Origin: Thermodesulfobacteriota bacterium
Lineage (GTDB): Bacteria; Desulfobacterota_D; UBA1144; Nemesobacterales; Mycalebacteriaceae
Reading direction: 5' to 3'
NCBI GenBank assembly: GCA_965198945.1
Contig: CBDAQI010000004.1
Coordinates: 77,230-141,229 of the forward strand
DNA length: 64,000 bases
How positions within the stretch are numbered: position 1 is the first letter of the stretch; every line of letters begins with the position of its first letter. Below are positions 1 through 64,000 of this stretch, piece after piece. A model generated the notes under the pieces. That model saw nothing but the letters and a program-made list of their open reading frames with translations, had not been told where the DNA came from and did not search any database. The translations under genes and the position numbers were made by a program.

Positions 1-353
1 AGCTCAAACAGGCTTTGATCATTCCGTTTTCTCAGCTGTTTGAGAATTAAGAGAAGCGTATCGTCGCCGAACGCATAATCTCGCACTGGTCTTCAAAACC
101 GCATTCTCTGATGTTCTCACCGATAATGTCCGCCACGCGAGGGCTTTTTTCAATAAATACAACCGAGTCCGCGCCTCTGCTGAGATTCTATTCCCAGAGC
201 GCCTGATCCAGCGAAAACATCCAGAACTCTGGCGCCTCCGGTATCTCCTAAAGTGTCAAACACAGACTTTTTCACCCGTGCCGCCATCGGGCGCACACCT
301 TTTGCGGCGGTTTTGATTTTTCTGCCTTTTGCCGAGCTGTTTATTACTCTCAT
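1..353 (-). CDS. rsmD: 16S rRNA m2G966 methyltransferase RsmD (3' end beyond window; apparent frameshift near 185)
   Basis: MRVINSSAKGRKIK...VRPMAARVKKSVFDTLG...VLDVFAGSGALGIES, continuing in another frame as (L)SRGADSVVFIEKSP; RsmD motifs. ATG at 353. Confidence 0.85.
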
Positions 354-444
354 ATCCCAACAAAGAATACCGAAAGGGTGTGGAGGTTTGAAGGGGAGTA
401 TTAAAGTTTGAATGAAAATTGAAGTAAAGATACAATAAAACGTT

Positions 445-3400
445 TTGAACAACCGGCGATTTACTGCTTCAGCGCGTCTCGGAGTGTGGGACGCCCTTGA
501 TGGCGGACATGGTAGTTTTGTTAAGTTTCTGAATAACGTTTCTCAAACTAATGCCCACGCTGTCATTGAATCTGACAGCTTTGAGTTTGCCGATACTAAA
601 GATGATACTATTGCCTCACTAACTGCTATCTGCGACAAAATTATTGTCCGTGGTAATCCAACACTACTGGATCTAAAATCCGAACGCCTATTGATGAGCG
701 GACTTTGCCAGCAGTTTCTGGGAGCGGAAGAATTGAACGAAGGACCCACGGTTGGGTTCCGCTTTTCCGGTGGTTTTAACAAAGATAGAGAACTTCGTGC
801 CGCCCTTGAGGAACTACTGCTTCTTCCCTTTTCAGGCAATTTCCCTTCCCGCGAACTGACTTCTAAAATGAGAGAAAGCGTTGGTGACGAAGAAGACAGG
901 TTTTTTGACCAGTTCAAATCTGTTTTTGGTAAAGGACTTTCGCTGTTCCTTCACAGTCAGATTAAAATCACAGATTTGGCGCAGTATCAGAGGATTGATT
1001 CACAATTAAGTAACAGCAGAGTTGACTTTGTTTTCAATGCGAACGGTATCCGCTGGGTTTTTGAAATAGATGGTGAACAGCACAAAGAAGCAGCACAAAA
1101 GTCTTTGGACAAAAAGAGAGATGCTTTCCTCAAAGAACACGGATGGAACGTTTACCGGTTTTCAAATGAGGATGTTCGTCAGGGACTGGAAAAACAACTT
1201 TTGGATTTAATGAATTAGGGGATTTGCAATAAGATTCAATACAAGAGGCAGTTTCCAAATCAGAAAACCACGCTGTTGCTCTTTACTCGGTTTTATTTCC
1301 AATTGCTTTGCAACGGTGTCTTCGCGGGTTGCTCTATCTTTATTTCTGTGAAGTTCTTGATCCCCGCAAAAGGCAGAGATTGTTGGTCATAGAAGAGGAT
1401 TTGCCCGTTTTTGCAGAAGCATTTCGAGTTTTTCAAGTCATCTGGGAGAAAATAAACATTCTTACACAGAATACGCCAACCCGCTCCCAAACCGGAAATT
1501 GACATCGTTTTAGCGAGTGACTTTGCGGATAAGCGCTTCACGGATTCCGAACAGGATAGTGTGCGTTTTGTTGATTCCCCGAATGGTAATTATGATTTGA
1601 TTCTCTCTCACAGTTCTTTTTTGTTTGCAGGAGATATTGGACACAAAGAGAAGGTTCATACGGACAAACGCAATGAGAAAATTGTGCGTATGAGACGTGC
1701 TGTAGGTTTATGCGTTGAGCGTTCACTGCAACGGTTTTCGCCTTTACGCTATGAACTTGCCGACCTTGAAGAGATGATTTCTCAACAAAACTGCGAGAAA
1801 CTCTCAGCGGGTGCGGAGAGAAAACGGGAAGCACTCCTGTTTTTTTGAGGAATGTATTCGGTAAACGCGACTTCCGGGAAGGACAGTTGCGTGTAATTAT
1901 CCGCCTTCTACAAAGAAAATCCTCAATTGTACTTTTGCCGACCGGCGCAGGGAAGTCTCTCACCTACCAACTCAGCGGCCTTCTTTTGCCCGGTATGACA
2001 CTTGTTGTCGACCCGCTTGTGGCTCTTATGAATGATCAGGTCCAGAATCTGCAAGCTGCCGGGATAGATATAGTAGATTCCATAAGCAGCGGTGATCCGT
2101 CTTCCAGAAGTGCGGTTTTAGAAAAAATGCAGAATGGTGAGATTGCGTTCCTGTTTATATCTCCGTAGCGCTTGCAATCCCAGGAGTTCCGGAATCATTT
2201 GAGGGCTGTGGTTAATGATTTTCCCGTCTCTCTTGCTGTCATTGATGAGGCGCATTGTGTGTCGGAATGGGGACATGATTTCCGTCCGTCTTATCTGCAT
2301 TTGTCTCGCAATTTGAAACACTACTGCGGTGGCGTTAATAACAACCCGCCGACATTTGTGGCACTTACAGGCACAGCATCTTTTGATGTTCTTACTGACA
2401 TTCAAATGGAAATGGAGGTCCAAGATGAGGAAGCAGTTGTTTTGCCTAATTCATTTGACCGTCCAGAGTTGAGGTTTGATGTTCGCGTAGTTCAGTCCAG
2501 AGAAAAGATGGGTAAATTGATTGAGATCAAGAGAAATTTGCCCCGCACTTGAGGCTTAACCCTCAGAACTTCGGTGATTTAAGAGGGGATGAAACAAACT
2601 GCGGCATTGTCTTTTGTCCACACGTCAATGGGACCCTTGGTGTTGTGCAAGTTGCTGAAAGACTTGGACATAAAAACTACTATTCCGGTAGCAAGCCCAG
2701 AGCGTTTCAAGGAAGTGATCAACAGTGGAACCAAAGAAAGATTTCTGTCCAAGAGGACTTTAAAAGAAACGCCTCCCAGGAGCTTGTTGCCACCAAGTCT
2801 TTTGGCATGGGGATTGACAAACCCAACATTCGTTACACAGTTCACTACACCATGCCTCAGTCTGTTGAAGCGTTCTATCAGGAGGCTGGGCGGGCTGGCA
2901 GAAACGGCAGGCAAGGATATGCTTTGTGTTCAATTATTTACAGTGATGATAATTGGGACTATGCCCAGGAACTACTCAATGAGCCGGACCATAGCAAAGC
3001 CCGCAAGAAATTTGAAACAAACAAAGTTAAATGGGATGACAGAGGTGATATTCTCACCCTGCTTTGGTTTTTATTCAATTCATATCAAGGACAAGATGAA
3101 GGAGAAAAAGCATTTGATTTTTGGAAGCGGAACCTTGCTCCGAAAGTCGAACGTTTGCCGATTGGAGCGAAAAATACGGCAGATATTTCTTTCACATCTG
3201 AAAAAGACCGTGAAACCAAAGAGAAGTCTATTTTTAGACTCATGTTGCTGGGTGTAGTTGATGACTACACGATTGATTGGCAGAAAAAACATTTTGCAGT
3301 TCAAGTTAATCAAACAGACTCTCTTAAGATCAGGGAACACCTTCACAAATATCTAAGTCAATACAAACTTGGAGACTATGCTGAAAAAAAGTTGAAATCA

Positions 3401-4093
3401 TTTCCCCAAGATACGGTTGAGAACTCACTGCAAAAAGCGCTCAGTATCATGATTGATTTCATCTACGATGAAGTTGTTGCAAAGCGTAAACAGGCCCTTC
3501 GCACAATGGGCGAGTTGTGCCGCAATTTTAAAGACGGTGAAAACTTTCGTGAGTCCATTCTTTCATATCTGCAAGAGTCTGAGTTTTCAGATGAATTGAA
3601 AAAGTGGGTTGGCTCTAGTTACAACGACATTGGACTTGAGCGCATAGACAAATTGTTAAAACAAGTTGACGGACTTGACCAGGCCAAACGACTTGTAGGC
3701 ACAACGCGTCGCATGTTGGATGAAGACCTGGGAAACTTGGCTCTCCGTTATCTTTCCGTTTGCGCTCGCACCATAAGCGAGACGGAAAGTGACAAAGGTA
3801 TTCTTGATGAAACCAGAACATTAGCAACTCAGATTCAATTGCAGAGAAAAGACTTAAAAGATTGTGATGATATTCTCATTTCTCTCTCGCTTTACATAGA
3901 TTCCAAGCGGAGTTCCTTGTTGAATAGAGTTGGCAAAATCATTTTTACCCATGCTGGAACGTATGCCTTTTCGCGGCGTGTATTGAAATCTGGACTTTTG
4001 CACAACAAGGTTTTTTATGAAAATTCGGTTGAATTAATTAGCCTCAAAGTTTTTCAAACCTTAAAAGAGATGAAGTTTCTCAAAAGCAAATAA
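445..4093 (+). pseudogene. Large RecQ-family SF2 helicase with N-terminal DUF559/Vsr-like nuclease domain, split into at least 6 ORF pieces
   Basis: RVDFVF...WVFEIDGEQH...DKKRDAFLKEHGWNVYRF (DUF559-like); Q motif DFREGQ, Walker A LPTGAGKS, VDPLVALMNDQV, DEAHCVSEWGHDFRPSY, ALTGTAS, ATKSFGMGIDKPNIR, YQEAGRAGR. Breaks near 1218, 1500, 1845 and 2550, plus an in-frame TAG at 2166-2168 (FISP*RLQ). Confidence 0.8.
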
Positions 4094-4109
4094 TTGTTAA
4101 AGTCCCGAT

Positions 4110-4745
4110 ATGTCAGATCCTAACAAAATTTTAGAACTGGAAGAAACATTGGAGAAATTGGTTTCTGAACTTAACCGTATGAAAACTGCGGCGGAAACCC
4201 TTCAAGATGCGGGAAAACGCATGGATGAGGTTTTGGGTGCCGCAGAAAATATTGCGACTAAAACAAAACAGGTTCCGGCTCACATAAAAGGTTTTATAGA
4301 TGAGACTGAAAAATCTGTGGAACAAGTTATAAGTGAGTCTAAGAAGGTATTAGAAACTCTTTCTAAAACTGATTTTAATAAACTTGCGGAAGCCGTTACT
4401 ACAATCAAATCAGATATAGAGTCTCTTGAGGATGAGTTCCAGAATAGCAACAGACAGACTATAAGTGAATTGGGTGAAGTTAGGAGCAAGGTTTCTGAAA
4501 TTGAGTCCTCGGTGCAGGTGTTCAGGAATGAGTTCCGAACTGAAAGAGGGAAAATTGAAGAGGATATTGGCGGAGTTGATAGCAGGCTTGTTGCTGTTGA
4601 GTCTATAATAGAGAAGATGAATCAAAAATCAAAGACAAGACAGTATGTGACAATGAGCTTTGTCATTTTGACATTTTTCGTTGCTCTCGCTGTTCTTTTG
4701 GGAATATTTGCCCCAAGTGTTATGGAATTGACTTTGCCCTTTTAA
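4110..4745 (+). CDS. Coiled-coil protein with C-terminal transmembrane anchor, unknown function
   Basis: 211-aa ORF starting 16 bp after the helicase stop; heptad-like E/K/L-rich body; C-terminal hydrophobic YVTMSFVILTFFVALAVLLGIFAP. Confidence 0.75.
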   Translation: MSDPNKILELEETLEKLVSELNRMKTAAETLQDAGKRMDEVLGAAENIATKTKQVPAHIKGFIDETEKSVEQVISESKKVLETLSKTDFNKLAEAVTTIKSDIESLEDEFQNSNRQTISELGEVRSKVSEIESSVQVFRNEFRTERGKIEEDIGGVDSRLVAVESIIEKMNQKSKTRQYVTMSFVILTFFVALAVLLGIFAPSVMELTLPF

Positions 4746-4754
4746 TTCAGTTAT

Positions 4755-5468
4755 TCACCCCTCCGCCATTATTTCAATAATTCGCGGGGCAAGGCAGTTC
4801 AGCATCAGGGTTTGCATTGGCGATTCATCGCCGGTTTGGTAGAAGTCAATCATCAGGCGGTTGAATTCAAGCTGCTTGCTTGCGGGCAGATTGATAACGG
4901 GCAATCCGCATGAGAGCAGAATGCCGTTCATCATTATTCTGCCAATGCACTTGTTGTCATCATAAAAAAACTGTGTTCTTGCCATTTACAGAAAAAGGGA
5001 TACGGAGTTAGCGTAGGTTCGCTCAATGTCCGCTTCCCGTTGATATAAAAAAGCGGTGTGTTTTTCCTCCAACTTCCGCCATTTTTCTCTCAACTCCGAG
5101 GCATTCGGCGGTTCGTAATCCGTGCCGGCCATTGTAACGCCGCCGTCTCTGAATTTTTCCCACAAAAGCGCTTCCCGCTTTGCGAGAATTCCGTGCAGTT
5201 CGCAAACAAAACTTTCAGAAAGATTGAATTCATCGGTTTCCAGCCGCTTTAAGAGAAACTTCCACGTTTCCGCCTGATTCAGCGCAATGGTTTCGTCTTC
5301 CAATCGGTGTCCGCCAACTGTTACGCCGTCAAGCAAGGTTTGCACTTCGGGCAGGGTGAAGTTCACCCCTTCAAGGTTCACCGCATCGCAGACCAATTCG
5401 GGCAACTGTTTTGCGGCAAGCAGAACGGCTTTTTTGCGGTTTGGTTTGATTTTTGAAAGGTCAGGCAT
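4755..5468 (-). pseudogene. Fic/Doc family protein with in-frame stop
   Basis: DAVNLEGVNFTLPEVQTLLDGVTVGGH typical of a Fic subfamily; in-frame TAA at 4986-4988 (LFL*MART); degenerate Fic motif QFFYDDNKCIGR. Confidence 0.8.
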
Positions 5469-5593
5469 TGGAGGCAATAATATACGCTTCGGCCGGGAAA
5501 ATTGAATGGGCGCACGAAACAAACCGCTGATTGATTAAGCTCCGTATTTGTAATATAGTAAAGGAATTCCAAACCTTTTCCGGTTTTCAAAAT

Positions 5594-8108
5594 ATGGCAG
5601 AAGACACATCCCGTTTCGTTCCCGCAAGCATTGAAGATGAGATGAAGGAGTCTTATCTCTCCTATTCAATGAGTGTGATTGTGGGCAGAGCGCTGCCCGA
5701 CGCCAGAGACGGAATGAAACCCGTTCACAGACGCATTCTCTACGGTATGCACGAAGCCGGGAACGCATGGAACAGACCTTATAAGAAATCCGCCCGAATA
5801 GTCGGGGAAGTGATGGGTAAATTCCCACCCTCACGGCGATTCGGCAATTTACGACACGCTTGTGAGAATGGCCCAGGATTTCTCAATGCGATATCCGCTT
5901 GTTGACGGGCAGGGAAATTTCGGCTCAATGGACGGTGACCCGCCGGCCGCGATGCGCTACACGGAAGTCCGTCTTGACAAAATTGCGGGAGAGCTTCTGG
6001 ATAATCTTGACAAAAACACGGTTGATTTTGTTCCAAACTACGATGGCGGAGACGAGGAGCCGGTTGTTCTTCCGGCGCGTCTGCCCAACCTTCTGCTTAA
6101 CGGCTCCGCAGGAATTGCCGTCGGTATGTCAACAAACATTCCCCCGCACAATCTCGGCGAACTTGTTGACGCTATTGCGGCTCAAATAAAAGACCCCAAT
6201 ATAACTACCGCGCAGCTTATGAAACACCTCCCCGGTCCGGACTTCCCGACCGGAGGATTCATCCACGGCAGCGCTCCCATAAAACAGATATACGAAACCG
6301 GAAGAGGGATAATCAAAATCAGGGCGAGAGCCGCCATAGAGAGACAGAAAAAAGGAGATCGCAGCCTGATAGTGATAAGCGAGGTTCCTTATCAGGTCAA
6401 CAAAGTCAGGCTCATAGAGCGCATCGCTGACCTTGTCAAAGAAGACAAAATAAAAGGAATAAGCGACATTCGCGACGAATCTGACAGAGACGGAATACGC
6501 CTTGTAGTGGAACTTAAAAGAGGCGAGAATGCCGAGGTAATACTCAACCAACTCTACAAAAACACCCAGATGGACACATCATTTGGTGTGATAATGCTTG
6601 CGCTTGTCGGCAGCAAGCCGGAGATCCTTCCTCTCAAAAGCGCTCTTGCCAAATTCATAGAGCACCGCAGGGAAGTCGTAATACGCAGAACCCTGTTTGA
6701 TCTTGAAAAAGCCGAAGCGCGGCTCCATATCCTTGAGGGTTTGAAAACGGCTCTGGACCACCTGGATGAGGTCATAAAACTTATAAGAGCTTCAAAAAGT
6801 CCCGAAGAAGCCAAAAACGGTCTTATGGCGAAACTCTCCCTGTCCGCCATTCAGGCACAGGCGATTCTTGACATGAGACTGCAGCGGCTCACCGCTCTTG
6901 AGAGAAACAAAATTGTTGAAGAGAGAGACGAACTTCTGAAGACTGTCGCCGAGGTCAGAAAGATTCTTGCAAGTGAAGATCTCATCATGGAAATCGTAAG
7001 CGATGAACTGAAAGAGATAAAAAAGAAATATTCAGACCCGCGAAGAACCGAGATAATTGAAAACGCCGAAGAGATTTCAATGGAAGACCTCATATCAGAT
7101 GAAGATATGGTCGTAACAATTTCCCACGAGGGTTATATAAAAACCACACCTCTCAGCATTTACCGCAGCCAGAGGCGGGGCGGCAGGGGCAAGAAGGGAA
7201 TGACCACCCGTGAGAGTGACTTTGTTGAAGACCTTTTTACGGCTTCAAACCATGACCGGGTGCTCTTCTTTACCAATCACGGCAGGTGTCACTGGTTGAA
7301 AGTTTACGAAATCCCCGAAGCCGGTAGAACCGCAAGGGGCAGGGCCATGGTTAACCTGCTGAACCTCGGCCAGGGTGAAAAAGTGGCCGCCGTGCTTCCG
7401 GTGAAAAAGTTTGAGGAAGACAAGTTTATTCTTATGGCCACACGGCGCGGCATTGTTAAGAAAACGAATCTGATGGCGTATTCGCGTCCGCGTTCGGGCG
7501 GAATAATCGCTCTGAACATAAAAGACGGAGACGAACTTGTCGCAGCGCGCATAACAAACGGAAGCAGTGAGATTTTTCTCTCTTCACACGAAGGCAAGGC
7601 AATCCGTTTTGAAGAGGAGAAGGTTCGCGCGATGGGCAGGGGGGCGGCAGGAGTGAAGGGAATGGGGCTGGACAAAAACGATTTCCTGGTGAGTCTTGAA
7701 ACCGTTGAAAATCCCGAGGCGCAGATTCTGACGGTTACCGAAAAGGGTTTTGGCAAAAGGACGCGCGTTTCCGATTACCGGCGGACAAATCGCGGCGGCA
7801 AGGGAGTTAAAACCGTTGATATAACAAATAAAAACGGCAAAGTGGTCGGTGTTTTTCAGGTTGCGAACGGAACGCAGCTCATTCTTATAACCACCCCCGC
7901 CGGAAAAGTAATCAGGGTCAATGTGAGCGAGATAAGGAGCACCGGGCGGGTTGCCCAGGGCGTAAGGATAGTACGTCTTGACGAGGGTGAAACCATTGCG
8001 GCTGCGGCGAAGGTTGTTGAGAGAGAAGACCCTGATATTGAGAAAGATGAAGCTGTTTCACAAACGGCCAACGGCGCTGATGAGGCGGCGGAAACTGACG
8101 AGGATTGA
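5594..8108 (+). CDS. gyrA: DNA gyrase subunit A (one +1 indel near 5825, probably an assembly error)
   Basis: [41 protein letters not shown] across the indel; AAMRYTE catalytic Tyr; GyrA box QRRGGRG; C-terminal pinwheel repeats. Confidence 0.97.
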
Positions 8109-8610
8109 GGCGGGATTGCGCCGCGAAATAGAAAATGTTTTTACATACCTTCCGGGCAACAACTGTTTTGCCTGCCATCCGGAAAATGAGCTCGGTTTGA
8201 AACTGAGGTTTTACGCAGATGACCAAAGCGGTGAGGTTTTCACAACACTCACTCCCGAAAAACATTTCAACGGATTTCCCGGAATTCTTCACGGCGGGAT
8301 CCAGTGCGCGATACTTGATGAACTCGCCTTCTGGGCAATGTTTGACAAAGTGGGCAAGCTCGGCCTTACAACCCGGATTGACCTGCGCTATCTCGCTCCG
8401 GTCGGTTTTGACGCCCCGCTTGACGCGCGCGCGAAAGTGTTTGAGCAAAAAGACAGAACCGTCCGTGTTTCAGCCGCAATTAAAGGGAAAAATGGTAGAG
8501 ACTCGGCAAGAGCCATTGTGACATATACGCTTCCCGACAGAAAAACCCTGAACTCCATTCTCGGAGAGAATACACTTAAGGGGAAGTTTGAAAGGTATAT
8601 CAAGGAGTGA
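8080..8610 (+). CDS. PaaI-family hotdog thioesterase (start uncertain)
   Basis: [15 protein letters not shown]...[20 protein letters not shown] hotdog motif. Confidence 0.85.
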
Positions 8611-8656
8611 AGGTATTTTCACAGTATAAAATTTATGGAACCCGGAGTAACTATAA

Positions 8657-9688
8657 ATGAAAGATTATAAGAACAGGTCTTACTTATCCGTGACGGAAGT
8701 TGCTTCATATTTGGGAACTACCGTTAAGAATGTTCACAGTCTTGTGCGCTCAAAAAGTTTGAAGAGTTATAAATCAACAAGTGGTCAATATAGATTTGAC
8801 ATCAAGGATATAAAGAAAGCTGTTCCGATGATAGGTAACAAACCCTTTCAGCATATTGACACAGAAACTGTAATTGAGATTGAAGAAACAAAGCAGATTC
8901 TTTATCTCGGAGATTCTCGTAGGATGAGCAAGGTTGACGATGAATCTGTCCACTTGTCCATTACTTCACCTCCCTATTTCAATACAAAAATGTATTCCCA
9001 GGATAGCAAAAATGATTTGGGCAATATACATGAACTGGAACAGTGGCTGACCGAAATAGGAAAAGTTTGGGGTGAGGTTTTCAGGGTTCTGCAAGCGGGC
9101 AGGAAGTTCTTTCTAAACATAATGAATCTACCTGTAAGACACAAAGGTAGTTTTAGGACACTTAATCTAATAGGAAAGACGATTGATATATGTGAGGAAA
9201 TAGGGTTTGTTTTCAAGAGAGATATAATTTGGCAGAAGACTAACGGTGTTCGTGCCCACTTTGGAACTTACCCTTATCCCGGTGGTATTCTTATAAACAA
9301 CATGCATGAATTTATTCTTGAATTTGACAAACCTGCAAAGCCGGGAACCAAAAAATACTCTCACTTGACAAAAAAACTGAAAGATAAGTCCAAGTTGACA
9401 AAAGATTTTTGGTTGTCTCTAAAAAACTCCGATGTGTGGATTATGAAACCGGAAAAGAGTGGAGGCAATCGTAAACATATAGCTCCATTTCCTATTGAAT
9501 TGCCGTTGCGTCTTGTAAAAGCATACAGTTTTGTCGGTGAAACAGTCCTTGATCCTTTCTGCGGTTCTGGTACAGCTCTCATTGCGTCTGCACGGGAGGG
9601 TCGTAATGGTATAGGATGTGAACTCAATAAGGATTTTCTTAATCATGCAAAGAGTGAGCTTAATAAGGAGAAAAATCGGCTTCTATGA
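8657..9688 (+). CDS. Site-specific DNA methyltransferase (N4-C/N6-A, beta-class motif order) with N-terminal excisionase-like HTH
   Basis: N-terminal YLSVTEVASYLGTTVKNVHSLVRSKSLKSYKSTSGQYRF (HTH_17-like); catalytic TSPPY precedes the SAM-binding VLDPFCGSGT; HIAPFPIELP. Confidence 0.92.
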   Translation: MKDYKNRSYLSVTEVASYLGTTVKNVHSLVRSKSLKSYKSTSGQYRFDIKDIKKAVPMIGNKPFQHIDTETVIEIEETKQILYLGDSRRMSKVDDESVHLSITSPPYFNTKMYSQDSKNDLGNIHELEQWLTEIGKVWGEVFRVLQAGRKFFLNIMNLPVRHKGSFRTLNLIGKTIDICEEIGFVFKRDIIWQKTNGVRAHFGTYPYPGGILINNMHEFILEFDKPAKPGTKKYSHLTKKLKDKSKLTKDFWLSLKNSDVWIMKPEKSGGNRKHIAPFPIELPLRLVKAYSFVGETVLDPFCGSGTALIASAREGRNGIGCELNKDFLNHAKSELNKEKNRLL

Positions 9689-10818
9689 GAGAACTCCTTG
9701 ATAGCAGAGGAGTCTATGCACAGTCAAGCGATATTAAATCAAGAACTTATCTTGAATATCGCAAGGATATGAAGAAGAAAGCTATAGCTGAGTTGGAAAC
9801 AAGGGAGTGGCTTGAAGAGAAACTCAAGAGAATGTACGAAACTGAAAATGTTCAAGTAGTCAAAAGCGGGGGAGATTCCCACATATGGTTTTTGAGAAAA
9901 GGGGGAACTGTGTCAGGTGAGCTGGACTATAAAGCCTTTGTAAATGGTTCCGAATACAACCTTGAATTTCAATATACAGACAGAGCCGATTTGGATTTTT
10001 ACGATTTCAAAGTTTCAAAAGTCGGCAAAAAACAAAGAGGTAAGAATAAAAGGCTGCCTCATAATGACAGATTATTTTTTTACATAATCAAACCTTCTTG
10101 TCAATTTGCATTGTTTACTTCCAAGTGGATTATGGAAAATGGCAGGGAAGAAAGTGTTCCAGCTTGGGGTAGCAGGCCCGCTTTTAGAATTCCTGCCGCT
10201 TCATTTAAAGAAATTTTTGAGAGCGATGAAAGCTTGGTTCCAATAGTTGATTCAATAAACAAAAAGAATCAACTGTTGGATGAGCAGTCGGTTTTTATTG
10301 CCAGAGAGAAACTGAAATTTTCCAGTGAATTGCAAGCGGTTGTTGACCGAGAGGAAATATTCAAAATTATTCCCAGAACAATGGAAGGTTTTTACAGGTC
10401 TTGTTTTATTCTGGATAACATTGGCAAATATCCTGATAATCTTCCTCTGTGGTTGGTTTACGGAACAAGCCTCTGCTCCAAGGATTTGAATTCTTATCAG
10501 CACGCCCAGTTGATGTATTCACTTGACTATTTTTATGCGAGGTTGGATCAACCCTCAAATAATGAACTGAAGGCATTTGTTGGGGCAATGAAAATTTTTT
10601 CGGCTTATATTGAAGAAGTCCAATCCAATAATTTTCAAACCTCCGCTGATTTGTCTCCAAGAGAAGAGGTTGTGAACTTTTTATTTCTGGTCAATTTGTA
10701 TGAAGATTTAATTCAAGAGTTAAGGTTTACGAACGAGATAGAGGATTTTTTGCCAGTTAACAAAATTTTTCAATCCATTAAAAAAATAGATTCCATCCTG
10801 AATATTCTGGCGAATTAG
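9685..10818 (+). CDS. Putative type II restriction endonuclease
   Basis: ATGA overlap with the MTase; same AT-rich composition; possible PD-(D/E)XK-like segment ELDYKA...LEFQY. Family not recognised. Confidence 0.55.
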   Translation: MRELLDSRGVYAQSSDIKSRTYLEYRKDMKKKAIAELETREWLEEKLKRMYETENVQVVKSGGDSHIWFLRKGGTVSGELDYKAFVNGSEYNLEFQYTDRADLDFYDFKVSKVGKKQRGKNKRLPHNDRLFFYIIKPSCQFALFTSKWIMENGREESVPAWGSRPAFRIPAASFKEIFESDESLVPIVDSINKKNQLLDEQSVFIAREKLKFSSELQAVVDREEIFKIIPRTMEGFYRSCFILDNIGKYPDNLPLWLVYGTSLCSKDLNSYQHAQLMYSLDYFYARLDQPSNNELKAFVGAMKIFSAYIEEVQSNNFQTSADLSPREEVVNFLFLVNLYEDLIQELRFTNEIEDFLPVNKIFQSIKKIDSILNILAN

Positions 10819-10834
10819 AAAGGAAAAAACAAAA

Positions 10835-11437
10835 ATGAAACTCTACACACATCCCCTTTCCGGCAACGCTTATAAAGCCGAACTTCTGCTGTCTCATCTC
10901 GGCGCGGAGTTTGAGAAAATCAACATTGACATATTCAGGGGTGAGAACCGGACTGACGAATTCAGAAAACTCAATCCCAACTGCAAAATTCCGGTTCTTG
11001 TTGACGGCGATTTTGTTATGTGGGAATCAAACGCGCTTCTGTTCTATATTGCCCGCAAATTCGCGCCAAACTCTTATCTTCCCGAAGATCCCGAGGCTTT
11101 TGGTAAGGTGGCGCAGTGGGTTGTATTCGGAAAAACAACTCTGGACACTTCGCTCGCGCTTGCGCGTTTCTGGACAAAATATCTTGCTGCGGAAAAGGTT
11201 GATGAAGACGCTCTCACGCAAAAACGGAAAGAAGGCAGAGCCGCTCTTGAGATTTTGAACGGCGCCCTGAAAAACCGAGAATTTCTCTCAGACGGCTACA
11301 CAATCGCGGATATTGCCTGTTATCCGTATGTTTCGCTCGCAAATGAGGGCGAAATTGACATTTCACCGTATCCCGAAGTTTCAAAATGGGTCGGAAGAAT
11401 TGAGTCTCAGCCCGGATTTGTTCGTATGGGTAAATGA
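10835..11437 (+). CDS. Glutathione S-transferase family protein
   Basis: MKLYTHPLSGNAYKAELLL...LNPNCKIPVLVDGDFVMWESNALLFY...YTIADIACYPY. Confidence 0.93.
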   Translation: MKLYTHPLSGNAYKAELLLSHLGAEFEKINIDIFRGENRTDEFRKLNPNCKIPVLVDGDFVMWESNALLFYIARKFAPNSYLPEDPEAFGKVAQWVVFGKTTLDTSLALARFWTKYLAAEKVDEDALTQKRKEGRAALEILNGALKNREFLSDGYTIADIACYPYVSLANEGEIDISPYPEVSKWVGRIESQPGFVRMGK

Positions 11438-11510
11438 GCGGGTGGCGGGATTCGAACCCGTGACCTTTTCCTTGGCAAGGAAACGCTCTAGCCAGCTGAG
11501 CTACACCCGC
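11437..11510 (-). tRNA. tRNA-Gly(GCC)
   Basis: GCGGGTGTAGCTCAGCTGGCTAGAGCG-TTTCC TTGCCAA GGAAA-...GGTTCGAATCCCGCCACCCGCT; cloverleaf, CCA not encoded. Confidence 0.95.
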
Positions 11511-11524
11511 GAAGATGAGGCATA

Positions 11525-11553
11525 AAGGTATCTTTCACTTTTTTTGTTGTCAA
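11525..11553 (-). promoter_or_regulatory. sigma70-type promoter for tRNA-Gly(GCC)
   Basis: Minus strand TTGACA-N17-TACCTT, ending 14 nt upstream of the tRNA 5' end. Confidence 0.6.
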
Positions 11554-11570
11554 CTTGAGTTTGGTAAATG

Positions 11571-11644
11571 AGCGGAAGACGGGATTCGAACCCGCGACCC
11601 TTTGCTTGGGAAGCAAATGCTCTGGCCGGCTGAGCTACTCCCGC
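11571..11644 (-). tRNA. tRNA-Gly(CCC)
   Basis: GCGGGAGTAGCTCAGCCGGCCAGAGCA-TTTGC TTCCCAA GCAAA-GGGTCGCGGGTTCGAATCCCGTCTTCCGCT. Confidence 0.95.
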
Positions 11645-11672
11645 AGTATTTTACTTTTGACCGCAAAAGCGG

Positions 11673-11701
11673 AAAATATCACCTGCCCGCCCGCCTGTCA
11701 A
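11673..11701 (-). promoter_or_regulatory. sigma70-type promoter for tRNA-Gly(CCC)
   Basis: Minus strand TTGACA-N17-TATTTT with extended -10 TGn. Confidence 0.6.
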
Positions 11702-11733
11702 TCAGCACCGGTGTGCTTTTTGGTATTTCGCAA

Positions 11734-12873
11734 ATGTCCGGAACAGAAAGAAAATTTGTCTCACGGGTTAAAACAGCAGTCATAAAGATAGGCAGCAGTA
11801 TGCTGGTTTCCGACTCCGGGATTGACGAGAGTGTTTTTGCGGGTGTCGCACGGCAGGTTGCGTTTCTGCGCAAAACGGGAACCAGAGTCATCATAGTTTC
11901 TTCGGGCGCAATTGCCGCAGGGATGAAAAAACTCGGTCTGGACTCAAAACCTGAATCAATGCGCCGCAAACAGGCCGTTGCGGCTTGCGGGCAGAGCGAT
12001 TTGATTCGCAACTACGAGAAGGCTTTTTCGCAAAGCGGTTTGTCCGTGGCTCAGGTGTTGCTCACGCAGGACGGACTTTCCTCAAGGCGCTGTTTTCTCA
12101 ATGCCCGCGGCACTTTGAACGAACTCTTGGAAATGGGAGTCATGCCGGTTGTCAATGAAAATGACACAGTTGCGGTTGAAGAGATAATGTTCGGTGACAA
12201 CGATAATCTTGCGGCGATTGTGGCCACACTTGTTGAGGCGGATTTGCTGCTTATGCTCACCGATACCGAAGGCGTTTATGAGACCAATCCCGAAGAAAAT
12301 TCAAATGCGTGTCTTTTGCCCGTAATAGATAACATAGAAGAGGCGATTGAAAAAAATGGCGGAGACACTTCGGGAGCAACCACAACGGGCGGAATGAAAA
12401 CCAAACTTCAGGCGGCGGCAAAAGTTTGCGCTTTTGGCATCCCGGCGATTATCGCGGACGGCAGAAATTTTGAAAACATCGGGAAAATTTTTGCCGGTGA
12501 GGAAATCGGGACGGTGGTTTTTCCGAGTGTGGAAAAACTCGGCGCGCGAAAACACTGGATTGCCCACACACTCAAACCCAGCGGAGAGATAAAACTTGAC
12601 GGGGGAGCCGCAAAAGCGGTCGGAAATTCCGGCGGCAGCCTTCTGCCTTCGGGAGTGAAAAATGTGAAGGGGCGGTTCGGCAGAGGTGATTCGGTCAGAT
12701 GCGTTGACCCGGACGGAGTGGAAATTGCCCGCGGTCTGGTTTCCTATTCATCTGATGAGATAAAAAGGATAAGCGGTTCAAGAGCCTCGGATATTGAAAA
12801 AATTCTCGGCTACAAATACGGGGACGAAGTCATACATCGTGACAATCTTGTTTTGTCCGCAAATAAAAACTAA
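11734..12873 (+). CDS. proB: Glutamate 5-kinase with PUA domain
   Basis: VIKIGSS, VSSGAIAAG, PVVNENDTV, FGDNDNLAA, TGGMKTKL, C-terminal EVIHRDNLV. Confidence 0.97.
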   Translation: MSGTERKFVSRVKTAVIKIGSSMLVSDSGIDESVFAGVARQVAFLRKTGTRVIIVSSGAIAAGMKKLGLDSKPESMRRKQAVAACGQSDLIRNYEKAFSQSGLSVAQVLLTQDGLSSRRCFLNARGTLNELLEMGVMPVVNENDTVAVEEIMFGDNDNLAAIVATLVEADLLLMLTDTEGVYETNPEENSNACLLPVIDNIEEAIEKNGGDTSGATTTGGMKTKLQAAAKVCAFGIPAIIADGRNFENIGKIFAGEEIGTVVFPSVEKLGARKHWIAHTLKPSGEIKLDGGAAKAVGNSGGSLLPSGVKNVKGRFGRGDSVRCVDPDGVEIARGLVSYSSDEIKRISGSRASDIEKILGYKYGDEVIHRDNLVLSANKN

Positions 12874-14108
12874 AGTGTTCCCCTGACAGTTTGAATGCGG
12901 CGGGAAAAAGCCGCTTTAATAGGGTCAAAACTGTCTTCGGTATTTTCACTGTTCCGGGAATAGTCAGAGGTGAATTTGTCTTTGCGCTCAACCTGCATAA
13001 TGCTTTTGTCATTTCTGAATGCGACGAACTGAGCCCCGTCGGTTTCCTCGGAAATTCTCTGAAGAATTTTCGGGTAATTTTTTGAGCCGATAAAAATTGA
13101 ATGTATGCGAATTCCAAGCCGCTGCGTTCTTTTGACGGTTTCACGCAGGGGTCGCGGTTTCGTCCAGTCTTGCTGAGTGCGGTGCGGCGCCCCGTAATTA
13201 AGGTATTCCACGAGCTGCTTTTTCTCGCTGCGCGGACGGGGCTGCTGGACGGGTTGTTCATCGTCTTCAAAGGATATGTCGCCGGAGGTCGGAATGCCGT
13301 CGGTTATGAAAAGAATATGTTTGTTTCTGCGCCCGCGACCTTTGAACTCAACCACGGCATTTTTCAAGGCTTCCTCATAGTTTGTGTTTCCCGAGCAGTC
13401 TGTTGACTCAGCCATATTCATGAGCCACGGGTACTCTCTTGTGAAAAAATTGTTTCTGCCCGCATGCCTTTTGTAGGGGTCTGCGTTGTGGTTGAACTCA
13501 AGGTAGCCAACCCTCATGTTTTTTGTTCTGGCAAGTTCCACCACTCCGCGCACAACCGATGACGCCCATTCGCTGTATGTTCCCATCATTGAGGTGCTCA
13601 CATCCCGTAAAATGGCGATTTCCCCTCCGGTTGATTCTTTCTCCCTCATCTGCACACGGGGCAGACTCGGCGAGGATGTGTCAGACCAGAGGAAAAATTC
13701 CGCCGGATCAGTGTCTTCAAGCTCAAAAGAGTTCGTCTTTCTCCATTTTCTCGGCATTCCGCCGGGATGGGTGGTTTTTGTCGCCATGCTTCTCTGGAAA
13801 CTGCCCTCCAGCGCTCTCATTATCGTTTTGATGTTTTTTGCCGTCTCGTAGTTTCTGTATGAGGCCGCTACGGCTTCATCCACATCACCGGCGCGGGTTG
13901 ATTTGCTTGATGTGGTTTTCTCCGAAAGCTTTTTATGCTCGTCTTCTTCAGGCCCCTGGTCGGGCTGTCCCCTGGGATCTGAAGGGATGTCCATCCCTTC
14001 GGGCGGGCTCATTTTCTGTTCCTGAAGGTCTTCTAAAACCTGAAAAAAGGTTTCACGGGCGGCGTCATGCTCTTCTTCGGCTTCCTTGTCGGAGTCTTCA
14101 TCGGGCAT
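12870..14108 (-). CDS. vWA-domain protein with acidic/Pro-rich N-terminal linker (frame stays open upstream to ~14212)
   Basis: MIDAS DVSTS...GNTNY...ITDG; partner of the adjacent AAA+ gene; possibly a frameshift fusion. Confidence 0.85.
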   Translation of the reverse strand: MPDEDSDKEAEEEHDAARETFFQVLEDLQEQKMSPPEGMDIPSDPRGQPDQGPEEDEHKKLSEKTTSSKSTRAGDVDEAVAASYRNYETAKNIKTIMRALEGSFQRSMATKTTHPGGMPRKWRKTNSFELEDTDPAEFFLWSDTSSPSLPRVQMREKESTGGEIAILRDVSTSMMGTYSEWASSVVRGVVELARTKNMRVGYLEFNHNADPYKRHAGRNNFFTREYPWLMNMAESTDCSGNTNYEEALKNAVVEFKGRGRRNKHILFITDGIPTSGDISFEDDEQPVQQPRPRSEKKQLVEYLNYGAPHRTQQDWTKPRPLRETVKRTQRLGIRIHSIFIGSKNYPKILQRISEETDGAQFVAFRNDKSIMQVERKDKFTSDYSRNSENTEDSFDPIKAAFSRRIQTVRGTL

Positions 14109-14191
14109 TTCTTCTTTTTGCTTTTCGTTCTCGGGCAGGTCTTTGTCAAATTCTGAAAGAGGCTCCGGCTCCTGTTCATTCTGCGGACGTT

Positions 14192-15157
14192 TCAGCTCGT
14201 CCGGGGTTTTTTTTTAGCAATGATTTGCTCAAGGATTGCGTCCATCTGCGCATAGACTTCGGGCGGAATGCGAAAAACGGTTATGTATTTGAGCACTTCA
14301 AGGTCTTTCATCACGCATGATTTTCTTCCTTCAAGAACCGCATGAGCCCTGATTATTTTCAGCGCTTTTACAAGAAATGTCCTGTCGGAAATAAGCGAGT
14401 TGGTCTCGTTAAGACCGAATTCTTCAACAAGAATGCGTATGAACTCTTTCAGCCCCTGCTGAACCTGTTTGGGGATTGGAGTGGTTTTTACCTGTTCGTG
14501 AAGTTTGTCAAGCAGAGTTCTGTCCAGCAGCTTGGGAACTTTGATTTTCTCATCCCTTCCAGAGTATAGAGAAATAATTTTTTCCGCGGTTTCCCAGTCG
14601 CGTTTGTAGGAAGTTCCGACCGATTTTATTTGAATCACAAACCTGTCAAGATTGGCCGGGTCAAGGGGCTCGTTGTAGTATTCGTCCGCAGTCGGGTTGC
14701 TTGTGGCAATCGCCGTCATCAGGGGAAGGGAGTCTTGAAAGAATTTTCTTTCATTAAGTATTCGCAGAAGCACGTTCAGCGATTCTCCGGGAGCACGCGA
14801 TATGTCATCAAGCAGGCAGATTTCTGCGGTGAGTATCCCGCCCTTTACTATTTTCTGCCGTATTATTTCCTCGTCTTCATTCGCTTCTTTTGATATTACC
14901 ATGTCTCCCACGAGCTCTGAAAGACGCGTGTCTCTGTGGAGCTGGTAGAAGAAAAATTTGAGATGGGCGCAAGACGCTATAATCTCTGAAAGCATGGTTT
15001 TTGCGGTGCCGGGGGGACCCTCAATATAGATATGTTCCCTTGATAAAATGCCGAGCAATAACGCGGTTTTTACTTCCCTGTGTCCTATGATGTGCTTGTC
15101 AAGCTCTTTCTGGAGCTTCTTAAAAACTTCCCTGCTCATTTCAAAATTTTTCTCCAA
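14192..15157 (-). CDS. MoxR/RavA-type AAA+ ATPase
   Basis: Walker A GPPGTAKT, Walker B-like CLLDDI, LNVLLRILNERKF, ATSN, LDRF. Confidence 0.9.
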   Translation of the reverse strand: MEKNFEMSREVFKKLQKELDKHIIGHREVKTALLLGILSREHIYIEGPPGTAKTMLSEIIASCAHLKFFFYQLHRDTRLSELVGDMVISKEANEDEEIIRQKIVKGGILTAEICLLDDISRAPGESLNVLLRILNERKFFQDSLPLMTAIATSNPTADEYYNEPLDPANLDRFVIQIKSVGTSYKRDWETAEKIISLYSGRDEKIKVPKLLDRTLLDKLHEQVKTTPIPKQVQQGLKEFIRILVEEFGLNETNSLISDRTFLVKALKIIRAHAVLEGRKSCVMKDLEVLKYITVFRIPPEVYAQMDAILEQIIAKKKPRTS

Positions 15158-15270
15158 ACAGTTTTATTTGATAAACTTTATACGCCAGTATTTTTTTCCG
15201 CAAGCCGCGTTTATCTTGTCCTTGCTTTATCTTCTTTAGTTTGGTAGACTGAAGTATAAATTTTAATCAG

Positions 15271-15753
15271 ATGAAGTCTACCACTGTAAAAATCAGCATA
15301 AGCCAGGACGGCCTTCTTCCGCAGCAAAGCATTGAACTTGGGCGGACGCTTTTGCAGAGTTTCCCCAAAAAACTCATGAACGCTCTTGATTTTGAGAAAG
15401 TTGACGGTGACAGAAAGAATACGACTTTTATAGGAATAGTTCCTGTGTTTGTGGTGATTGGTGAAAAAACTCAGGAAATTGAAATAGAGCTGACGGTTGC
15501 CCATCCGGAATTGCGTGACAAGGTTGTTGATATTTTCACTTCAAAACAACCCATAATTGCGTCCGCAGAAAAAAAACAGCCTGTGTCCGGTGAATCCTCA
15601 GTCCCAAAAAAGGCCGCCAATTCAAAAACATCCGGAAATGACATAAAGAAAACTCCGGCTCCCGCTTCAAAGGCCAAACCCGTATCCAAGCTCCGGAAAA
15701 TCTCCTCCGCTGAGACAAAGAAAAAAGTTTCAAAAGGCGCAAAGAAGCGGTAA
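15271..15753 (+). CDS. Hypothetical protein with Lys/Ala/Pro-rich C-terminal tail
   Basis: 160-aa ORF co-oriented with and directly upstream of guaB. Confidence 0.65.
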   Translation: MKSTTVKISISQDGLLPQQSIELGRTLLQSFPKKLMNALDFEKVDGDRKNTTFIGIVPVFVVIGEKTQEIEIELTVAHPELRDKVVDIFTSKQPIIASAEKKQPVSGESSVPKKAANSKTSGNDIKKTPAPASKAKPVSKLRKISSAETKKKVSKGAKKR

Positions 15754-15784
15754 CCGAACATTTCCCGGTATCGGGTGATTTTAT

Positions 15785-17260
15785 ATGGTGGATAATGAGT
15801 TTGAAAAAGCCCTTACATTTGATGACATACTCCTTGTTCCGTCTTTTTCAGAAGTTCTCCCTGCGGAGGTTGATGTTTCAACCTCTCTTACAAAATCAAT
15901 CAAACTGAAAATTCCCCTCATCAGCGCCGCGATGGACACTGTTACCGAGTCAAAAACCGCAATAGCTATGGCTCAGGAAGGCGGGATTGGCGTAATCCAC
16001 AGAAACCTTGATACGGACTCCCAAGTTGCCGAGGTTGAGAAAGTAAAAAAGTATGAAAGCGGAATGATAGTAAACCCTCTTACGGTGCGTCCGTCACACA
16101 CGGCTGAGGAAGCTCTTGAGATAATGACCTCAAACGGCATAACCGGTCTTCCCGTAACTGAGGAGGGCGGAGTTCTTGTCGGTATGATAACCAACCGCGA
16201 TTTAAGGTTTGAAAAACGGCTGTCCCGTCTGGTCAAAGAAATAATGACTCCCAAAGAAAGGCTTGTGACAGTCAGAGAGGGAAAGGTTACAACTGAAAAA
16301 GCCACTGATCTTCTTCATAAGTTCCGCATAGAAAAACTTCCCGTTGTGAACTCAAAGTTTCGTCTCAAGGGGATGATAACAATGAAGGACATAGAGAAGA
16401 TAAGGAAATTTCCGGGCGCGTCAAAAGACGGTCTTGGAAGACTCAGGTGCGCGGCGGCGGTGGGAGTCGGAGACGACAGAGACGAAAGAGTTGATAAGCT
16501 CAGGGCGGCCGGATGTGATATTATCTTCATAGACACGGCGCATGCGCACTCAAAGAGGGTTATTGAAAGCGTCCGTGAGATTAAGTCAAATTTTTCCGGC
16601 CTTGAAGTTGTTGCCGGGAACATAGCAACCGCCGAGGCCGCCAAATCTCTCATAACAGCGGGAGCGGACGCGCTGAAGGTGGGTGTGGGCCCCGGTTCAA
16701 TTTGTACGACAAGAGTTGTCGCCGGAGTCGGAATGCCCCAGATAACAGCCGTTTCAAAAGTGTATTCAGTTGCGCGGAGGCGCGGAATTCCCGTAATAGC
16801 GGACGGCGGTGTCAAATTCTCAGGAGATGTGGTCAAAGCGATTGCTTTTGGAGCATCGTCAGTGATGATGGGCAATATGTTTGCGGGCACTGATGAAGCT
16901 CCCGGAGAGGTTGTTTTATTTCAGGGTAGAACCTACAAGGTTTACAGGGGCATGGGCTCAATAGAGGCGATGCGCAAAGGGGAAAGCCGCGACAGATACG
17001 CCCAGGAAGAAGTTATGGAAGCGGGCAAACTTGTTCCCGAAGGCATAGAGGGCAGGGTGCCATACAGAGGCAGTCTCGGCGGTATTGTTTATCAGATAGT
17101 CGGGGGGCTCAGGGCCGGCATGGGCTATGTGGGCTGCGGCACAATAAAAGAGCTCAACGGATATTCAAAATTTGTTCAAATAACAAATGCGGGTCACAGA
17201 GAGGGGCATGTTCACGATGTAATCATTACCCGCGAGGCCCCGAACTACAGAATAGAGTAG
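15785..17260 (+). CDS. guaB: IMP dehydrogenase
   Basis: [23 protein letters not shown] pair, [15 protein letters not shown]. Confidence 0.98.
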
Positions 17261-17271
17261 CGGAAAACCGA

Positions 17272-18804
17272 ATGAAGCAGACCGTTCTTGTAATTGATTT
17301 CGGTTCCCAATACACCCAGATTATAGCGCGCCGCATCCGTGAACAGGGTGTTTTTTCTGAAATCAGACCGCACACAATCACGGCGGATGAAGTCCGTGAA
17401 ATATCACCGAGCGCAATAGTTCTTTCCGGAGGACCCTCAAGCGTGTGGGACGACGGCGCCCCCGTTCTTGACGCCGCCATCCTTGAAACAGACACGCCGC
17501 TTCTGGGGATATGTTACGGCATGCAGCTTCTTGTTCATATCCTCGGAGGGGAGATTGAGCGGTCCTGCAAAAGGGAGTTCGGCCCTGCGAACATTGAAAT
17601 ATCCCTCAGAGACGGTTTGTTTTCCGGGTTTCCCCCTTCGGCCGATGTCTGGATGTCTCACGGTGACAAAGTTTCGCGCCTGCCCGCCGGTTTTATTGTC
17701 ACGGCACAAACTTCCAATGCCCCGATTGCCGCGATAAAACACGGCGGAAAAAACATATTCGGCACTCAGTTTCACCCCGAAGTGGCTCATACTCCCGAGG
17801 GGGGTCGGATGATCTCCAATTTTCTTTTCAAAATTGCCGGATGTAAAAAATCCTGGACACCCGAAGCATTTATTGAGAACACCGTCCGCAATATCCGGGA
17901 GCGTGTCGGGGGATCGCGCGTTATATGCGCTCTGTCGGGCGGGGTTGATTCGTCCGTAACGGCCGCCATTTTACGCGAAGCGGTGGGCGGCGCACTGTTC
18001 TGCATTTTTGTTGACACCGGTCTTTTGCGTTTGGGAGAGGGGGACGAGGTTGTCAATATGTTTGCGGGTTCCGGCATTGAGGTTAAGCGCGTCAAAGAAG
18101 AAAAGCGTTTTCTTGAAAAACTGAGGGGGGTTTCAGACCCGGAGAAAAAGAGGAAGATAATCGGCAATGAGTTTATAGAGGTTTTTGAGCGCGAGGCGGG
18201 GAAGGTCAAAAATGCGGATTTTCTCGCTCAGGGCACTCTCTACCCCGATGTGATAGAAAGTGCGAGCGTTCCGGGTTCCGCCGCTACTATAAAAACCCAT
18301 CACAATGTGGGCGGGTTGCCCGAGAGGATGGACTTGAAGCTTGTTGAGCCGCTGCGCGAACTTTTCAAGGATGAAGTGAGAAATATCGGCAGACACCTTG
18401 GTCTTCCCTCTGCAATTCTTGACCGTCATCCGTTTCCGGGGCCGGGGCTTGCAATAAGAATACTCGGAGAGGTTACGCCCGAAGCGCTTGATATTCTCAG
18501 ACGCGCAGACGCCATATACATTGATGAAATAAGAAAGGCCGGTATATATGATGAAATCTGGCAGGCGTTTGCCGTTTTCCTTCCCGTGCGCACGGTTGGT
18601 GTTATGGGAGATAAGAGAACATATGACAATGTTATTGCGCTCAGGGCGGTAACAAGCACTGACGGCATGACGGCGGACTGGGCGAAAATACCGCCCGAAG
18701 TTCTTGAAAGAACTTCAACGCGCATCATCAATGAGATTGAAGGAGTGGGGCGGGTGGTCTATGACATCTCCACAAAACCGCCGGGGACTATTGAGTGGGA
18801 ATAA
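17272..18804 (+). CDS. guaA: GMP synthase (glutamine-hydrolysing)
   Basis: [45 protein letters not shown]. Confidence 0.98.
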
Positions 18805-18815
18805 GGTTGCAGTTT

Positions 18816-19028
18816 CTATTTTTCTTTCTTCAAAAGCACAAACTCTCCATATGAGCAGACAAGCTCCCAACCGCCTTCTCCGAGTTTGTTAAGCTCTTTT
18901 TCCATTTTGTTTCGGGATTCTTCCGCTCTCGCTTTCCCCTCTTCAAACGAAACATCTATGTCATGGTTTGAGGAATCCTTAACAAGGCTTCTCAAAGGCA
19001 CAATTTTGTATTCCCATTTTTGCATCAT
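18816..19028 (-). CDS. DUF4177-like small protein
   Basis: KWEYKIV...LNKLGEGGWELV pattern. Confidence 0.8.
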   Translation of the reverse strand: MMQKWEYKIVPLRSLVKDSSNHDIDVSFEEGKARAEESRNKMEKELNKLGEGGWELVCSYGEFVLLKKEK

Positions 19029-19030
19029 GT

Positions 19031-19204
19031 TTATTCTTGATTTTTATCCTCTTCCTCTTCTTCGCCGGATGTAACAAATTCGGCATTATCGCTTGAGTCA
19101 TTAATCTCTTTGATATGTTCTTCAAAGTCACTCTCTGAGATAACACCCCCGGCAATATTTCTTTCCACCACACGCACATCAAAAACTGAGTTTTTGTCAG
19201 ACAT
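19031..19204 (-). CDS. Small acidic hypothetical protein
   Basis: MSDKNSVFDVRVVERNIAGGVISESDFEEHIKEIND; GAGGGAG RBS-like sequence before the ATG at 19204. Confidence 0.7.
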   Translation of the reverse strand: MSDKNSVFDVRVVERNIAGGVISESDFEEHIKEINDSSDNAEFVTSGEEEEEDKNQE

Positions 19205-19295
19205 TTTTAGCTCCCTCATTAAAAAATCGGCGCTTTGACAAACCCCGCAGGCTCTCAACCGTAAAGCGCCTTATAATGTTAAAATCTATACGGTT

Positions 19296-20099
19296 TTGTC
19301 TGAACATAAAAACAGCGGGCACAGTTTCATCGCGGTTGACATTGGCAACACGGCCATCTGCGCGGCCGTGTTTCACAAATGCGATCTGCATGTCAGGCAT
19401 TGGGAAGTCGGCGGATATGTTGAGGTTGCGCTGTCGGACTCTCACACGTTTGCCGATGCCCTTTCTCGCATTTCCGGGGGCTCCCTCACCGGGGCTATTA
19501 TCGGTTCCGTCGTGGAGAACCGTTTTACGCAAACCGCAGCCGTGGCGGTTGAATCCGTTTTCGGACTCACTCCTCTTATTGCCGAATGCGGAATGAAAAC
19601 GGGTCTTGAAATTGCTTATCAAAACCCCGGCGGCCTTGGAATTGACAGACTTGCAAACGCCGCTTCACTGTTTGCTCTGACCCGTGGGGCGTGCATTGCC
19701 GTTGACCTCGGAACCGCCACCACTTTTGACTGCGTATCGGGCGACGGAGTTTATACCGGAGGCGCAATAGCGGCGGGGCTTGATTCCTTCCGTAAAGCGC
19801 TTGTCATTGACGCGCCCGCTCTTCCCCAAATACCGCTTGAGTTTCCTTCCTCCGTTATGGGCTCAAATACTGAAGACTGCATAAAATCGGGAACGATGTT
19901 CGGCTACGCACGGATGGTTGATGCAATGGTGCGGGCTTTGTCATCAGCCATGAATGCTGATCCGCGCGTTGTTGCCACGGGCGGTTTCTCAAAGATTCTT
20001 TTGGACGAATGCGAGACATTTTCCGAGACCGACCGCTTGCTTACTCTTAAAGGGCTTGTGATAATTCTTCTCAAAAATGGAAAAATTTCTTCTGTATGA
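19296..20099 (+). CDS. coaX: Type III pantothenate kinase
   Basis: AVDIGNT, LGIDRLAN, VDLGTATTFD, GGAI, VVATGG, LTLKGL. Confidence 0.95.
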   Translation: MSEHKNSGHSFIAVDIGNTAICAAVFHKCDLHVRHWEVGGYVEVALSDSHTFADALSRISGGSLTGAIIGSVVENRFTQTAAVAVESVFGLTPLIAECGMKTGLEIAYQNPGGLGIDRLANAASLFALTRGACIAVDLGTATTFDCVSGDGVYTGGAIAAGLDSFRKALVIDAPALPQIPLEFPSSVMGSNTEDCIKSGTMFGYARMVDAMVRALSSAMNADPRVVATGGFSKILLDECETFSETDRLLTLKGLVIILLKNGKISSV

Positions 20100-20445
20100 A
20101 AAAAAGACGGAAAAGCCGCATTTTTTTCTCATTATAGGGAAAAGGGCTTGGATTGTGCCTTTTCCGGTCCCTTTTGAAGCGGGAAAAAGGCGGCTCGCCA
20201 TTGAGGCTGTACCCGATGCGGGGGGAGAACCCCAGCCCGCTTCCGGTTTGGATTTTGTTGAGAGCGGGCGTGTTGTCATAAATAATGAAAGGGAAGGAAA
20301 ATTTGGTTTTACTGTTGTTTCAAACACCGGCTCGGTTATTACAGGTAACTTTGTTTTTATTCTGCCCTCATGGGGAAGGAATACAAAGAGGAGGCTGTGG
20401 CTGCTGGTGAAATCAAAAAAACAACAAGGAGAAAGGCAATGTTAA
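20077..20445 (+). CDS. Hypothetical protein
   Basis: Fills the gap between coaX and the Dabb gene, overlapping both. Confidence 0.55.
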   Translation: MEKFLLYEKKTEKPHFFLIIGKRAWIVPFPVPFEAGKRRLAIEAVPDAGGEPQPASGLDFVESGRVVINNEREGKFGFTVVSNTGSVITGNFVFILPSWGRNTKRRLWLLVKSKKQQGERQC

Positions 20446-20723
20446 AACACATTGTTATGTGGAGACTGAGACAACAGGAGAAGAATGCTCCGGCGCTTAA
20501 GGAAATGCTTGAGGGGCTTGCGGACAAGATACCCCAAATTGTGAAGATTGAAGCGGGAGTGAATTTCAATCCTTCGGAAGCGGCCTCCGACGTTGTTTTG
20601 TATTCAGAGTTTGAAAATGCCGAAGCGCTTGCCGTCTACCAGAAACATCCCGACCATGTAAAAGTTGCCGAGTTTCTTAAAAATCTTGCGACCGACAGAC
20701 GTGTTGTTGATTATGAAATCTGA
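20439..20723 (+). CDS. Dabb family stress-responsive A/B barrel protein
   Basis: MLKHIVMWRL...DVVLYSEF...YQKHPDHVKV...VVDYE. Confidence 0.9.
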   Translation: MLKHIVMWRLRQQEKNAPALKEMLEGLADKIPQIVKIEAGVNFNPSEAASDVVLYSEFENAEALAVYQKHPDHVKVAEFLKNLATDRRVVDYEI

Positions 20724-22416
20724 CCTCCGGCAGGCTTTTCTTCAAATATGTTTTTTCTTTGCCGTTATCTGCGCGGCGGTTTGTTCCATTGCGGAAGAAA
20801 ACCGCCCGGGCGCCGCAATGATCAGCGCCGCCAACCCTTACGCTGTTCGCGCGGGCGCTGAAATTCTTCGCGCAGGCGGCTCCGCGGTTGATGCGGCGAT
20901 AGCCGCGCAGATGGTTCTAACTCTCGTTGAGCCCCAGTCTTCAGGCATCGGGGGCGGAGGTTTTATGCTTCACTGGGACAATGCCTCAAAAAAACTTACA
21001 ACTTTTGACGGCAGAGAGACCGCTCCCTTATCCGCTTCGGGCGGGCTTTTCCTTCACAGCGGCAAGCCCATTGAATGGAATGAAGCCGCTTCCGGAGCTC
21101 TTTCCGTCGGAACTCCGGGCCTGCTCGCCATGCTTGAAAAAGCGCACGAAAAATATGGCAGGCTTAGGTGGAAAACTCTTTTTGAGCCCGCAATGAAACT
21201 TGCGCAAAACGGGTTTACGGTCTCTCCGCGTCTTGCGGAGATGGTTGAAGAAAACCGCGAAAAGGTTCTTTTCAAATATCCCGAAACACGAGCTTACTTC
21301 TTTTCTGAATCGGGGAAAGCCGTTAAAGCCGGTTCAGTTTTGAAAAATCACGATTTGGCTGAAACTTTCGCTCTTGTGGCGGAAAAAGGAGGTCGCTTTT
21401 TCTATTACGGGTCTCCCGCACATGATATTGTCCGCAGGGTTCAGGGCGCGGGCGGGCTTCTTTCAATTTCCGATTTCCGCCGCTATGAAGCCGTGGAGCG
21501 TGAACCCGTTTGCGGCGGGTACCGCTCATACATCGTCTGTTCCATGGGGCCTCCGACTTCAGGCGGCCTGACAGTCATGCAAATCCTTAAAATGCTTGAG
21601 CCTTTTGATATGGCGTCTTTGCAACCGATGTCGGTCCGGGCCGCGCACCTTTTTACCCAAGCCGCACGTCTTGCATATTCGGACAGAGACGTTCACATGG
21701 CAGATCCTGATTTTCATGCCGTTCCCGTGGCAAAACTGACCGATACCGGCTATCTGAAAGAGCGTTCGCGTCTCATAGATAAGGGGGCTGAAATGGGCGA
21801 AGCGTCTTCGGGGATAGACGGATGCGCCGCCCGGAACGGTGACACAGCTCTTGAGCTTCCCTCAACAACTCATTTGTCCGTTGTTGACGAATGGGGCGGC
21901 GCAGTTTCAATGACTTCAAGCATAGAGAGCGCTTTCGGTTCGGGGTTGATGGCGGGCGGGTTTGCGCTGAACAATCAGCTGACGGATTTTTCTTTTTCAG
22001 AGTTTGGCAAAAACGGCTGCCGGATAGCCAACCGGGTTGAGCCCGGGAAAAGACCCAGGAGTTCAATGTCTCCCGTGATTGTTTTTGATGAACTTTGGCG
22101 GCCGCGCCTTATAATCGGTTCTCCGGGAGGAAGCAGGATAATAAACTATGTGGCGCGCACGATTGTAGCCGTTATTGACTGGGGTCTTGATGTTCAAACG
22201 GCGGTAAGCCTTCCGAACTATTCAAACCGCAACGGGAAAACTGAATTGGAAATTGGCACCGAATCTGAAAATCTCGCCCCCGCGCTTGAAAAACTTGGAC
22301 ACCAAATCAAAGTCACCGAACTTGTGAGCGGACTTCACGGCATTGAGTTCACGGAAAACGGGGTCCGCGGGGGCGCAGACCCGAGAAGAGAGGGTATGTT
22401 TTTGAAGGCGGATTAG
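20713..22416 (+). CDS. ggt: Gamma-glutamyltransferase (signal peptide)
   Basis: GGSAVDAAIA, EPQSSGIGGG, DGRETAP, STTHLSVVD, LNNQLTDFS, GKRPRSSMSP, GADPRREG. Confidence 0.96.
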   Translation: MKSDLRQAFLQICFFFAVICAAVCSIAEENRPGAAMISAANPYAVRAGAEILRAGGSAVDAAIAAQMVLTLVEPQSSGIGGGGFMLHWDNASKKLTTFDGRETAPLSASGGLFLHSGKPIEWNEAASGALSVGTPGLLAMLEKAHEKYGRLRWKTLFEPAMKLAQNGFTVSPRLAEMVEENREKVLFKYPETRAYFFSESGKAVKAGSVLKNHDLAETFALVAEKGGRFFYYGSPAHDIVRRVQGAGGLLSISDFRRYEAVEREPVCGGYRSYIVCSMGPPTSGGLTVMQILKMLEPFDMASLQPMSVRAAHLFTQAARLAYSDRDVHMADPDFHAVPVAKLTDTGYLKERSRLIDKGAEMGEASSGIDGCAARNGDTALELPSTTHLSVVDEWGGAVSMTSSIESAFGSGLMAGGFALNNQLTDFSFSEFGKNGCRIANRVEPGKRPRSSMSPVIVFDELWRPRLIIGSPGGSRIINYVARTIVAVIDWGLDVQTAVSLPNYSNRNGKTELEIGTESENLAPALEKLGHQIKVTELVSGLHGIEFTENGVRGGADPRREGMFLKAD

Positions 22417-22420
22417 AGTT

Positions 22421-25338
<2,918 letters not shown>

Positions 25339-25376
25339 TTTTGGCGTTTGAAATCGTGAATTAAGGAGAAACGATA

Positions 25377-26451
25377 ATGCGGATAACTCAGGACAATTCT
25401 GATAATAAAGACAGGGTTCGCGCTCTTGTTAAAAACTATTACGGCGGAGTTCTCAAATCCTCGGCTGATTTGAAGACAAACTCCTGCTGTTGCGCGGAGC
25501 CTGACGGGGAAATGACCGACATTGTTTCACAGATTCACGAGGAAGTGGTTTCAAAATACTATGGTTGCGGTTCGGTTATTCCGCCCCTGCTTGAGGGGAT
25601 GAAGGTTCTTGATCTCGGCTCGGGTTCGGGGCGTGACGCTTTTATTCTTTCAAAACTTGTGGGCGAGAGCGGCTCGGTTGTCGGAATTGATATGACAGAT
25701 GAGCAGCTTGAGGTTGCAAATCGCCATATTGACTACCACACTGAAATTTTCGGCTACAAAAAACCCAATGTGTCTTTCAAAAAAGGATACATAGAGCTGC
25801 TTGAAGACGCCGCAATAGCGGAGGGGGAGTTTGACATTGCGGTTTCAAACTGTGTTGTAAATCTTTCTCCGGACAAAAACGCCGTTTTGGAGCAGGTCTA
25901 CAGGGCTTTGAAGCCCGGAGGAGAATTCTATTTCAGTGACGTGTATGCCGACAGGGCGCATTGCCCCTGAAGCGGCGCAAGACCCCGTTCTCTACGGAGA
26001 ATGTCTCGGAGGCGCCCTTTATACGGAGGATTTCCGCCGCATAGCCGCAAAGGCCGGTTTTCCGGACTGCCGGGTTGTTGAAGGAAAAACAATAGAAATA
26101 GGTGATGAGGGAGCCCTCGCTCTTGTCCGTAACGCAAGTTTCGCTTCCATAACATACCGTCTTTTCAAAATTGACGGACTTGAAGACGCATGTGAAGACT
26201 ACGGACAGGCGGTTCGCTATAAAGGCGGCATTCCCGGTTTTCCTTTCCGGTTTGATTTGGACAACGGACACGGGTTTGAAAAGGGAAGGGTTTTCCCGGT
26301 TTGCGCGAACACTTTTATGATGCTTGAAAAAACAAGGTTCGCGAAGTATTTTGACTTCTTCGGAGATATGACGGAACGCCTCGGACTTTTTGCCGATTGC
26401 GGAAATTCTTCGTTTGATTCAACTTCTCTCACTGACAGTTCCTGTTGTTGA
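25377..26451 (+). CDS. Arsenite methyltransferase-like SAM-dependent methyltransferase (indel near 25955)
   Basis: LKTNSCC, KYYGCG, VLDLGSGSGRD, SNCVVNLSPDK, FSDVYADR/RI...LYGECLGGALY, EDACEDYGQ; ArsM/AS3MT-like. Confidence 0.85.
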
Positions 26452-26754
26452 GATACCCTCCGGCAAGGCAGTCTGCGCCCATTTTTTATACTTGTTTTAG
26501 AAGCAAAAAACTGGTGTTCCGAGTCAGTTTTTTTCTGTTTTACATTTTGCTTTATCTATCAAATTCTATAATGATTACAAGATGTTATAAATTAGATTTG
26601 AAGCGTATTCTTTGTTTTGGCATGTTAAGTGATTCGGTTAACTTGCTGGGGAGTGTTTGATGTGTGCAGTGAGTGGGTTTTATTTGTTTTGAACATTGTC
26701 CGGCCGGTTGCGGTTAGTTTTGTTTCTTCGGTATAAACTTGGGCTGAAATTGCC

Positions 26755-29700
26755 ATGCCGAAGCGAACTGATATTGAAAGCGTCCTCCTTATTGGATCCG
26801 GTCCGATTGTCATAGGGCAGGCATGTGAATTTGACTACTCAGGCACTCAAGCTTGCAAGGCGCTCAAAGATGACGGATACAAAACAATTCTTGTAAACAG
26901 CAATCCCGCGACCATCATGACAGACCCTTCGGTTGCGGACCGCACCTACATAGAGCCCATTGAGACGCAAACGGTTGCCAAAATAATAGAAAAAGAGCGG
27001 CCAGACGCCCTTTTGCCCACCCTTGGAGGGCAGACCGCCCTCAATACGGCGGTCAATCTTGCTGAAAACGGGATTCTTGAAAAGTTCGGCGTTCGTCTTA
27101 TAGGGGCAAACCCCGAAGCGATAAAAAAAGCCGAAAGCAGGGAATTGTTCAAAAAGTCTATGCTCAAAATAGGGCTGGGTCTGCCTGAGAGCGGCCTTGC
27201 GCGAAATATGGACGAGGCTTGGGAAGTGGTTGAAAAAGTGGGTTTCCCGGCGATTATAAGGTCTTCCTTCACACTGGGCGGCAGCGGAGGAAGCATCGTC
27301 TATAACAGAGAAGAATTTCCCTCGTATGCTGAAGCCGGTCTGGACGCCAGCCCGATAAGTGAGATTCTGATTGAGCAGTCGGTTCTGGGTTGGAAAGAGT
27401 TTGAATTTGAGGTGATGAGAGACCTTAATGACAACGTTGTGATTATCTGCTCCATTGAAAATTTTGACCCGATGGGTGTTCACACCGGAGACAGCATAAC
27501 CGTTGCGCCCGCCCAGACCCTTACAGACAAAGAGTATCAGCGCCTGAGAGACGCCTCCGTATCAGTCATAAGAGAAATAGGTGTTGAAACCGGCGGGTCA
27601 AACATACAGTTCGCCGTCAATCCCGAGAACGGAGAGTTTATCGTGATTGAGATGAATCCGAGGGTGTCAAGGAGCTCGGCTCTAGCTTCAAAGGCAACAG
27701 GTTTTCCGATAGCCAAAATAGCGGCGAAACTTGCCGTCGGATACACGCTTGACGAAATTTCAAACGATATAACCCGCTATACTCCGGCCTCTTTTGAGCC
27801 CCCGCGATAGACTACGTTGTGGTAAAAATTCCCAGATTTGCCTTTGAGAAATTTCCCGAAACCTCTTCCACTCTTACAACTCAGATGAAATCAGTCGGCG
27901 AGGCTATGGCAATGGGAAGAACTTTCAAGGAATCACTGCAAAAAGCCGTCCGGTCTCTTGAGACTGATCGTTCTTTTCTGAGCCCGGTAACGGATGACCC
28001 CGAATACGTAAGGCAGAAACTCAGCACTCCCGGCCCCGACAGGCTCTGGTTCATAGCGGACGCTTTCCGTCTGGGTTTTGAAGAAGATGAAATTTACCGG
28101 CTCAGTTCAATAGACCGGTGGTTTCTCCGCAATATTTTTCAGATAGTTGAACAGGAAAAAATCATCAAAAGTTTTGAGGGTTCAGTTCCTTCCTCCGAAG
28201 TTCTGAGACAGTCAAAGGAAAAAGGTTTTTCCGACTTGGCGATTGCCTCTTTGACGGGCAAAAGCGAAGACGAAATAAGACGGGAGCGTGTGAGACTCGG
28301 CATTGTTTCTTCCTACAAAATGGTTGACACTTGCGCCGCAGAGTTTGAATCTTACACACCGTATCTCTACTCTTCATATGACCCGCACAGTGAAGCTCCG
28401 GCAAGCGATAGAAAGAAAGTTATGATTCTCGGCGGCGGCCCGAACAGAATAGGTCAGGGCATAGAATTTGATTACTGTTGTGTTCACGCCGCGTTTGCAA
28501 TGAAAGAGCGCGGGTATGAAACCATTATGGTTAACTGCAATCCCGAAACGGTCAGCACCGATTACGACACTTCGGACAGGCTTTATTTTGAGCCGCTGAC
28601 CCTTGAGGATGTGCTTTCCATAGTTGACAGGGAAAAACCCGAAGGCGTGATAGTGAACTTTGGCGGCCAGACCCCGCTCAATCTTGCGATTCCGCTTGAA
28701 AGGCGCGGGGTTAAAATCATGGGAACTTCCCCGGACAGCATAGACCTTGCTGAAGACAGAGAGAGGTTTAACAAACTTGTTTCGGAACTTGGTTTGAAGC
28801 AGCCGGCCGGGGCGATAACGCGAAGCGCCGATGAGGCGATTCGCAGGGCGGATGAAATAGGCTATCCGGTTGTCGTGCGCCCCTCATATGTTCTTGGCGG
28901 CAGGGCTATGGAGATAGTTTACAAGAGGGAAGACCTTGTGCGCTACATCAGCGAGGCGGTGAGGGTTTCTCAGAACCGGCCAAATACTCATCGATGAATT
29001 TATGAAAAATGCCGGGGAGGTTGATGTTGACGCGGTTTGTGACGGCAGAACGGTTGTTGTCGGAGCGGTGATGGAGCACATAGAGGAGGCGGGAGTTCAT
29101 TCCGGCGACAGCGCTATGATAACGCCTCCCGTTTCAATAGATAAAAAGACCGTTGATGAGATAATCGCCCAGACAAAAGCTCTTGCCCTCGGAATTGATG
29201 CGCGCGGGCTTGTAAATGTGCAGTTTGCGGTCAAAGACGGTGAGGTGTTCATAATTGAACTCAACCCCAGAGCGAGCAGAACGGTTCCGTTTGTAAGCAA
29301 GGCAATCGGTGTGCCGCTTGCCAAAGTGGCGACTTATATCATGTCCGGCATGACGCTTGAAGAAATAGGATTCACAAAAGAGATTGAGCCGAAACTTTTT
29401 TGCGTCAAAGAGTCGGTCTTCCCTTTTCTCCGCTTTTCCGGGGTGGACACCATACTCGGTCCCGAAATGAAATCCACCGGTGAGGTTATGGGTATGGATG
29501 CCAATATCAAAAGGGCTTTCGCCAAATCTCAAATTGCGGCGGGTAATTCTCTTCCGGTTTCGGGAACCGCTTTTATAAGCGTTCGTGATGAAGACAAAAA
29601 TGATACAACGGTTGATGTTGCGCGCCGACTGGGCGCCGTCGGATTTGAAATAGTAGCCACTTCGGGAACTGCGCGTTTTTTGTCCGCAACAGGAGTCCTC

Positions 29701-29970
29701 TGCAAGACGGTTAAAAAGGTCAAGGAGGGAAGACCCAATATTGTTGATATTCTGAAAAATGACGGAGTTCATCTTGTTATTAACACCACAACCGGCAAGG
29801 AGCAGGTGCTTCAGTCATTTTCCATCAGGCGCACTTCCCTTGTGAACTCAATTCCCTACTTTACAACCATTGAAGGCGCAAAGGCGGCCACGGGAGCCAT
29901 AGAGGAAATTTGCGGACAGACCCTTGGGGTTAACGCTCTTCAGGATTTTGAGAATCCGGGTTCAATTTGA
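26755..29970 (+). CDS. carB: Carbamoyl-phosphate synthase large subunit (indels near 27800 and 28982)
   Basis: [67 protein letters not shown] domain; three ORF pieces join into one CarB. Confidence 0.97.
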
Positions 29971-29993
29971 TAGAATCGTCTACGGGTCAAGTT

Positions 29994-30467
29994 ATGAGTT
30001 CCAGAATTCCTATTACGCCGGGCGGCTATGAAAAACTCAAAAAAGAGCTTGCGCGCCTTAAAAATGTTGAGCGTCCCGATATTATAAAACAGATTGAGTA
30101 TGCTCGCTCACTCGGTGATTTATCAGAGAATGCCGAATATGAAACGGCAAAAAACAAACAGTCAATGGTTGAGGGCAGAATCAAAGATATTGAGGCGAAG
30201 ATAGGACTTGCCGAGGTTATAGACCCTGAACGGATTACCAACAAAGAAAAGGTTGTTTTCGGTCTGACCGTTACGGTCGAGGATATTGAAACCGGCGACA
30301 CAAACAAATATCAGCTCGTAGGCCCGGATGAGACTGACCCGGAAGGAGGCCTTATCTCAATAACCTCACCCATTGGAAGAGCCCTTGTGGGAAAGGAGAT
30401 TGAAGACGAAATAAAGGTTGCGGCTCCCGGGGGCATGAGAGAGTTTGTGATTGTGGGGATAGATTGA
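29994..30467 (+). CDS. greA: Transcription elongation factor GreA
   Basis: ARSLGDLSENAEY, ISITSPIGRALVGK. Confidence 0.97.
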   Translation: MSSRIPITPGGYEKLKKELARLKNVERPDIIKQIEYARSLGDLSENAEYETAKNKQSMVEGRIKDIEAKIGLAEVIDPERITNKEKVVFGLTVTVEDIETGDTNKYQLVGPDETDPEGGLISITSPIGRALVGKEIEDEIKVAAPGGMREFVIVGID

Positions 30468-31010
30468 AAGGGCTTTCAGGCTTGCTTCCAAAAACCTTTT
30501 TGCTTTTTTCCGCGCTTGCGCTTTTGCTTTTTTTGCCGGCCGCTTCAGGCTGTTTTGCGGAGGAGAAAGAACCCGCTCACCTTGCCGGAATTGACCCTGA
30601 AGATGTTGACTGGAAAGCGAAGACGGACAGTTACTGGCGCGCCGTTCTTTCAGAAAAAACGTTTCAGAATATGCAGAAAAGTCGGAACGGAGTATCCCGG
30701 CACCGGCAAATACGACAGTTTCTATGAAAAGGGAGTTTACAGATGCTCAAGCTGCGGGCTTGAGTTGTTTTCCTCAGAAGACAAATACAATTCCCACACC
30801 GGGTGGCCAAGTTTCCGGCGTCCGATCAGAGACGGAGCCGTGGCTTACAAAGACGATTTTTCTTTCGGGATGAGAAGAACGGAAATTGTTTGCGCAAGGT
30901 GCGGCGCGCATCTCGGACATGTTTTTGATGACGGCCCAAAACCGACCGGAAAACGTTATTGCGTTAATTCAATATGCCTTTTTCACGAAAAGCCGGGAGG
31001 AAAATTTTAA
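30464..31010 (+). CDS. msrB: Peptide-methionine (R)-S-oxide reductase with signal peptide (indel near 30655)
   Basis: Hydrophobic N-terminus; GTEYPGTG, CSSC, GWPSF, CARCGAHLGHVFDDGPKPTGKRYCVNS. Confidence 0.9.
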
Positions 31011-31510
31011 TGACTGCCGGAAAAAATCGTCAGGTTTTTTTTTAACCGTTTTTGCTGTCTTATCCCTTGACAGACTTTCAAAAATGTTTGTTGCGGAGCT
31101 GACTGTTCCGGGGTCTTCTTACAGCGTTTTGCCTTTCCTTGAAATTGTTCATTACAGAAACACCGGCATTGCGTTTGGAATGCTTCAGGGGCTGGGCGGC
31201 ACTGCCCGGTTTGTGCTTTTCGGAGGAGCTCTTGTCGCGGCGCTGTTTTTTTGCCGCAATTTTTTTAAGAAGGAACACGGAAGGGAGGTTTTTTCTGGCT
31301 TTGATTATCGGCGGCGCGGTCGGAAACTCAATTGACAGGTTTTCGTCCGGGTATGTTACTGATTTTATTGAGATTCACTGGTTCGGAAGTGAAATATTGC
31401 GATGGCCCGCCTTTAATGTTGCAGATTTTTTTATCACGGTCGGTACGGCGGCGCTTGTGATAACATTACTGAGACAGGGACGGCGGAAAAATGTTTACGG
31501 GAATAGTTGA
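31010..31510 (+). CDS. lspA: Signal peptidase II (two homopolymer indels, ~31021-31043 and ~31250)
   Basis: LDRLSK, NTGIAFG, GGAVGNSIDR, VTDFI, WPAFNVADFFI. Confidence 0.92.
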
Positions 31511-32093
31511 AGACACGGGTGTGGTTAGTATGGTGCAACCGGGCGCTGACACTTTTGTCGGAATAAAGCCCTCGGCAATTAAGCCTGAGTCTTTAGCCAT
31601 TGGTGAGAGTATATCTGTGAGCGGAGTCTGTCTCACTGCTGTGTCTTTTGAGTCCGGGGCTTTTTTTATTCAGGCGTCACGGGAAACTTTTTCAAAAACA
31701 ACAATGTCATCAATATCCGAGGGGTCTTTCGTGAACATTGAAAGATCTGTCGCCGCTGACGGACTCATGGGCGGGCACATAGTAACGGGCCATATAGACG
31801 GGGTCGGAACCGTTGAATCAACCCGTCCCCGCGGTGATTCGGTTGAATTTAGTTTTTCACTGCCGGGCGGTTTTATGAAGTATGTGACATCCAAGGGGTG
31901 CATTGCTATAAACGGCGTGAGCCTGACCGTAAATGATGTTAAGGGCGAACTGTTTTCCGTTAATGTAATACCGCACACCCTTTCCCACACGACCTTTGGA
32001 AGCCTGTCCGCCGGAGACAAAGTAAACTTTGAGTGTGATATTGTTGCAAAGTATGTTGAGAGGCTGATGACTTTTGAAAAAAAGCCGTCTTGA
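31491..32093 (+). CDS. ribE: Riboflavin synthase (alpha chain)
   Basis: MFTGIVE, SISVSGVCLT, GGHIVTGHIDG, INGVSLTVN. Confidence 0.96.
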   Translation: MFTGIVEDTGVVSMVQPGADTFVGIKPSAIKPESLAIGESISVSGVCLTAVSFESGAFFIQASRETFSKTTMSSISEGSFVNIERSVAADGLMGGHIVTGHIDGVGTVESTRPRGDSVEFSFSLPGGFMKYVTSKGCIAINGVSLTVNDVKGELFSVNVIPHTLSHTTFGSLSAGDKVNFECDIVAKYVERLMTFEKKPS

Positions 32094-32640
32094 TGAAAAA
32101 GTTTTTCTGACCGGATTTATGGGCGCGGGCAAAACCACAGTGGGTCCGGTTCTTGCGAGGCTTCTCGGTGTGCCTTTTGTTGATATGGATTCAATGATCC
32201 GTGAGCGTCAGTCGTGTGAAATTGAAGATATAATGTCTTTGCTCGGCGAGTCGGGGTTCAGGAATCTTGAATCCGAAATGCTGGCCGAGATTTGCTCCTC
32301 TCCCGGCGCCATGGTCATTTCCACCGGCGGAGGTGTCGTGATTGCGGAAAAAAATCGCCGGGCAATGAAAGAGTCGGGAATTACCGTATACTTGAAGGCA
32401 AAACTTGAAACCATTATGATGAGAATTTCAAAAGAAAACGAGAGGGGCATATCCGTCCGTCCGCTTCTGAAATCGGACAATCCTTTTGAAAGAGCGGCCG
32501 AGCTTTTTGCGGACAGGATGGAATTTTACGAAAAAGCTGATTTGACAGTGGAAACTGACGGGCGCCGCCCCGAAGATGTCGCGGAAAAAATCTTGTTCCT
32601 TCTGGAGCCCCGACTTGGCAAAACGGAGAAAAAACAGTGA
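32074..32640 (+). CDS. aroK: Shikimate kinase
   Basis: LTGFMGAGKTTVG, GESGFRNLE, STGGG, RPLL. Confidence 0.96.
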   Translation: MKKSRLDEKVFLTGFMGAGKTTVGPVLARLLGVPFVDMDSMIRERQSCEIEDIMSLLGESGFRNLESEMLAEICSSPGAMVISTGGGVVIAEKNRRAMKESGITVYLKAKLETIMMRISKENERGISVRPLLKSDNPFERAAELFADRMEFYEKADLTVETDGRRPEDVAEKILFLLEPRLGKTEKKQ

Positions 32641-32650
32641 GGTTTGAAAA

Positions 32651-34255
32651 GTGAAAAAATCAAGTTTTATTCTGCTTGCGGTTGCGGGGCTTGTCCTTGC
32701 CCTGTTAATTTTGCGCGGTTTTTCCACGGAGCGGCCGGGGGGTTCCTCTGCGCCGCCACCCGTTTCCGCGGAAGAAAAAATTTATGCCGTCCATTCGGGC
32801 AAGTCTGAGCAATCTGAAAAAGAAAATGAAGAACCTGAAAAACCTTCAGCAAACCCGGATGTTAGCCGGAGCGCCAAAGAAGATAAAAGCGAAGATTTTG
32901 AAAAAAACAGTTTTCCGTCTTTTGCGGAACTTGTTGAGAAACACAAACCCTCGGTTGTCAACATAAGCACAACAACCGTTTCAAAGTCCGGGCCTTTTCC
33001 GCAATTTCCGTTTGGCGGAAACAGGGATCTTTTTGAGGAGTTTTTTGAAAACTTTTTCGGTCGCATGCCCGAACAGGAATTCAGAAACCGCGGCCTCGGC
33101 TCGGGATTCATTATTGACGATGAAGGGCACATCGTAACCAACAACCATGTTGTGGCCAATGCCGAAGAGATAGAGGTAACGCTTGAAAACGGTTCACGAT
33201 ACAAGGCGAGTGTGGTTGGCACCGACCCCAAAACAGACATTGCGCTCATAAAGATAGAGCCTCGTGAAAAACTCATTCCCGTTCAGTTGGGAAGCTCTGA
33301 AGAATTAAAAATAGGAGAATGGGTTTTTGCGATAGGAAACCCCCTCGGTCTCGGCTATACGGTCACCGCGGGAATAGTCAGCGCAAAAGGAAGGTCTCTT
33401 GGCATGGGAGCATATGACAATTTCATACAGACCGACGCTCCTCTAAATCCCGGCAACAGCGGCGGCCCTCTTTTTAATTTGCGGGGTCTTGTGATTGCTG
33501 TTAACACCGCCGTTGCTTCGCGCGGACAGGGAATAGGGTTTTCCATTCCGATTGATATGGTGTCGGGAATCGTCACTCAGCTGAAGAAAAGCGGAAAAGT
33601 TATCAGAGGCTGGATAGGGGTTTCAATACAGGAAGTTACCGAAGACCTTGCAAGCAACCTCGGGCTTGACACTGCCGCGGGGGCGCTCGTCAGTGAGGTT
33701 TTCAAAAGCTCCCCCGCTTCCAATGCCGGAGTGAAGCCCGGTGATGTGATAGTAAAGTTTGACGGAAAAGATGTGAAACAGTCTTCGGACCTTCGGATAA
33801 TTGTCGCCAATTTGAAACCCGGAACAAAAGTAAAAGCGGTTGTTATAAGAGAGGGAAAAGAGAAAACACTGGATATCAAAATAACCAAAATGGAGGCCGA
33901 TATTCCGGGATCCAAACAGACTGAAAAGCGGTCCGGAGAAGAAAAAAATAAAGCCTCCTCTCTGGGAATCGTTGTGTCGGAGGTTACACCCGCTCTTGCG
34001 AAGCGTTACCGTCTGGATTTGACGAGCGGAGTTATGGTTTTTCAAGTGCGGAGAAACAGTCCCGCCTTGGATTCAGGCATAAGAGCGGGAGATCTCATAA
34101 TTGAGATTGACGGCGCGACGATAGAGTCTGTTGCGGATTATGAAAAAGCGACTGAAAAAGTTGAGAAAAAGAAGCGCTCCCTGTTTCTTATACGCAGAAG
34201 CGGGGGGAATATTTTTATGACTCTGAGAATTCCGGACGGCAAAGAGAAAAAATAG
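32651..34255 (+). CDS. Do/DegP/DegQ family serine endopeptidase with two PDZ domains
   Basis: GLGSGFII, TNNHVV, DIAL, QTDAPLNPGNSGGPL; N-terminal membrane anchor. Confidence 0.95.
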   Translation: MKKSSFILLAVAGLVLALLILRGFSTERPGGSSAPPPVSAEEKIYAVHSGKSEQSEKENEEPEKPSANPDVSRSAKEDKSEDFEKNSFPSFAELVEKHKPSVVNISTTTVSKSGPFPQFPFGGNRDLFEEFFENFFGRMPEQEFRNRGLGSGFIIDDEGHIVTNNHVVANAEEIEVTLENGSRYKASVVGTDPKTDIALIKIEPREKLIPVQLGSSEELKIGEWVFAIGNPLGLGYTVTAGIVSAKGRSLGMGAYDNFIQTDAPLNPGNSGGPLFNLRGLVIAVNTAVASRGQGIGFSIPIDMVSGIVTQLKKSGKVIRGWIGVSIQEVTEDLASNLGLDTAAGALVSEVFKSSPASNAGVKPGDVIVKFDGKDVKQSSDLRIIVANLKPGTKVKAVVIREGKEKTLDIKITKMEADIPGSKQTEKRSGEEKNKASSLGIVVSEVTPALAKRYRLDLTSGVMVFQVRRNSPALDSGIRAGDLIIEIDGATIESVADYEKATEKVEKKKRSLFLIRRSGGNIFMTLRIPDGKEKK

Positions 34256-34269
34256 AAGGGCGGCCGTTC

Positions 34270-34707
34270 TTACGCGTTTGGTTGCGCAATGGCCTGTGCA
34301 AATTTTTTCGGCACACGCGCCACTTTTTTCTTCTTAAAGTCAAAAAACACAATCCCGGTTCTCACCCTTGCTATCTCCGTTTTTTGTTTTTTCTCTGAAA
34401 GCAGATAGAAGAGGTCCAGCCCGTATTTCAAGGGCTCTCCGCATCCTATTCTGATATTCAGCACATCTCCGTAGAAAGACTCATTTGAATAGGAAAGAGC
34501 GGCTTCTGAAAGAATTATTCCTTTGCCGAACACATCTCCTTCGCCACTCGCTCCGAGGCTTATGAAAAACCTTACCCGCGCTTCGTGGACTATCGTCAGA
34601 AACGAATCGTGCCCGACATGCATTCCATAGTTTATGTCGCTGATCCTGACGGCAATATCGGTGGAGAAGATGAATCTCTCAGGCATTTCTATTTTATGTC
34701 TGGCCAT
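34270..34707 (-). CDS. Acyl-CoA thioesterase (4HBT/FcbC-like)
   Basis: VRISDINYGMHVGH...HEARVRF. Confidence 0.88.
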   Translation of the reverse strand: MARHKIEMPERFIFSTDIAVRISDINYGMHVGHDSFLTIVHEARVRFFISLGASGEGDVFGKGIILSEAALSYSNESFYGDVLNIRIGCGEPLKYGLDLFYLLSEKKQKTEIARVRTGIVFFDFKKKKVARVPKKFAQAIAQPNA

Positions 34708-34813
34708 TGTAACAAATATAAATCCGTCTCCCGTTCATGCCAAACCGGTTTGATTTTTTCTTTGCCACTGGTATTGTAAGCCCGTCTTCAGACTTCTGTG
34801 GGGGTGATTTGAG

Positions 34814-35032
34814 ATGAACAGAGATGATTTTGAGAAATACTATATTTCCAAGCAAGTAAACATAGAACAGAAAAAGTTCTTTTTTGACCTGAAAGAAAAC
34901 CACAAAGGCAAATATGTCCGCATAACCGAAATCAGCGGGGGGCGCTCCTGCATAGTAATTCCGCTCAGCGGAGCACAATCTTTCAGTGAAGGGCTTGCGG
35001 ATATTATGAAAGAAGCCCTGGTTCTGGACTGA
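34814..35032 (+). CDS. PUR-domain (PurA-like) ssDNA/RNA-binding protein
   Basis: SKQVNIEQKKFFFDLKENHKGKYVRITE...RSCIVIP matches a single PUR repeat. Confidence 0.85.
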   Translation: MNRDDFEKYYISKQVNIEQKKFFFDLKENHKGKYVRITEISGGRSCIVIPLSGAQSFSEGLADIMKEALVLD

Positions 35033-35033
35033 T

Positions 35034-36122
35034 TTATTTTTCATGCGGGGCGGGGCTGCCGCCTTTTACACGGATTTTTACCGATTTTTTGTCTGGGGAA
35101 ACGCTCATAAGTCCCACTGACAGATTTCTGTAGTCCCTGGTTTCACCGGGCGGCGGCGGATTCTTTATTCTGAAGTCATTTGATATTCTTGCGCCGCCTT
35201 TTCCGGAGAGAAATTCCACGGTCATGGTTACTTCCCGGTAGCTGAGTAAACTTCTGTTTTTCAACCTTAGAAACTTTATGGTGCCGTCAGAACCCGCCAT
35301 ACCGCTTCCCCACTCAAATTTTTCTATTTCAATGTCGTAACCCGGAACGGCCGATTCCCGGTCGGCTGCGTAGTTTTCCTCCGGGGTGTTTTTTTCCACT
35401 TTCATCAGAGCGGCTCTTTTCCGTGAGACCGGTTCCGCGGAGATTATCTTAACTTCAATCTCTTTTGCAGAAGGATGTAAAAACCCCGGATTTATATTCT
35501 CATAAACGGTTTCCGTTCCCGCCTCAGCTATTTTGTTCATTCTTGCCGAACTTGAACCGACTCTGTCTCCGCCCGTTTCTCTCTGTATTATTAGAAACTT
35601 CACTCTCCCATATGGTGTGGATGAGGGGTTTTCAACGGTTATTTTTTCAATTATTCCCGCTCCGACTCCCTGGGTTCCGGCCTCCCAGTTCCAACTCTTG
35701 ACCAAAAGCGGATGACCGGGTTTTGAACCCTCCGCCTCAACCGCTCCCGCAACTTCAAGCTCAACCCTGTCCATATTAAAATTCATAATTCCGAGACGCA
35801 CATTGCTGAAAGTTTTTACTTCTCCGGCTTTCAGCCCCTTCTTTATTCTGCCGCGCGCGCTGCCCGCCGGTTTCCCGTTGAACAGATAAAAACGCGCCTT
35901 CAGGGTTACGGAGGAAAAGTCTTTATCATCATTGTTTTTAAGGGTTACCTCGGAAAAAACCGCTTTTCTCACGGCTCCGCCGGATTTCCATTTGAAACTC
36001 TCAACGCTTATGTCGGGCTTTTTATCTCCGCTAAAAATGCCAATGCGCGGCAGGGCCGCCACTTCATTGTGGAAAAATGCAAAAAAAATCAATGAAAGGG
36101 TTATCAGAAAGAGATTTTTCAT
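35034..36122 (-). CDS. Secreted hypothetical protein with three tandem beta-sandwich-like repeats
   Basis: Signal peptide; three ~95-aa repeats starting I-V-ESFKW / LVKSWNW / IEKFEW. Confidence 0.75.
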   Translation of the reverse strand: MKNLFLITLSLIFFAFFHNEVAALPRIGIFSGDKKPDISVESFKWKSGGAVRKAVFSEVTLKNNDDKDFSSVTLKARFYLFNGKPAGSARGRIKKGLKAGEVKTFSNVRLGIMNFNMDRVELEVAGAVEAEGSKPGHPLLVKSWNWEAGTQGVGAGIIEKITVENPSSTPYGRVKFLIIQRETGGDRVGSSSARMNKIAEAGTETVYENINPGFLHPSAKEIEVKIISAEPVSRKRAALMKVEKNTPEENYAADRESAVPGYDIEIEKFEWGSGMAGSDGTIKFLRLKNRSLLSYREVTMTVEFLSGKGGARISNDFRIKNPPPPGETRDYRNLSVGLMSVSPDKKSVKIRVKGGSPAPHEK

Positions 36123-36195
36123 TTTAATTCTTTGTCAAGAGGCAAAGACACTATACAATTAAGAGAGAAAAGCCACACCACCGGGAAAACCTGAA

Positions 36196-36513
36196 TTGAA
36201 CACTTACATCCTGCTCAGCAAATTAACTCCGGAAGGGAGAAAGACCGTCAGAGAGAGGCCCGGCAGAATCAAGGAAGTTGACAGAGAGCTTGAGAAGTTC
36301 GGGGTCAAGGTTCTTGAGCAGTATGCCACTCTCGGTCATTACGACTTTGTCAACATAGTTGAGGCCCCTGACAATGAGACCGTTGGTCAGGTGTCGGTTG
36401 AGCTTTGCTCAAGAGGTACGATTGAGATTGTAACACTTGTAGCAGTTTCAATTGATTCAATCGTGGACACCTTTGCGGCGGCCAGAGCCGAAAGAGGACA
36501 GTCCAGGCAATGA
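36196..36513 (+). CDS. GYD domain protein
   Basis: YILLSKLTPEG...YATLGHYDFVNIVEAPDNET. Confidence 0.88.
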   Translation: MNTYILLSKLTPEGRKTVRERPGRIKEVDRELEKFGVKVLEQYATLGHYDFVNIVEAPDNETVGQVSVELCSRGTIEIVTLVAVSIDSIVDTFAAARAERGQSRQ

Positions 36514-36689
36514 ACGGCGGCGGGTTTTTTTCATCTCTTTTTGGTTCAATCAAAGAACAGTCGTCCGATGTATACGGTAAGAACGCCGCATCCACACTGT
36601 TTTTTTATGTTGTTTTTGCCATTGCGGCGGTTGTTGTTCCGGTTGCCGCGCTTATAGGTATTACTGTTTTCAACTGGCTCGCATATTAA
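36510..36689 (+). CDS. Small membrane protein (59 aa), absent from the ORF track
   Basis: MNGGGFFSSLFGSIKEQSSDVYGKNAASTLFFYVVFAIAAVVVPVAALIGITVFNWLAY; ATGA overlap with the GYD stop; ends immediately before mutL. Confidence 0.6.
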   Translation: MNGGGFFSSLFGSIKEQSSDVYGKNAASTLFFYVVFAIAAVVVPVAALIGITVFNWLAY

Positions 36690-36690
36690 T

Positions 36691-38490
36691 TTGATGGCAC
36701 CCGTACGTTTACTTGACGATATATTAATTTCCAAAATCTCCGCCGGTGAAGTCGTTGAGAGACCGGCTTCGGTTCTCAAAGAGTTTCTTGAAAACTCACT
36801 TGACGCCGGAGCGGACAAAATTTCCATCACGCTTGATTCGGGCGGCAAACGTCTTGTGAAGGTTGCCGACAACGGTTGCGGCATGTCGCGCGACGATGCT
36901 CTTCTCTGTATTGAGCGGCATGCCACGAGCAAGATAAGCGATGAGAAAGATCTCGCCCGTGTAAAGACTTTCGGGTTCAGGGGCGAGGCGCTTCCGTCCA
37001 TTGCGGCGGTGTCAAGATTTTCTCTCACAACCCGCCCGGCGGATAAAGAGGTCGGAACTGCAATAGCGGTTGAGGGCGGAAAAATTAAAGGTGTTAAAGA
37101 AACCGGCTGCCCGGTTGGGACAACCGTTGAAGCGCGTTCCATTTTTTACAACACTCGTCCGCGTCTTAGTTTCCTTAAAACAAACCAGACCGAACTTTCA
37201 CGATGCGCCGCGGTAATAAGGTCTTTCGCCGCGGCAAATCATCAAGTTGATTTTGAGGTTCTTCACAACGGCAGAAATTTGTTCCGTTTCACTCCGGCCG
37301 ATTTTGAAGACAGGGTCAGAGAGGTTCTCGGAGGAACCAGTTTGTATCCCATTGAAGCGTCGGGCCGAGAAGGCGGGGCCCGAGTGGTCGGATTTCTTTG
37401 TTCTCCTTCGGACGGGTTTTCTTCAATGATGCGGCTCTACTGTTATGTAAACGGCAGGTATCTGCGTGACAGGTTTTTGAACAAAGTTGTGATGGAGTCT
37501 CTGGGGCGCACATTTGATGCAAAACGCTATCCCCAGGGAGTCATTTTTATCAGCGTTCCCTCTGAGAATATTGATGTCAATGTTCATCCCACAAAGCACG
37601 AGGTTCGTTTCAAATCTCCGCGCGAAGTTGCCGGAGTCCTGATGGACGCCATAAAATCTTTTCTGTCCACGGCTCCCTGGATGACCGGCCGCGAGAAGAA
37701 TGTGCGGCAATCGGTGGAAACTTTTCTGCGCGAAAAAACTGACGGTGCGGGCGGATTTGAAAAACGGTTTGATTTTTCCGGCTCCGCGCGCCCTTCTTCC
37801 GGAGGAAATTTCAAGGAGAGTTCCGGTTCGTCCTACTCCGCGGACTCTCCGGAAACCATAAACCGGCTTCCAATGGGCGATATTAGCGGAGAGGGTTTTT
37901 TCTCACAGCTCAAGGTTCTGGGTCAGGCGGGAGATCTTTACATAATATGTGAGGGGAGGGAGGGTCTTGTTGTTATTGACCAGCATGCGGCGCATGAAAG
38001 GGTCAACTTTGAAAGATTCAGAAACAGTTACCGAAATGACGGCGGTTTGACTGCGCAGAAGCTTCTGATTCCGGAGATTATAGAAATGCGCCCCGAAGAC
38101 GCGGCTTTATTCACCAGGTTTGAGAACAAGATGAAAAATCTGGGCCTTAAGGCGGAGATGTTCGGAGAAAATGCGGTCAGGCTTGAGTCCGTTCCCTCGC
38201 TTGTGTCTTGCATGAGTGCAAAAGACCTTTTTATTGACACTCTCGCCCGGTTGGATGAGTCCGGTTGTCCGGAAATTCCGGGAGAGCTTGACAAAAAAAC
38301 TGAAGATGTTCTTGCCACAATGGCGTGTCACAAGTCAATAAGAGCCGGATACACAATGGCCGAGACCGAGACGAAATCCCTTCTGTCCGATATGGACAAA
38401 TGCGAGTCTCCGCATTTTTGTCCGCACGGCCGTCCCGTTGCGGTCAATATAACCTACGGCGGTCTTGAGAAGATGTTCAACAGGAAGTAG
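36691..38490 (+). CDS. mutL: DNA mismatch repair endonuclease MutL
   Basis: ISAGEVVERPASVLKE, GFRGEALPSI, DVNVHPTKHEVRF, DQHAAHERVNFE, ACH, CPHGRP. Confidence 0.98.
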   Translation: MMAPVRLLDDILISKISAGEVVERPASVLKEFLENSLDAGADKISITLDSGGKRLVKVADNGCGMSRDDALLCIERHATSKISDEKDLARVKTFGFRGEALPSIAAVSRFSLTTRPADKEVGTAIAVEGGKIKGVKETGCPVGTTVEARSIFYNTRPRLSFLKTNQTELSRCAAVIRSFAAANHQVDFEVLHNGRNLFRFTPADFEDRVREVLGGTSLYPIEASGREGGARVVGFLCSPSDGFSSMMRLYCYVNGRYLRDRFLNKVVMESLGRTFDAKRYPQGVIFISVPSENIDVNVHPTKHEVRFKSPREVAGVLMDAIKSFLSTAPWMTGREKNVRQSVETFLREKTDGAGGFEKRFDFSGSARPSSGGNFKESSGSSYSADSPETINRLPMGDISGEGFFSQLKVLGQAGDLYIICEGREGLVVIDQHAAHERVNFERFRNSYRNDGGLTAQKLLIPEIIEMRPEDAALFTRFENKMKNLGLKAEMFGENAVRLESVPSLVSCMSAKDLFIDTLARLDESGCPEIPGELDKKTEDVLATMACHKSIRAGYTMAETETKSLLSDMDKCESPHFCPHGRPVAVNITYGGLEKMFNRK

Positions 38491-38517
38491 TCTCACCTTT
38501 TACGGAGAATAAAATAA

Positions 38518-39084
38518 ATGGTTGTTGAAACAAGTGATTTCCACAGAGGAATGAAGATAGAAATGGATGGCGGAGTATGGGAGATAATTGAGTATCAGCA
38601 CTCAAAAATGGCTCAGCGCAGCCCCATAGTAACGGTCAAAGTGCGCAACATCGTCACGGGCGCCGTGCAGGAGAAAAAGTTTCGTTCGGGCGACAAATTT
38701 GATACTCCCGACATCAGAAAAAGAATCATGCAATTTCTTTATTCAGACGGTGATTTCTATCATTTTATGGACGCCGAGACTTACGACCAACGTGAGCTTT
38801 CAGCGGATCAGGTCGGCAAAGCGGCGGGTTACTTGAGTGAGAATCAGGAAATTCAGGTCAATTTCATCAACGGAGAAGCATATGGAATTGAGTTTCCCAA
38901 AGTGGTTGTTGAATTGAAAGTTGCCGATGCCGAGCCCGGTGTAAAGGGTGACACCGCCGCAAGCGCGACAAAACCGGCGACCTTGGAAACCGGGGCGAAG
39001 GTGAACGTTCCCCTCTTTGTCAATCCGGGTGATATGATAAAAGTTGACACACGAGACGGAAGTTATGTTGAAAGGGTGAAATAG
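38518..39084 (+). CDS. efp: Elongation factor P
   Basis: MQFLYSDGDFYHFMDAETYDQ, PGVKGDTA, KPATLETG, VPLFVNPGD...VDTRDGSYVERV. Confidence 0.96.
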   Translation: MVVETSDFHRGMKIEMDGGVWEIIEYQHSKMAQRSPIVTVKVRNIVTGAVQEKKFRSGDKFDTPDIRKRIMQFLYSDGDFYHFMDAETYDQRELSADQVGKAAGYLSENQEIQVNFINGEAYGIEFPKVVVELKVADAEPGVKGDTAASATKPATLETGAKVNVPLFVNPGDMIKVDTRDGSYVERVK

Positions 39085-39854
39085 GGTTTTTCAAGGGCGG
39101 GTTGCGGCTTCTCCGTGAGGGATTCGGCCGCTTTATAAAGTTGTTTTTTCTGTTTTCCGCTTAAAAACAGACACTGTCCGGCATACAGTTTTTTCGGAAG
39201 TCTGACGGTTCCGAAACGCACTCTCATCAAACGGCTTACCGAACACCCGCATGATTCCCACATGCGCCTTACAAACCTGTTTCTTCCCTCTTTTAGCACC
39301 ACCCTGAACCATTTGTTGCTTTTGTCTTTTGAATTAAGCGCCGTAACTCTTTCAAAACATCCGGTTTTGCCGTCAAGCGGCAATCCGTGAAGGAGTTTTT
39401 CAACGGTCTCTTTCCCGGTATTTCCCCTTACGCGCACAATGTATTCACGTTCAATTCCGTTTGAAGGATGCGCAAGTTTATGCGCGAGAGAGCCGTCCGA
39501 ACAAAAAAGCATCAGTCCCGAGGTGTTAATATCCAGCCGGCCGACGGAAACCCATCTGGAATTTTTCAAGGGAGGCAGGTCGTCAAAAACGACCGGGCGT
39601 TTTAACGGGTCGCTCCGGCTTACGATTTTGCCGACCGCTTTGTTGTAGATAATTACCCGGTCATTTTCCTCAAGCGCCCCGGCGCAGTTTACTTTCACGC
39701 CGTCCACCGTTATTGCGTCTTCAGGCTCGGCCTTATCCCCGAGTTTGCAGACTTTGCCGTTGAGCTCCACCGCGCCCGATTTTATCAACTCCTCAACGCT
39801 CCTCCGCGAACCGATTCCCGCGGCGGCGAGCAGTTTCTGTATTCTTTCCGCCAT
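39063..39854 (-). CDS. rluB: 23S rRNA pseudouridine synthase (RluB-like)
   Basis: S4 domain ERIQKLLAAAGIGSRR; VGRLDINTSGL; EGRNRFVRRMW. Confidence 0.85.
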   Translation of the reverse strand: MAERIQKLLAAAGIGSRRSVEELIKSGAVELNGKVCKLGDKAEPEDAITVDGVKVNCAGALEENDRVIIYNKAVGKIVSRSDPLKRPVVFDDLPPLKNSRWVSVGRLDINTSGLMLFCSDGSLAHKLAHPSNGIEREYIVRVRGNTGKETVEKLLHGLPLDGKTGCFERVTALNSKDKSNKWFRVVLKEGRNRFVRRMWESCGCSVSRLMRVRFGTVRLPKKLYAGQCLFLSGKQKKQLYKAAESLTEKPQPALEKPYFTLST

Positions 39855-40931
39855 TTAGAATCTGGATATAATTTCGTAGAAAGTATTTCTCTGAGCGGGC
39901 TCAAAGCCCGCGCTCTTTATCATGTCGGCAATTTGCTCCGCGCTCGCCTTTGTTCTGTTTTCCGCGCATCTGAGAACGTTTTCCTCATACAGAGTGCCGC
40001 CGAGATCGTCCGCCCCGAAATGCATTGATACGGAACCGATTTTGAATCCCTGAGTGAACCATGAACCCTGAATAAAGCGGAAGTTGTCAAGAAAGATTCT
40101 GCACACCGCAAGCACGCGCAGGTAACGTTCTCCGCCGGCTTCACTTTTGATTTTGCGCTCAAGGAAGGTGTTTGTGGGTTTGAAAATCCACGGTATGAAA
40201 GCCAGAAAACCGCCCGTTTCGTCCTGCAAAGACCTTATTCTTAAAAGATGTTCAACAATGTCTTCATCGCTTTCCAAATGTCCGAACATCATTGTTGCCG
40301 TGGTTTTGAAACCGATTTTGTGAGACTGCCGCGCAATTTCAATCCATCTGTCCGCATCTATTTTCAGCGGACTTATCTTTTTTCGCACTCTGTTTGAAAG
40401 GATTTCCGCCCCGCCGCCGGGCATTGTTCTGAGACCCGCGTCCCAGAGTTTTTGCAGGACTTCTTCGGAATTCATATTTTCATATTTGGCTATTGCCGCC
40501 ACTTCGGGCGGGGAAAAAGCGTGGAGATGCAGTTGCGGAATTTCCTCACACGCCCGTTTGACTATTTCCGTATAATAGCCGAGCCCGATCTCTGGGTTGT
40601 GTCCGCCCTGAAGCAGAACGGTGGTCGCCCCGTTATGGCGGGATGTTTTCATCATCTCAATAAGTTTGTCCACCGTAAGCGTGTAGGAATCAAATGCGCC
40701 CGGCTGTCTCCAAAAAGCGCAGAAAAGACATTCCGTATCACACACATTTGTGTAGTTGGGATTTGTGTCGCACACAAAAGTGACAGTTTTCCCGGGGTTG
40801 TTTCTCTGTCTGCACAGAGAGGCAAGCGAACCGAGCTGCGGAAGGGACGACTTTTCAAGAAGCGCCGCCGCTTCCCCGGAGTCAATTCTTTCACCTTTTT
40901 TAACTTTGTCGCATATTTCGGCAAATCTCAT
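39855..40931 (-). CDS. mqnC: Cyclic dehypoxanthine futalosine synthase (radical SAM)
   Basis: NYTNVCDTECLFCAF, LLQGGHNP, MPGGGAEIL, TTATMMFGH, GADDLGGT..EENV. Confidence 0.9.
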   Translation of the reverse strand: MRFAEICDKVKKGERIDSGEAAALLEKSSLPQLGSLASLCRQRNNPGKTVTFVCDTNPNYTNVCDTECLFCAFWRQPGAFDSYTLTVDKLIEMMKTSRHNGATTVLLQGGHNPEIGLGYYTEIVKRACEEIPQLHLHAFSPPEVAAIAKYENMNSEEVLQKLWDAGLRTMPGGGAEILSNRVRKKISPLKIDADRWIEIARQSHKIGFKTTATMMFGHLESDEDIVEHLLRIRSLQDETGGFLAFIPWIFKPTNTFLERKIKSEAGGERYLRVLAVCRIFLDNFRFIQGSWFTQGFKIGSVSMHFGADDLGGTLYEENVLRCAENRTKASAEQIADMIKSAGFEPAQRNTFYEIISRF

Positions 40932-41033
40932 AACGCACAGTCTAACTTGACACGCCGCTCCGTTCCAGACCCCCGTTTAAAGGTTTCCCCTTATATTGTG
41001 TATGATTTATTTTAATATTCGCGGGTTATCCAA

Positions 41034-41321
41034 GTGAATTCTGTTAGAAAAACTTTCAAAATAGTCAACACTCTCGGTCTTCATGCCAGAGCCGCCGCCG
41101 GTTTTGTAAAACTGTCAAACCGGTTTTCATCAAGTGTAAAGATAGTGAAAAACGGTTGCGAGGTGGACGGGAAAAGCATTCTGGGAATACTTTCCCTGGG
41201 CGCCTCCAGAGGCACGGAAATAGATATTGAATTTTCAGGCGATGATGTTCTGGACGCCGTCAGTCAAATATCCGAATTTGTTGAAAGCGGATTCGGAGAG
41301 GGCGCACACGAAGAGGATTGA
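41034..41321 (+). CDS. ptsH: Phosphocarrier protein HPr
   Basis: GLHARAA (His15), VDGKSILG (Ser46), GFGE. Confidence 0.94.
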   Translation: MNSVRKTFKIVNTLGLHARAAAGFVKLSNRFSSSVKIVKNGCEVDGKSILGILSLGASRGTEIDIEFSGDDVLDAVSQISEFVESGFGEGAHEED

Positions 41322-41336
41322 AGCGCCGGAAGCGAT

Positions 41337-42632
41337 ATGAAAATAATAAAAATAGACTCCGCAAACATTGAGAAAGAGACTGCCCGGATCCGTAAAGCGG
41401 CTTCGCCTTTCAATCCGAAAACCGTCGCCGCCGTATCTGAAATTATTGAAAGTGTCAGAAAACGCGGCGACTCGGCTCTTTTCTCTCTCACAAAAAAATT
41501 TGATCGCGCTCTGCTCTCCGCGCGCACGGTTGAGGTTTCGCCTTCAGAAACGGCCGAGGCGATAGCAAAAGTCTCGCGCTCGGTCATCAGGGATTTGAAA
41601 AAAGCCCGCCGCCGCATAGAGGATTATCAGAAGAAAAAGATGCCGCGCCCCGCCGAACACAAAGATTTATATGGCAACAGACTTGGGTGGGCGGTCAGAC
41701 CGCTTGACAGTGCCGGCGTTTATATTCCCGGCGGCAAAGCCGCTTATCCTTCAACCGTTCTTATGACGGTTGTTCCCGCAAAAGTTGCGGGCGTGAGTGA
41801 AATTGTGATGGTGACCCCGTGTCCCGGCGGTGAGCTGAATCCCGAAGTTATTGCCGCGGCAGGGATTGCCGGCGTAAAACGGATTTTCAAAGTGGGCGGG
41901 GCCCAGGCGGTCGCCGCGCTTGCTTTCGGCACCCGCTCCGTTCCCCGGGTGGATAAAATAGTCGGTCCCGGAAATATCTATGTGACAATTGCAAAAAAAC
42001 TGGTTTACGGCGAGGTTGACATAGACATGATGGCCGGGCCGAGTGAAGTGTTTGTTATTGCGGACGGTTCCTGCCCGGCCGAGTGGGTGGCGGCGGACCT
42101 GCTGGCCCAGGCCGAGCATGACGAAATGGCCTCTCCGACACTTGCCACAACATCCCCTTGCTACGCCGCGAGTGTTAAATCAGCTCTTCTTTCAATGGCT
42201 CGCGGGATTGAAAGAAAAAAAATCGCGCTTGCCTCAATAAGGCGCAACGGAAGAATTTTTACGGTCGGAAGTTTGAATCAGGCCGCGCAAGTGGCAAACG
42301 CGGTCGCGCCCGAACATCTTGAAATTTGCGTAAAATCACCGCGCTCCGTCTTGCGTCTTATCAGGAACGCGGGGGCAATTTTTCTCGGTACCCGCTCCAC
42401 CGAAGCGTTTGGAGACTATATTTGCGGTTCAAGCCACGTTTTGCCGACCGGCGGCGCGGCGAGATTTTCATCTCCTCTGTCCGCGGCGGATTTTGTTAAA
42501 ACCCCGAGTGTGGCCGAACTCACTTCAAAAGGTTTTGAAAACCTTGCGGACACGGTAATAAACCTTGCGTGTTCCGAGGGTCTTTCGGCCCACGCTCTTT
42601 CCGTAAAGGTAAGACTCGGCAAGACTAAATAG
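41337..42632 (+). CDS. hisD: Histidinol dehydrogenase
   Basis: GVYIPGGKAAYPST, KIVGPGNIYV, AGPSEV, LAQAEHD, APEHLE, HVLPTGG. Confidence 0.98.
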   Translation: MKIIKIDSANIEKETARIRKAASPFNPKTVAAVSEIIESVRKRGDSALFSLTKKFDRALLSARTVEVSPSETAEAIAKVSRSVIRDLKKARRRIEDYQKKKMPRPAEHKDLYGNRLGWAVRPLDSAGVYIPGGKAAYPSTVLMTVVPAKVAGVSEIVMVTPCPGGELNPEVIAAAGIAGVKRIFKVGGAQAVAALAFGTRSVPRVDKIVGPGNIYVTIAKKLVYGEVDIDMMAGPSEVFVIADGSCPAEWVAADLLAQAEHDEMASPTLATTSPCYAASVKSALLSMARGIERKKIALASIRRNGRIFTVGSLNQAAQVANAVAPEHLEICVKSPRSVLRLIRNAGAIFLGTRSTEAFGDYICGSSHVLPTGGAARFSSPLSAADFVKTPSVAELTSKGFENLADTVINLACSEGLSAHALSVKVRLGKTK

Positions 42633-42640
42633 GGATTTCC

Positions 42641-43726
42641 ATGGCGGATATTGAAAAAATTCTGCACAGCATTCCGCAGACAGTTCTTGCTTCCTCCGCC
42701 TACGATGCTTCAAGACCAGAGTGCCGAATCAAGCTTGACGGCAACGAAAGCCCTTTTGATATTTCTGCGGAAGTGCGTGAGCGGATTATTGCCGCGGCAC
42801 AGAGTGTAAAACTCAACCGCTACCCCGACCCCGACTGCGAATGGCTGAGGGGCGTCATTTCAGAACAGACCGGAGTTTCTCCTGGCGGCATAGTGTTTGG
42901 CAACGGTTCCGACGAGTTAATACAGATGGCGCTCACCGCGTTTTGCGGGGCTTCCGAAAATGTGCTGGTTCCCACGCCCACTTTTTCAATGTATGCGCTC
43001 ACCGCCGCCAATCTCGGCAAAAATGTCTTTCATGAAAGTCTTGACGGCGCCTTTGACCTTGACGAGAGGGCGATGCTGCGCTCAATAAAATTGCATAATC
43101 CCGATATTGTTTTTCTTGCCTCGCCCAACAGTCCCACGGGCAATCTTTTATCTCAGGCAAAAGTGGAGTCAGTCATAGCCGCCGCCCCCGGTCTCGTTGT
43201 TGTGGATGAAGCTTATTTTCATTTCTGCGGCAAAACACATATTGATCTCATGGAAAAATACGAAAACCTCGCCGTTATGAGGACTTTTTCAAAAATCGGT
43301 TTGGCGGCCATCCGCCTCGGTTTTCTTCTTATGAGACCCGAACTTGCCGTTCAGATGTCAAAGATAAGACTGCCTTATAATATCAATTCCCTTACTCAGG
43401 CCGCGGCGCGCGTTTTTTTTGAAGACCAAACGGCGTTTGAAAAAAATGTGAGAATCATAGTCGCCGAACGCGAAAAAATGTTTGATTCTCTGCGTTCCAT
43501 TGACGGAATAAAGGTTTTTCCAAGTGATGCGAATTTTTTCCTGATACGGTTTCCGGACCCCGCCGCCGCGCAAAAAGTTCACTGCGAGTTGATAAACAAA
43601 AGCATTCTTGTCCGGAATTTTCCGGAGGGAGACATTTCCTGCTGCCTCAGAGTTACGGTTGGTCTTGCCGCAGAGAACCGTGAGTTTGAAAAATGTCTGC
43701 GTGAATTTGTTTCCCGGGGTTTATGA
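42641..43726 (+). CDS. hisC: Histidinol-phosphate aminotransferase
   Basis: KLDGNESP, NRYPDP, GNGSDELI, VVDEAY, RTFSK; follows hisD. Confidence 0.95.
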   Translation: MADIEKILHSIPQTVLASSAYDASRPECRIKLDGNESPFDISAEVRERIIAAAQSVKLNRYPDPDCEWLRGVISEQTGVSPGGIVFGNGSDELIQMALTAFCGASENVLVPTPTFSMYALTAANLGKNVFHESLDGAFDLDERAMLRSIKLHNPDIVFLASPNSPTGNLLSQAKVESVIAAAPGLVVVDEAYFHFCGKTHIDLMEKYENLAVMRTFSKIGLAAIRLGFLLMRPELAVQMSKIRLPYNINSLTQAAARVFFEDQTAFEKNVRIIVAEREKMFDSLRSIDGIKVFPSDANFFLIRFPDPAAAQKVHCELINKSILVRNFPEGDISCCLRVTVGLAAENREFEKCLREFVSRGL

Positions 43727-44476
43727 ACGACGGCGGCGCGAAAACATAAAAAGCCGCACCGCACCGAAAACAATCAGTCCGAAAGCCAGAACCTGTGCGA
43801 CGGAAAGTCCGTCTATCGGGCTCGGAGTTGTTGTTCTGATGAACTCAACGAAAAATCGCTCAATCCCGGCAAGTGTTATGTAAACGGCAAAAAGCCACCC
43901 CTCGGGCGCGGGTCTACGGCGCAGTTTCCAAAGTATTATAAAAACTCCGGTCATTGAAAGTGTTTCATATATTTGTGTCGGGTGAACTGTGTGATATACG
44001 GGCGGGTAGCCGTCGGGAAAAGCCATGGCCCAGGGCAGTGAAGACGCCGTTCCGTAATCATCACCGACGAGCAGGCAGCCGACCCTTCCTATCGCATATG
44101 CGATTGCGAGTGCGGGAGCGGTGGCGTCAAGGGTTTTCCAGACACCCGCTTTGTGTTTGCGCGCACAGTAAATTCCGGCCGCAAGTCCGCCCAGAAAGCC
44201 GCCGTAAAAAGTGAGTCCGTTCCGGGAGAAAATAAGTTCGGAGGGGTTTGCCGCCAGTTGCTCAAAAGTGAAATTTTGCAGCAGAAAAAAAAGTTTTGCA
44301 CCCGCTACCGAACAAATGACTATCCACAAAATCATGTCTTCCGCAAGTTTCGGAGGCGCGTTTTTTCTCTTCAGTTCACGGGCCGTTATGAGGTATGCGG
44401 ATAGAAATGCGAGAGCCACCATCACACCGAAAGAGTTGATTGAAAAACTCCCAACCGTTAGCAGTTCGGGATACAT
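43721..44476 (-). CDS. lgt: Prolipoprotein diacylglyceryl transferase
   Basis: MYPEL, GLTFYGG, AIGRVGC, HPTQIYE, RFFVEFIR. Confidence 0.95.
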   Translation of the reverse strand: MYPELLTVGSFSINSFGVMVALAFLSAYLITARELKRKNAPPKLAEDMILWIVICSVAGAKLFFLLQNFTFEQLAANPSELIFSRNGLTFYGGFLGGLAAGIYCARKHKAGVWKTLDATAPALAIAYAIGRVGCLLVGDDYGTASSLPWAMAFPDGYPPVYHTVHPTQIYETLSMTGVFIILWKLRRRPAPEGWLFAVYITLAGIERFFVEFIRTTTPSPIDGLSVAQVLAFGLIVFGAVRLFMFSRRRRS

Positions 44477-44702
44477 CAGCGTTTGTTTTCCCTGGTTTTT
44501 TCGTCCGCAGTTTTTTCCGCCCGCGTATTTGATTTTTCAAGCAGAAAAACTGAAATAAAAAAACAGACGCATAGCGCCATGTTTAAAAAGAAAAGCTGAG
44601 TGAATGTCATTTCAAAAGACATTTATATCTTTTAACCCGGTTTTTTTCAAACATGTCTTTGATTTTTGTAATAGTTTTTGTCTGACTGTAGACTTCCCCG
44701 TA

Positions 44703-45311
44703 ATGTTGGGTTCTCCGGTTCTTGTTTTAAACAAAAACTACCTGCCCGTCTCCGTAACCAATTTAAGGCGGGCGTTCATAATGCTTTACTGTGGCGAGGC
44801 AAAAGCCGTTTCGGAGAAATATGAGACTTTTGATTTTGACAGTTGGGCAGATATTTCGGCCGCCGCTTCTGCGGGTCTGAAGGGCGACTACATACGAACG
44901 GTTACAAAAATCATAAAAGCGCCCAGGGTTATCATTCTTCTCCGTTACGGCGGTTTTTACAGAAAGCGTCCGAAATTCAACCGTTTCAACATATTTCGCA
45001 GAGACGGCGGAAAGTGCCAATACTGCGGTCGCGCTTTTCCGAAGAGCGATCTTACAATTGACCATGTAACTCCCCGTGCGCTCGGAGGCACAAGCAGATG
45101 GAACAATGTTGTTTGTTCATGCGCTTCCTGCAACCGCAGAAAAGGCGGAAGAACCCCGGAGCAGGCCGGAATGAAGCTGCTGACAAAACCGGTTGAACCC
45201 CAATGGGGCCCTTTTGCGGGAATGTATGCGCGCGCCGTACGCTACAAAGAGTGGGAACCGTTTGTGAACTTTGTTGACGCTTCGTATTGGAACGTTGAGC
45301 TTGAAGGGTGA
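44703..45311 (+). CDS. HNH endonuclease (McrA-like family)
   Basis: VLVLNKNY...NIFRRDGGKCQYCG...LTIDHVTPRALGG..WNNVVCSCASCNRRKGGRTPEQAGM. Confidence 0.92.
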   Translation: MLGSPVLVLNKNYLPVSVTNLRRAFIMLYCGEAKAVSEKYETFDFDSWADISAAASAGLKGDYIRTVTKIIKAPRVIILLRYGGFYRKRPKFNRFNIFRRDGGKCQYCGRAFPKSDLTIDHVTPRALGGTSRWNNVVCSCASCNRRKGGRTPEQAGMKLLTKPVEPQWGPFAGMYARAVRYKEWEPFVNFVDASYWNVELEG

Positions 45312-45570
45312 GACCGGCCCACGCGATTTTTCTTTCTGTCTGCGTCACTTTCATAAAAGAGTAATGGCGCCTCTTTTTCTCATACAGTCCTAAAGACAGG
45401 CTCAGTAAATCGGTGAGCAATCCTTAAAACATAGCCGTCATACAATCTGAAAGGTCTTTTTTTAACAGTCTTATTAACAGGTAAAAAACGAGAAAATGTT
45501 TGTAAAATTGTTGACTTTGAAGACCGTTAATATATGTTGTGCCTCAATAATTTCGAATTTTGGAGAAAAA

Positions 45571-46830
45571 ATGACCTTTAAAGAATTGGACAGTCTTATA
45601 AAAGAGGCCGGATACCGTGGCACAAGTGACCTCAGCGGCTCCCACATCACTATTCAAACGATAGATCAATTTGGAGAAATTTTCGCCGCCGGAATTTCAG
45701 AAGAGCTAAGAAAACAATTCTCAGACAGCCTGCCAAAATCTTCTTCCGAGGATGTTCTGCGAGAATTGGCGGATTACGTTTACGGCTCATGCTATGTAAA
45801 AGAAATTTTCCCCGTCAAAGTAAAAATGAGAAAGCCTTTATCCAGGCTTGCCGTGGAATATATAAACAAAGTTTTTCCTCTCAAAGCAAAAGCAGTTTCG
45901 GAACATAATGTGGTGATTGACAAAGACATTGTTTTTGGACCTTCGGCTTCTCCGCAAATTATCAATGCCGACACATTAACGTTTGACGGTGGTTCCATAA
46001 CAGCTGTCACTACAAGTTTAAGCATAAATGCAAATAAGTTGATCATAACAGGTAAGAGCAGTTCCAATCCTTATCATGTCGGAGTTTTTGGACGGAAAGG
46101 TTCGGACGGCGCAGACGGCAATCCCGGCAAGCATTACACTTCCCCCGCTGTGGCGGGTCATGACAGCAGTGCCCCCACACCGGGCATATGCACTGGTGCG
46201 AGTAATGGCGGCAAAGGAGATAATGGTCTTAAAGGATTTCCGGGGGAGGACGGCAAAGACGGAAAAGACGGCCAGCCCAACATGCCGGCCAATATTTCTA
46301 TTGCTGATATGGGAGACAAATCCAAAGAGATGCCCGTTTTCTGTCCTTCTTGCGGTACGGCTAATGTTGTCATTCTTGATACTGAAACCGCAAACTTTGT
46401 TGTCAGCACTTATTCGGGCGCGGGTGGCGCCGGCGGGATTGGACAGACAGGCGGCAATGGCGGAAATGGTTGCCGCACCGGCTGCGAAGGCACCGACGGG
46501 GGCCAGGCCGGCGATGGCGGTGACGGCGGTGATGGGGGCAACGGCGGCAACGGCGGCAATGGCGCTTCGGGCAACCCGATCACAATTACGTTCCCGATAA
46601 AAGACAAGAATTATCTGCAGACAGTCAGCACAACTGCGCCGCTGGGTTCCGGAGGCGACGAAGGCCGGGCCGGAGTCGGCGGCGATGGCGGTACGGGCGG
46701 TGCGGGAGGCAAGCATAAGACCAACGGGTCGTCCGGCGGACAGGGAAAATACGGTGAAAAAGGTAAAAAGGGCGCGGACGGAACAAGACCGGGCGCTCCG
46801 GGCAATATCGTATTTCATTACACTCCATGA
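45571..46830 (+). CDS. Glycine-rich (Gly-X-X / Gly-Gly-X repeat) protein 1
   Basis: GGAGA RBS before ATG 45571; GSDGADGNPG, GEDGKDGKDG, GDGGDGGDGGNGGNGGNG; no signal peptide. Confidence 0.8.
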   Translation: MTFKELDSLIKEAGYRGTSDLSGSHITIQTIDQFGEIFAAGISEELRKQFSDSLPKSSSEDVLRELADYVYGSCYVKEIFPVKVKMRKPLSRLAVEYINKVFPLKAKAVSEHNVVIDKDIVFGPSASPQIINADTLTFDGGSITAVTTSLSINANKLIITGKSSSNPYHVGVFGRKGSDGADGNPGKHYTSPAVAGHDSSAPTPGICTGASNGGKGDNGLKGFPGEDGKDGKDGQPNMPANISIADMGDKSKEMPVFCPSCGTANVVILDTETANFVVSTYSGAGGAGGIGQTGGNGGNGCRTGCEGTDGGQAGDGGDGGDGGNGGNGGNGASGNPITITFPIKDKNYLQTVSTTAPLGSGGDEGRAGVGGDGGTGGAGGKHKTNGSSGGQGKYGEKGKKGADGTRPGAPGNIVFHYTP

Positions 46831-46870
46831 TTTCCCGGTTCGTTATGAAGTTTTTTATCAGAATTGACTA

Positions 46871-48133
46871 ATGGAATTCTTATACGACTCTGTTGCGGGA
46901 AAATCCGGCCCCTGGGGTTATGGGGTCCACCACGAAGAGATTCCCACACTTGAAAGGGCAAAAGAATTACTTGGCCCGAAAAACGATGAAATACGAAAAA
47001 AACGCAGCAGCGTTTATTACAATTCAAAAAACATCAGAATAAGAAGTCGCCTGCCGATTGGGATGCACGACAGATGTGAAGAATATGTTTTTGCGGGTGG
47101 AAAAATTCATGAAAAGGATGCCCGCCAGCTTAAAAAACATTTTCCCATACAGCTGAAAATTATTCGCCTTCCGGAACACACCATATGGGAAAATCAAACC
47201 TGTGATATAAGCAACAACCACAAAGACTGGACTGAGATAAGTCCCGAAAAGGAACTATATACCTATCTTCATGTTGATAAACTAGTCGTCGCACCCGGAG
47301 CAAGAATTGTTATTTACGGCAATGTGCTTGTTTTTCACTGTGGGGAAATAGTTCTGGATATGTCTTCATCCAAGAAAGATTATCCTGAAATGAAAATCCG
47401 GAGAATGCATGATTTTAGTGTTGATATCTTCGGAACGAAACACTCAGGGCTTGGCAGTGTTCGCCTCCTTCAGGCAAAAGACGGCAGACACGGATTTGAT
47501 GGCAGAAACCAAAATCAAGTGAATCCCGCTGATGATGTTGTTCCGAGCATTTTTGGCCCCTTGGATATTGAAAAATTATATGACTGTGATCAAAGCCGTA
47601 TTCATAAGCCCCGACCAAAAAATGGTGAAAACGGTTTTCGTGGTGAAGACGGTTCTGACGGACAAAACGGCGGCATGTTGCAGTTGGCGAATATAACGAT
47701 ACACAAATTAACAAATTTTCGGGACAGACGTTTCAGGATATTTGCCCAGGCCGGACAGGGACGAAATGGCGGCGATGGCGGCGATGGCGGCAACGGCGGA
47801 CTGCCTTCCAATATTTTTGTTCAAATCCCCCAAGCCTACTCTGATCGTCTTTCTTTAATTTCTCAGGCATCCGTGGGGGGCAGAGGAGGTCTTCCGGGTC
47901 AGGGAGGGCTTAAGGGGAAATCTTACAATACTGATACTGCGGAAAAAGTGCCGCGAAATGGAAAATCCGGGACGGCCGGAATAAACGGTAAAGACCGGGA
48001 GGCCGTGCCTATCTATGTCACGCACCAGACACAACAAATAAACAAGGAGGTTTCATATCTTGAGAAGGCGGTGGATCAAATAAAGAAAAAATTTGAACCG
48101 CAGAACGGGCAAGACGAGTTTCGTCTGTTGTGA
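46871..48133 (+). CDS. Glycine-rich protein 2, apparent paralog of protein 1
   Basis: GENGFRGEDGSDGQNGG, GRNGGDGGDGGNGG, GKSGTAGINGKD; same segment order as protein 1. Confidence 0.8.
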   Translation: MEFLYDSVAGKSGPWGYGVHHEEIPTLERAKELLGPKNDEIRKKRSSVYYNSKNIRIRSRLPIGMHDRCEEYVFAGGKIHEKDARQLKKHFPIQLKIIRLPEHTIWENQTCDISNNHKDWTEISPEKELYTYLHVDKLVVAPGARIVIYGNVLVFHCGEIVLDMSSSKKDYPEMKIRRMHDFSVDIFGTKHSGLGSVRLLQAKDGRHGFDGRNQNQVNPADDVVPSIFGPLDIEKLYDCDQSRIHKPRPKNGENGFRGEDGSDGQNGGMLQLANITIHKLTNFRDRRFRIFAQAGQGRNGGDGGDGGNGGLPSNIFVQIPQAYSDRLSLISQASVGGRGGLPGQGGLKGKSYNTDTAEKVPRNGKSGTAGINGKDREAVPIYVTHQTQQINKEVSYLEKAVDQIKKKFEPQNGQDEFRLL

Positions 48134-48152
48134 GCAATAGGAGAAATTTGAA

Positions 48153-48821
48153 ATGGCAAGAAAAATCTTTATGTCATATAAACATAGTGATAGTGACGTC
48201 CATCCTTTAAATGGCGAAACAACTGCTCGTGTATATGTTGACAATCTAATTGAATTGTTTGAAGGAGATGAAATTTACAAGGGAGAAGGAGATGAAGATT
48301 TGAGTGATTTTCAAGATGAGACTATTGCATCTCACTTGAGGGACAAAATATACGACTCCAGCATGACCATCATTTTAATTTCTCCGCAGATCAAAGACCC
48401 TGCCCAAAGAGACAGCGACCAATGGATACCCTGGGAAATTGCCTATTCTCTTAAGGAAATTACTCGGAATGACCGCACAAGCAAAACAAATGCTACGCTA
48501 GCAATTGTTTTGCCAGATGGAAACTCATCTTACACTTACTATCTTGAGGAAAATACTTGTCAGTCCTGTCATTGCAGACTTCTGAAAACTCACACTCTCT
48601 TTCAAATTATGAGAGATAATATGTTTAATCAAAAAAACCCTACTTATTCAGGCTGTCTGAATCATCCCTCAGGGACTGTTTATAAGGGAGATTCTTGCTA
48701 TATTTACTCAGTCAAGTGGTCTGATTTAATAAGTGATAAGGACAAATACCTTTGCACTGCTGAGCGTATAAAAGAGAACATTGGCGATTACAAGATAGTA
48801 AAGGAAGTTAAAGATGGATGA
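48153..48821 (+). CDS. TIR-domain protein (ThsB/DUF1863-like) 1
   Basis: RKIFMSYKHSD, KIYDSSMTIILISP, WIPWEIAYSL with catalytic Glu. Confidence 0.88.
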   Translation: MARKIFMSYKHSDSDVHPLNGETTARVYVDNLIELFEGDEIYKGEGDEDLSDFQDETIASHLRDKIYDSSMTIILISPQIKDPAQRDSDQWIPWEIAYSLKEITRNDRTSKTNATLAIVLPDGNSSYTYYLEENTCQSCHCRLLKTHTLFQIMRDNMFNQKNPTYSGCLNHPSGTVYKGDSCYIYSVKWSDLISDKDKYLCTAERIKENIGDYKIVKEVKDG

Positions 48822-49293
48822 CAAATCACAAGTAGTAAAACATCTTGAAATGATTCAAGGTGTTGTTAACCGCTTGAGTCATGATTTTTTTCTAATCAAA
48901 GGTTGGAGTATGACCTTGCTGGTCGGTGGGATAATTTTCATAACAAGAAATGAAATTCAAACTTATTGGTTTATCTGTGCATTTCTTATTCCCGTAATCG
49001 GCTTTTGGATTTTAGACGGATATTTTTTATGGCAAGAGCGTTTGTTTCGTGATGTCTATAACGACTTCAGAAAGAGAAAAATTACAGACTTTGAAATGAA
49101 TCCGATGAAGCATGAAAACAGTTGGGTTTTATTTGCTTTATGGATGATTACTCTTGGCAAGAAACATTCAGATAAGCCAAGACGTAGTTGGTTATCTTCA
49201 ATTTTTTCAGTAACGCTGAACATGTTTTATGGAATTGAGATTTTGTTTGTGGCAGGGGTATTTTTTATTCTCAAGTATCAAGGAAGTTATTGA
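48814..49293 (+). CDS. Multi-pass transmembrane protein, putative TIR-associated effector
   Basis: HLEMIQGVVNRL..DFFLIKGWSMTLL, FWILDGYFLWQERLFRDVY, SWLSSIFSVTLNMFY; 3-4 hydrophobic helices. Confidence 0.8.
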   Translation: MDDKSQVVKHLEMIQGVVNRLSHDFFLIKGWSMTLLVGGIIFITRNEIQTYWFICAFLIPVIGFWILDGYFLWQERLFRDVYNDFRKRKITDFEMNPMKHENSWVLFALWMITLGKKHSDKPRRSWLSSIFSVTLNMFYGIEILFVAGVFFILKYQGSY

Positions 49294-49296
49294 ACA

Positions 49297-49899
49297 ATGA
49301 GAAGGGTGTTTTTCAGTTTTGACTGGGATGATGTTTGGAGAGCAAATCAAGTTCGTAATAGTTGGGTTGCAAAAAGAAGTTATAAGATTGCGGGATTTAG
49401 AGACGTTGCTGAAATTGAAAAAGTTAAAAGACATTCAGACAAAGAAATAAAAAATTGGATAGACAAACAAATGAAAGGCACATCAGTTACTTGTGTTTTG
49501 ATTGGTAGCAAAACAAACAAAAGCAAGTGGGTGAAATATGAAGTAGAGAAAAGCATTGAAAAAGGAAACGGACTTTTTGGAATACTCATTCATAACTTGA
49601 AAAACCCTGAAGGGAAAACTGATAAACAAGGGGAAAATATGCTTGAAGAGTTTAACAAAGAAGAAAATTTCGGAGCAAAAGTCAAAAAAGCTTTTGTAGG
49701 CGGAGGTGTAGGGTTGTGGCTTGCAAGACTTGTATTTCCTCAATTTACCATTCCGTTGACTTTCATGGGTGCTGTTCTCGGATTAAGCAAATCAGATGAT
49801 AGTGGTGATGACTACAAAATTTATGATTGGTTTGACGATAATGGATATGAGAACCTCGGCGACTGGATAGAGAAGTCTGCCCAGCAGGTTGGAAGATAA
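49297..49899 (+). CDS. TIR-domain protein (ThsB/DUF1863-like) 2 with hydrophobic insertion
   Basis: RRVFFSFDWDDVWRANQVRNSW, IKNWIDKQMKGTSVTCVLIG, KWVKYEV, YDWFDDNGYENLGDWIE. Confidence 0.92.
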   Translation: MRRVFFSFDWDDVWRANQVRNSWVAKRSYKIAGFRDVAEIEKVKRHSDKEIKNWIDKQMKGTSVTCVLIGSKTNKSKWVKYEVEKSIEKGNGLFGILIHNLKNPEGKTDKQGENMLEEFNKEENFGAKVKKAFVGGGVGLWLARLVFPQFTIPLTFMGAVLGLSKSDDSGDDYKIYDWFDDNGYENLGDWIEKSAQQVGR

Positions 49900-49912
49900 T
49901 GGGAGGTTAGAG

Positions 49913-50413
49913 ATGGCACCAAAGAGGCAAGTTTTTTACAGTTTTCATTACCAACCGGATAGTTGGCGAGCCTCACAAGTTCGCAATATAGGTGTTGTTG
50001 AAGGGAATGAACCTGCTTCTGATAATGATTGGGAGAAAATCAAGAAAGGTGGTGAGAATTCGATTAAAAGATGGATAAACGAACAGATGAAATATAGGTC
50101 ATGCACTGTTGTTCTCGTTGGAACAAATACTGCAGATAGAAAATGGATTGATTACGAAATACGCAAGTCATGGAATGGTAATATGGGTGTTGTCGGCATA
50201 TACATTCATGGATTGAAAGACCAAGAAGGTCAATTATCTTTTCAGGGAAAGAATCCTTTTGATTTCATTACTTTTACATCTGGCAAAAAAATGTCTTCAA
50301 TAGTTAAGTGTTACAATCCTCAGGGATTGAACAGCAAAGAAAAATATGATTGGATTTCAAGGCATTTGTCTAATGCAATTGAAGAGGCTATTCGAATAAG
50401 GAGAGGTTATTAG
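49913..50413 (+). CDS. TIR-domain protein (ThsB/DUF1863-like) 3
   Basis: GGAGG RBS; RQVFYSFHYQPDSWRASQVRNIG, SDNDWE, IKRWINEQMKYRSCTVVLVG, RKWIDYEI, GKNPF. Confidence 0.93.
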   Translation: MAPKRQVFYSFHYQPDSWRASQVRNIGVVEGNEPASDNDWEKIKKGGENSIKRWINEQMKYRSCTVVLVGTNTADRKWIDYEIRKSWNGNMGVVGIYIHGLKDQEGQLSFQGKNPFDFITFTSGKKMSSIVKCYNPQGLNSKEKYDWISRHLSNAIEEAIRIRRGY

Positions 50414-50820
50414 TATTCAACCATGACATTATTTCTATGCCACTCTAAAGATGAAGGATCTGGCAAAGTTTTTGAGTGGGTGGAGAGTCTAATCTGTTTG
50501 CTTTTATAGGCGGCAAGTGATGAATTTTCTTTTATCTCTACGATTCTTTCTGGAACCAAAATGCAATATTTCTTGTCTATACAAAACATTCCTCTGTCAA
50601 AAGCCCAGTGATGTTTGCGGCAGGCATAGGGCAAGCCCGTTTCTAATATCATCCGTGCCAGAGCATCTTTTCGGCACAATCGGCACAATATGAGCGGCTT
50701 CAGTTTCATGAAATCTGGCTAAATCAACCAACGAGTCATTACACATGCAACATTGGTGGTCATACAGATTCAAAACAAGGTTGCGAAAATCGGCTGACCG
50801 TTTGACACTCCGCCCCTTTC
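50410..50820 (-). pseudogene. 5'-truncated, frameshifted HNH (HNH_2-type) restriction nuclease remnant
   Basis: RSADFRNLVLNLYDHQCCMC...EAAHIVP...GTDDIRNGLALC / RKHHWAFDRGMF...LEWHR; 4-bp duplication near 50620, 9-bp duplication at 50672-50689. Confidence 0.85.
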
Positions 50821-50857
50821 TATGGCATAATTCCCTGCTTCGCGCAGGGTAGTAACA

Positions 50858-51172
50858 ATGCAAGCAGTAATAAGAACAGGAAACAGGCAATACCTCGTCA
50901 AGCCGGGGGATGTTGTGGATATTGAGAAAATCGCCGGAAGCGCCGGTGATTCGGTGGGATTTTCCGATGTTTTGCTGGTTTCTGACGGTGAAGGTGAAGC
51001 GAAAGTCGGGGCTCCGGTTGTTGAGGGTGCGGAAGTCAAGGGCGAGATCCTGGCTCAGAAAAAAGGTACTAAAATCACCGTCTTTAAGTTCAAAAGACGC
51101 AAAGGATACAGACGAAAGGCCGGGCACCGGCAGAAATACACTTCGGTTCGTATAACCGACATCAAAGGATGA
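50858..51172 (+). CDS. rplU: 50S ribosomal protein L21
   Basis: AVIRTGNRQYLV, FKFKRRKGYRRKAGHRQKYT. Confidence 0.98.
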   Translation: MQAVIRTGNRQYLVKPGDVVDIEKIAGSAGDSVGFSDVLLVSDGEGEAKVGAPVVEGAEVKGEILAQKKGTKITVFKFKRRKGYRRKAGHRQKYTSVRITDIKG

Positions 51173-51189
51173 ACACGGGGTAAAAAACA

Positions 51190-51444
51190 ATGTCCACAAA
51201 AAAAGGCGGCGGAAGTTCAAAAAACGGAAGAGACTCGGCGGGAAAACGGCTCGGCGTTAAAAAATTCGGCGGACAGTCCGTCAAAGCCGGAAACATTCTT
51301 GTCAGACAAAGAGGGACAACTTTCCATGCGGGAGAAAATGTGGGAACCGGACGCGACTGGACACTTTTTGCGCTTGCGGACGGAGTTGTGAAATTCCGCA
51401 AAGGCAAAAGAAACACCGTTTCCGTCGTTGCACCTGCGGCGTAA
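51190..51444 (+). CDS. rpmA: 50S ribosomal protein L27
   Basis: [31 protein letters not shown]. Confidence 0.98.
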
Positions 51445-51541
51445 ACTGAGAGGCTCCAGCCTCAACTCTCTCAAATTATTCTGCTGACCGCCACCGTTCA
51501 TTCGGTTATACTAACCAGCCACCCACCGGACGGGCGCCATT

Positions 51542-54163
51542 ATGACAGGAAGCGAAATAAGGGAAACTTTTCTTTCCTACTTTGAAGACAGGGGGCACAA
51601 AAGAACAAAAAGCTCTCCGCTTGTTTTCGCCCGTGACCCGACACTGCTTTTTACCAACGCGGGAATGGTACAGTTCAAGAATGTTTTTCCGGGAATTGAA
51701 AAATTCCCTTCCAAGCGAGCCGTTTCATCACAAAAATGCATGAGAGCCGGCGGCAAACATAACGATTTGGAAAATGTCGGATATACCGCCCGCCACCACA
51801 CTTTCTTTGAAATGTTAGGCAATTTCTCCTTTGGCGACTACTTTAAGGAAGATGCCGTGCGTTTTGCATGGGATTTAATGACGAACGTTTTCAAACTTCC
51901 CAAAAGCAAACTCTGGATCACCGTGCATGACAGCGACGACGAAGCGGCAGCTATCTGGGTAAAAGAGTCGGGCCTTGCCGAATCCCGTATTCTGAGGATG
52001 GGAGATGAAAGCAATTTCTGGTCAATGGGTGATACGGGGCCGTGCGGGCCGTGTTCCGAAATTCTCATAGACCAGGGTAAACAAGCCGGATGCGGGACAA
52101 AAGAGTGTGCTCCGGTCTGCGACTGTGACCGTTACCTTGAGCTGTGGAACCTTGTTTTTATGCAGTATGAAAGAGATGAGTCGGGCAAAATGACTGCTCT
52201 TCCCCACCCGAGCATAGACACCGGAATGGGTCTTGAAAGAATGACAGCCGTGATACAAAAAACGCCGAGCAACTATGAGACCGATTTGATTCGCCCGATA
52301 ATTTCATACATTGAGGAAATATCAAAAACAAAATACGGCGCCGGGGAAAATCCGGCTGACAGCGGCATGCGCGTTATTGCGGACCATGCCCGCGCGGCTT
52401 GCTTCCTTATCTGCGACGGGGTTTTCCCGTCAAACGAAGGCAGGGGATATGTATTGAGAAGGATTATAAGAAGGGCCGTGCGCCATGCAAAAAACCTCGG
52501 AATGAATGAGCCGTTTCTTTATAAAACCCCGGATGTGGTGGCCGCAGTGATGCGGGACGCCTATCCGGAACTTGCGGAAAAATCCGTTTTTATCTCAGAG
52601 ATTGTAAAAAGCGAAGAAGAAAGATTTTTTGAAACCGTGGACAGAGGGCTTGAGATTCTTGAAACCGAAGTGGAGAAACTCTCTCCGGGAGAGAATCTTT
52701 CGGGCGCAGCCGCTTTCAAACTTTATGACACATATGGATTTCCGCTTGATTTGACCCAGGATGTGCTCAGGGGAAGAAACATATCCGTTGATGAAAAGGG
52801 ATTTGAGACGGAGATGAAGAGGCAGAAAAAACAGTCCAGGGAATCATGGAAGGGCGGCTCCACAGAGTCCGCCGAAGCCGCGACTGATTACTCCACTCTT
52901 GTAGCCGAAGGTTTTTCCACCGATTTTACTGGTTATGGAATGACCGAAGGCACAGGCAGAGTTGTTTTCATGAGCATTCCGGACAGTGATGGTGAGGCGG
53001 ATATTGTTGCGGATTCAACGCCTTTTTATGCGAGTTCCGGAGGGCAGGTGGGAGACACGGGAACCCTCACCGCCGAAGGCTTTTCCGCAAAGGTTATTGA
53101 CACGACAAAACCTGCGGAGGGAATAATCAGCCACCGTGTCGTCATTGAAGAGGGAGCCGTATCCGCGGGAGACACGGTGCGCTTTTTTGTTGATAAAGAC
53201 CGCAGGCGCGCCGCTTCCGCCCATCACACCGTCACGCATATACTGCACTCCGTTTTGAAAGACAGGCTGGGCTCCCATATTGCCCAGGCCGGATCACTTG
53301 TGGCTCCTGACAGACTGCGGTTTGATTTTACTCATCATTCCCGCATAAGCGCTGAAGAAATTGAAGAGATTGAACTTGCGGTCAATGAAAAAATAGGAGC
53401 GGCTGGCGAGGTCATTACACGGGCGGACGTCCGATATGAGGATGCTTTGAAAGAGGGCGCGACCGCGATTTTTGAGGAAAAATACGGCGACAGAGTCAGG
53501 GTTGTTTCAATAGGTGATTACAGCGTTGAACTGTGCGGAGGCACTCATCTTGAAAATTCCGCCGCGGCGGGAATTTTCAAAATTGTCTCGCATTCAGCCT
53601 CAAGCGCGGGAGTGAGAAGAATGGAGGCCGTGTGCGGACGGGCGGCGCTTGAAAGAGTTCTGGAAAATGAAAAGAGAATCGCGCAAACGGCAGAGATTCT
53701 CGGAGTCGGTGCGCCCGATGTTGGCAAGAGTGTTGAAAAACTTCTGAAACAGAACGAAGAATTGAAAAAGAAGCTCGGAGATCTCAGAAAAACGGAGCTT
53801 TCAGACCGGATTAAGGATGTTATTTCGGGAGCGGATGACATAGGAGGTGTCGGATTTTTCTCTCTTCAGATTCCGGACTCGGGACCTGAAGAACTCAGAG
53901 AAGCCTGGGATGGAATCCGCGGGAAAATCAAAAGCGGAGTTGCCGTGCTCGGTGCGGAGCGTGGCGGAAAGGCTTTTATTCTTGTGGGTGTTACCAAAGA
54001 CCTTTCGGGAAGGTTCCATGCCGGTAAAATTGTTAAGGAAATTGCGCCGCTGGTGGGAGGCGGGGGAGGCGGCAAGCCCGCGCTTGCGCAAGCGGGCGGC
54101 GATAAACCCGCGGGAATTTCGGAAGCGATTGAAAAATCCGCGGAGATTTTGAAGTCTATTTAG
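51542..54163 (+). CDS. alaS: Alanine--tRNA ligase
   Basis: DPTLLFTNAGMVQFK, ARHHTFFEMLGNFSFGDYFK, DTGMGLER, HTVTH, ELCGGTH, GGGGGKP. Confidence 0.99.
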   Translation: MTGSEIRETFLSYFEDRGHKRTKSSPLVFARDPTLLFTNAGMVQFKNVFPGIEKFPSKRAVSSQKCMRAGGKHNDLENVGYTARHHTFFEMLGNFSFGDYFKEDAVRFAWDLMTNVFKLPKSKLWITVHDSDDEAAAIWVKESGLAESRILRMGDESNFWSMGDTGPCGPCSEILIDQGKQAGCGTKECAPVCDCDRYLELWNLVFMQYERDESGKMTALPHPSIDTGMGLERMTAVIQKTPSNYETDLIRPIISYIEEISKTKYGAGENPADSGMRVIADHARAACFLICDGVFPSNEGRGYVLRRIIRRAVRHAKNLGMNEPFLYKTPDVVAAVMRDAYPELAEKSVFISEIVKSEEERFFETVDRGLEILETEVEKLSPGENLSGAAAFKLYDTYGFPLDLTQDVLRGRNISVDEKGFETEMKRQKKQSRESWKGGSTESAEAATDYSTLVAEGFSTDFTGYGMTEGTGRVVFMSIPDSDGEADIVADSTPFYASSGGQVGDTGTLTAEGFSAKVIDTTKPAEGIISHRVVIEEGAVSAGDTVRFFVDKDRRRAASAHHTVTHILHSVLKDRLGSHIAQAGSLVAPDRLRFDFTHHSRISAEEIEEIELAVNEKIGAAGEVITRADVRYEDALKEGATAIFEEKYGDRVRVVSIGDYSVELCGGTHLENSAAAGIFKIVSHSASSAGVRRMEAVCGRAALERVLENEKRIAQTAEILGVGAPDVGKSVEKLLKQNEELKKKLGDLRKTELSDRIKDVISGADDIGGVGFFSLQIPDSGPEELREAWDGIRGKIKSGVAVLGAERGGKAFILVGVTKDLSGRFHAGKIVKEIAPLVGGGGGGKPALAQAGGDKPAGISEAIEKSAEILKSI

Positions 54164-54165
54164 AA

Positions 54166-55098
54166 TTACAGACGGCCGGTCGGCTCAATCCCGTGTTTTT
54201 CAAAAATTTTTCTGAGTTTTTTCAGTGCGGTCTTTTCTATCTGCCTGACCCTTTCCCTTGAAATACCGAATTTGTTTCCAATCGTGTCAAGCGTTTCTGG
54301 CTCTTCGCTCAGAATTCTCATTCTCACCACATAGTTTTCTCTCTCGCCGAGTTCTTCAAGCGCCTCCCCGATACGCGCTTGGACGATCCGTTTTGTTTGT
54401 TCGCGTTCAAACGCGGTGTCTTGGGCTTCCGAACTGTCTTCAAGAAAATCCAGATGCGCCTGCTCTCCTTCGTCATTAAGAGGGGAGTTAAGAGACATAT
54501 CTCTTGCGCCCATCACCATTTTCATTTCCGAAACGCTTTTTTCTGAAACACCGAGTTCACCGGCGATTTCAGAGTCCGCCACACTTTGTTTTTCCCCTTT
54601 CATTTTGCTGCTCGCGGAGCGCAGCTTATAAAAAAGTTTTCTCTGCTCCCTGCCCGTGCCTATTCTGACAAGACTCCATGTGTCCATTATGTGTTTTTGT
54701 ATGTAAGCCTTTATCCACCAGACGGCATATGAAATCAGCCTGTAGCCTTTTGTCGGGTCAAACCGTTTTACGGCATGCATAAGACCCAGATTGCCCTCCT
54801 GGATAATGTCCATAACGCCTATGCCGTAATTTTTGTATTCTCCGGCAACCTTTACGACAAATTTCAGGTTTGCGGCCACAAGTTTGCGCGCGGCGTCTAT
54901 GTCTCCCGTTTCCCTGTAACGAACGGCGAGCTCGCGCTCCTCTTCTCCCGACAGAACGGGGTTGGAAGATATTTCCGCCACATAGCGCTGAAGGGGCGAG
55001 GCGGGAGCAAGAGCCGAGGAGGCTGCCGAAGACTTTGATTTCTTATTTTTTCTCCGTGTTTTCCCTTCGTCCTTTATCTTTTCTTGACTGTTTTCCAT
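54166..55098 (-). CDS. rpoH: RNA polymerase sigma-32 factor
   Basis: DIIQEGNLGLMHAVKRFDP, YAVWWIKAYI, RpoH-box-like WSLVRIGTGREQRKLFYKLR, ISRERVRQIE. Confidence 0.9.
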   Translation of the reverse strand: MENSQEKIKDEGKTRRKNKKSKSSAASSALAPASPLQRYVAEISSNPVLSGEEERELAVRYRETGDIDAARKLVAANLKFVVKVAGEYKNYGIGVMDIIQEGNLGLMHAVKRFDPTKGYRLISYAVWWIKAYIQKHIMDTWSLVRIGTGREQRKLFYKLRSASSKMKGEKQSVADSEIAGELGVSEKSVSEMKMVMGARDMSLNSPLNDEGEQAHLDFLEDSSEAQDTAFEREQTKRIVQARIGEALEELGERENYVVRMRILSEEPETLDTIGNKFGISRERVRQIEKTALKKLRKIFEKHGIEPTGRL

Positions 55099-55129
55099 CG
55101 GATGTATAATTTAACACATCTTTGACAGT

Positions 55130-55205
55130 TCCGGTGTAGCTCAGCTGGCAGAGCGGGTGGCTGTTAACCACTAGGTCGTGGGTTCGAATCCCTCCGCCGG
55201 AGCCA
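55130..55205 (+). tRNA. tRNA-Asn(GTT)
   Basis: TCCGGTGTAGCTCAG...GTGG CTGTTAA CCAC...GGTTCGAATCCCTCCGCCGGAG CCA. Confidence 0.96.
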
Positions 55206-55223
55206 CTAAAGCCGGAAATATAG

Positions 55224-55508
55224 GTGAAAATCAAAATAGAATATTGTGTCAAATGCGGCTGGCTTCTCAGGGCGGGCTGGATGGCTCAGGAGTTGCTTTC
55301 CACATTTCCGGACGAAGTGGAAGAGCTTGCCCTTGCGCCTTCTTCGGGCGGAGTTTTCAGAGTTTTTGTCGGTGATGAAACGGTCTGGTCAAGAGAACAA
55401 AACGGCGGATTTCCTTCGGCTGCTGAACTGAAAAAATTAGTGAGAGACCGTGTCGCGCCCGGCAGGTTTCTGGGTCACACGGAAGGAAAAACGGAGACCG
55501 TTTTATGA
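55224..55508 (+). CDS. SelW/SelT/Rdx family redox protein (Cys form)
   Basis: IEYCVKCGWLLRAGWMAQELLSTF, GGVF, GGFP, LVRDRVAP. Confidence 0.92.
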   Translation: MKIKIEYCVKCGWLLRAGWMAQELLSTFPDEVEELALAPSSGGVFRVFVGDETVWSREQNGGFPSAAELKKLVRDRVAPGRFLGHTEGKTETVL

Positions 55509-56206
55509 AAGCTCTTGTTTTTCAGCATGTGGGCCACGAGTCCGCCGGGTTTTTCGGCGACCTGATGCTCAGCACCGGTTTTGAAGTTCAAACAATTGAT
55601 TTTGAAGCGGGAGATTCCTTTCCCAAAAACACTGGCGGTTACGATGTTCTTGTTATTATGGGCGGTCCTATGAATGTTTATGAAGATGACAAATATCCCC
55701 ATCTTGATTCTGAAATCCGTTTTGCGGCCGAGTTTATAAAAAACGGCGGAGCGGTGATGGGAATATGTCTTGGTGCTCAGATAGTGGCCGCCGCTCTCGG
55801 AGCGCGGGTTTTGGCGGGCGCGGAAAAAGAGATAGGGTGGCATGATATTCGCATGACGGATGAAGCCGCTGCAGACCCCCTGTTCAGTCTGTTTGCCAAA
55901 AAAGAAAAGGTTTTTCAATGGCATGGAGACACCTTTGAAATTCCCCGCGGAGCCGTCAGTCTCGCATTTTCGGACGCTTTCCCGAATCAGGCTTTCAGAT
56001 ACGGAAGGAGGGCATATGCTCTCCAGTTTCATCTTGAAACGGACGAGAAAATGATCCGAGACTGGCTTGCCAGAGAGGAAAACAAGAAGGAGATTGATGT
56101 TGCCGGTGTCAGCGAAGCGGAAATTGAGCGCGGCATGGGGGTTTACGGAGACGGTATGCGGCGGCTTGCGGGTTCGGTGTTCGGAGCTTTTTTGAAACTT
56201 GTTTGA
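55505..56206 (+). CDS. Class I glutamine amidotransferase
   Basis: MGGPMNVYE, GICLGAQ, FQWHGDTF, LQFHLE. Confidence 0.92.
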   Translation: MKALVFQHVGHESAGFFGDLMLSTGFEVQTIDFEAGDSFPKNTGGYDVLVIMGGPMNVYEDDKYPHLDSEIRFAAEFIKNGGAVMGICLGAQIVAAALGARVLAGAEKEIGWHDIRMTDEAAADPLFSLFAKKEKVFQWHGDTFEIPRGAVSLAFSDAFPNQAFRYGRRAYALQFHLETDEKMIRDWLAREENKKEIDVAGVSEAEIERGMGVYGDGMRRLAGSVFGAFLKLV

Positions 56207-56258
56207 ACCGAATGTAGAATTGGGTCTTTAATAACCTTATTTCACAAGGAGAAACGCA

Positions 56259-56723
56259 ATGCCCGAATGGAAATTTACAAATCACGGACACCTTGACATT
56301 CAGCCCGCGAAGTCAAAAAGAGCTATTTTTATCGGAAGGTATCAGCCCTATCACCAGGGGCACATAAGTCTTGTGCGCCAGAAACTGGACAAAGGCGTTC
56401 CGTGTCTGGTAATGGTCAGGGATATTCCGCCCGACCCCAAAAATCCGTTCACAACCGGGCAGACGATTGACATGATACGCAAGTATCACGAAAGCAAGGG
56501 AGACGATGTTGAAGTGATAAAAATTCCCGACATTGAATCAGTGAACTGGGGAAGAGGGGTTGGCTATGAAATGAATGAGTTTTTTCCGCCCGAAAACATC
56601 GGATGGATTTCCGCAACAAAGATCAGAGATTCAATCAAAAATGACCAAAACGATTGGCGTGAAATGGTTGATGAATCAATTCAGGCTGATGTTGTAAAAT
56701 ACCTGAAAGAGTCAAACCTGTGA
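56259..56723 (+). CDS. Cytidylyltransferase-like (HIGH-motif) nucleotidyltransferase
   Basis: FIGRYQPYHQGH, NPF, GRGVGY, ISATKIR. Confidence 0.85.
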   Translation: MPEWKFTNHGHLDIQPAKSKRAIFIGRYQPYHQGHISLVRQKLDKGVPCLVMVRDIPPDPKNPFTTGQTIDMIRKYHESKGDDVEVIKIPDIESVNWGRGVGYEMNEFFPPENIGWISATKIRDSIKNDQNDWREMVDESIQADVVKYLKESNL

Positions 56724-56729
56724 CCAGTG

Positions 56730-56987
56730 TCAGCCGCTTTTTTCAGTCGCGCCGTATTTTTTACGGAATTTTTCCACGCGGCTTTCCTTGGCGAACTGCT
56801 GTTCTCTTCCCGTAAAGAAGGGATGCGAACTGCTTGATATCTCAACCGTCACAAGCGGGTATTTATTGCCGTCTTCCCACTCAATGGTTTCACTTGATTC
56901 TTTTGTTGACCTCGTAAGGATCGCGAAACCTGAAGACGGGTCTTTGAAAACAACCGGTCTGTATTCGGGATGAATATCTTTTTTCAT
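56730..56987 (-). CDS. rpmE2: 50S ribosomal protein L31 type B
   Basis: [40 protein letters not shown]; no CxxC motifs. Confidence 0.95.
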
Positions 56988-57010
56988 TTTTTTCTCCGGG
57001 CAGGGGAGCA

Positions 57011-57038
57011 ATTATAACAAAGCGCGGGTTTTTGTAAA
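57011..57038 (-). promoter_or_regulatory. Probable sigma70 promoter for rpmE2
   Basis: Minus strand TTTACA-N16-TATAAT with TGn extension. Confidence 0.45.
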
Positions 57039-57072
57039 GTATCGGCATTTGAAGGTTATACTTTGTAAGGTA

Positions 57073-58020
57073 ATGGAAAAAACGGCTGTTTTTATAGATT
57101 CCGGTGTTTGCAAGGCGCACGAAAACGGCCCCATGCACCCAGAAAGCCCCGAAAGAATCACTGCGATAGAGTCCCTTCTGGGCACGGCAAGCGTCGCGCC
57201 TTTTGTTGAACACCTCCCCGTAAAAGACGCGACAGAGCAACAGCTCGCGCGGGTTCACAGAGAAGACTATGTCAGGTTCGTGTTGGAGACTGATGGAAAG
57301 CCTTTGTTACAGCTCGACGCTGACACCGGAGCCGGGGGAGGGTCATGCAAAGCCGCGGTTCGTTCCGCCGGAGCGGCAATTTGCGCCTGCGGTGAAGCGC
57401 TCAAAGGCAAAACCGCTTTCGCATTCTGCCGCCCTCCGGGACACCATGCCGAACATGACCGGGCGATGGGGTTCTGTATTTTTAACAACGTGGCCGTCGC
57501 GGCGGAGTTTGCTCTCAAAGAACACTCTGCGGAGCGCGTTATGATAATTGACTGGGATGTCCATCATGGCAACGGAACACAGAACAGTTTTTACAAACGG
57601 GGTGATGTTTTCTATTTCTCAATTCACCAGCACCCGGCTTTTCCCGGAACCGGAACCGCACGAGAGACCGGCGAAGGGCGGGGCGAGGGAACCACTCTAA
57701 ATGTTCCGCTGGCTCCCGGGCAGACTGATGAGTTGTATGTGGACATATTTCAAAATCGTCTCGCCCCCGCCGCACGCTCATATAACCCGGACATCATTCT
57801 TGTATCCGCGGGTTTTGACGCTCATAAAGCCGACCCGCTTGCGGGCATGAATCTTTCAAGCGAGTGTTTTGGCATTCTTGCCGGAGAGGTTCAAAACCTC
57901 GCGGCTGAGATTTACGGAGGAGCGGCCGCTTTTTTTCTTGAAGGCGGATACGATTTGTGGGCTTTGCAAACTTCCGTTGCCGAAGTATTATGGGCTCTCG
58001 GAGGCGGGAAAAACAACTGA
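57073..58020 (+). CDS. Histone deacetylase family (Zn-dependent amidohydrolase)
   Basis: HPESPER, RPPGHHA, GFCIFNN, DWDVHHGNGTQ, SAGFDAH, LEGGY. Confidence 0.95.
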   Translation: MEKTAVFIDSGVCKAHENGPMHPESPERITAIESLLGTASVAPFVEHLPVKDATEQQLARVHREDYVRFVLETDGKPLLQLDADTGAGGGSCKAAVRSAGAAICACGEALKGKTAFAFCRPPGHHAEHDRAMGFCIFNNVAVAAEFALKEHSAERVMIIDWDVHHGNGTQNSFYKRGDVFYFSIHQHPAFPGTGTARETGEGRGEGTTLNVPLAPGQTDELYVDIFQNRLAPAARSYNPDIILVSAGFDAHKADPLAGMNLSSECFGILAGEVQNLAAEIYGGAAAFFLEGGYDLWALQTSVAEVLWALGGGKNN

Positions 58021-58097
58021 TTTTTCCTCGCCTGATTTTGCTGTGAAAAAATAATTCTGTATTCTAAAAACCAGATTTTTGACGAAAGGAGAATAAG

Positions 58098-59084
58098 ATG
58101 AAAGCCGGTATTTATCATGAATTCGGAGATGTTGATGTAATCAAATATGAGGATGTTGAAACTCCCTCGCCCGGCGCGGATGAAGTTTTGATAAGTGTCA
58201 AGTCCTGTGCCATGAACTCTTTGGACACACGTTTGAGGTCCGGAAAATCTCCTCGTCCGGTTGACCTTCCGCACATTGGCGGAATAGACATATCGGGAGT
58301 GATAGAGAAAGTCGGCGCAAATGCCGGAGAAAAAATCAAAGCCGGAGACCGTGTGGTTGTGAATCCGGCGGTCAGAGGGGAGAAGGGTTTGAGTGTTATC
58401 GGGGCTAACAGGCACGGAGGGTTTGCGGAATATACGAGTGTTCCCGCCGCAAACATCTGCAAAATTCCCGACAGTCTCTCATATAACGAGGCGTCGGCTT
58501 TGCCGATTTGCTATGTTACGGCGGTTTACGGACTTGTTAACAGAGGAGGTTTGAAAAGCGGTGAAACTGTTGTTGTACATGCCGCGGGCAGCGGAACCGG
58601 AACCGCCACAATTCAAGTCGCAAAAAATCTCGGAGCAAAAGTAATTGCCACCGCGAGCAGCGATGAGAAACTTGAGAAAGCCAAGTCTCTCGGCGCGGAT
58701 GAAGTTATTAATTATAAAAAAGACGATTTTTCAAGCGTTATAAAGGGCGGGGTTGATGTTGTTTTTGATCCCGTAGGGGCGTCTCACTGGGAAAAGAATA
58801 TGAAAATTCTCAAGCCCGGCGGCCGGCTTCTTCTCGTTGGGGTCGTGGGGGGAGGGGTTGTGGAGAAGTTTGCCATAGGCCCCGTGATTATGAGGGATAT
58901 TTCAATTGTCGGTGTGACGGTTTTCAACTCCCCTCAAAGTATTCTGGAAGACACGGTTGGTATGGTTGTGAATGGAACGCTAAAACCCATTATAGAAAAA
59001 ACGGTTCCGCTTTCAGAACTTGCGGAAGCTCACAGAATTCTGGAAACAAGCGGCCAGTTTGGAAAGGTTGTAGTCAATCCCTGA
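58098..59084 (+). CDS. NAD(P)H:quinone oxidoreductase-type MDR dehydrogenase
   Basis: PHIGGIDISGVI, HAAGSGTG, GADEVINY, FGKVV. Confidence 0.9.
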   Translation: MKAGIYHEFGDVDVIKYEDVETPSPGADEVLISVKSCAMNSLDTRLRSGKSPRPVDLPHIGGIDISGVIEKVGANAGEKIKAGDRVVVNPAVRGEKGLSVIGANRHGGFAEYTSVPAANICKIPDSLSYNEASALPICYVTAVYGLVNRGGLKSGETVVVHAAGSGTGTATIQVAKNLGAKVIATASSDEKLEKAKSLGADEVINYKKDDFSSVIKGGVDVVFDPVGASHWEKNMKILKPGGRLLLVGVVGGGVVEKFAIGPVIMRDISIVGVTVFNSPQSILEDTVGMVVNGTLKPIIEKTVPLSELAEAHRILETSGQFGKVVVNP

Positions 59085-59098
59085 AGTGGGAGACCATA

Positions 59099-59584
59099 AT
59101 GGAACGACCCGTTACTGAGTTCAATCTTGATGACAAAGATGACTGGGTTGCGTCTCTGGGTTGCGGGCACACTATTCATGTAAGACACAATCCGCCGTTT
59201 CAAAATCGTCCCTGGGTTTTAACACATAAAGGCCGTGAGGAAACAATCGGCACGATGTTTGACTGTGTTCACTGCGACAGGTTTGAAATTCCCGAAGGTT
59301 TTATTTCATATTTCAAATCTCCGGTTTTCAGTCATGACACCATTCCCGACGGGCTGAAGAGGGGCCATTCAACAAAAGCGGGTGTCTGGGCGAAAATTAT
59401 AGTTGAATCCGGCAGACTCAGATATTGCATTCCTACTGTGGGAGCGGAGGTGGAGCTGTCGGAGAATTCTCCGGGTGTTGTGGCTCCGGAAATCCCGCAT
59501 CATATAGAGCCGGTTGGAAAAGTGAGTTTTTTTGTGGAATTCTACGGGCCGGACAAAAATCTCGCCGCTTCGGGCGCGAAATAG
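59099..59584 (+). CDS. DUF3565 + DUF1971 (TehB N-terminal-like cupin) fusion protein
   Basis: DWVASLGCGHTIHVRHNPPFQNRPWV...CVHCD followed by HSTKAGVWAKI...PHHIEP...FFVEFY. Confidence 0.8.
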   Translation: MERPVTEFNLDDKDDWVASLGCGHTIHVRHNPPFQNRPWVLTHKGREETIGTMFDCVHCDRFEIPEGFISYFKSPVFSHDTIPDGLKRGHSTKAGVWAKIIVESGRLRYCIPTVGAEVELSENSPGVVAPEIPHHIEPVGKVSFFVEFYGPDKNLAASGAK

Positions 59585-60558
59585 GTTGCTATCATGTCCG
59601 CTCCCGCGCGTTTGATTGAAAGCAGGCTTTCCATAATTGCGTCCCGTTCATTCAGCCACCCGTTTGCGGCGGCTGATTTTATCATCAGGTATTCCCCGCT
59701 TACTTGATAAGCCGCAACCGGCAGATCGGTTGATTCTCTGAACGCGCTTATAACATCAAGGTAGTGGCTCGCGGGTTTTACCATCACAATGTCCGCGCCT
59801 TCTGCTTCATCAAGCCTGAGCTCCCTGAGCGCCTCTTTCACATTGGCCGGGTCCATCTGATAAGTTTTTTTATCGCCCGACTTTGGTTCCGAATCCAATG
59901 CCCCGCGAAACGGGCCGTAAAAACATGAAGCGTATTTCGCCGTGTATGAAAGTATTGAAGTATTTGTATGGCCGTTTTCATCAAGCGCTTCCCTTATGGC
60001 ACCAACCCGTCCGTCCATCATATCGCTAGGCGCCACAATGTCGGCTCCGGCGTTCGCATGACATAATGCCTGAAGGCAAAGAATTTCAACGGTTGCGTCA
60101 TTGAGTATTTCACCCGAAGCCGAAACCAGCCCGTCATGCCCGTCGCTTGAATAGGGGTCAAGTGCGATGTCGGTTATTACCGTTGCTCCGGGGAACTCTT
60201 TCTTCAATTTTCTTACGGTTTCCGGCACAAGACCGCGCGGATTTGTCGCTTCTTTTGCCGTTCCGGATTTTAATGCTTTCTCAATTGCCGGAAAAAGCAT
60301 AAAACACTCTATTCCGTTTTTGAGCGAATGCTCAACCTCTTTCAGCAAACCGCTCTTTCCGAGCCGCTTTCTGCCCGGCATTGAATCTATTTTTTCATCA
60401 TTGCCTCCGTCCAGTATAAAAAGCGGATATATCAGTCGTTTTGCCGAAAGCCCGGTTTCCCTGACAAGAGAGCGGATTGAGGAGGTTTTTCTGTTTCTGC
60501 GCGGGCGTGCGGGGATATCAAGAGACCCCGTGTCGTAAGAGTGGCGGTTTTTGCTCAT
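59542..60558 (-). CDS. hemB: Porphobilinogen synthase (ALA dehydratase)
   Basis: RPRRNR, DIALDPYSSDGHDG, APSDMMDGRV, FYGPFR, YQMDPAN, MVKP, AYQVSGEY. Confidence 0.98.
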   Translation of the reverse strand: MSKNRHSYDTGSLDIPARPRRNRKTSSIRSLVRETGLSAKRLIYPLFILDGGNDEKIDSMPGRKRLGKSGLLKEVEHSLKNGIECFMLFPAIEKALKSGTAKEATNPRGLVPETVRKLKKEFPGATVITDIALDPYSSDGHDGLVSASGEILNDATVEILCLQALCHANAGADIVAPSDMMDGRVGAIREALDENGHTNTSILSYTAKYASCFYGPFRGALDSEPKSGDKKTYQMDPANVKEALRELRLDEAEGADIVMVKPASHYLDVISAFRESTDLPVAAYQVSGEYLMIKSAAANGWLNERDAIMESLLSIKRAGADMIATYFAPEAARFLSGP

Positions 60559-60631
60559 AAGCTCAGAAAGCTACACGGGCAAAAAGGTTTTTCAAAATTC
60601 CTTCTTTTTGGAGAATGTTTTATGTGTTAAA

Positions 60632-61435
60632 ATGAACATTATGAGGTTAATACTGTTCTTTTCGGTGTTTTTTCTCTCTGTATCTTTTTCTCCAGCGGCT
60701 GTTTTCTCCTCGGAGGTTCAAATTGTTAAAGTGCCGAGGTCTCCCGCGATTGACGCCGCAGTCAGAGTCATTTCACCGAAAGACGGTGAATCTGTTTTTT
60801 CACTGAATCCCCAAGTTAAACTTGAGGTTACGGGTGATTACAAACTGGGGGCTCAAACTGACACGAAACGAAGAACCCTGGTGGCAAATTCCGGAGAAGG
60901 GCAGCATGTCCACCTTATTGTTGACAACAAGCCCTATCAGGCCATTTATGACGTTTCAAAACCGATTGTCTTGAAGGGGTTGAGCACTGGCCCCCATACT
61001 CTCGTTGTTTTTCCTTCACGGTCCTATCATGAGGGCATCAAGTCTGCCGGGGCGTCACAAGTTTTGAACTTCAGCGTCTTAACTTCTTTCAATATGGATT
61101 ATCCGCTCAAGCATTCCGAGCCCGGCTTGATTTACAGCCGTCCGAAGGGTTTATATTCCGGCAGAGACTCTGAGAGGATCATGGTTGATTTTTATCTTCA
61201 CAATGTTTATCTCAGCCCTGACGGATATAAGGTTGAGTTGTTTATCTTTGAAGGAGACCGGATGGACAATGATTCAATAGTCGCCTCATCCGTTTTTGAC
61301 AGTTGGCAGCCGGCTTTTGTTGAGGGGCTTGAAACCGGAGAATACACTTTCCGTCTTGAGCTGGTTGACTCTTCCGGCAGAAGGGTGCTGGGCAGATTCG
61401 GAGCTGAAAGCCGACTTATAAAAGTTATTCGTTGA
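60632..61435 (+). CDS. Exported hypothetical protein with two beta-rich domains
   Basis: Signal peptide; [13 protein letters not shown]...[23 protein letters not shown]. Confidence 0.7.
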
Positions 61436-61449
61436 AAACACTCCGGTCA

Positions 61450-62115
61450 ATGATTCGTCTTTACACCGCGGCCACTCCGAACGGCAGAAAAATCTCAATA
61501 ATGCTTGAAGAAACCGGCCTTCCATACACGGTTCATAATCTCCGCCTGGATGAAAAACAGCAGAAGAACCCGGAATTTTTATCAATAAATCCCAACGGAC
61601 GCATACCCGCCATTGTTGATGAAGAAAACGGCGATTTTGCAGTTTTTGAATCGGGCGCCATTCTTCTCTATCTTGCCGGCAAAACCGGGAAACTGCTGCC
61701 GGTTGATGAGGCGGGTAAATCCGTTGCCATACAGTGGCTTATGTTCCAGATGGCGGGAGTGGGGCCAATGCAGGGGCAGGCGCATGTTTTCCGGCACTAT
61801 GCTCCCGAAAAAATCCCCTACGCCGTGGACAGATATACAAATGAAACAAAAAGACTTTATGAAGTGGTTGAAAACCGCCTTTCCCGGAGTCCTTATATGG
61901 CCGGTGAAGAATATACAATTGCCGATATTTCTCTCTGGCCCTGGGTGAGCGTGTCCGGCAGAGCGGGTGTTGATATTTCGGATTTTCCGAACCTGCGCAA
62001 ATGGTTTGAAAAGGTTGCCTCCCGACCGGCCGTTTTGAAAGGCGGCGGTATTCCCCGGTCTTTTGAAGAAAGTGAAGAAGACAAAAACACAAGGATATCA
62101 AAGATTCTTGTTTGA
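61450..62115 (+). CDS. Glutathione S-transferase (YfcG/YghU-like)
   Basis: [55 protein letters not shown]. Confidence 0.93.
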
Positions 62116-62175
62116 AATTCATTTTCCGGCGGTTATGTTTTGTGCCGAGCCGCGAAGCGGCTTTTATTTTATGCC

Positions 62176-63348
62176 ATGAACAGCAGTGAAAATTTTATTT
62201 TTACTTCGGAGTCCGTAACCGAAGGACATCCCGACAAAATAGCGGACCAGATATCTGACGCCGTGCTTGATTCAATGATTGGGGATGACCCTGCAAGCAG
62301 GGTTGCGTGCGAAACTCTTGTTACAACTGGGCTCGTGATTGTATCGGGCGAGATAACGAGTTCCAGTTCCGTTAATATTCCAGAAACGGTCAGGCGCACG
62401 ATAGAGAACATAGGATATAACGACAGTTCAATGGGTTTTGACGCAAAAACCTGCTCGGTTATGGTGGCAACTGACATGCAGTCCGAAGACATAGCCGCCG
62501 GTGTTAACTCCGGTCCCGAAAAAGAACAGGGAGCGGGAGACCAGGGTCTTATGTTCGGCTACGCGAATGACGACACGCCCCAGCTTCTCCCTTTTCCGAT
62601 AATGTGCGCTCATCAGCTTTCAAAAAAACTTTCTCAGGCAAGGAAAGAAGGAGTTCTGCCGTTCCTGAGACCGGACGGAAAGTCTCAGTTGACAGTCAGA
62701 TATGAAAAAGGAAAGCCGGTTGAAATTGATACGGTGGTTATTTCCTCTCAACACTGCCCCGATGCGGATAACAAAACAATTTATGAAGGTGTTTTGGAAG
62801 AGGTCATAAAGACGGTGGTTGATGATTCTCTTTTTACAAAAAACACCAGAGTGCTTGTGAACCCGACAGGCAGATTTGTCATAGGCGGACCGATGGGAGA
62901 TGTGGGCCTTACCGGGAGAAAAATTATAATAGACACTTACGGCGGCTGGGCGCGTCACGGGGGAGGGGCTTTTTCAGGAAAAGACCCGTCAAAGGTTGAC
63001 CGCAGCGCCGCATATATGGCGCGCTACATAGCCAAAAATGTTGTGGCAAGCGGAGCCGCAAAAGAGTGCGAGGTTCAGCTCGCATATGCCATAGGCGTTG
63101 CCGAACCCGTCTCAATTATGGTGAACACTTTCGGCACATCGGAGTTGCCGGAAAGTAGAATAGTGTCCGCAATCAAAGAAAACTTTGACTTGAGACCCGC
63201 CGCAATCATAGAAACCCTTGACCTTCTGAAGCCCATATATTCACCCACGGCCGCATATGGTCACTTCGGGCGCGATTGCGGCGAGGGCGGTTTCACATGG
63301 GAGAAAACAGACAAAACCGAAGGGCTGCAAAAGGCTTTCGGAAAATAA
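62176..63348 (+). CDS. metK: S-adenosylmethionine synthetase
   Basis: [53 protein letters not shown]. Confidence 0.99.
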
Positions 63349-63360
63349 GAGAGGAGAAAA

Positions 63361-64000
63361 ATGAAGAGTGACATAAAAGATATCAAACTTGCCCGCGAGG
63401 GAAAACTAAGAGCTGAATGGGCGGCTCAGCAAATGCCGGTGCTTGAAAACGTGGAAAAGGAATTTGCCCGGAAAAAACCTCTCAAAGGCATAAGAGTTGC
63501 AGCTTGCCTGCATGTTACAACCGAAACCGGAAATCTTATGACGACGCTCAAAGCCGGCGGAGCAGAGGTCAGTCTCTGCGCGTCAAATCCTCTCAGCACA
63601 CAGGATGATGTCGCCGCTTATCTTGTTAAAAATGGAATTCCGACCTTCGCGGTCAAAGGTGAAAGCACGGCCACTTTTCACAAACACATAAAAGCCGTTC
63701 TTTCAATGAAGCCTCACATTACAATGGATGACGGTGCGGACATTACCGCGGAAATACACAAAAACAAAACGGATTTATACAAAGATGTCATAGGCGGAAC
63801 CGAGGAGACTACCACCGGTGTTATCAGGCTTCAGAGCCTTGCCTCCCAGGGCAAGCTCAAATACCCGATAATAGCCGTGAACGATGCCAAAACAAAACAC
63901 TTTTTTGACAACCGTTACGGAACCGGGCAAAGCACTCTTGACGGAATCACACGCGCTACGAACCGTCTTATATCGGGAACCAACTTTGTCGTCGCCGGAT
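63361..64000 (+). CDS. ahcY: Adenosylhomocysteinase (runs off window end)
   Basis: [15 protein letters not shown]...MPVL...[12 protein letters not shown]...SNPLSTQDD...GTEETTTGV...[13 protein letters not shown]. Confidence 0.97.

Follow-up and report, generated by a model that had tools for sequence, protein, structure and literature searches.

In type V Thoeris, as described in a preprint of December 2025 (Yirmiya et al., bioRxiv 10.64898/2025.12.03.692087), ThsB is paired with ThsF, a three-helix protein ('DUF2270'), and the system uses 3'cADPR. The same preprint describes ThsF as activated directly by this TIR product, models it as a ring with basic pockets, and notes that 3'cADPR fails to trigger one variant of type V. 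Also described there are type VII, in which ThsB acts with the SLATT membrane effector ThsH and the signal is cADPR, and type II, in which ThsB accompanies a Macro-domain membrane effector and the signal is His-ADPR. Types V and VII are given as validated for phage protection and as toxic when their signal is supplied (bioRxiv 10.64898/2025.12.03.692087). Searches of the literature for ThsF, type V Thoeris or DUF2270 together with TIR returned only this preprint. The authors of the PDC systems of PADLOC, 145 in all, present them as candidates that are untested (bioRxiv 10.1101/2024.01.29.577857); the name of one of them, PDC-M50, was not found in the literature searched.

The locus analysed here lies in a window of 64,000 nucleotides (the whole stretch of DNA under study) from a Thermodesulfobacteriota genome of 1.39 Mb and 95.28% completeness. 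In the list of open reading frames it consists of four co-oriented genes, TIR1-TM-TIR2-TIR3 (TM being the membrane protein), which span 48153..50413 on the plus strand:

48153..48821, plus strand: TIR1, 222 aa, a ThsB-type TIR protein, Cys-rich in its C-terminal half, with a catalytic-type Glu within WIPWEI
48814..49293, plus strand: TM, 159 aa, predicted effector, a PDC-M50A-family membrane protein with three helices and an 18-aa insertion specific to this copy
49297..49899, plus strand: TIR2, 200 aa, a ThsB-type TIR protein with WVKYEV and a hydrophobic insertion some 45 aa long
49913..50413, plus strand: TIR3, 166 aa, a ThsB-type TIR protein with WIDYEI

Judged from its sequence, the locus is a real four-gene cassette of TIR and membrane-protein genes and a candidate anti-phage system. 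It is not a new one: the pairing of a TIR with a small membrane protein is widespread and, by profile matches, already catalogued as PDC-M50, with PDC-M50A matched by the membrane protein and PDC-M50B by TIR2 and TIR3, in adjacent genes on the same strand. The catalogued candidate has two components, whereas this locus has three TIRs, of which TIR1 fits a separate ThsB model. A first-pass annotation of this DNA had suspected that such loci might be catalogued, and the PADLOC profile check bears this out; its proposal of a new variant gives way to the match with PDC-M50 and to types V and VII, validated as described in the preprint (bioRxiv 10.64898/2025.12.03.692087).

The cassette and its genomic setting

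The genes are as tightly packed as had been claimed: the list of open reading frames confirms an overlap of 8 bp between TIR1 and the membrane gene, followed by gaps of 3 bp before TIR2 and 13 bp before TIR3. Promoter and terminator scans of the locus gave counts equal to those of shuffled sequences, so that the operon structure is predicted from gene spacing. An alternative start of TIR3 at an upstream TTG (49889) is possible; the ATG at 49913 is favoured because orthologues begin MA(T/K)KRQVFYSF. Two Gly-rich genes upstream were considered as members of the system and rejected, since neither has a homologue in any fetched locus.

The cassette fills the low-GC right half of a variable interval; GC content there, at 48-50 kb, is 0.37-0.38, while most of the window has about 0.45-0.54. 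Two features define this setting:

45312..50795, no strand: variable interval (defence hotspot) between the lgt-HNH block and rplU-rpmA
50410..50709, minus strand: what is left of a truncated HNH gene, restriction-endonuclease-like, context outside the system

The flanks of the interval are conserved in all five same-genus genomes, between which its content differs and its length ranges from 3.8 to 10.8 kb. In each of the four contiguous genomes of the genus it carries other defence systems, namely type III R-M, AAA_21/RloB, or AAA_15 with a CAP12-type TIR. The membrane family occurs in one of five other same-genus genomes and in two of 25 genomes of the same order; by gene content, the cassette is accessory in its lineage. 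The first-pass annotation had seen a defence island here because of the flanking HNH genes. The island stands in substance, on account of the defence systems of the four congeners, but the HNH genes are a poor reason for it. The upstream one (44604-45311) lies 2.8 kb from the cassette and is conserved together with lgt in 5/5 same-genus genomes, and the downstream one is the remnant listed above, which covers only positions 215-282 of 284 in NF045808 (PT-DNA restriction-endonuclease-like; the C-terminal third) and positions 208-273 of 286 in the PADLOC HNH model PDLC04132. The upstream part of its reading frame runs into rplU.

Three TIR subfamilies and one membrane protein

All three TIR proteins score above the Pfam cut-off of 21.2 bits for ThsB_TIR (PF08937), with 25.3 bits for TIR1 (E 2e-5), 84.8 for TIR2 (E 6e-24) and 99.0 for TIR3 (E 2.2e-28), and they are the only matches to this profile in the whole genome. 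The PADLOC models that they match are different ones: ThsB PDLC00428 for TIR1 (E 8.7e-77, with PDC-M50B only at E 0.0032), PDLC00431 for TIR2 (E 1e-57; PDC-M50B at E 2.2e-54) and PDLC00433 for TIR3 (E 1.5e-71; PDC-M50B at E 8.2e-66). They belong to three distinct subfamilies. The catalytic Glu had been claimed for each of them and is found in each of the motifs listed above; across the three subfamilies, all 14 TIRs in the alignment have the WxxxE Glu. Orthologues of TIR1, about 67% identical, stand directly 5' of the membrane gene in 19 of 77 genome loci, and those of TIR3 in other loci reach phmmer E-values as low as 4e-86. The hydrophobic insertion of TIR2, at about residues 120-165, is common to 4 of 23 TIR2-type sequences; it has a pLDDT below 50 in the AF2 model, a confidence too low for us to make any structural claim about it.

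The membrane protein matches the PDC-M50A model PDLC04686 with E 6.3e-32 (residues 3-150 on model positions 3-129 of 134) and three further PDC-M50A models with E from 2.8e-28 to 2.5e-14. It has three hydrophobic segments (25-44, 48-73 and 129-155), and its AF2 model, with a mean pLDDT of 70.9, has helices at 3-46, 51-87 and 133-157. No Pfam family matches it even at E<=10, which agrees with the earlier remark that it lacks a recognisable soluble sensor domain. Foldseek found no match to the model in the PDB at E<=0.001, and a wide VIA-align search gave only generic long-helix matches, the best of them (Z 10.2, rmsd 5.7 over 124 aligned) falling short of what the tool counts as informative for helical models. 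Its closest neighbours in the protein atlas are clusters without a name; the nearest named one, 8xMP at 0.87, is a lead only. A prediction of the homo-oligomer with four copies scored 0.18 against a mark of 0.42, which gives no verdict either way.

In the alignment of the family this copy retains all invariant residues, and a set of conserved, mostly basic residues falls on the predicted cytoplasmic face (Q15, R20, K29, D68, E75, R76, R79, Y82, R86 and T91-D92-F93). Its 18-aa insertion, at about residues 101-118, is absent from all 24 aligned homologues and also missing from the same-genus copy (match of 137 codons). The insertion keeps the reading frame and falls in a loop that joins the cytoplasmic helix to membrane helix three; it might impair this copy of the protein. 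An origin by tandem duplication was rejected, as no supporting DNA repeat was found.

Across genomes the membrane family is very large, with 4593 representatives at E<=0.001; its 50%-identity clusters number in the thousands and come from both bacteria and archaea. Of the 77 genome loci, 47 have a ThsB-like TIR gene on the strand of the membrane gene and no more than 300 bp from it, and another type of TIR is nearby in four additional ones. The two genes also adjoin in 10 of 12 Neobacillus-family loci, where the partner is a TIR of the CAP12/Pycsar-effector type, in 4/4 loci of relatives of this genome and on all six plasmids inspected, which include those of Klebsiella, Priestia, Streptomyces, Deinococcus and two haloarchaea. 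A pairing that comes back in phylum after phylum is far beyond chance; the co-occurrence of the family with TIRs had been suggested as a check and is seen here. The order of the genes varies: TM-TIR2 (15 loci) and TIR1-TM (13) are the commonest, followed by TM-TIR3 and TM-TIR2-TIR3 (5 each) and TIR1-TM-TIR2 (3), with TIR1-TM-TIR3 (2), TIR3-TM (2) and TIR3-TM-TIR2 (1) among the rarer ones, and the full four-gene order occurs once more (L005). What stays constant in these gene orders is the membrane gene; the TIR genes are interchangeable and modular.

In one relative (P0264) a SLOG cluster 2 domain (PF18163, E 1.7e-15) precedes the membrane module within a single fused protein, the arrangement of proteins that place a ligand sensor ahead of an effector. 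An apparent fusion of TIR1 with the membrane protein (P0388, 388 aa) was set aside as Rosetta-stone evidence, being a single metagenomic sequence and possibly a frameshift artefact; its 62-aa linker matches neither parent.

A proposed membrane effector in the place of ThsA

Thoeris systems in general have ThsB-type TIRs with a catalytic Glu and a conserved adjoining partner gene that could serve as effector, and this locus has both. Searches of the whole genome for the classical effectors gave no match to SIR2_2, for which the control genomes matched, to Macro, for which the control matched in 8 of 14 genomes, or to STALD, the ThsA model PDLC00410 and SLOG cluster 2; among the controls only those for SIR2_2 and Macro gave matches, those for STALD and PDLC00410 being silent. 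The absence of SIR2-SLOG and TM-Macro effectors, which the first-pass annotation had stated for the locus, thus extends to the genome as searched with these profiles, and no thsA was found elsewhere with SIR2_2, STALD or PDLC00410, the last two having the silent controls. The system differs from type I in that no SIR2-SLOG ThsA effector was found in the genome. With type II it would share the principle of a TIR product setting off an effector that disrupts the membrane, but no Macro match was obtained for the membrane protein or in the genome as searched. A likeness to type XI, which combines ThsB with the hydrolase effector ThsL, lies in the HIT-domain genes beside the TIR-membrane pair on two of the six plasmids (L084 and L087), but none of the eight locus proteins has a HIT match.

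Our results suggest, with a probability of about 0.72, a Thoeris-type TIR signalling defence cassette in which a three-helix inner-membrane PDC-M50A effector replaces the SIR2-SLOG ThsA. The membrane protein is the candidate for this role because it is the constant partner of interchangeable TIRs in many lineages. Each of the three TIRs would sense a different phage cue; upon infection, they would convert NAD+ to a signal derived from ADP-ribose, most probably one of the cyclic ADPR isomers (3'cADPR, for example). On the membrane protein, the signal may bind to the cytoplasmic face with its conserved and mostly basic residues; the protein would then oligomerise or open, breaching the membrane and aborting infection. 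The idea that a TIR signal gates a small membrane effector had been put forward in the first-pass annotation, and it is the best-supported reading, given the constant membrane partner and the SLOG fusion; its novelty is not upheld. The possible new messenger finds no support, since the nearest validated systems, as the preprint describes them, use 3'cADPR or cADPR (bioRxiv 10.64898/2025.12.03.692087).

As in type VII, the TIR signal would act directly on a small membrane-spanning effector devoid of an enzymatic domain, but the window protein has no SLATT match in Pfam at E<=10, and among the 25 families that 137 relatives match most frequently, none is SLATT. The likeness to type V is one of architecture, with three membrane helices, no other domain and an adjoining TIR gene. 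We infer that the PDC-M50A family is likely the type V effector ThsF. Several observations sit uneasily with it. There are three TIRs here against one in type V, and the window protein has no match to PF10028 even at E<=10; in its family the profile is faintly matched by 18 of 137 relatives at E<=1 and reaches the Pfam cut-off in one of 138 representatives. The alignment of the membrane family with canonical DUF2270 by hhalign has a probability of 6%, which is no detectable relationship. Canonical DUF2270 proteins are about 235 aa long with one to three hydrophobic segments above threshold (four computed), and a TIR neighbour is present in none of 22.

These differences leave some room, with a fairly low probability, for PDC-M50A being a separate and very widespread candidate Thoeris effector with a ligand of its own and distinct from type V. 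Three unrelated ThsB subfamilies would then converge on it, one of them apparently tethered to the membrane by a hydrophobic hairpin, and the copies lacking a TIR would imply triggering in trans or by a non-TIR signal.

The roles might also be reversed, the TIRs being the effectors, NADases that deplete NAD+, and the membrane protein a sensor, anchor or regulator responding, for example, to perturbation of the membrane by phages. The CAP12/Pycsar-effector type of the Neobacillus-family partners fits such an arrangement, and the hydrophobic insertion could place TIR2 at the membrane. We consider it improbable: TIR2 and TIR3 match the signalling-type ThsB and PDC-M50B models with the E-values given above (1e-57 to 1.5e-71 for ThsB), interchangeable TIRs around one constant membrane protein fit many sensors and one effector better than the reverse, and the membrane module takes the effector position, C-terminal to the SLOG ligand-binding domain, in some proteins.

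Still less credible is a membrane protein that works by itself as an abortive-infection or toxin-like module and stands next to TIRs through the co-travel of separate defence genes in hotspots. The membrane gene does occur alone: a neighbouring ThsB-like TIR gene is missing from 30 of the 77 loci, and in about 26 of them, roughly a third of the total, the surrounding 1.6 kb contain no TIR at all, often in R-M, Shedu, Schlafen/AlbA_2 or AAA_21 contexts. Five genomes bearing such orphans were searched whole; three have no ThsB_TIR match and two of these three also lack TIR_2 matches, so that the gene can persist without a detectable TIR. Yet co-travel hardly explains tight adjacency on the same strand, with an 8-bp overlap or a 3-bp gap in this locus, or its recurrence with different TIR families from Enterobacteria to haloarchaea, and the orphans may be remnants or answer to TIRs missed by the HMMs used. 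Finally, that the cassette is itself a decaying remnant, no longer functional, as its unique insertion and the truncated HNH gene beside it could suggest, is very doubtful in view of four intact reading frames with conserved motifs, the invariant residues kept by the membrane protein, and an insertion that is in frame and confined to a loop.

Overall, the locus opens no new class of system. It points to a gap in nomenclature, as the huge, TIR-linked PDC-M50A family is not recognised by standard HMMs as DUF2270, and canonical DUF2270 genes are not TIR-linked; whether or not ThsF is PDC-M50A would decide how a sizeable fraction of Thoeris-like loci is to be annotated. Small leads on how the effector may be triggered come from the copies that lack a TIR and from the TIR subclade with a putative membrane hairpin. 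For this lineage, the finding would mean that the design of TIR plus tiny membrane effector reaches a reduced genome of 1.4 Mb, in a form with three predicted sensors and one predicted effector.

A catalogued cassette of three TIR proteins and one membrane protein

The locus consists of four co-oriented genes, and the 8-bp overlap and the gaps of 3 and 13 bp that separate them in a first-pass annotation are borne out by the ORF list.

48153-48821, + strand: TIR1, 222 aa
48814-49293, + strand: membrane protein, 159 aa
49297-49899, + strand: TIR2, 200 aa
49913-50413, + strand: TIR3, 166 aa counted from the ATG, with a possible alternative TTG start at 49889

The ATG is favoured for TIR3 because its orthologues open with MA(T/K)KRQVFYSF. 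All three TIR proteins exceed the Pfam gathering score for ThsB_TIR, and a six-frame search found no other ThsB_TIR match in the genome. Their catalytic glutamate is kept, as first read: every one of 14 aligned TIRs, drawn from the three subfamilies, has the Glu of WxxxE. The ThsB TIR of TIR2 is interrupted by a hydrophobic insertion (residues ~120-165, some 45 aa, with two short hydrophobic stretches). Four of 23 TIR2-type proteins have it, namely those of the window, the same-genus locus L123 and the Nitrospirales MAG loci L062 and L068. Modelled by AF2 with low confidence, it is possibly a membrane hairpin, which may tether TIR2 to the membrane beside its effector.

The first-pass annotation inferred a variant Thoeris-like system without ThsA. 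The lack of ThsA stands: in the genome (1,387,051 bases, 14 contigs, 95.28% complete), six-frame searches gave no match to SIR2_2 or Macro, for which control genomes were positive, nor to STALD, the PADLOC ThsA model PDLC00410 or SLOG cluster 2, three negatives that carry less weight because the controls were silent. The system itself is not a new one, since it matches the PADLOC candidate PDC-M50. A comparison with PADLOC-DB gave PDC-M50A for the membrane protein (E 6.3e-32), ThsB models together with PDC-M50B (2.2e-54 and 8.2e-66) for TIR2 and TIR3, and another ThsB model (8.7e-77) for TIR1. PDC systems are 'phage defence candidates' obtained by guilt-by-embedding and untested according to their authors (bioRxiv 10.1101/2024.01.29.577857); the name PDC-M50 was not mentioned in the literature searched. 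The locus is a real defence cassette, already catalogued.

A constant membrane gene with modular TIR partners

The window's membrane protein has three computed hydrophobic segments, and its AF2 model (mean pLDDT 70.9) shows long helices at residues 3-46, 51-87 and 133-157. With the threshold relaxed to E<=10 it still matches no Pfam family, and no NCBIfam family was found. Invariant or near-invariant residues of the family alignment (Q15, R20, K29, D68, Y70, E75, R76, R79, Y82, R86, T91, D92, F93) map to the N-terminal helix, to helix 2 at its inner end and to the basic helix that follows it. The window copy carries a partly hydrophobic in-frame insertion of 18 aa (residues ~101-118; 49114-49167) that is missing from 24 of 24 aligned homologues, as well as from the same-genus copy (a match of 137 codons); no DNA duplication was found as its source.

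The family is large, with 1058 matches at 90% clustering, among which the 120 listed have no Pfam domain. When 1.84 billion representatives were searched with a profile, 4593 matched at E<=0.001, of which 2627 reached E<=1e-10, and relatives occur in 130 plasmid records. Members are usually 135-145 aa long. Among the window protein's closest relatives (L004-L080), the overwhelming majority belong to MAGs with the labels Poribacteria, Binatia, Nitrospirales, Latescibacterota and Limisphaerales; a sponge-symbiont Methylococcales has another, and two or more copies occur in several genomes (e.g. OZ246887.1, with L007 and L032).

Co-occurrence with TIR genes, which the first-pass annotation had proposed as a check, is conserved. 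A scan of species-representative genomes gave 77 loci, and a TIR1-, TIR2- or TIR3-like gene lies on the same strand within 300 bp in 47 of them. A TIR gene also adjoins the membrane gene in 10/12 loci of the Neobacillus family, in 4/4 loci from relatives of the window genome and in all six plasmids inspected (Priestia, Klebsiella, Streptomyces, Deinococcus, Halorhabdus, Haladaptatus). The architectures show that the membrane gene is constant and the TIRs are modular.

Architectures of the 77 loci (TM, membrane gene)
TM alone: 30
TM-TIR2: 15
TIR1-TM: 13
TM-TIR3: 5
TM-TIR2-TIR3: 5
TIR1-TM-TIR2: 3
TIR1-TM-TIR3: 2
TIR3-TM: 2
TIR3-TM-TIR2: 1
TIR1-TM-TIR2-TIR3 (the window's order): 1 (L005)

The other 30 loci include two with a CAP12/Pycsar-type TIR directly downstream and two with a TIR_2 protein at a distance of about 0.7 kb, and about 26 of the 77 lack any TIR within 1.6 kb. 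These TIR-less loci are often in or beside type I restriction-modification (R-M), Shedu, Schlafen/AlbA_2, AAA_21 or Cap15 genes, and some are beside metabolic genes. Five orphan copies (L007, L070, L010, L011, L037) are embedded between type I or type III R-M subunits, one of them adjoining a Shedu SduA gene, a setting in line with the guilt-by-embedding approach that gave PADLOC its PDC candidates. Three of five orphan-bearing genomes searched whole had no ThsB_TIR match, and two of these three had no TIR_2 match either. Such orphans and genomes without these matches count against a strict dependence of the membrane gene on TIRs. In one representative, P0264, the membrane module is fused C-terminally to a SLOG cluster 2 domain, a sensor-then-effector layout. 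P0264 and P0193 (362-378 aa) both begin with a domain of about 230 aa, which the module follows, and in P0389 it precedes a 170-aa C-terminal extension without known family.

Relation to type V Thoeris and DUF2270

A preprint by Yirmiya et al. validates seven new Thoeris types, among them type V, a TIR with ThsF, 'annotated as PF10028, DUF2270', with three membrane helices, and type VII, a TIR with a SLATT membrane effector responding to cADPR; ThsF is modelled there as a heptameric ring with basic pockets and is activated by 3'cADPR, to which one type V variant did not respond (bioRxiv 10.64898/2025.12.03.692087). The window's membrane protein likewise has three hydrophobic segments and adjoins a TIR gene, but it does not match PF10028.

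Tested directly, the link to DUF2270 gave results pointing both ways. PF10028 is the only Pfam family reached at gathering score by any member of the membrane family, and one of the three most often matched faintly (at E<=1, 18 of 137 diverse relatives, against 29 for DUF3278 and 9 for 8xMP). Yet the cut-off is reached by only 1 of 138 representatives (25.2 versus 25.0 bits), whose close relatives carry no PF10028 annotation, and by none of three plasmid proteins. Canonical DUF2270 genes, found in 22 of 401 Pseudomonadota genomes as full-length matches (E 1e-56 to 1e-69), encode proteins of about 235 aa and have no TIR gene within 1.5 kb at any of 22 loci. Hydrophobic segments were computed for four of these proteins, which had one to three above threshold; judged by eye, one of them seems to have four. 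The hhalign probability between the two families is 6%, and PDC-M50A matches only 2 of 14 canonical proteins (best E 0.013). Across 269 Neobacillus-family genomes, PF10028 yields one broken 58-aa match, and the PDC-M50A-type family yields 21, with E<=9e-35 for 19. The PF10028 scores, hhalign, the few PDC-M50A matches, protein length and segments, and TIR-less canonical loci argue against the membrane family being canonical DUF2270. The Neobacillus-family counts, and PF10028 being the one Pfam family that a member reaches, speak for the PDC-M50A-type family being what the preprint calls its 'DUF2270' effector, an identity that is somewhat more likely than not. The cassette most likely belongs, with its three sensors, to the type V-like group of Thoeris systems, which pair TIRs with a three-helix effector.

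A defence hotspot and a putative mechanism

The lgt-HNH block (43751-45312) and rplU-rpmA (from 50795) are conserved in 5/5 same-genus genomes, where they delimit an interval of 3.8-10.8 kb without DNA similarity to the cassette. The four contiguous intervals contain an AAA_15/AAA_21 ATPase accompanied by a CAP12-type TIR protein, type III R-M genes among which unknown genes are embedded (three of the genomes), a D12 methylase with a transposase fragment, and RloB with AAA_21; the cassette therefore sits in a genus-level defence hotspot. One such interval (L127, G673:C1:903300-907150) encodes the ATPase together with an unknown protein of 154 aa and a protein of 288 aa that ends in a CAP12/Pycsar-type TIR domain, and may hold another TIR-based system. 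GC drops to 0.37-0.38 across the cassette, and the membrane family recurs in only 1/5 other same-genus and 2/25 same-order genomes, a sparse presence that fits an accessory gene. The neighbours of the cassette are listed below.

45496-46830, + strand: Gly-rich protein, 444 aa
46871-48133, + strand: Gly-rich protein, 420 aa
50410-50800, - strand: remnant of a PT-DNA-binding HNH restriction-endonuclease-like gene, truncated and apparently frameshifted

The first-pass annotation had read the flanking HNH genes as the sign of a defence island. The island is there, but the upstream HNH gene belongs to the conserved flank rather than to the cargo, and the downstream one is a remnant, whose 99-aa ORF keeps only the C-terminal ~68 model positions and whose further HNH-like stretch, upstream, lies in another frame, which runs into rplU. 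The two large Gly-rich proteins, encoded within the hotspot directly upstream of TIR1 and on its strand (gaps of 40 and 19 bp), contain runs of collagen-like GxDGxDG and GGNGGNG; they belong to no Pfam or PADLOC family, and have only a sub-threshold NCBIfam match (SclB-like, E 8.5e-4), and no homologues in the fetched loci compared. Just past the hotspot, 27 bp upstream of rplU, lies a near-consensus sigma-70-like promoter (50802-50831, + strand: TTGACA, 18 nt, TG-CATAAT; 11/12 positions).

What is new is limited to the composition of the cassette and to the two insertions peculiar to it, one in the effector and the hydrophobic one, possibly a hairpin, in TIR2. By analogy with validated relatives, the TIRs would detect infection and produce a signal of the cyclic ADPR type, which would bind the membrane protein at its conserved cytoplasmic face; this predicted effector would then assemble or open, leading to membrane collapse. 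The three TIR subfamilies presumably broaden the range of phages sensed and, if one effector serves them all, their signals must be the same or cross-acting.
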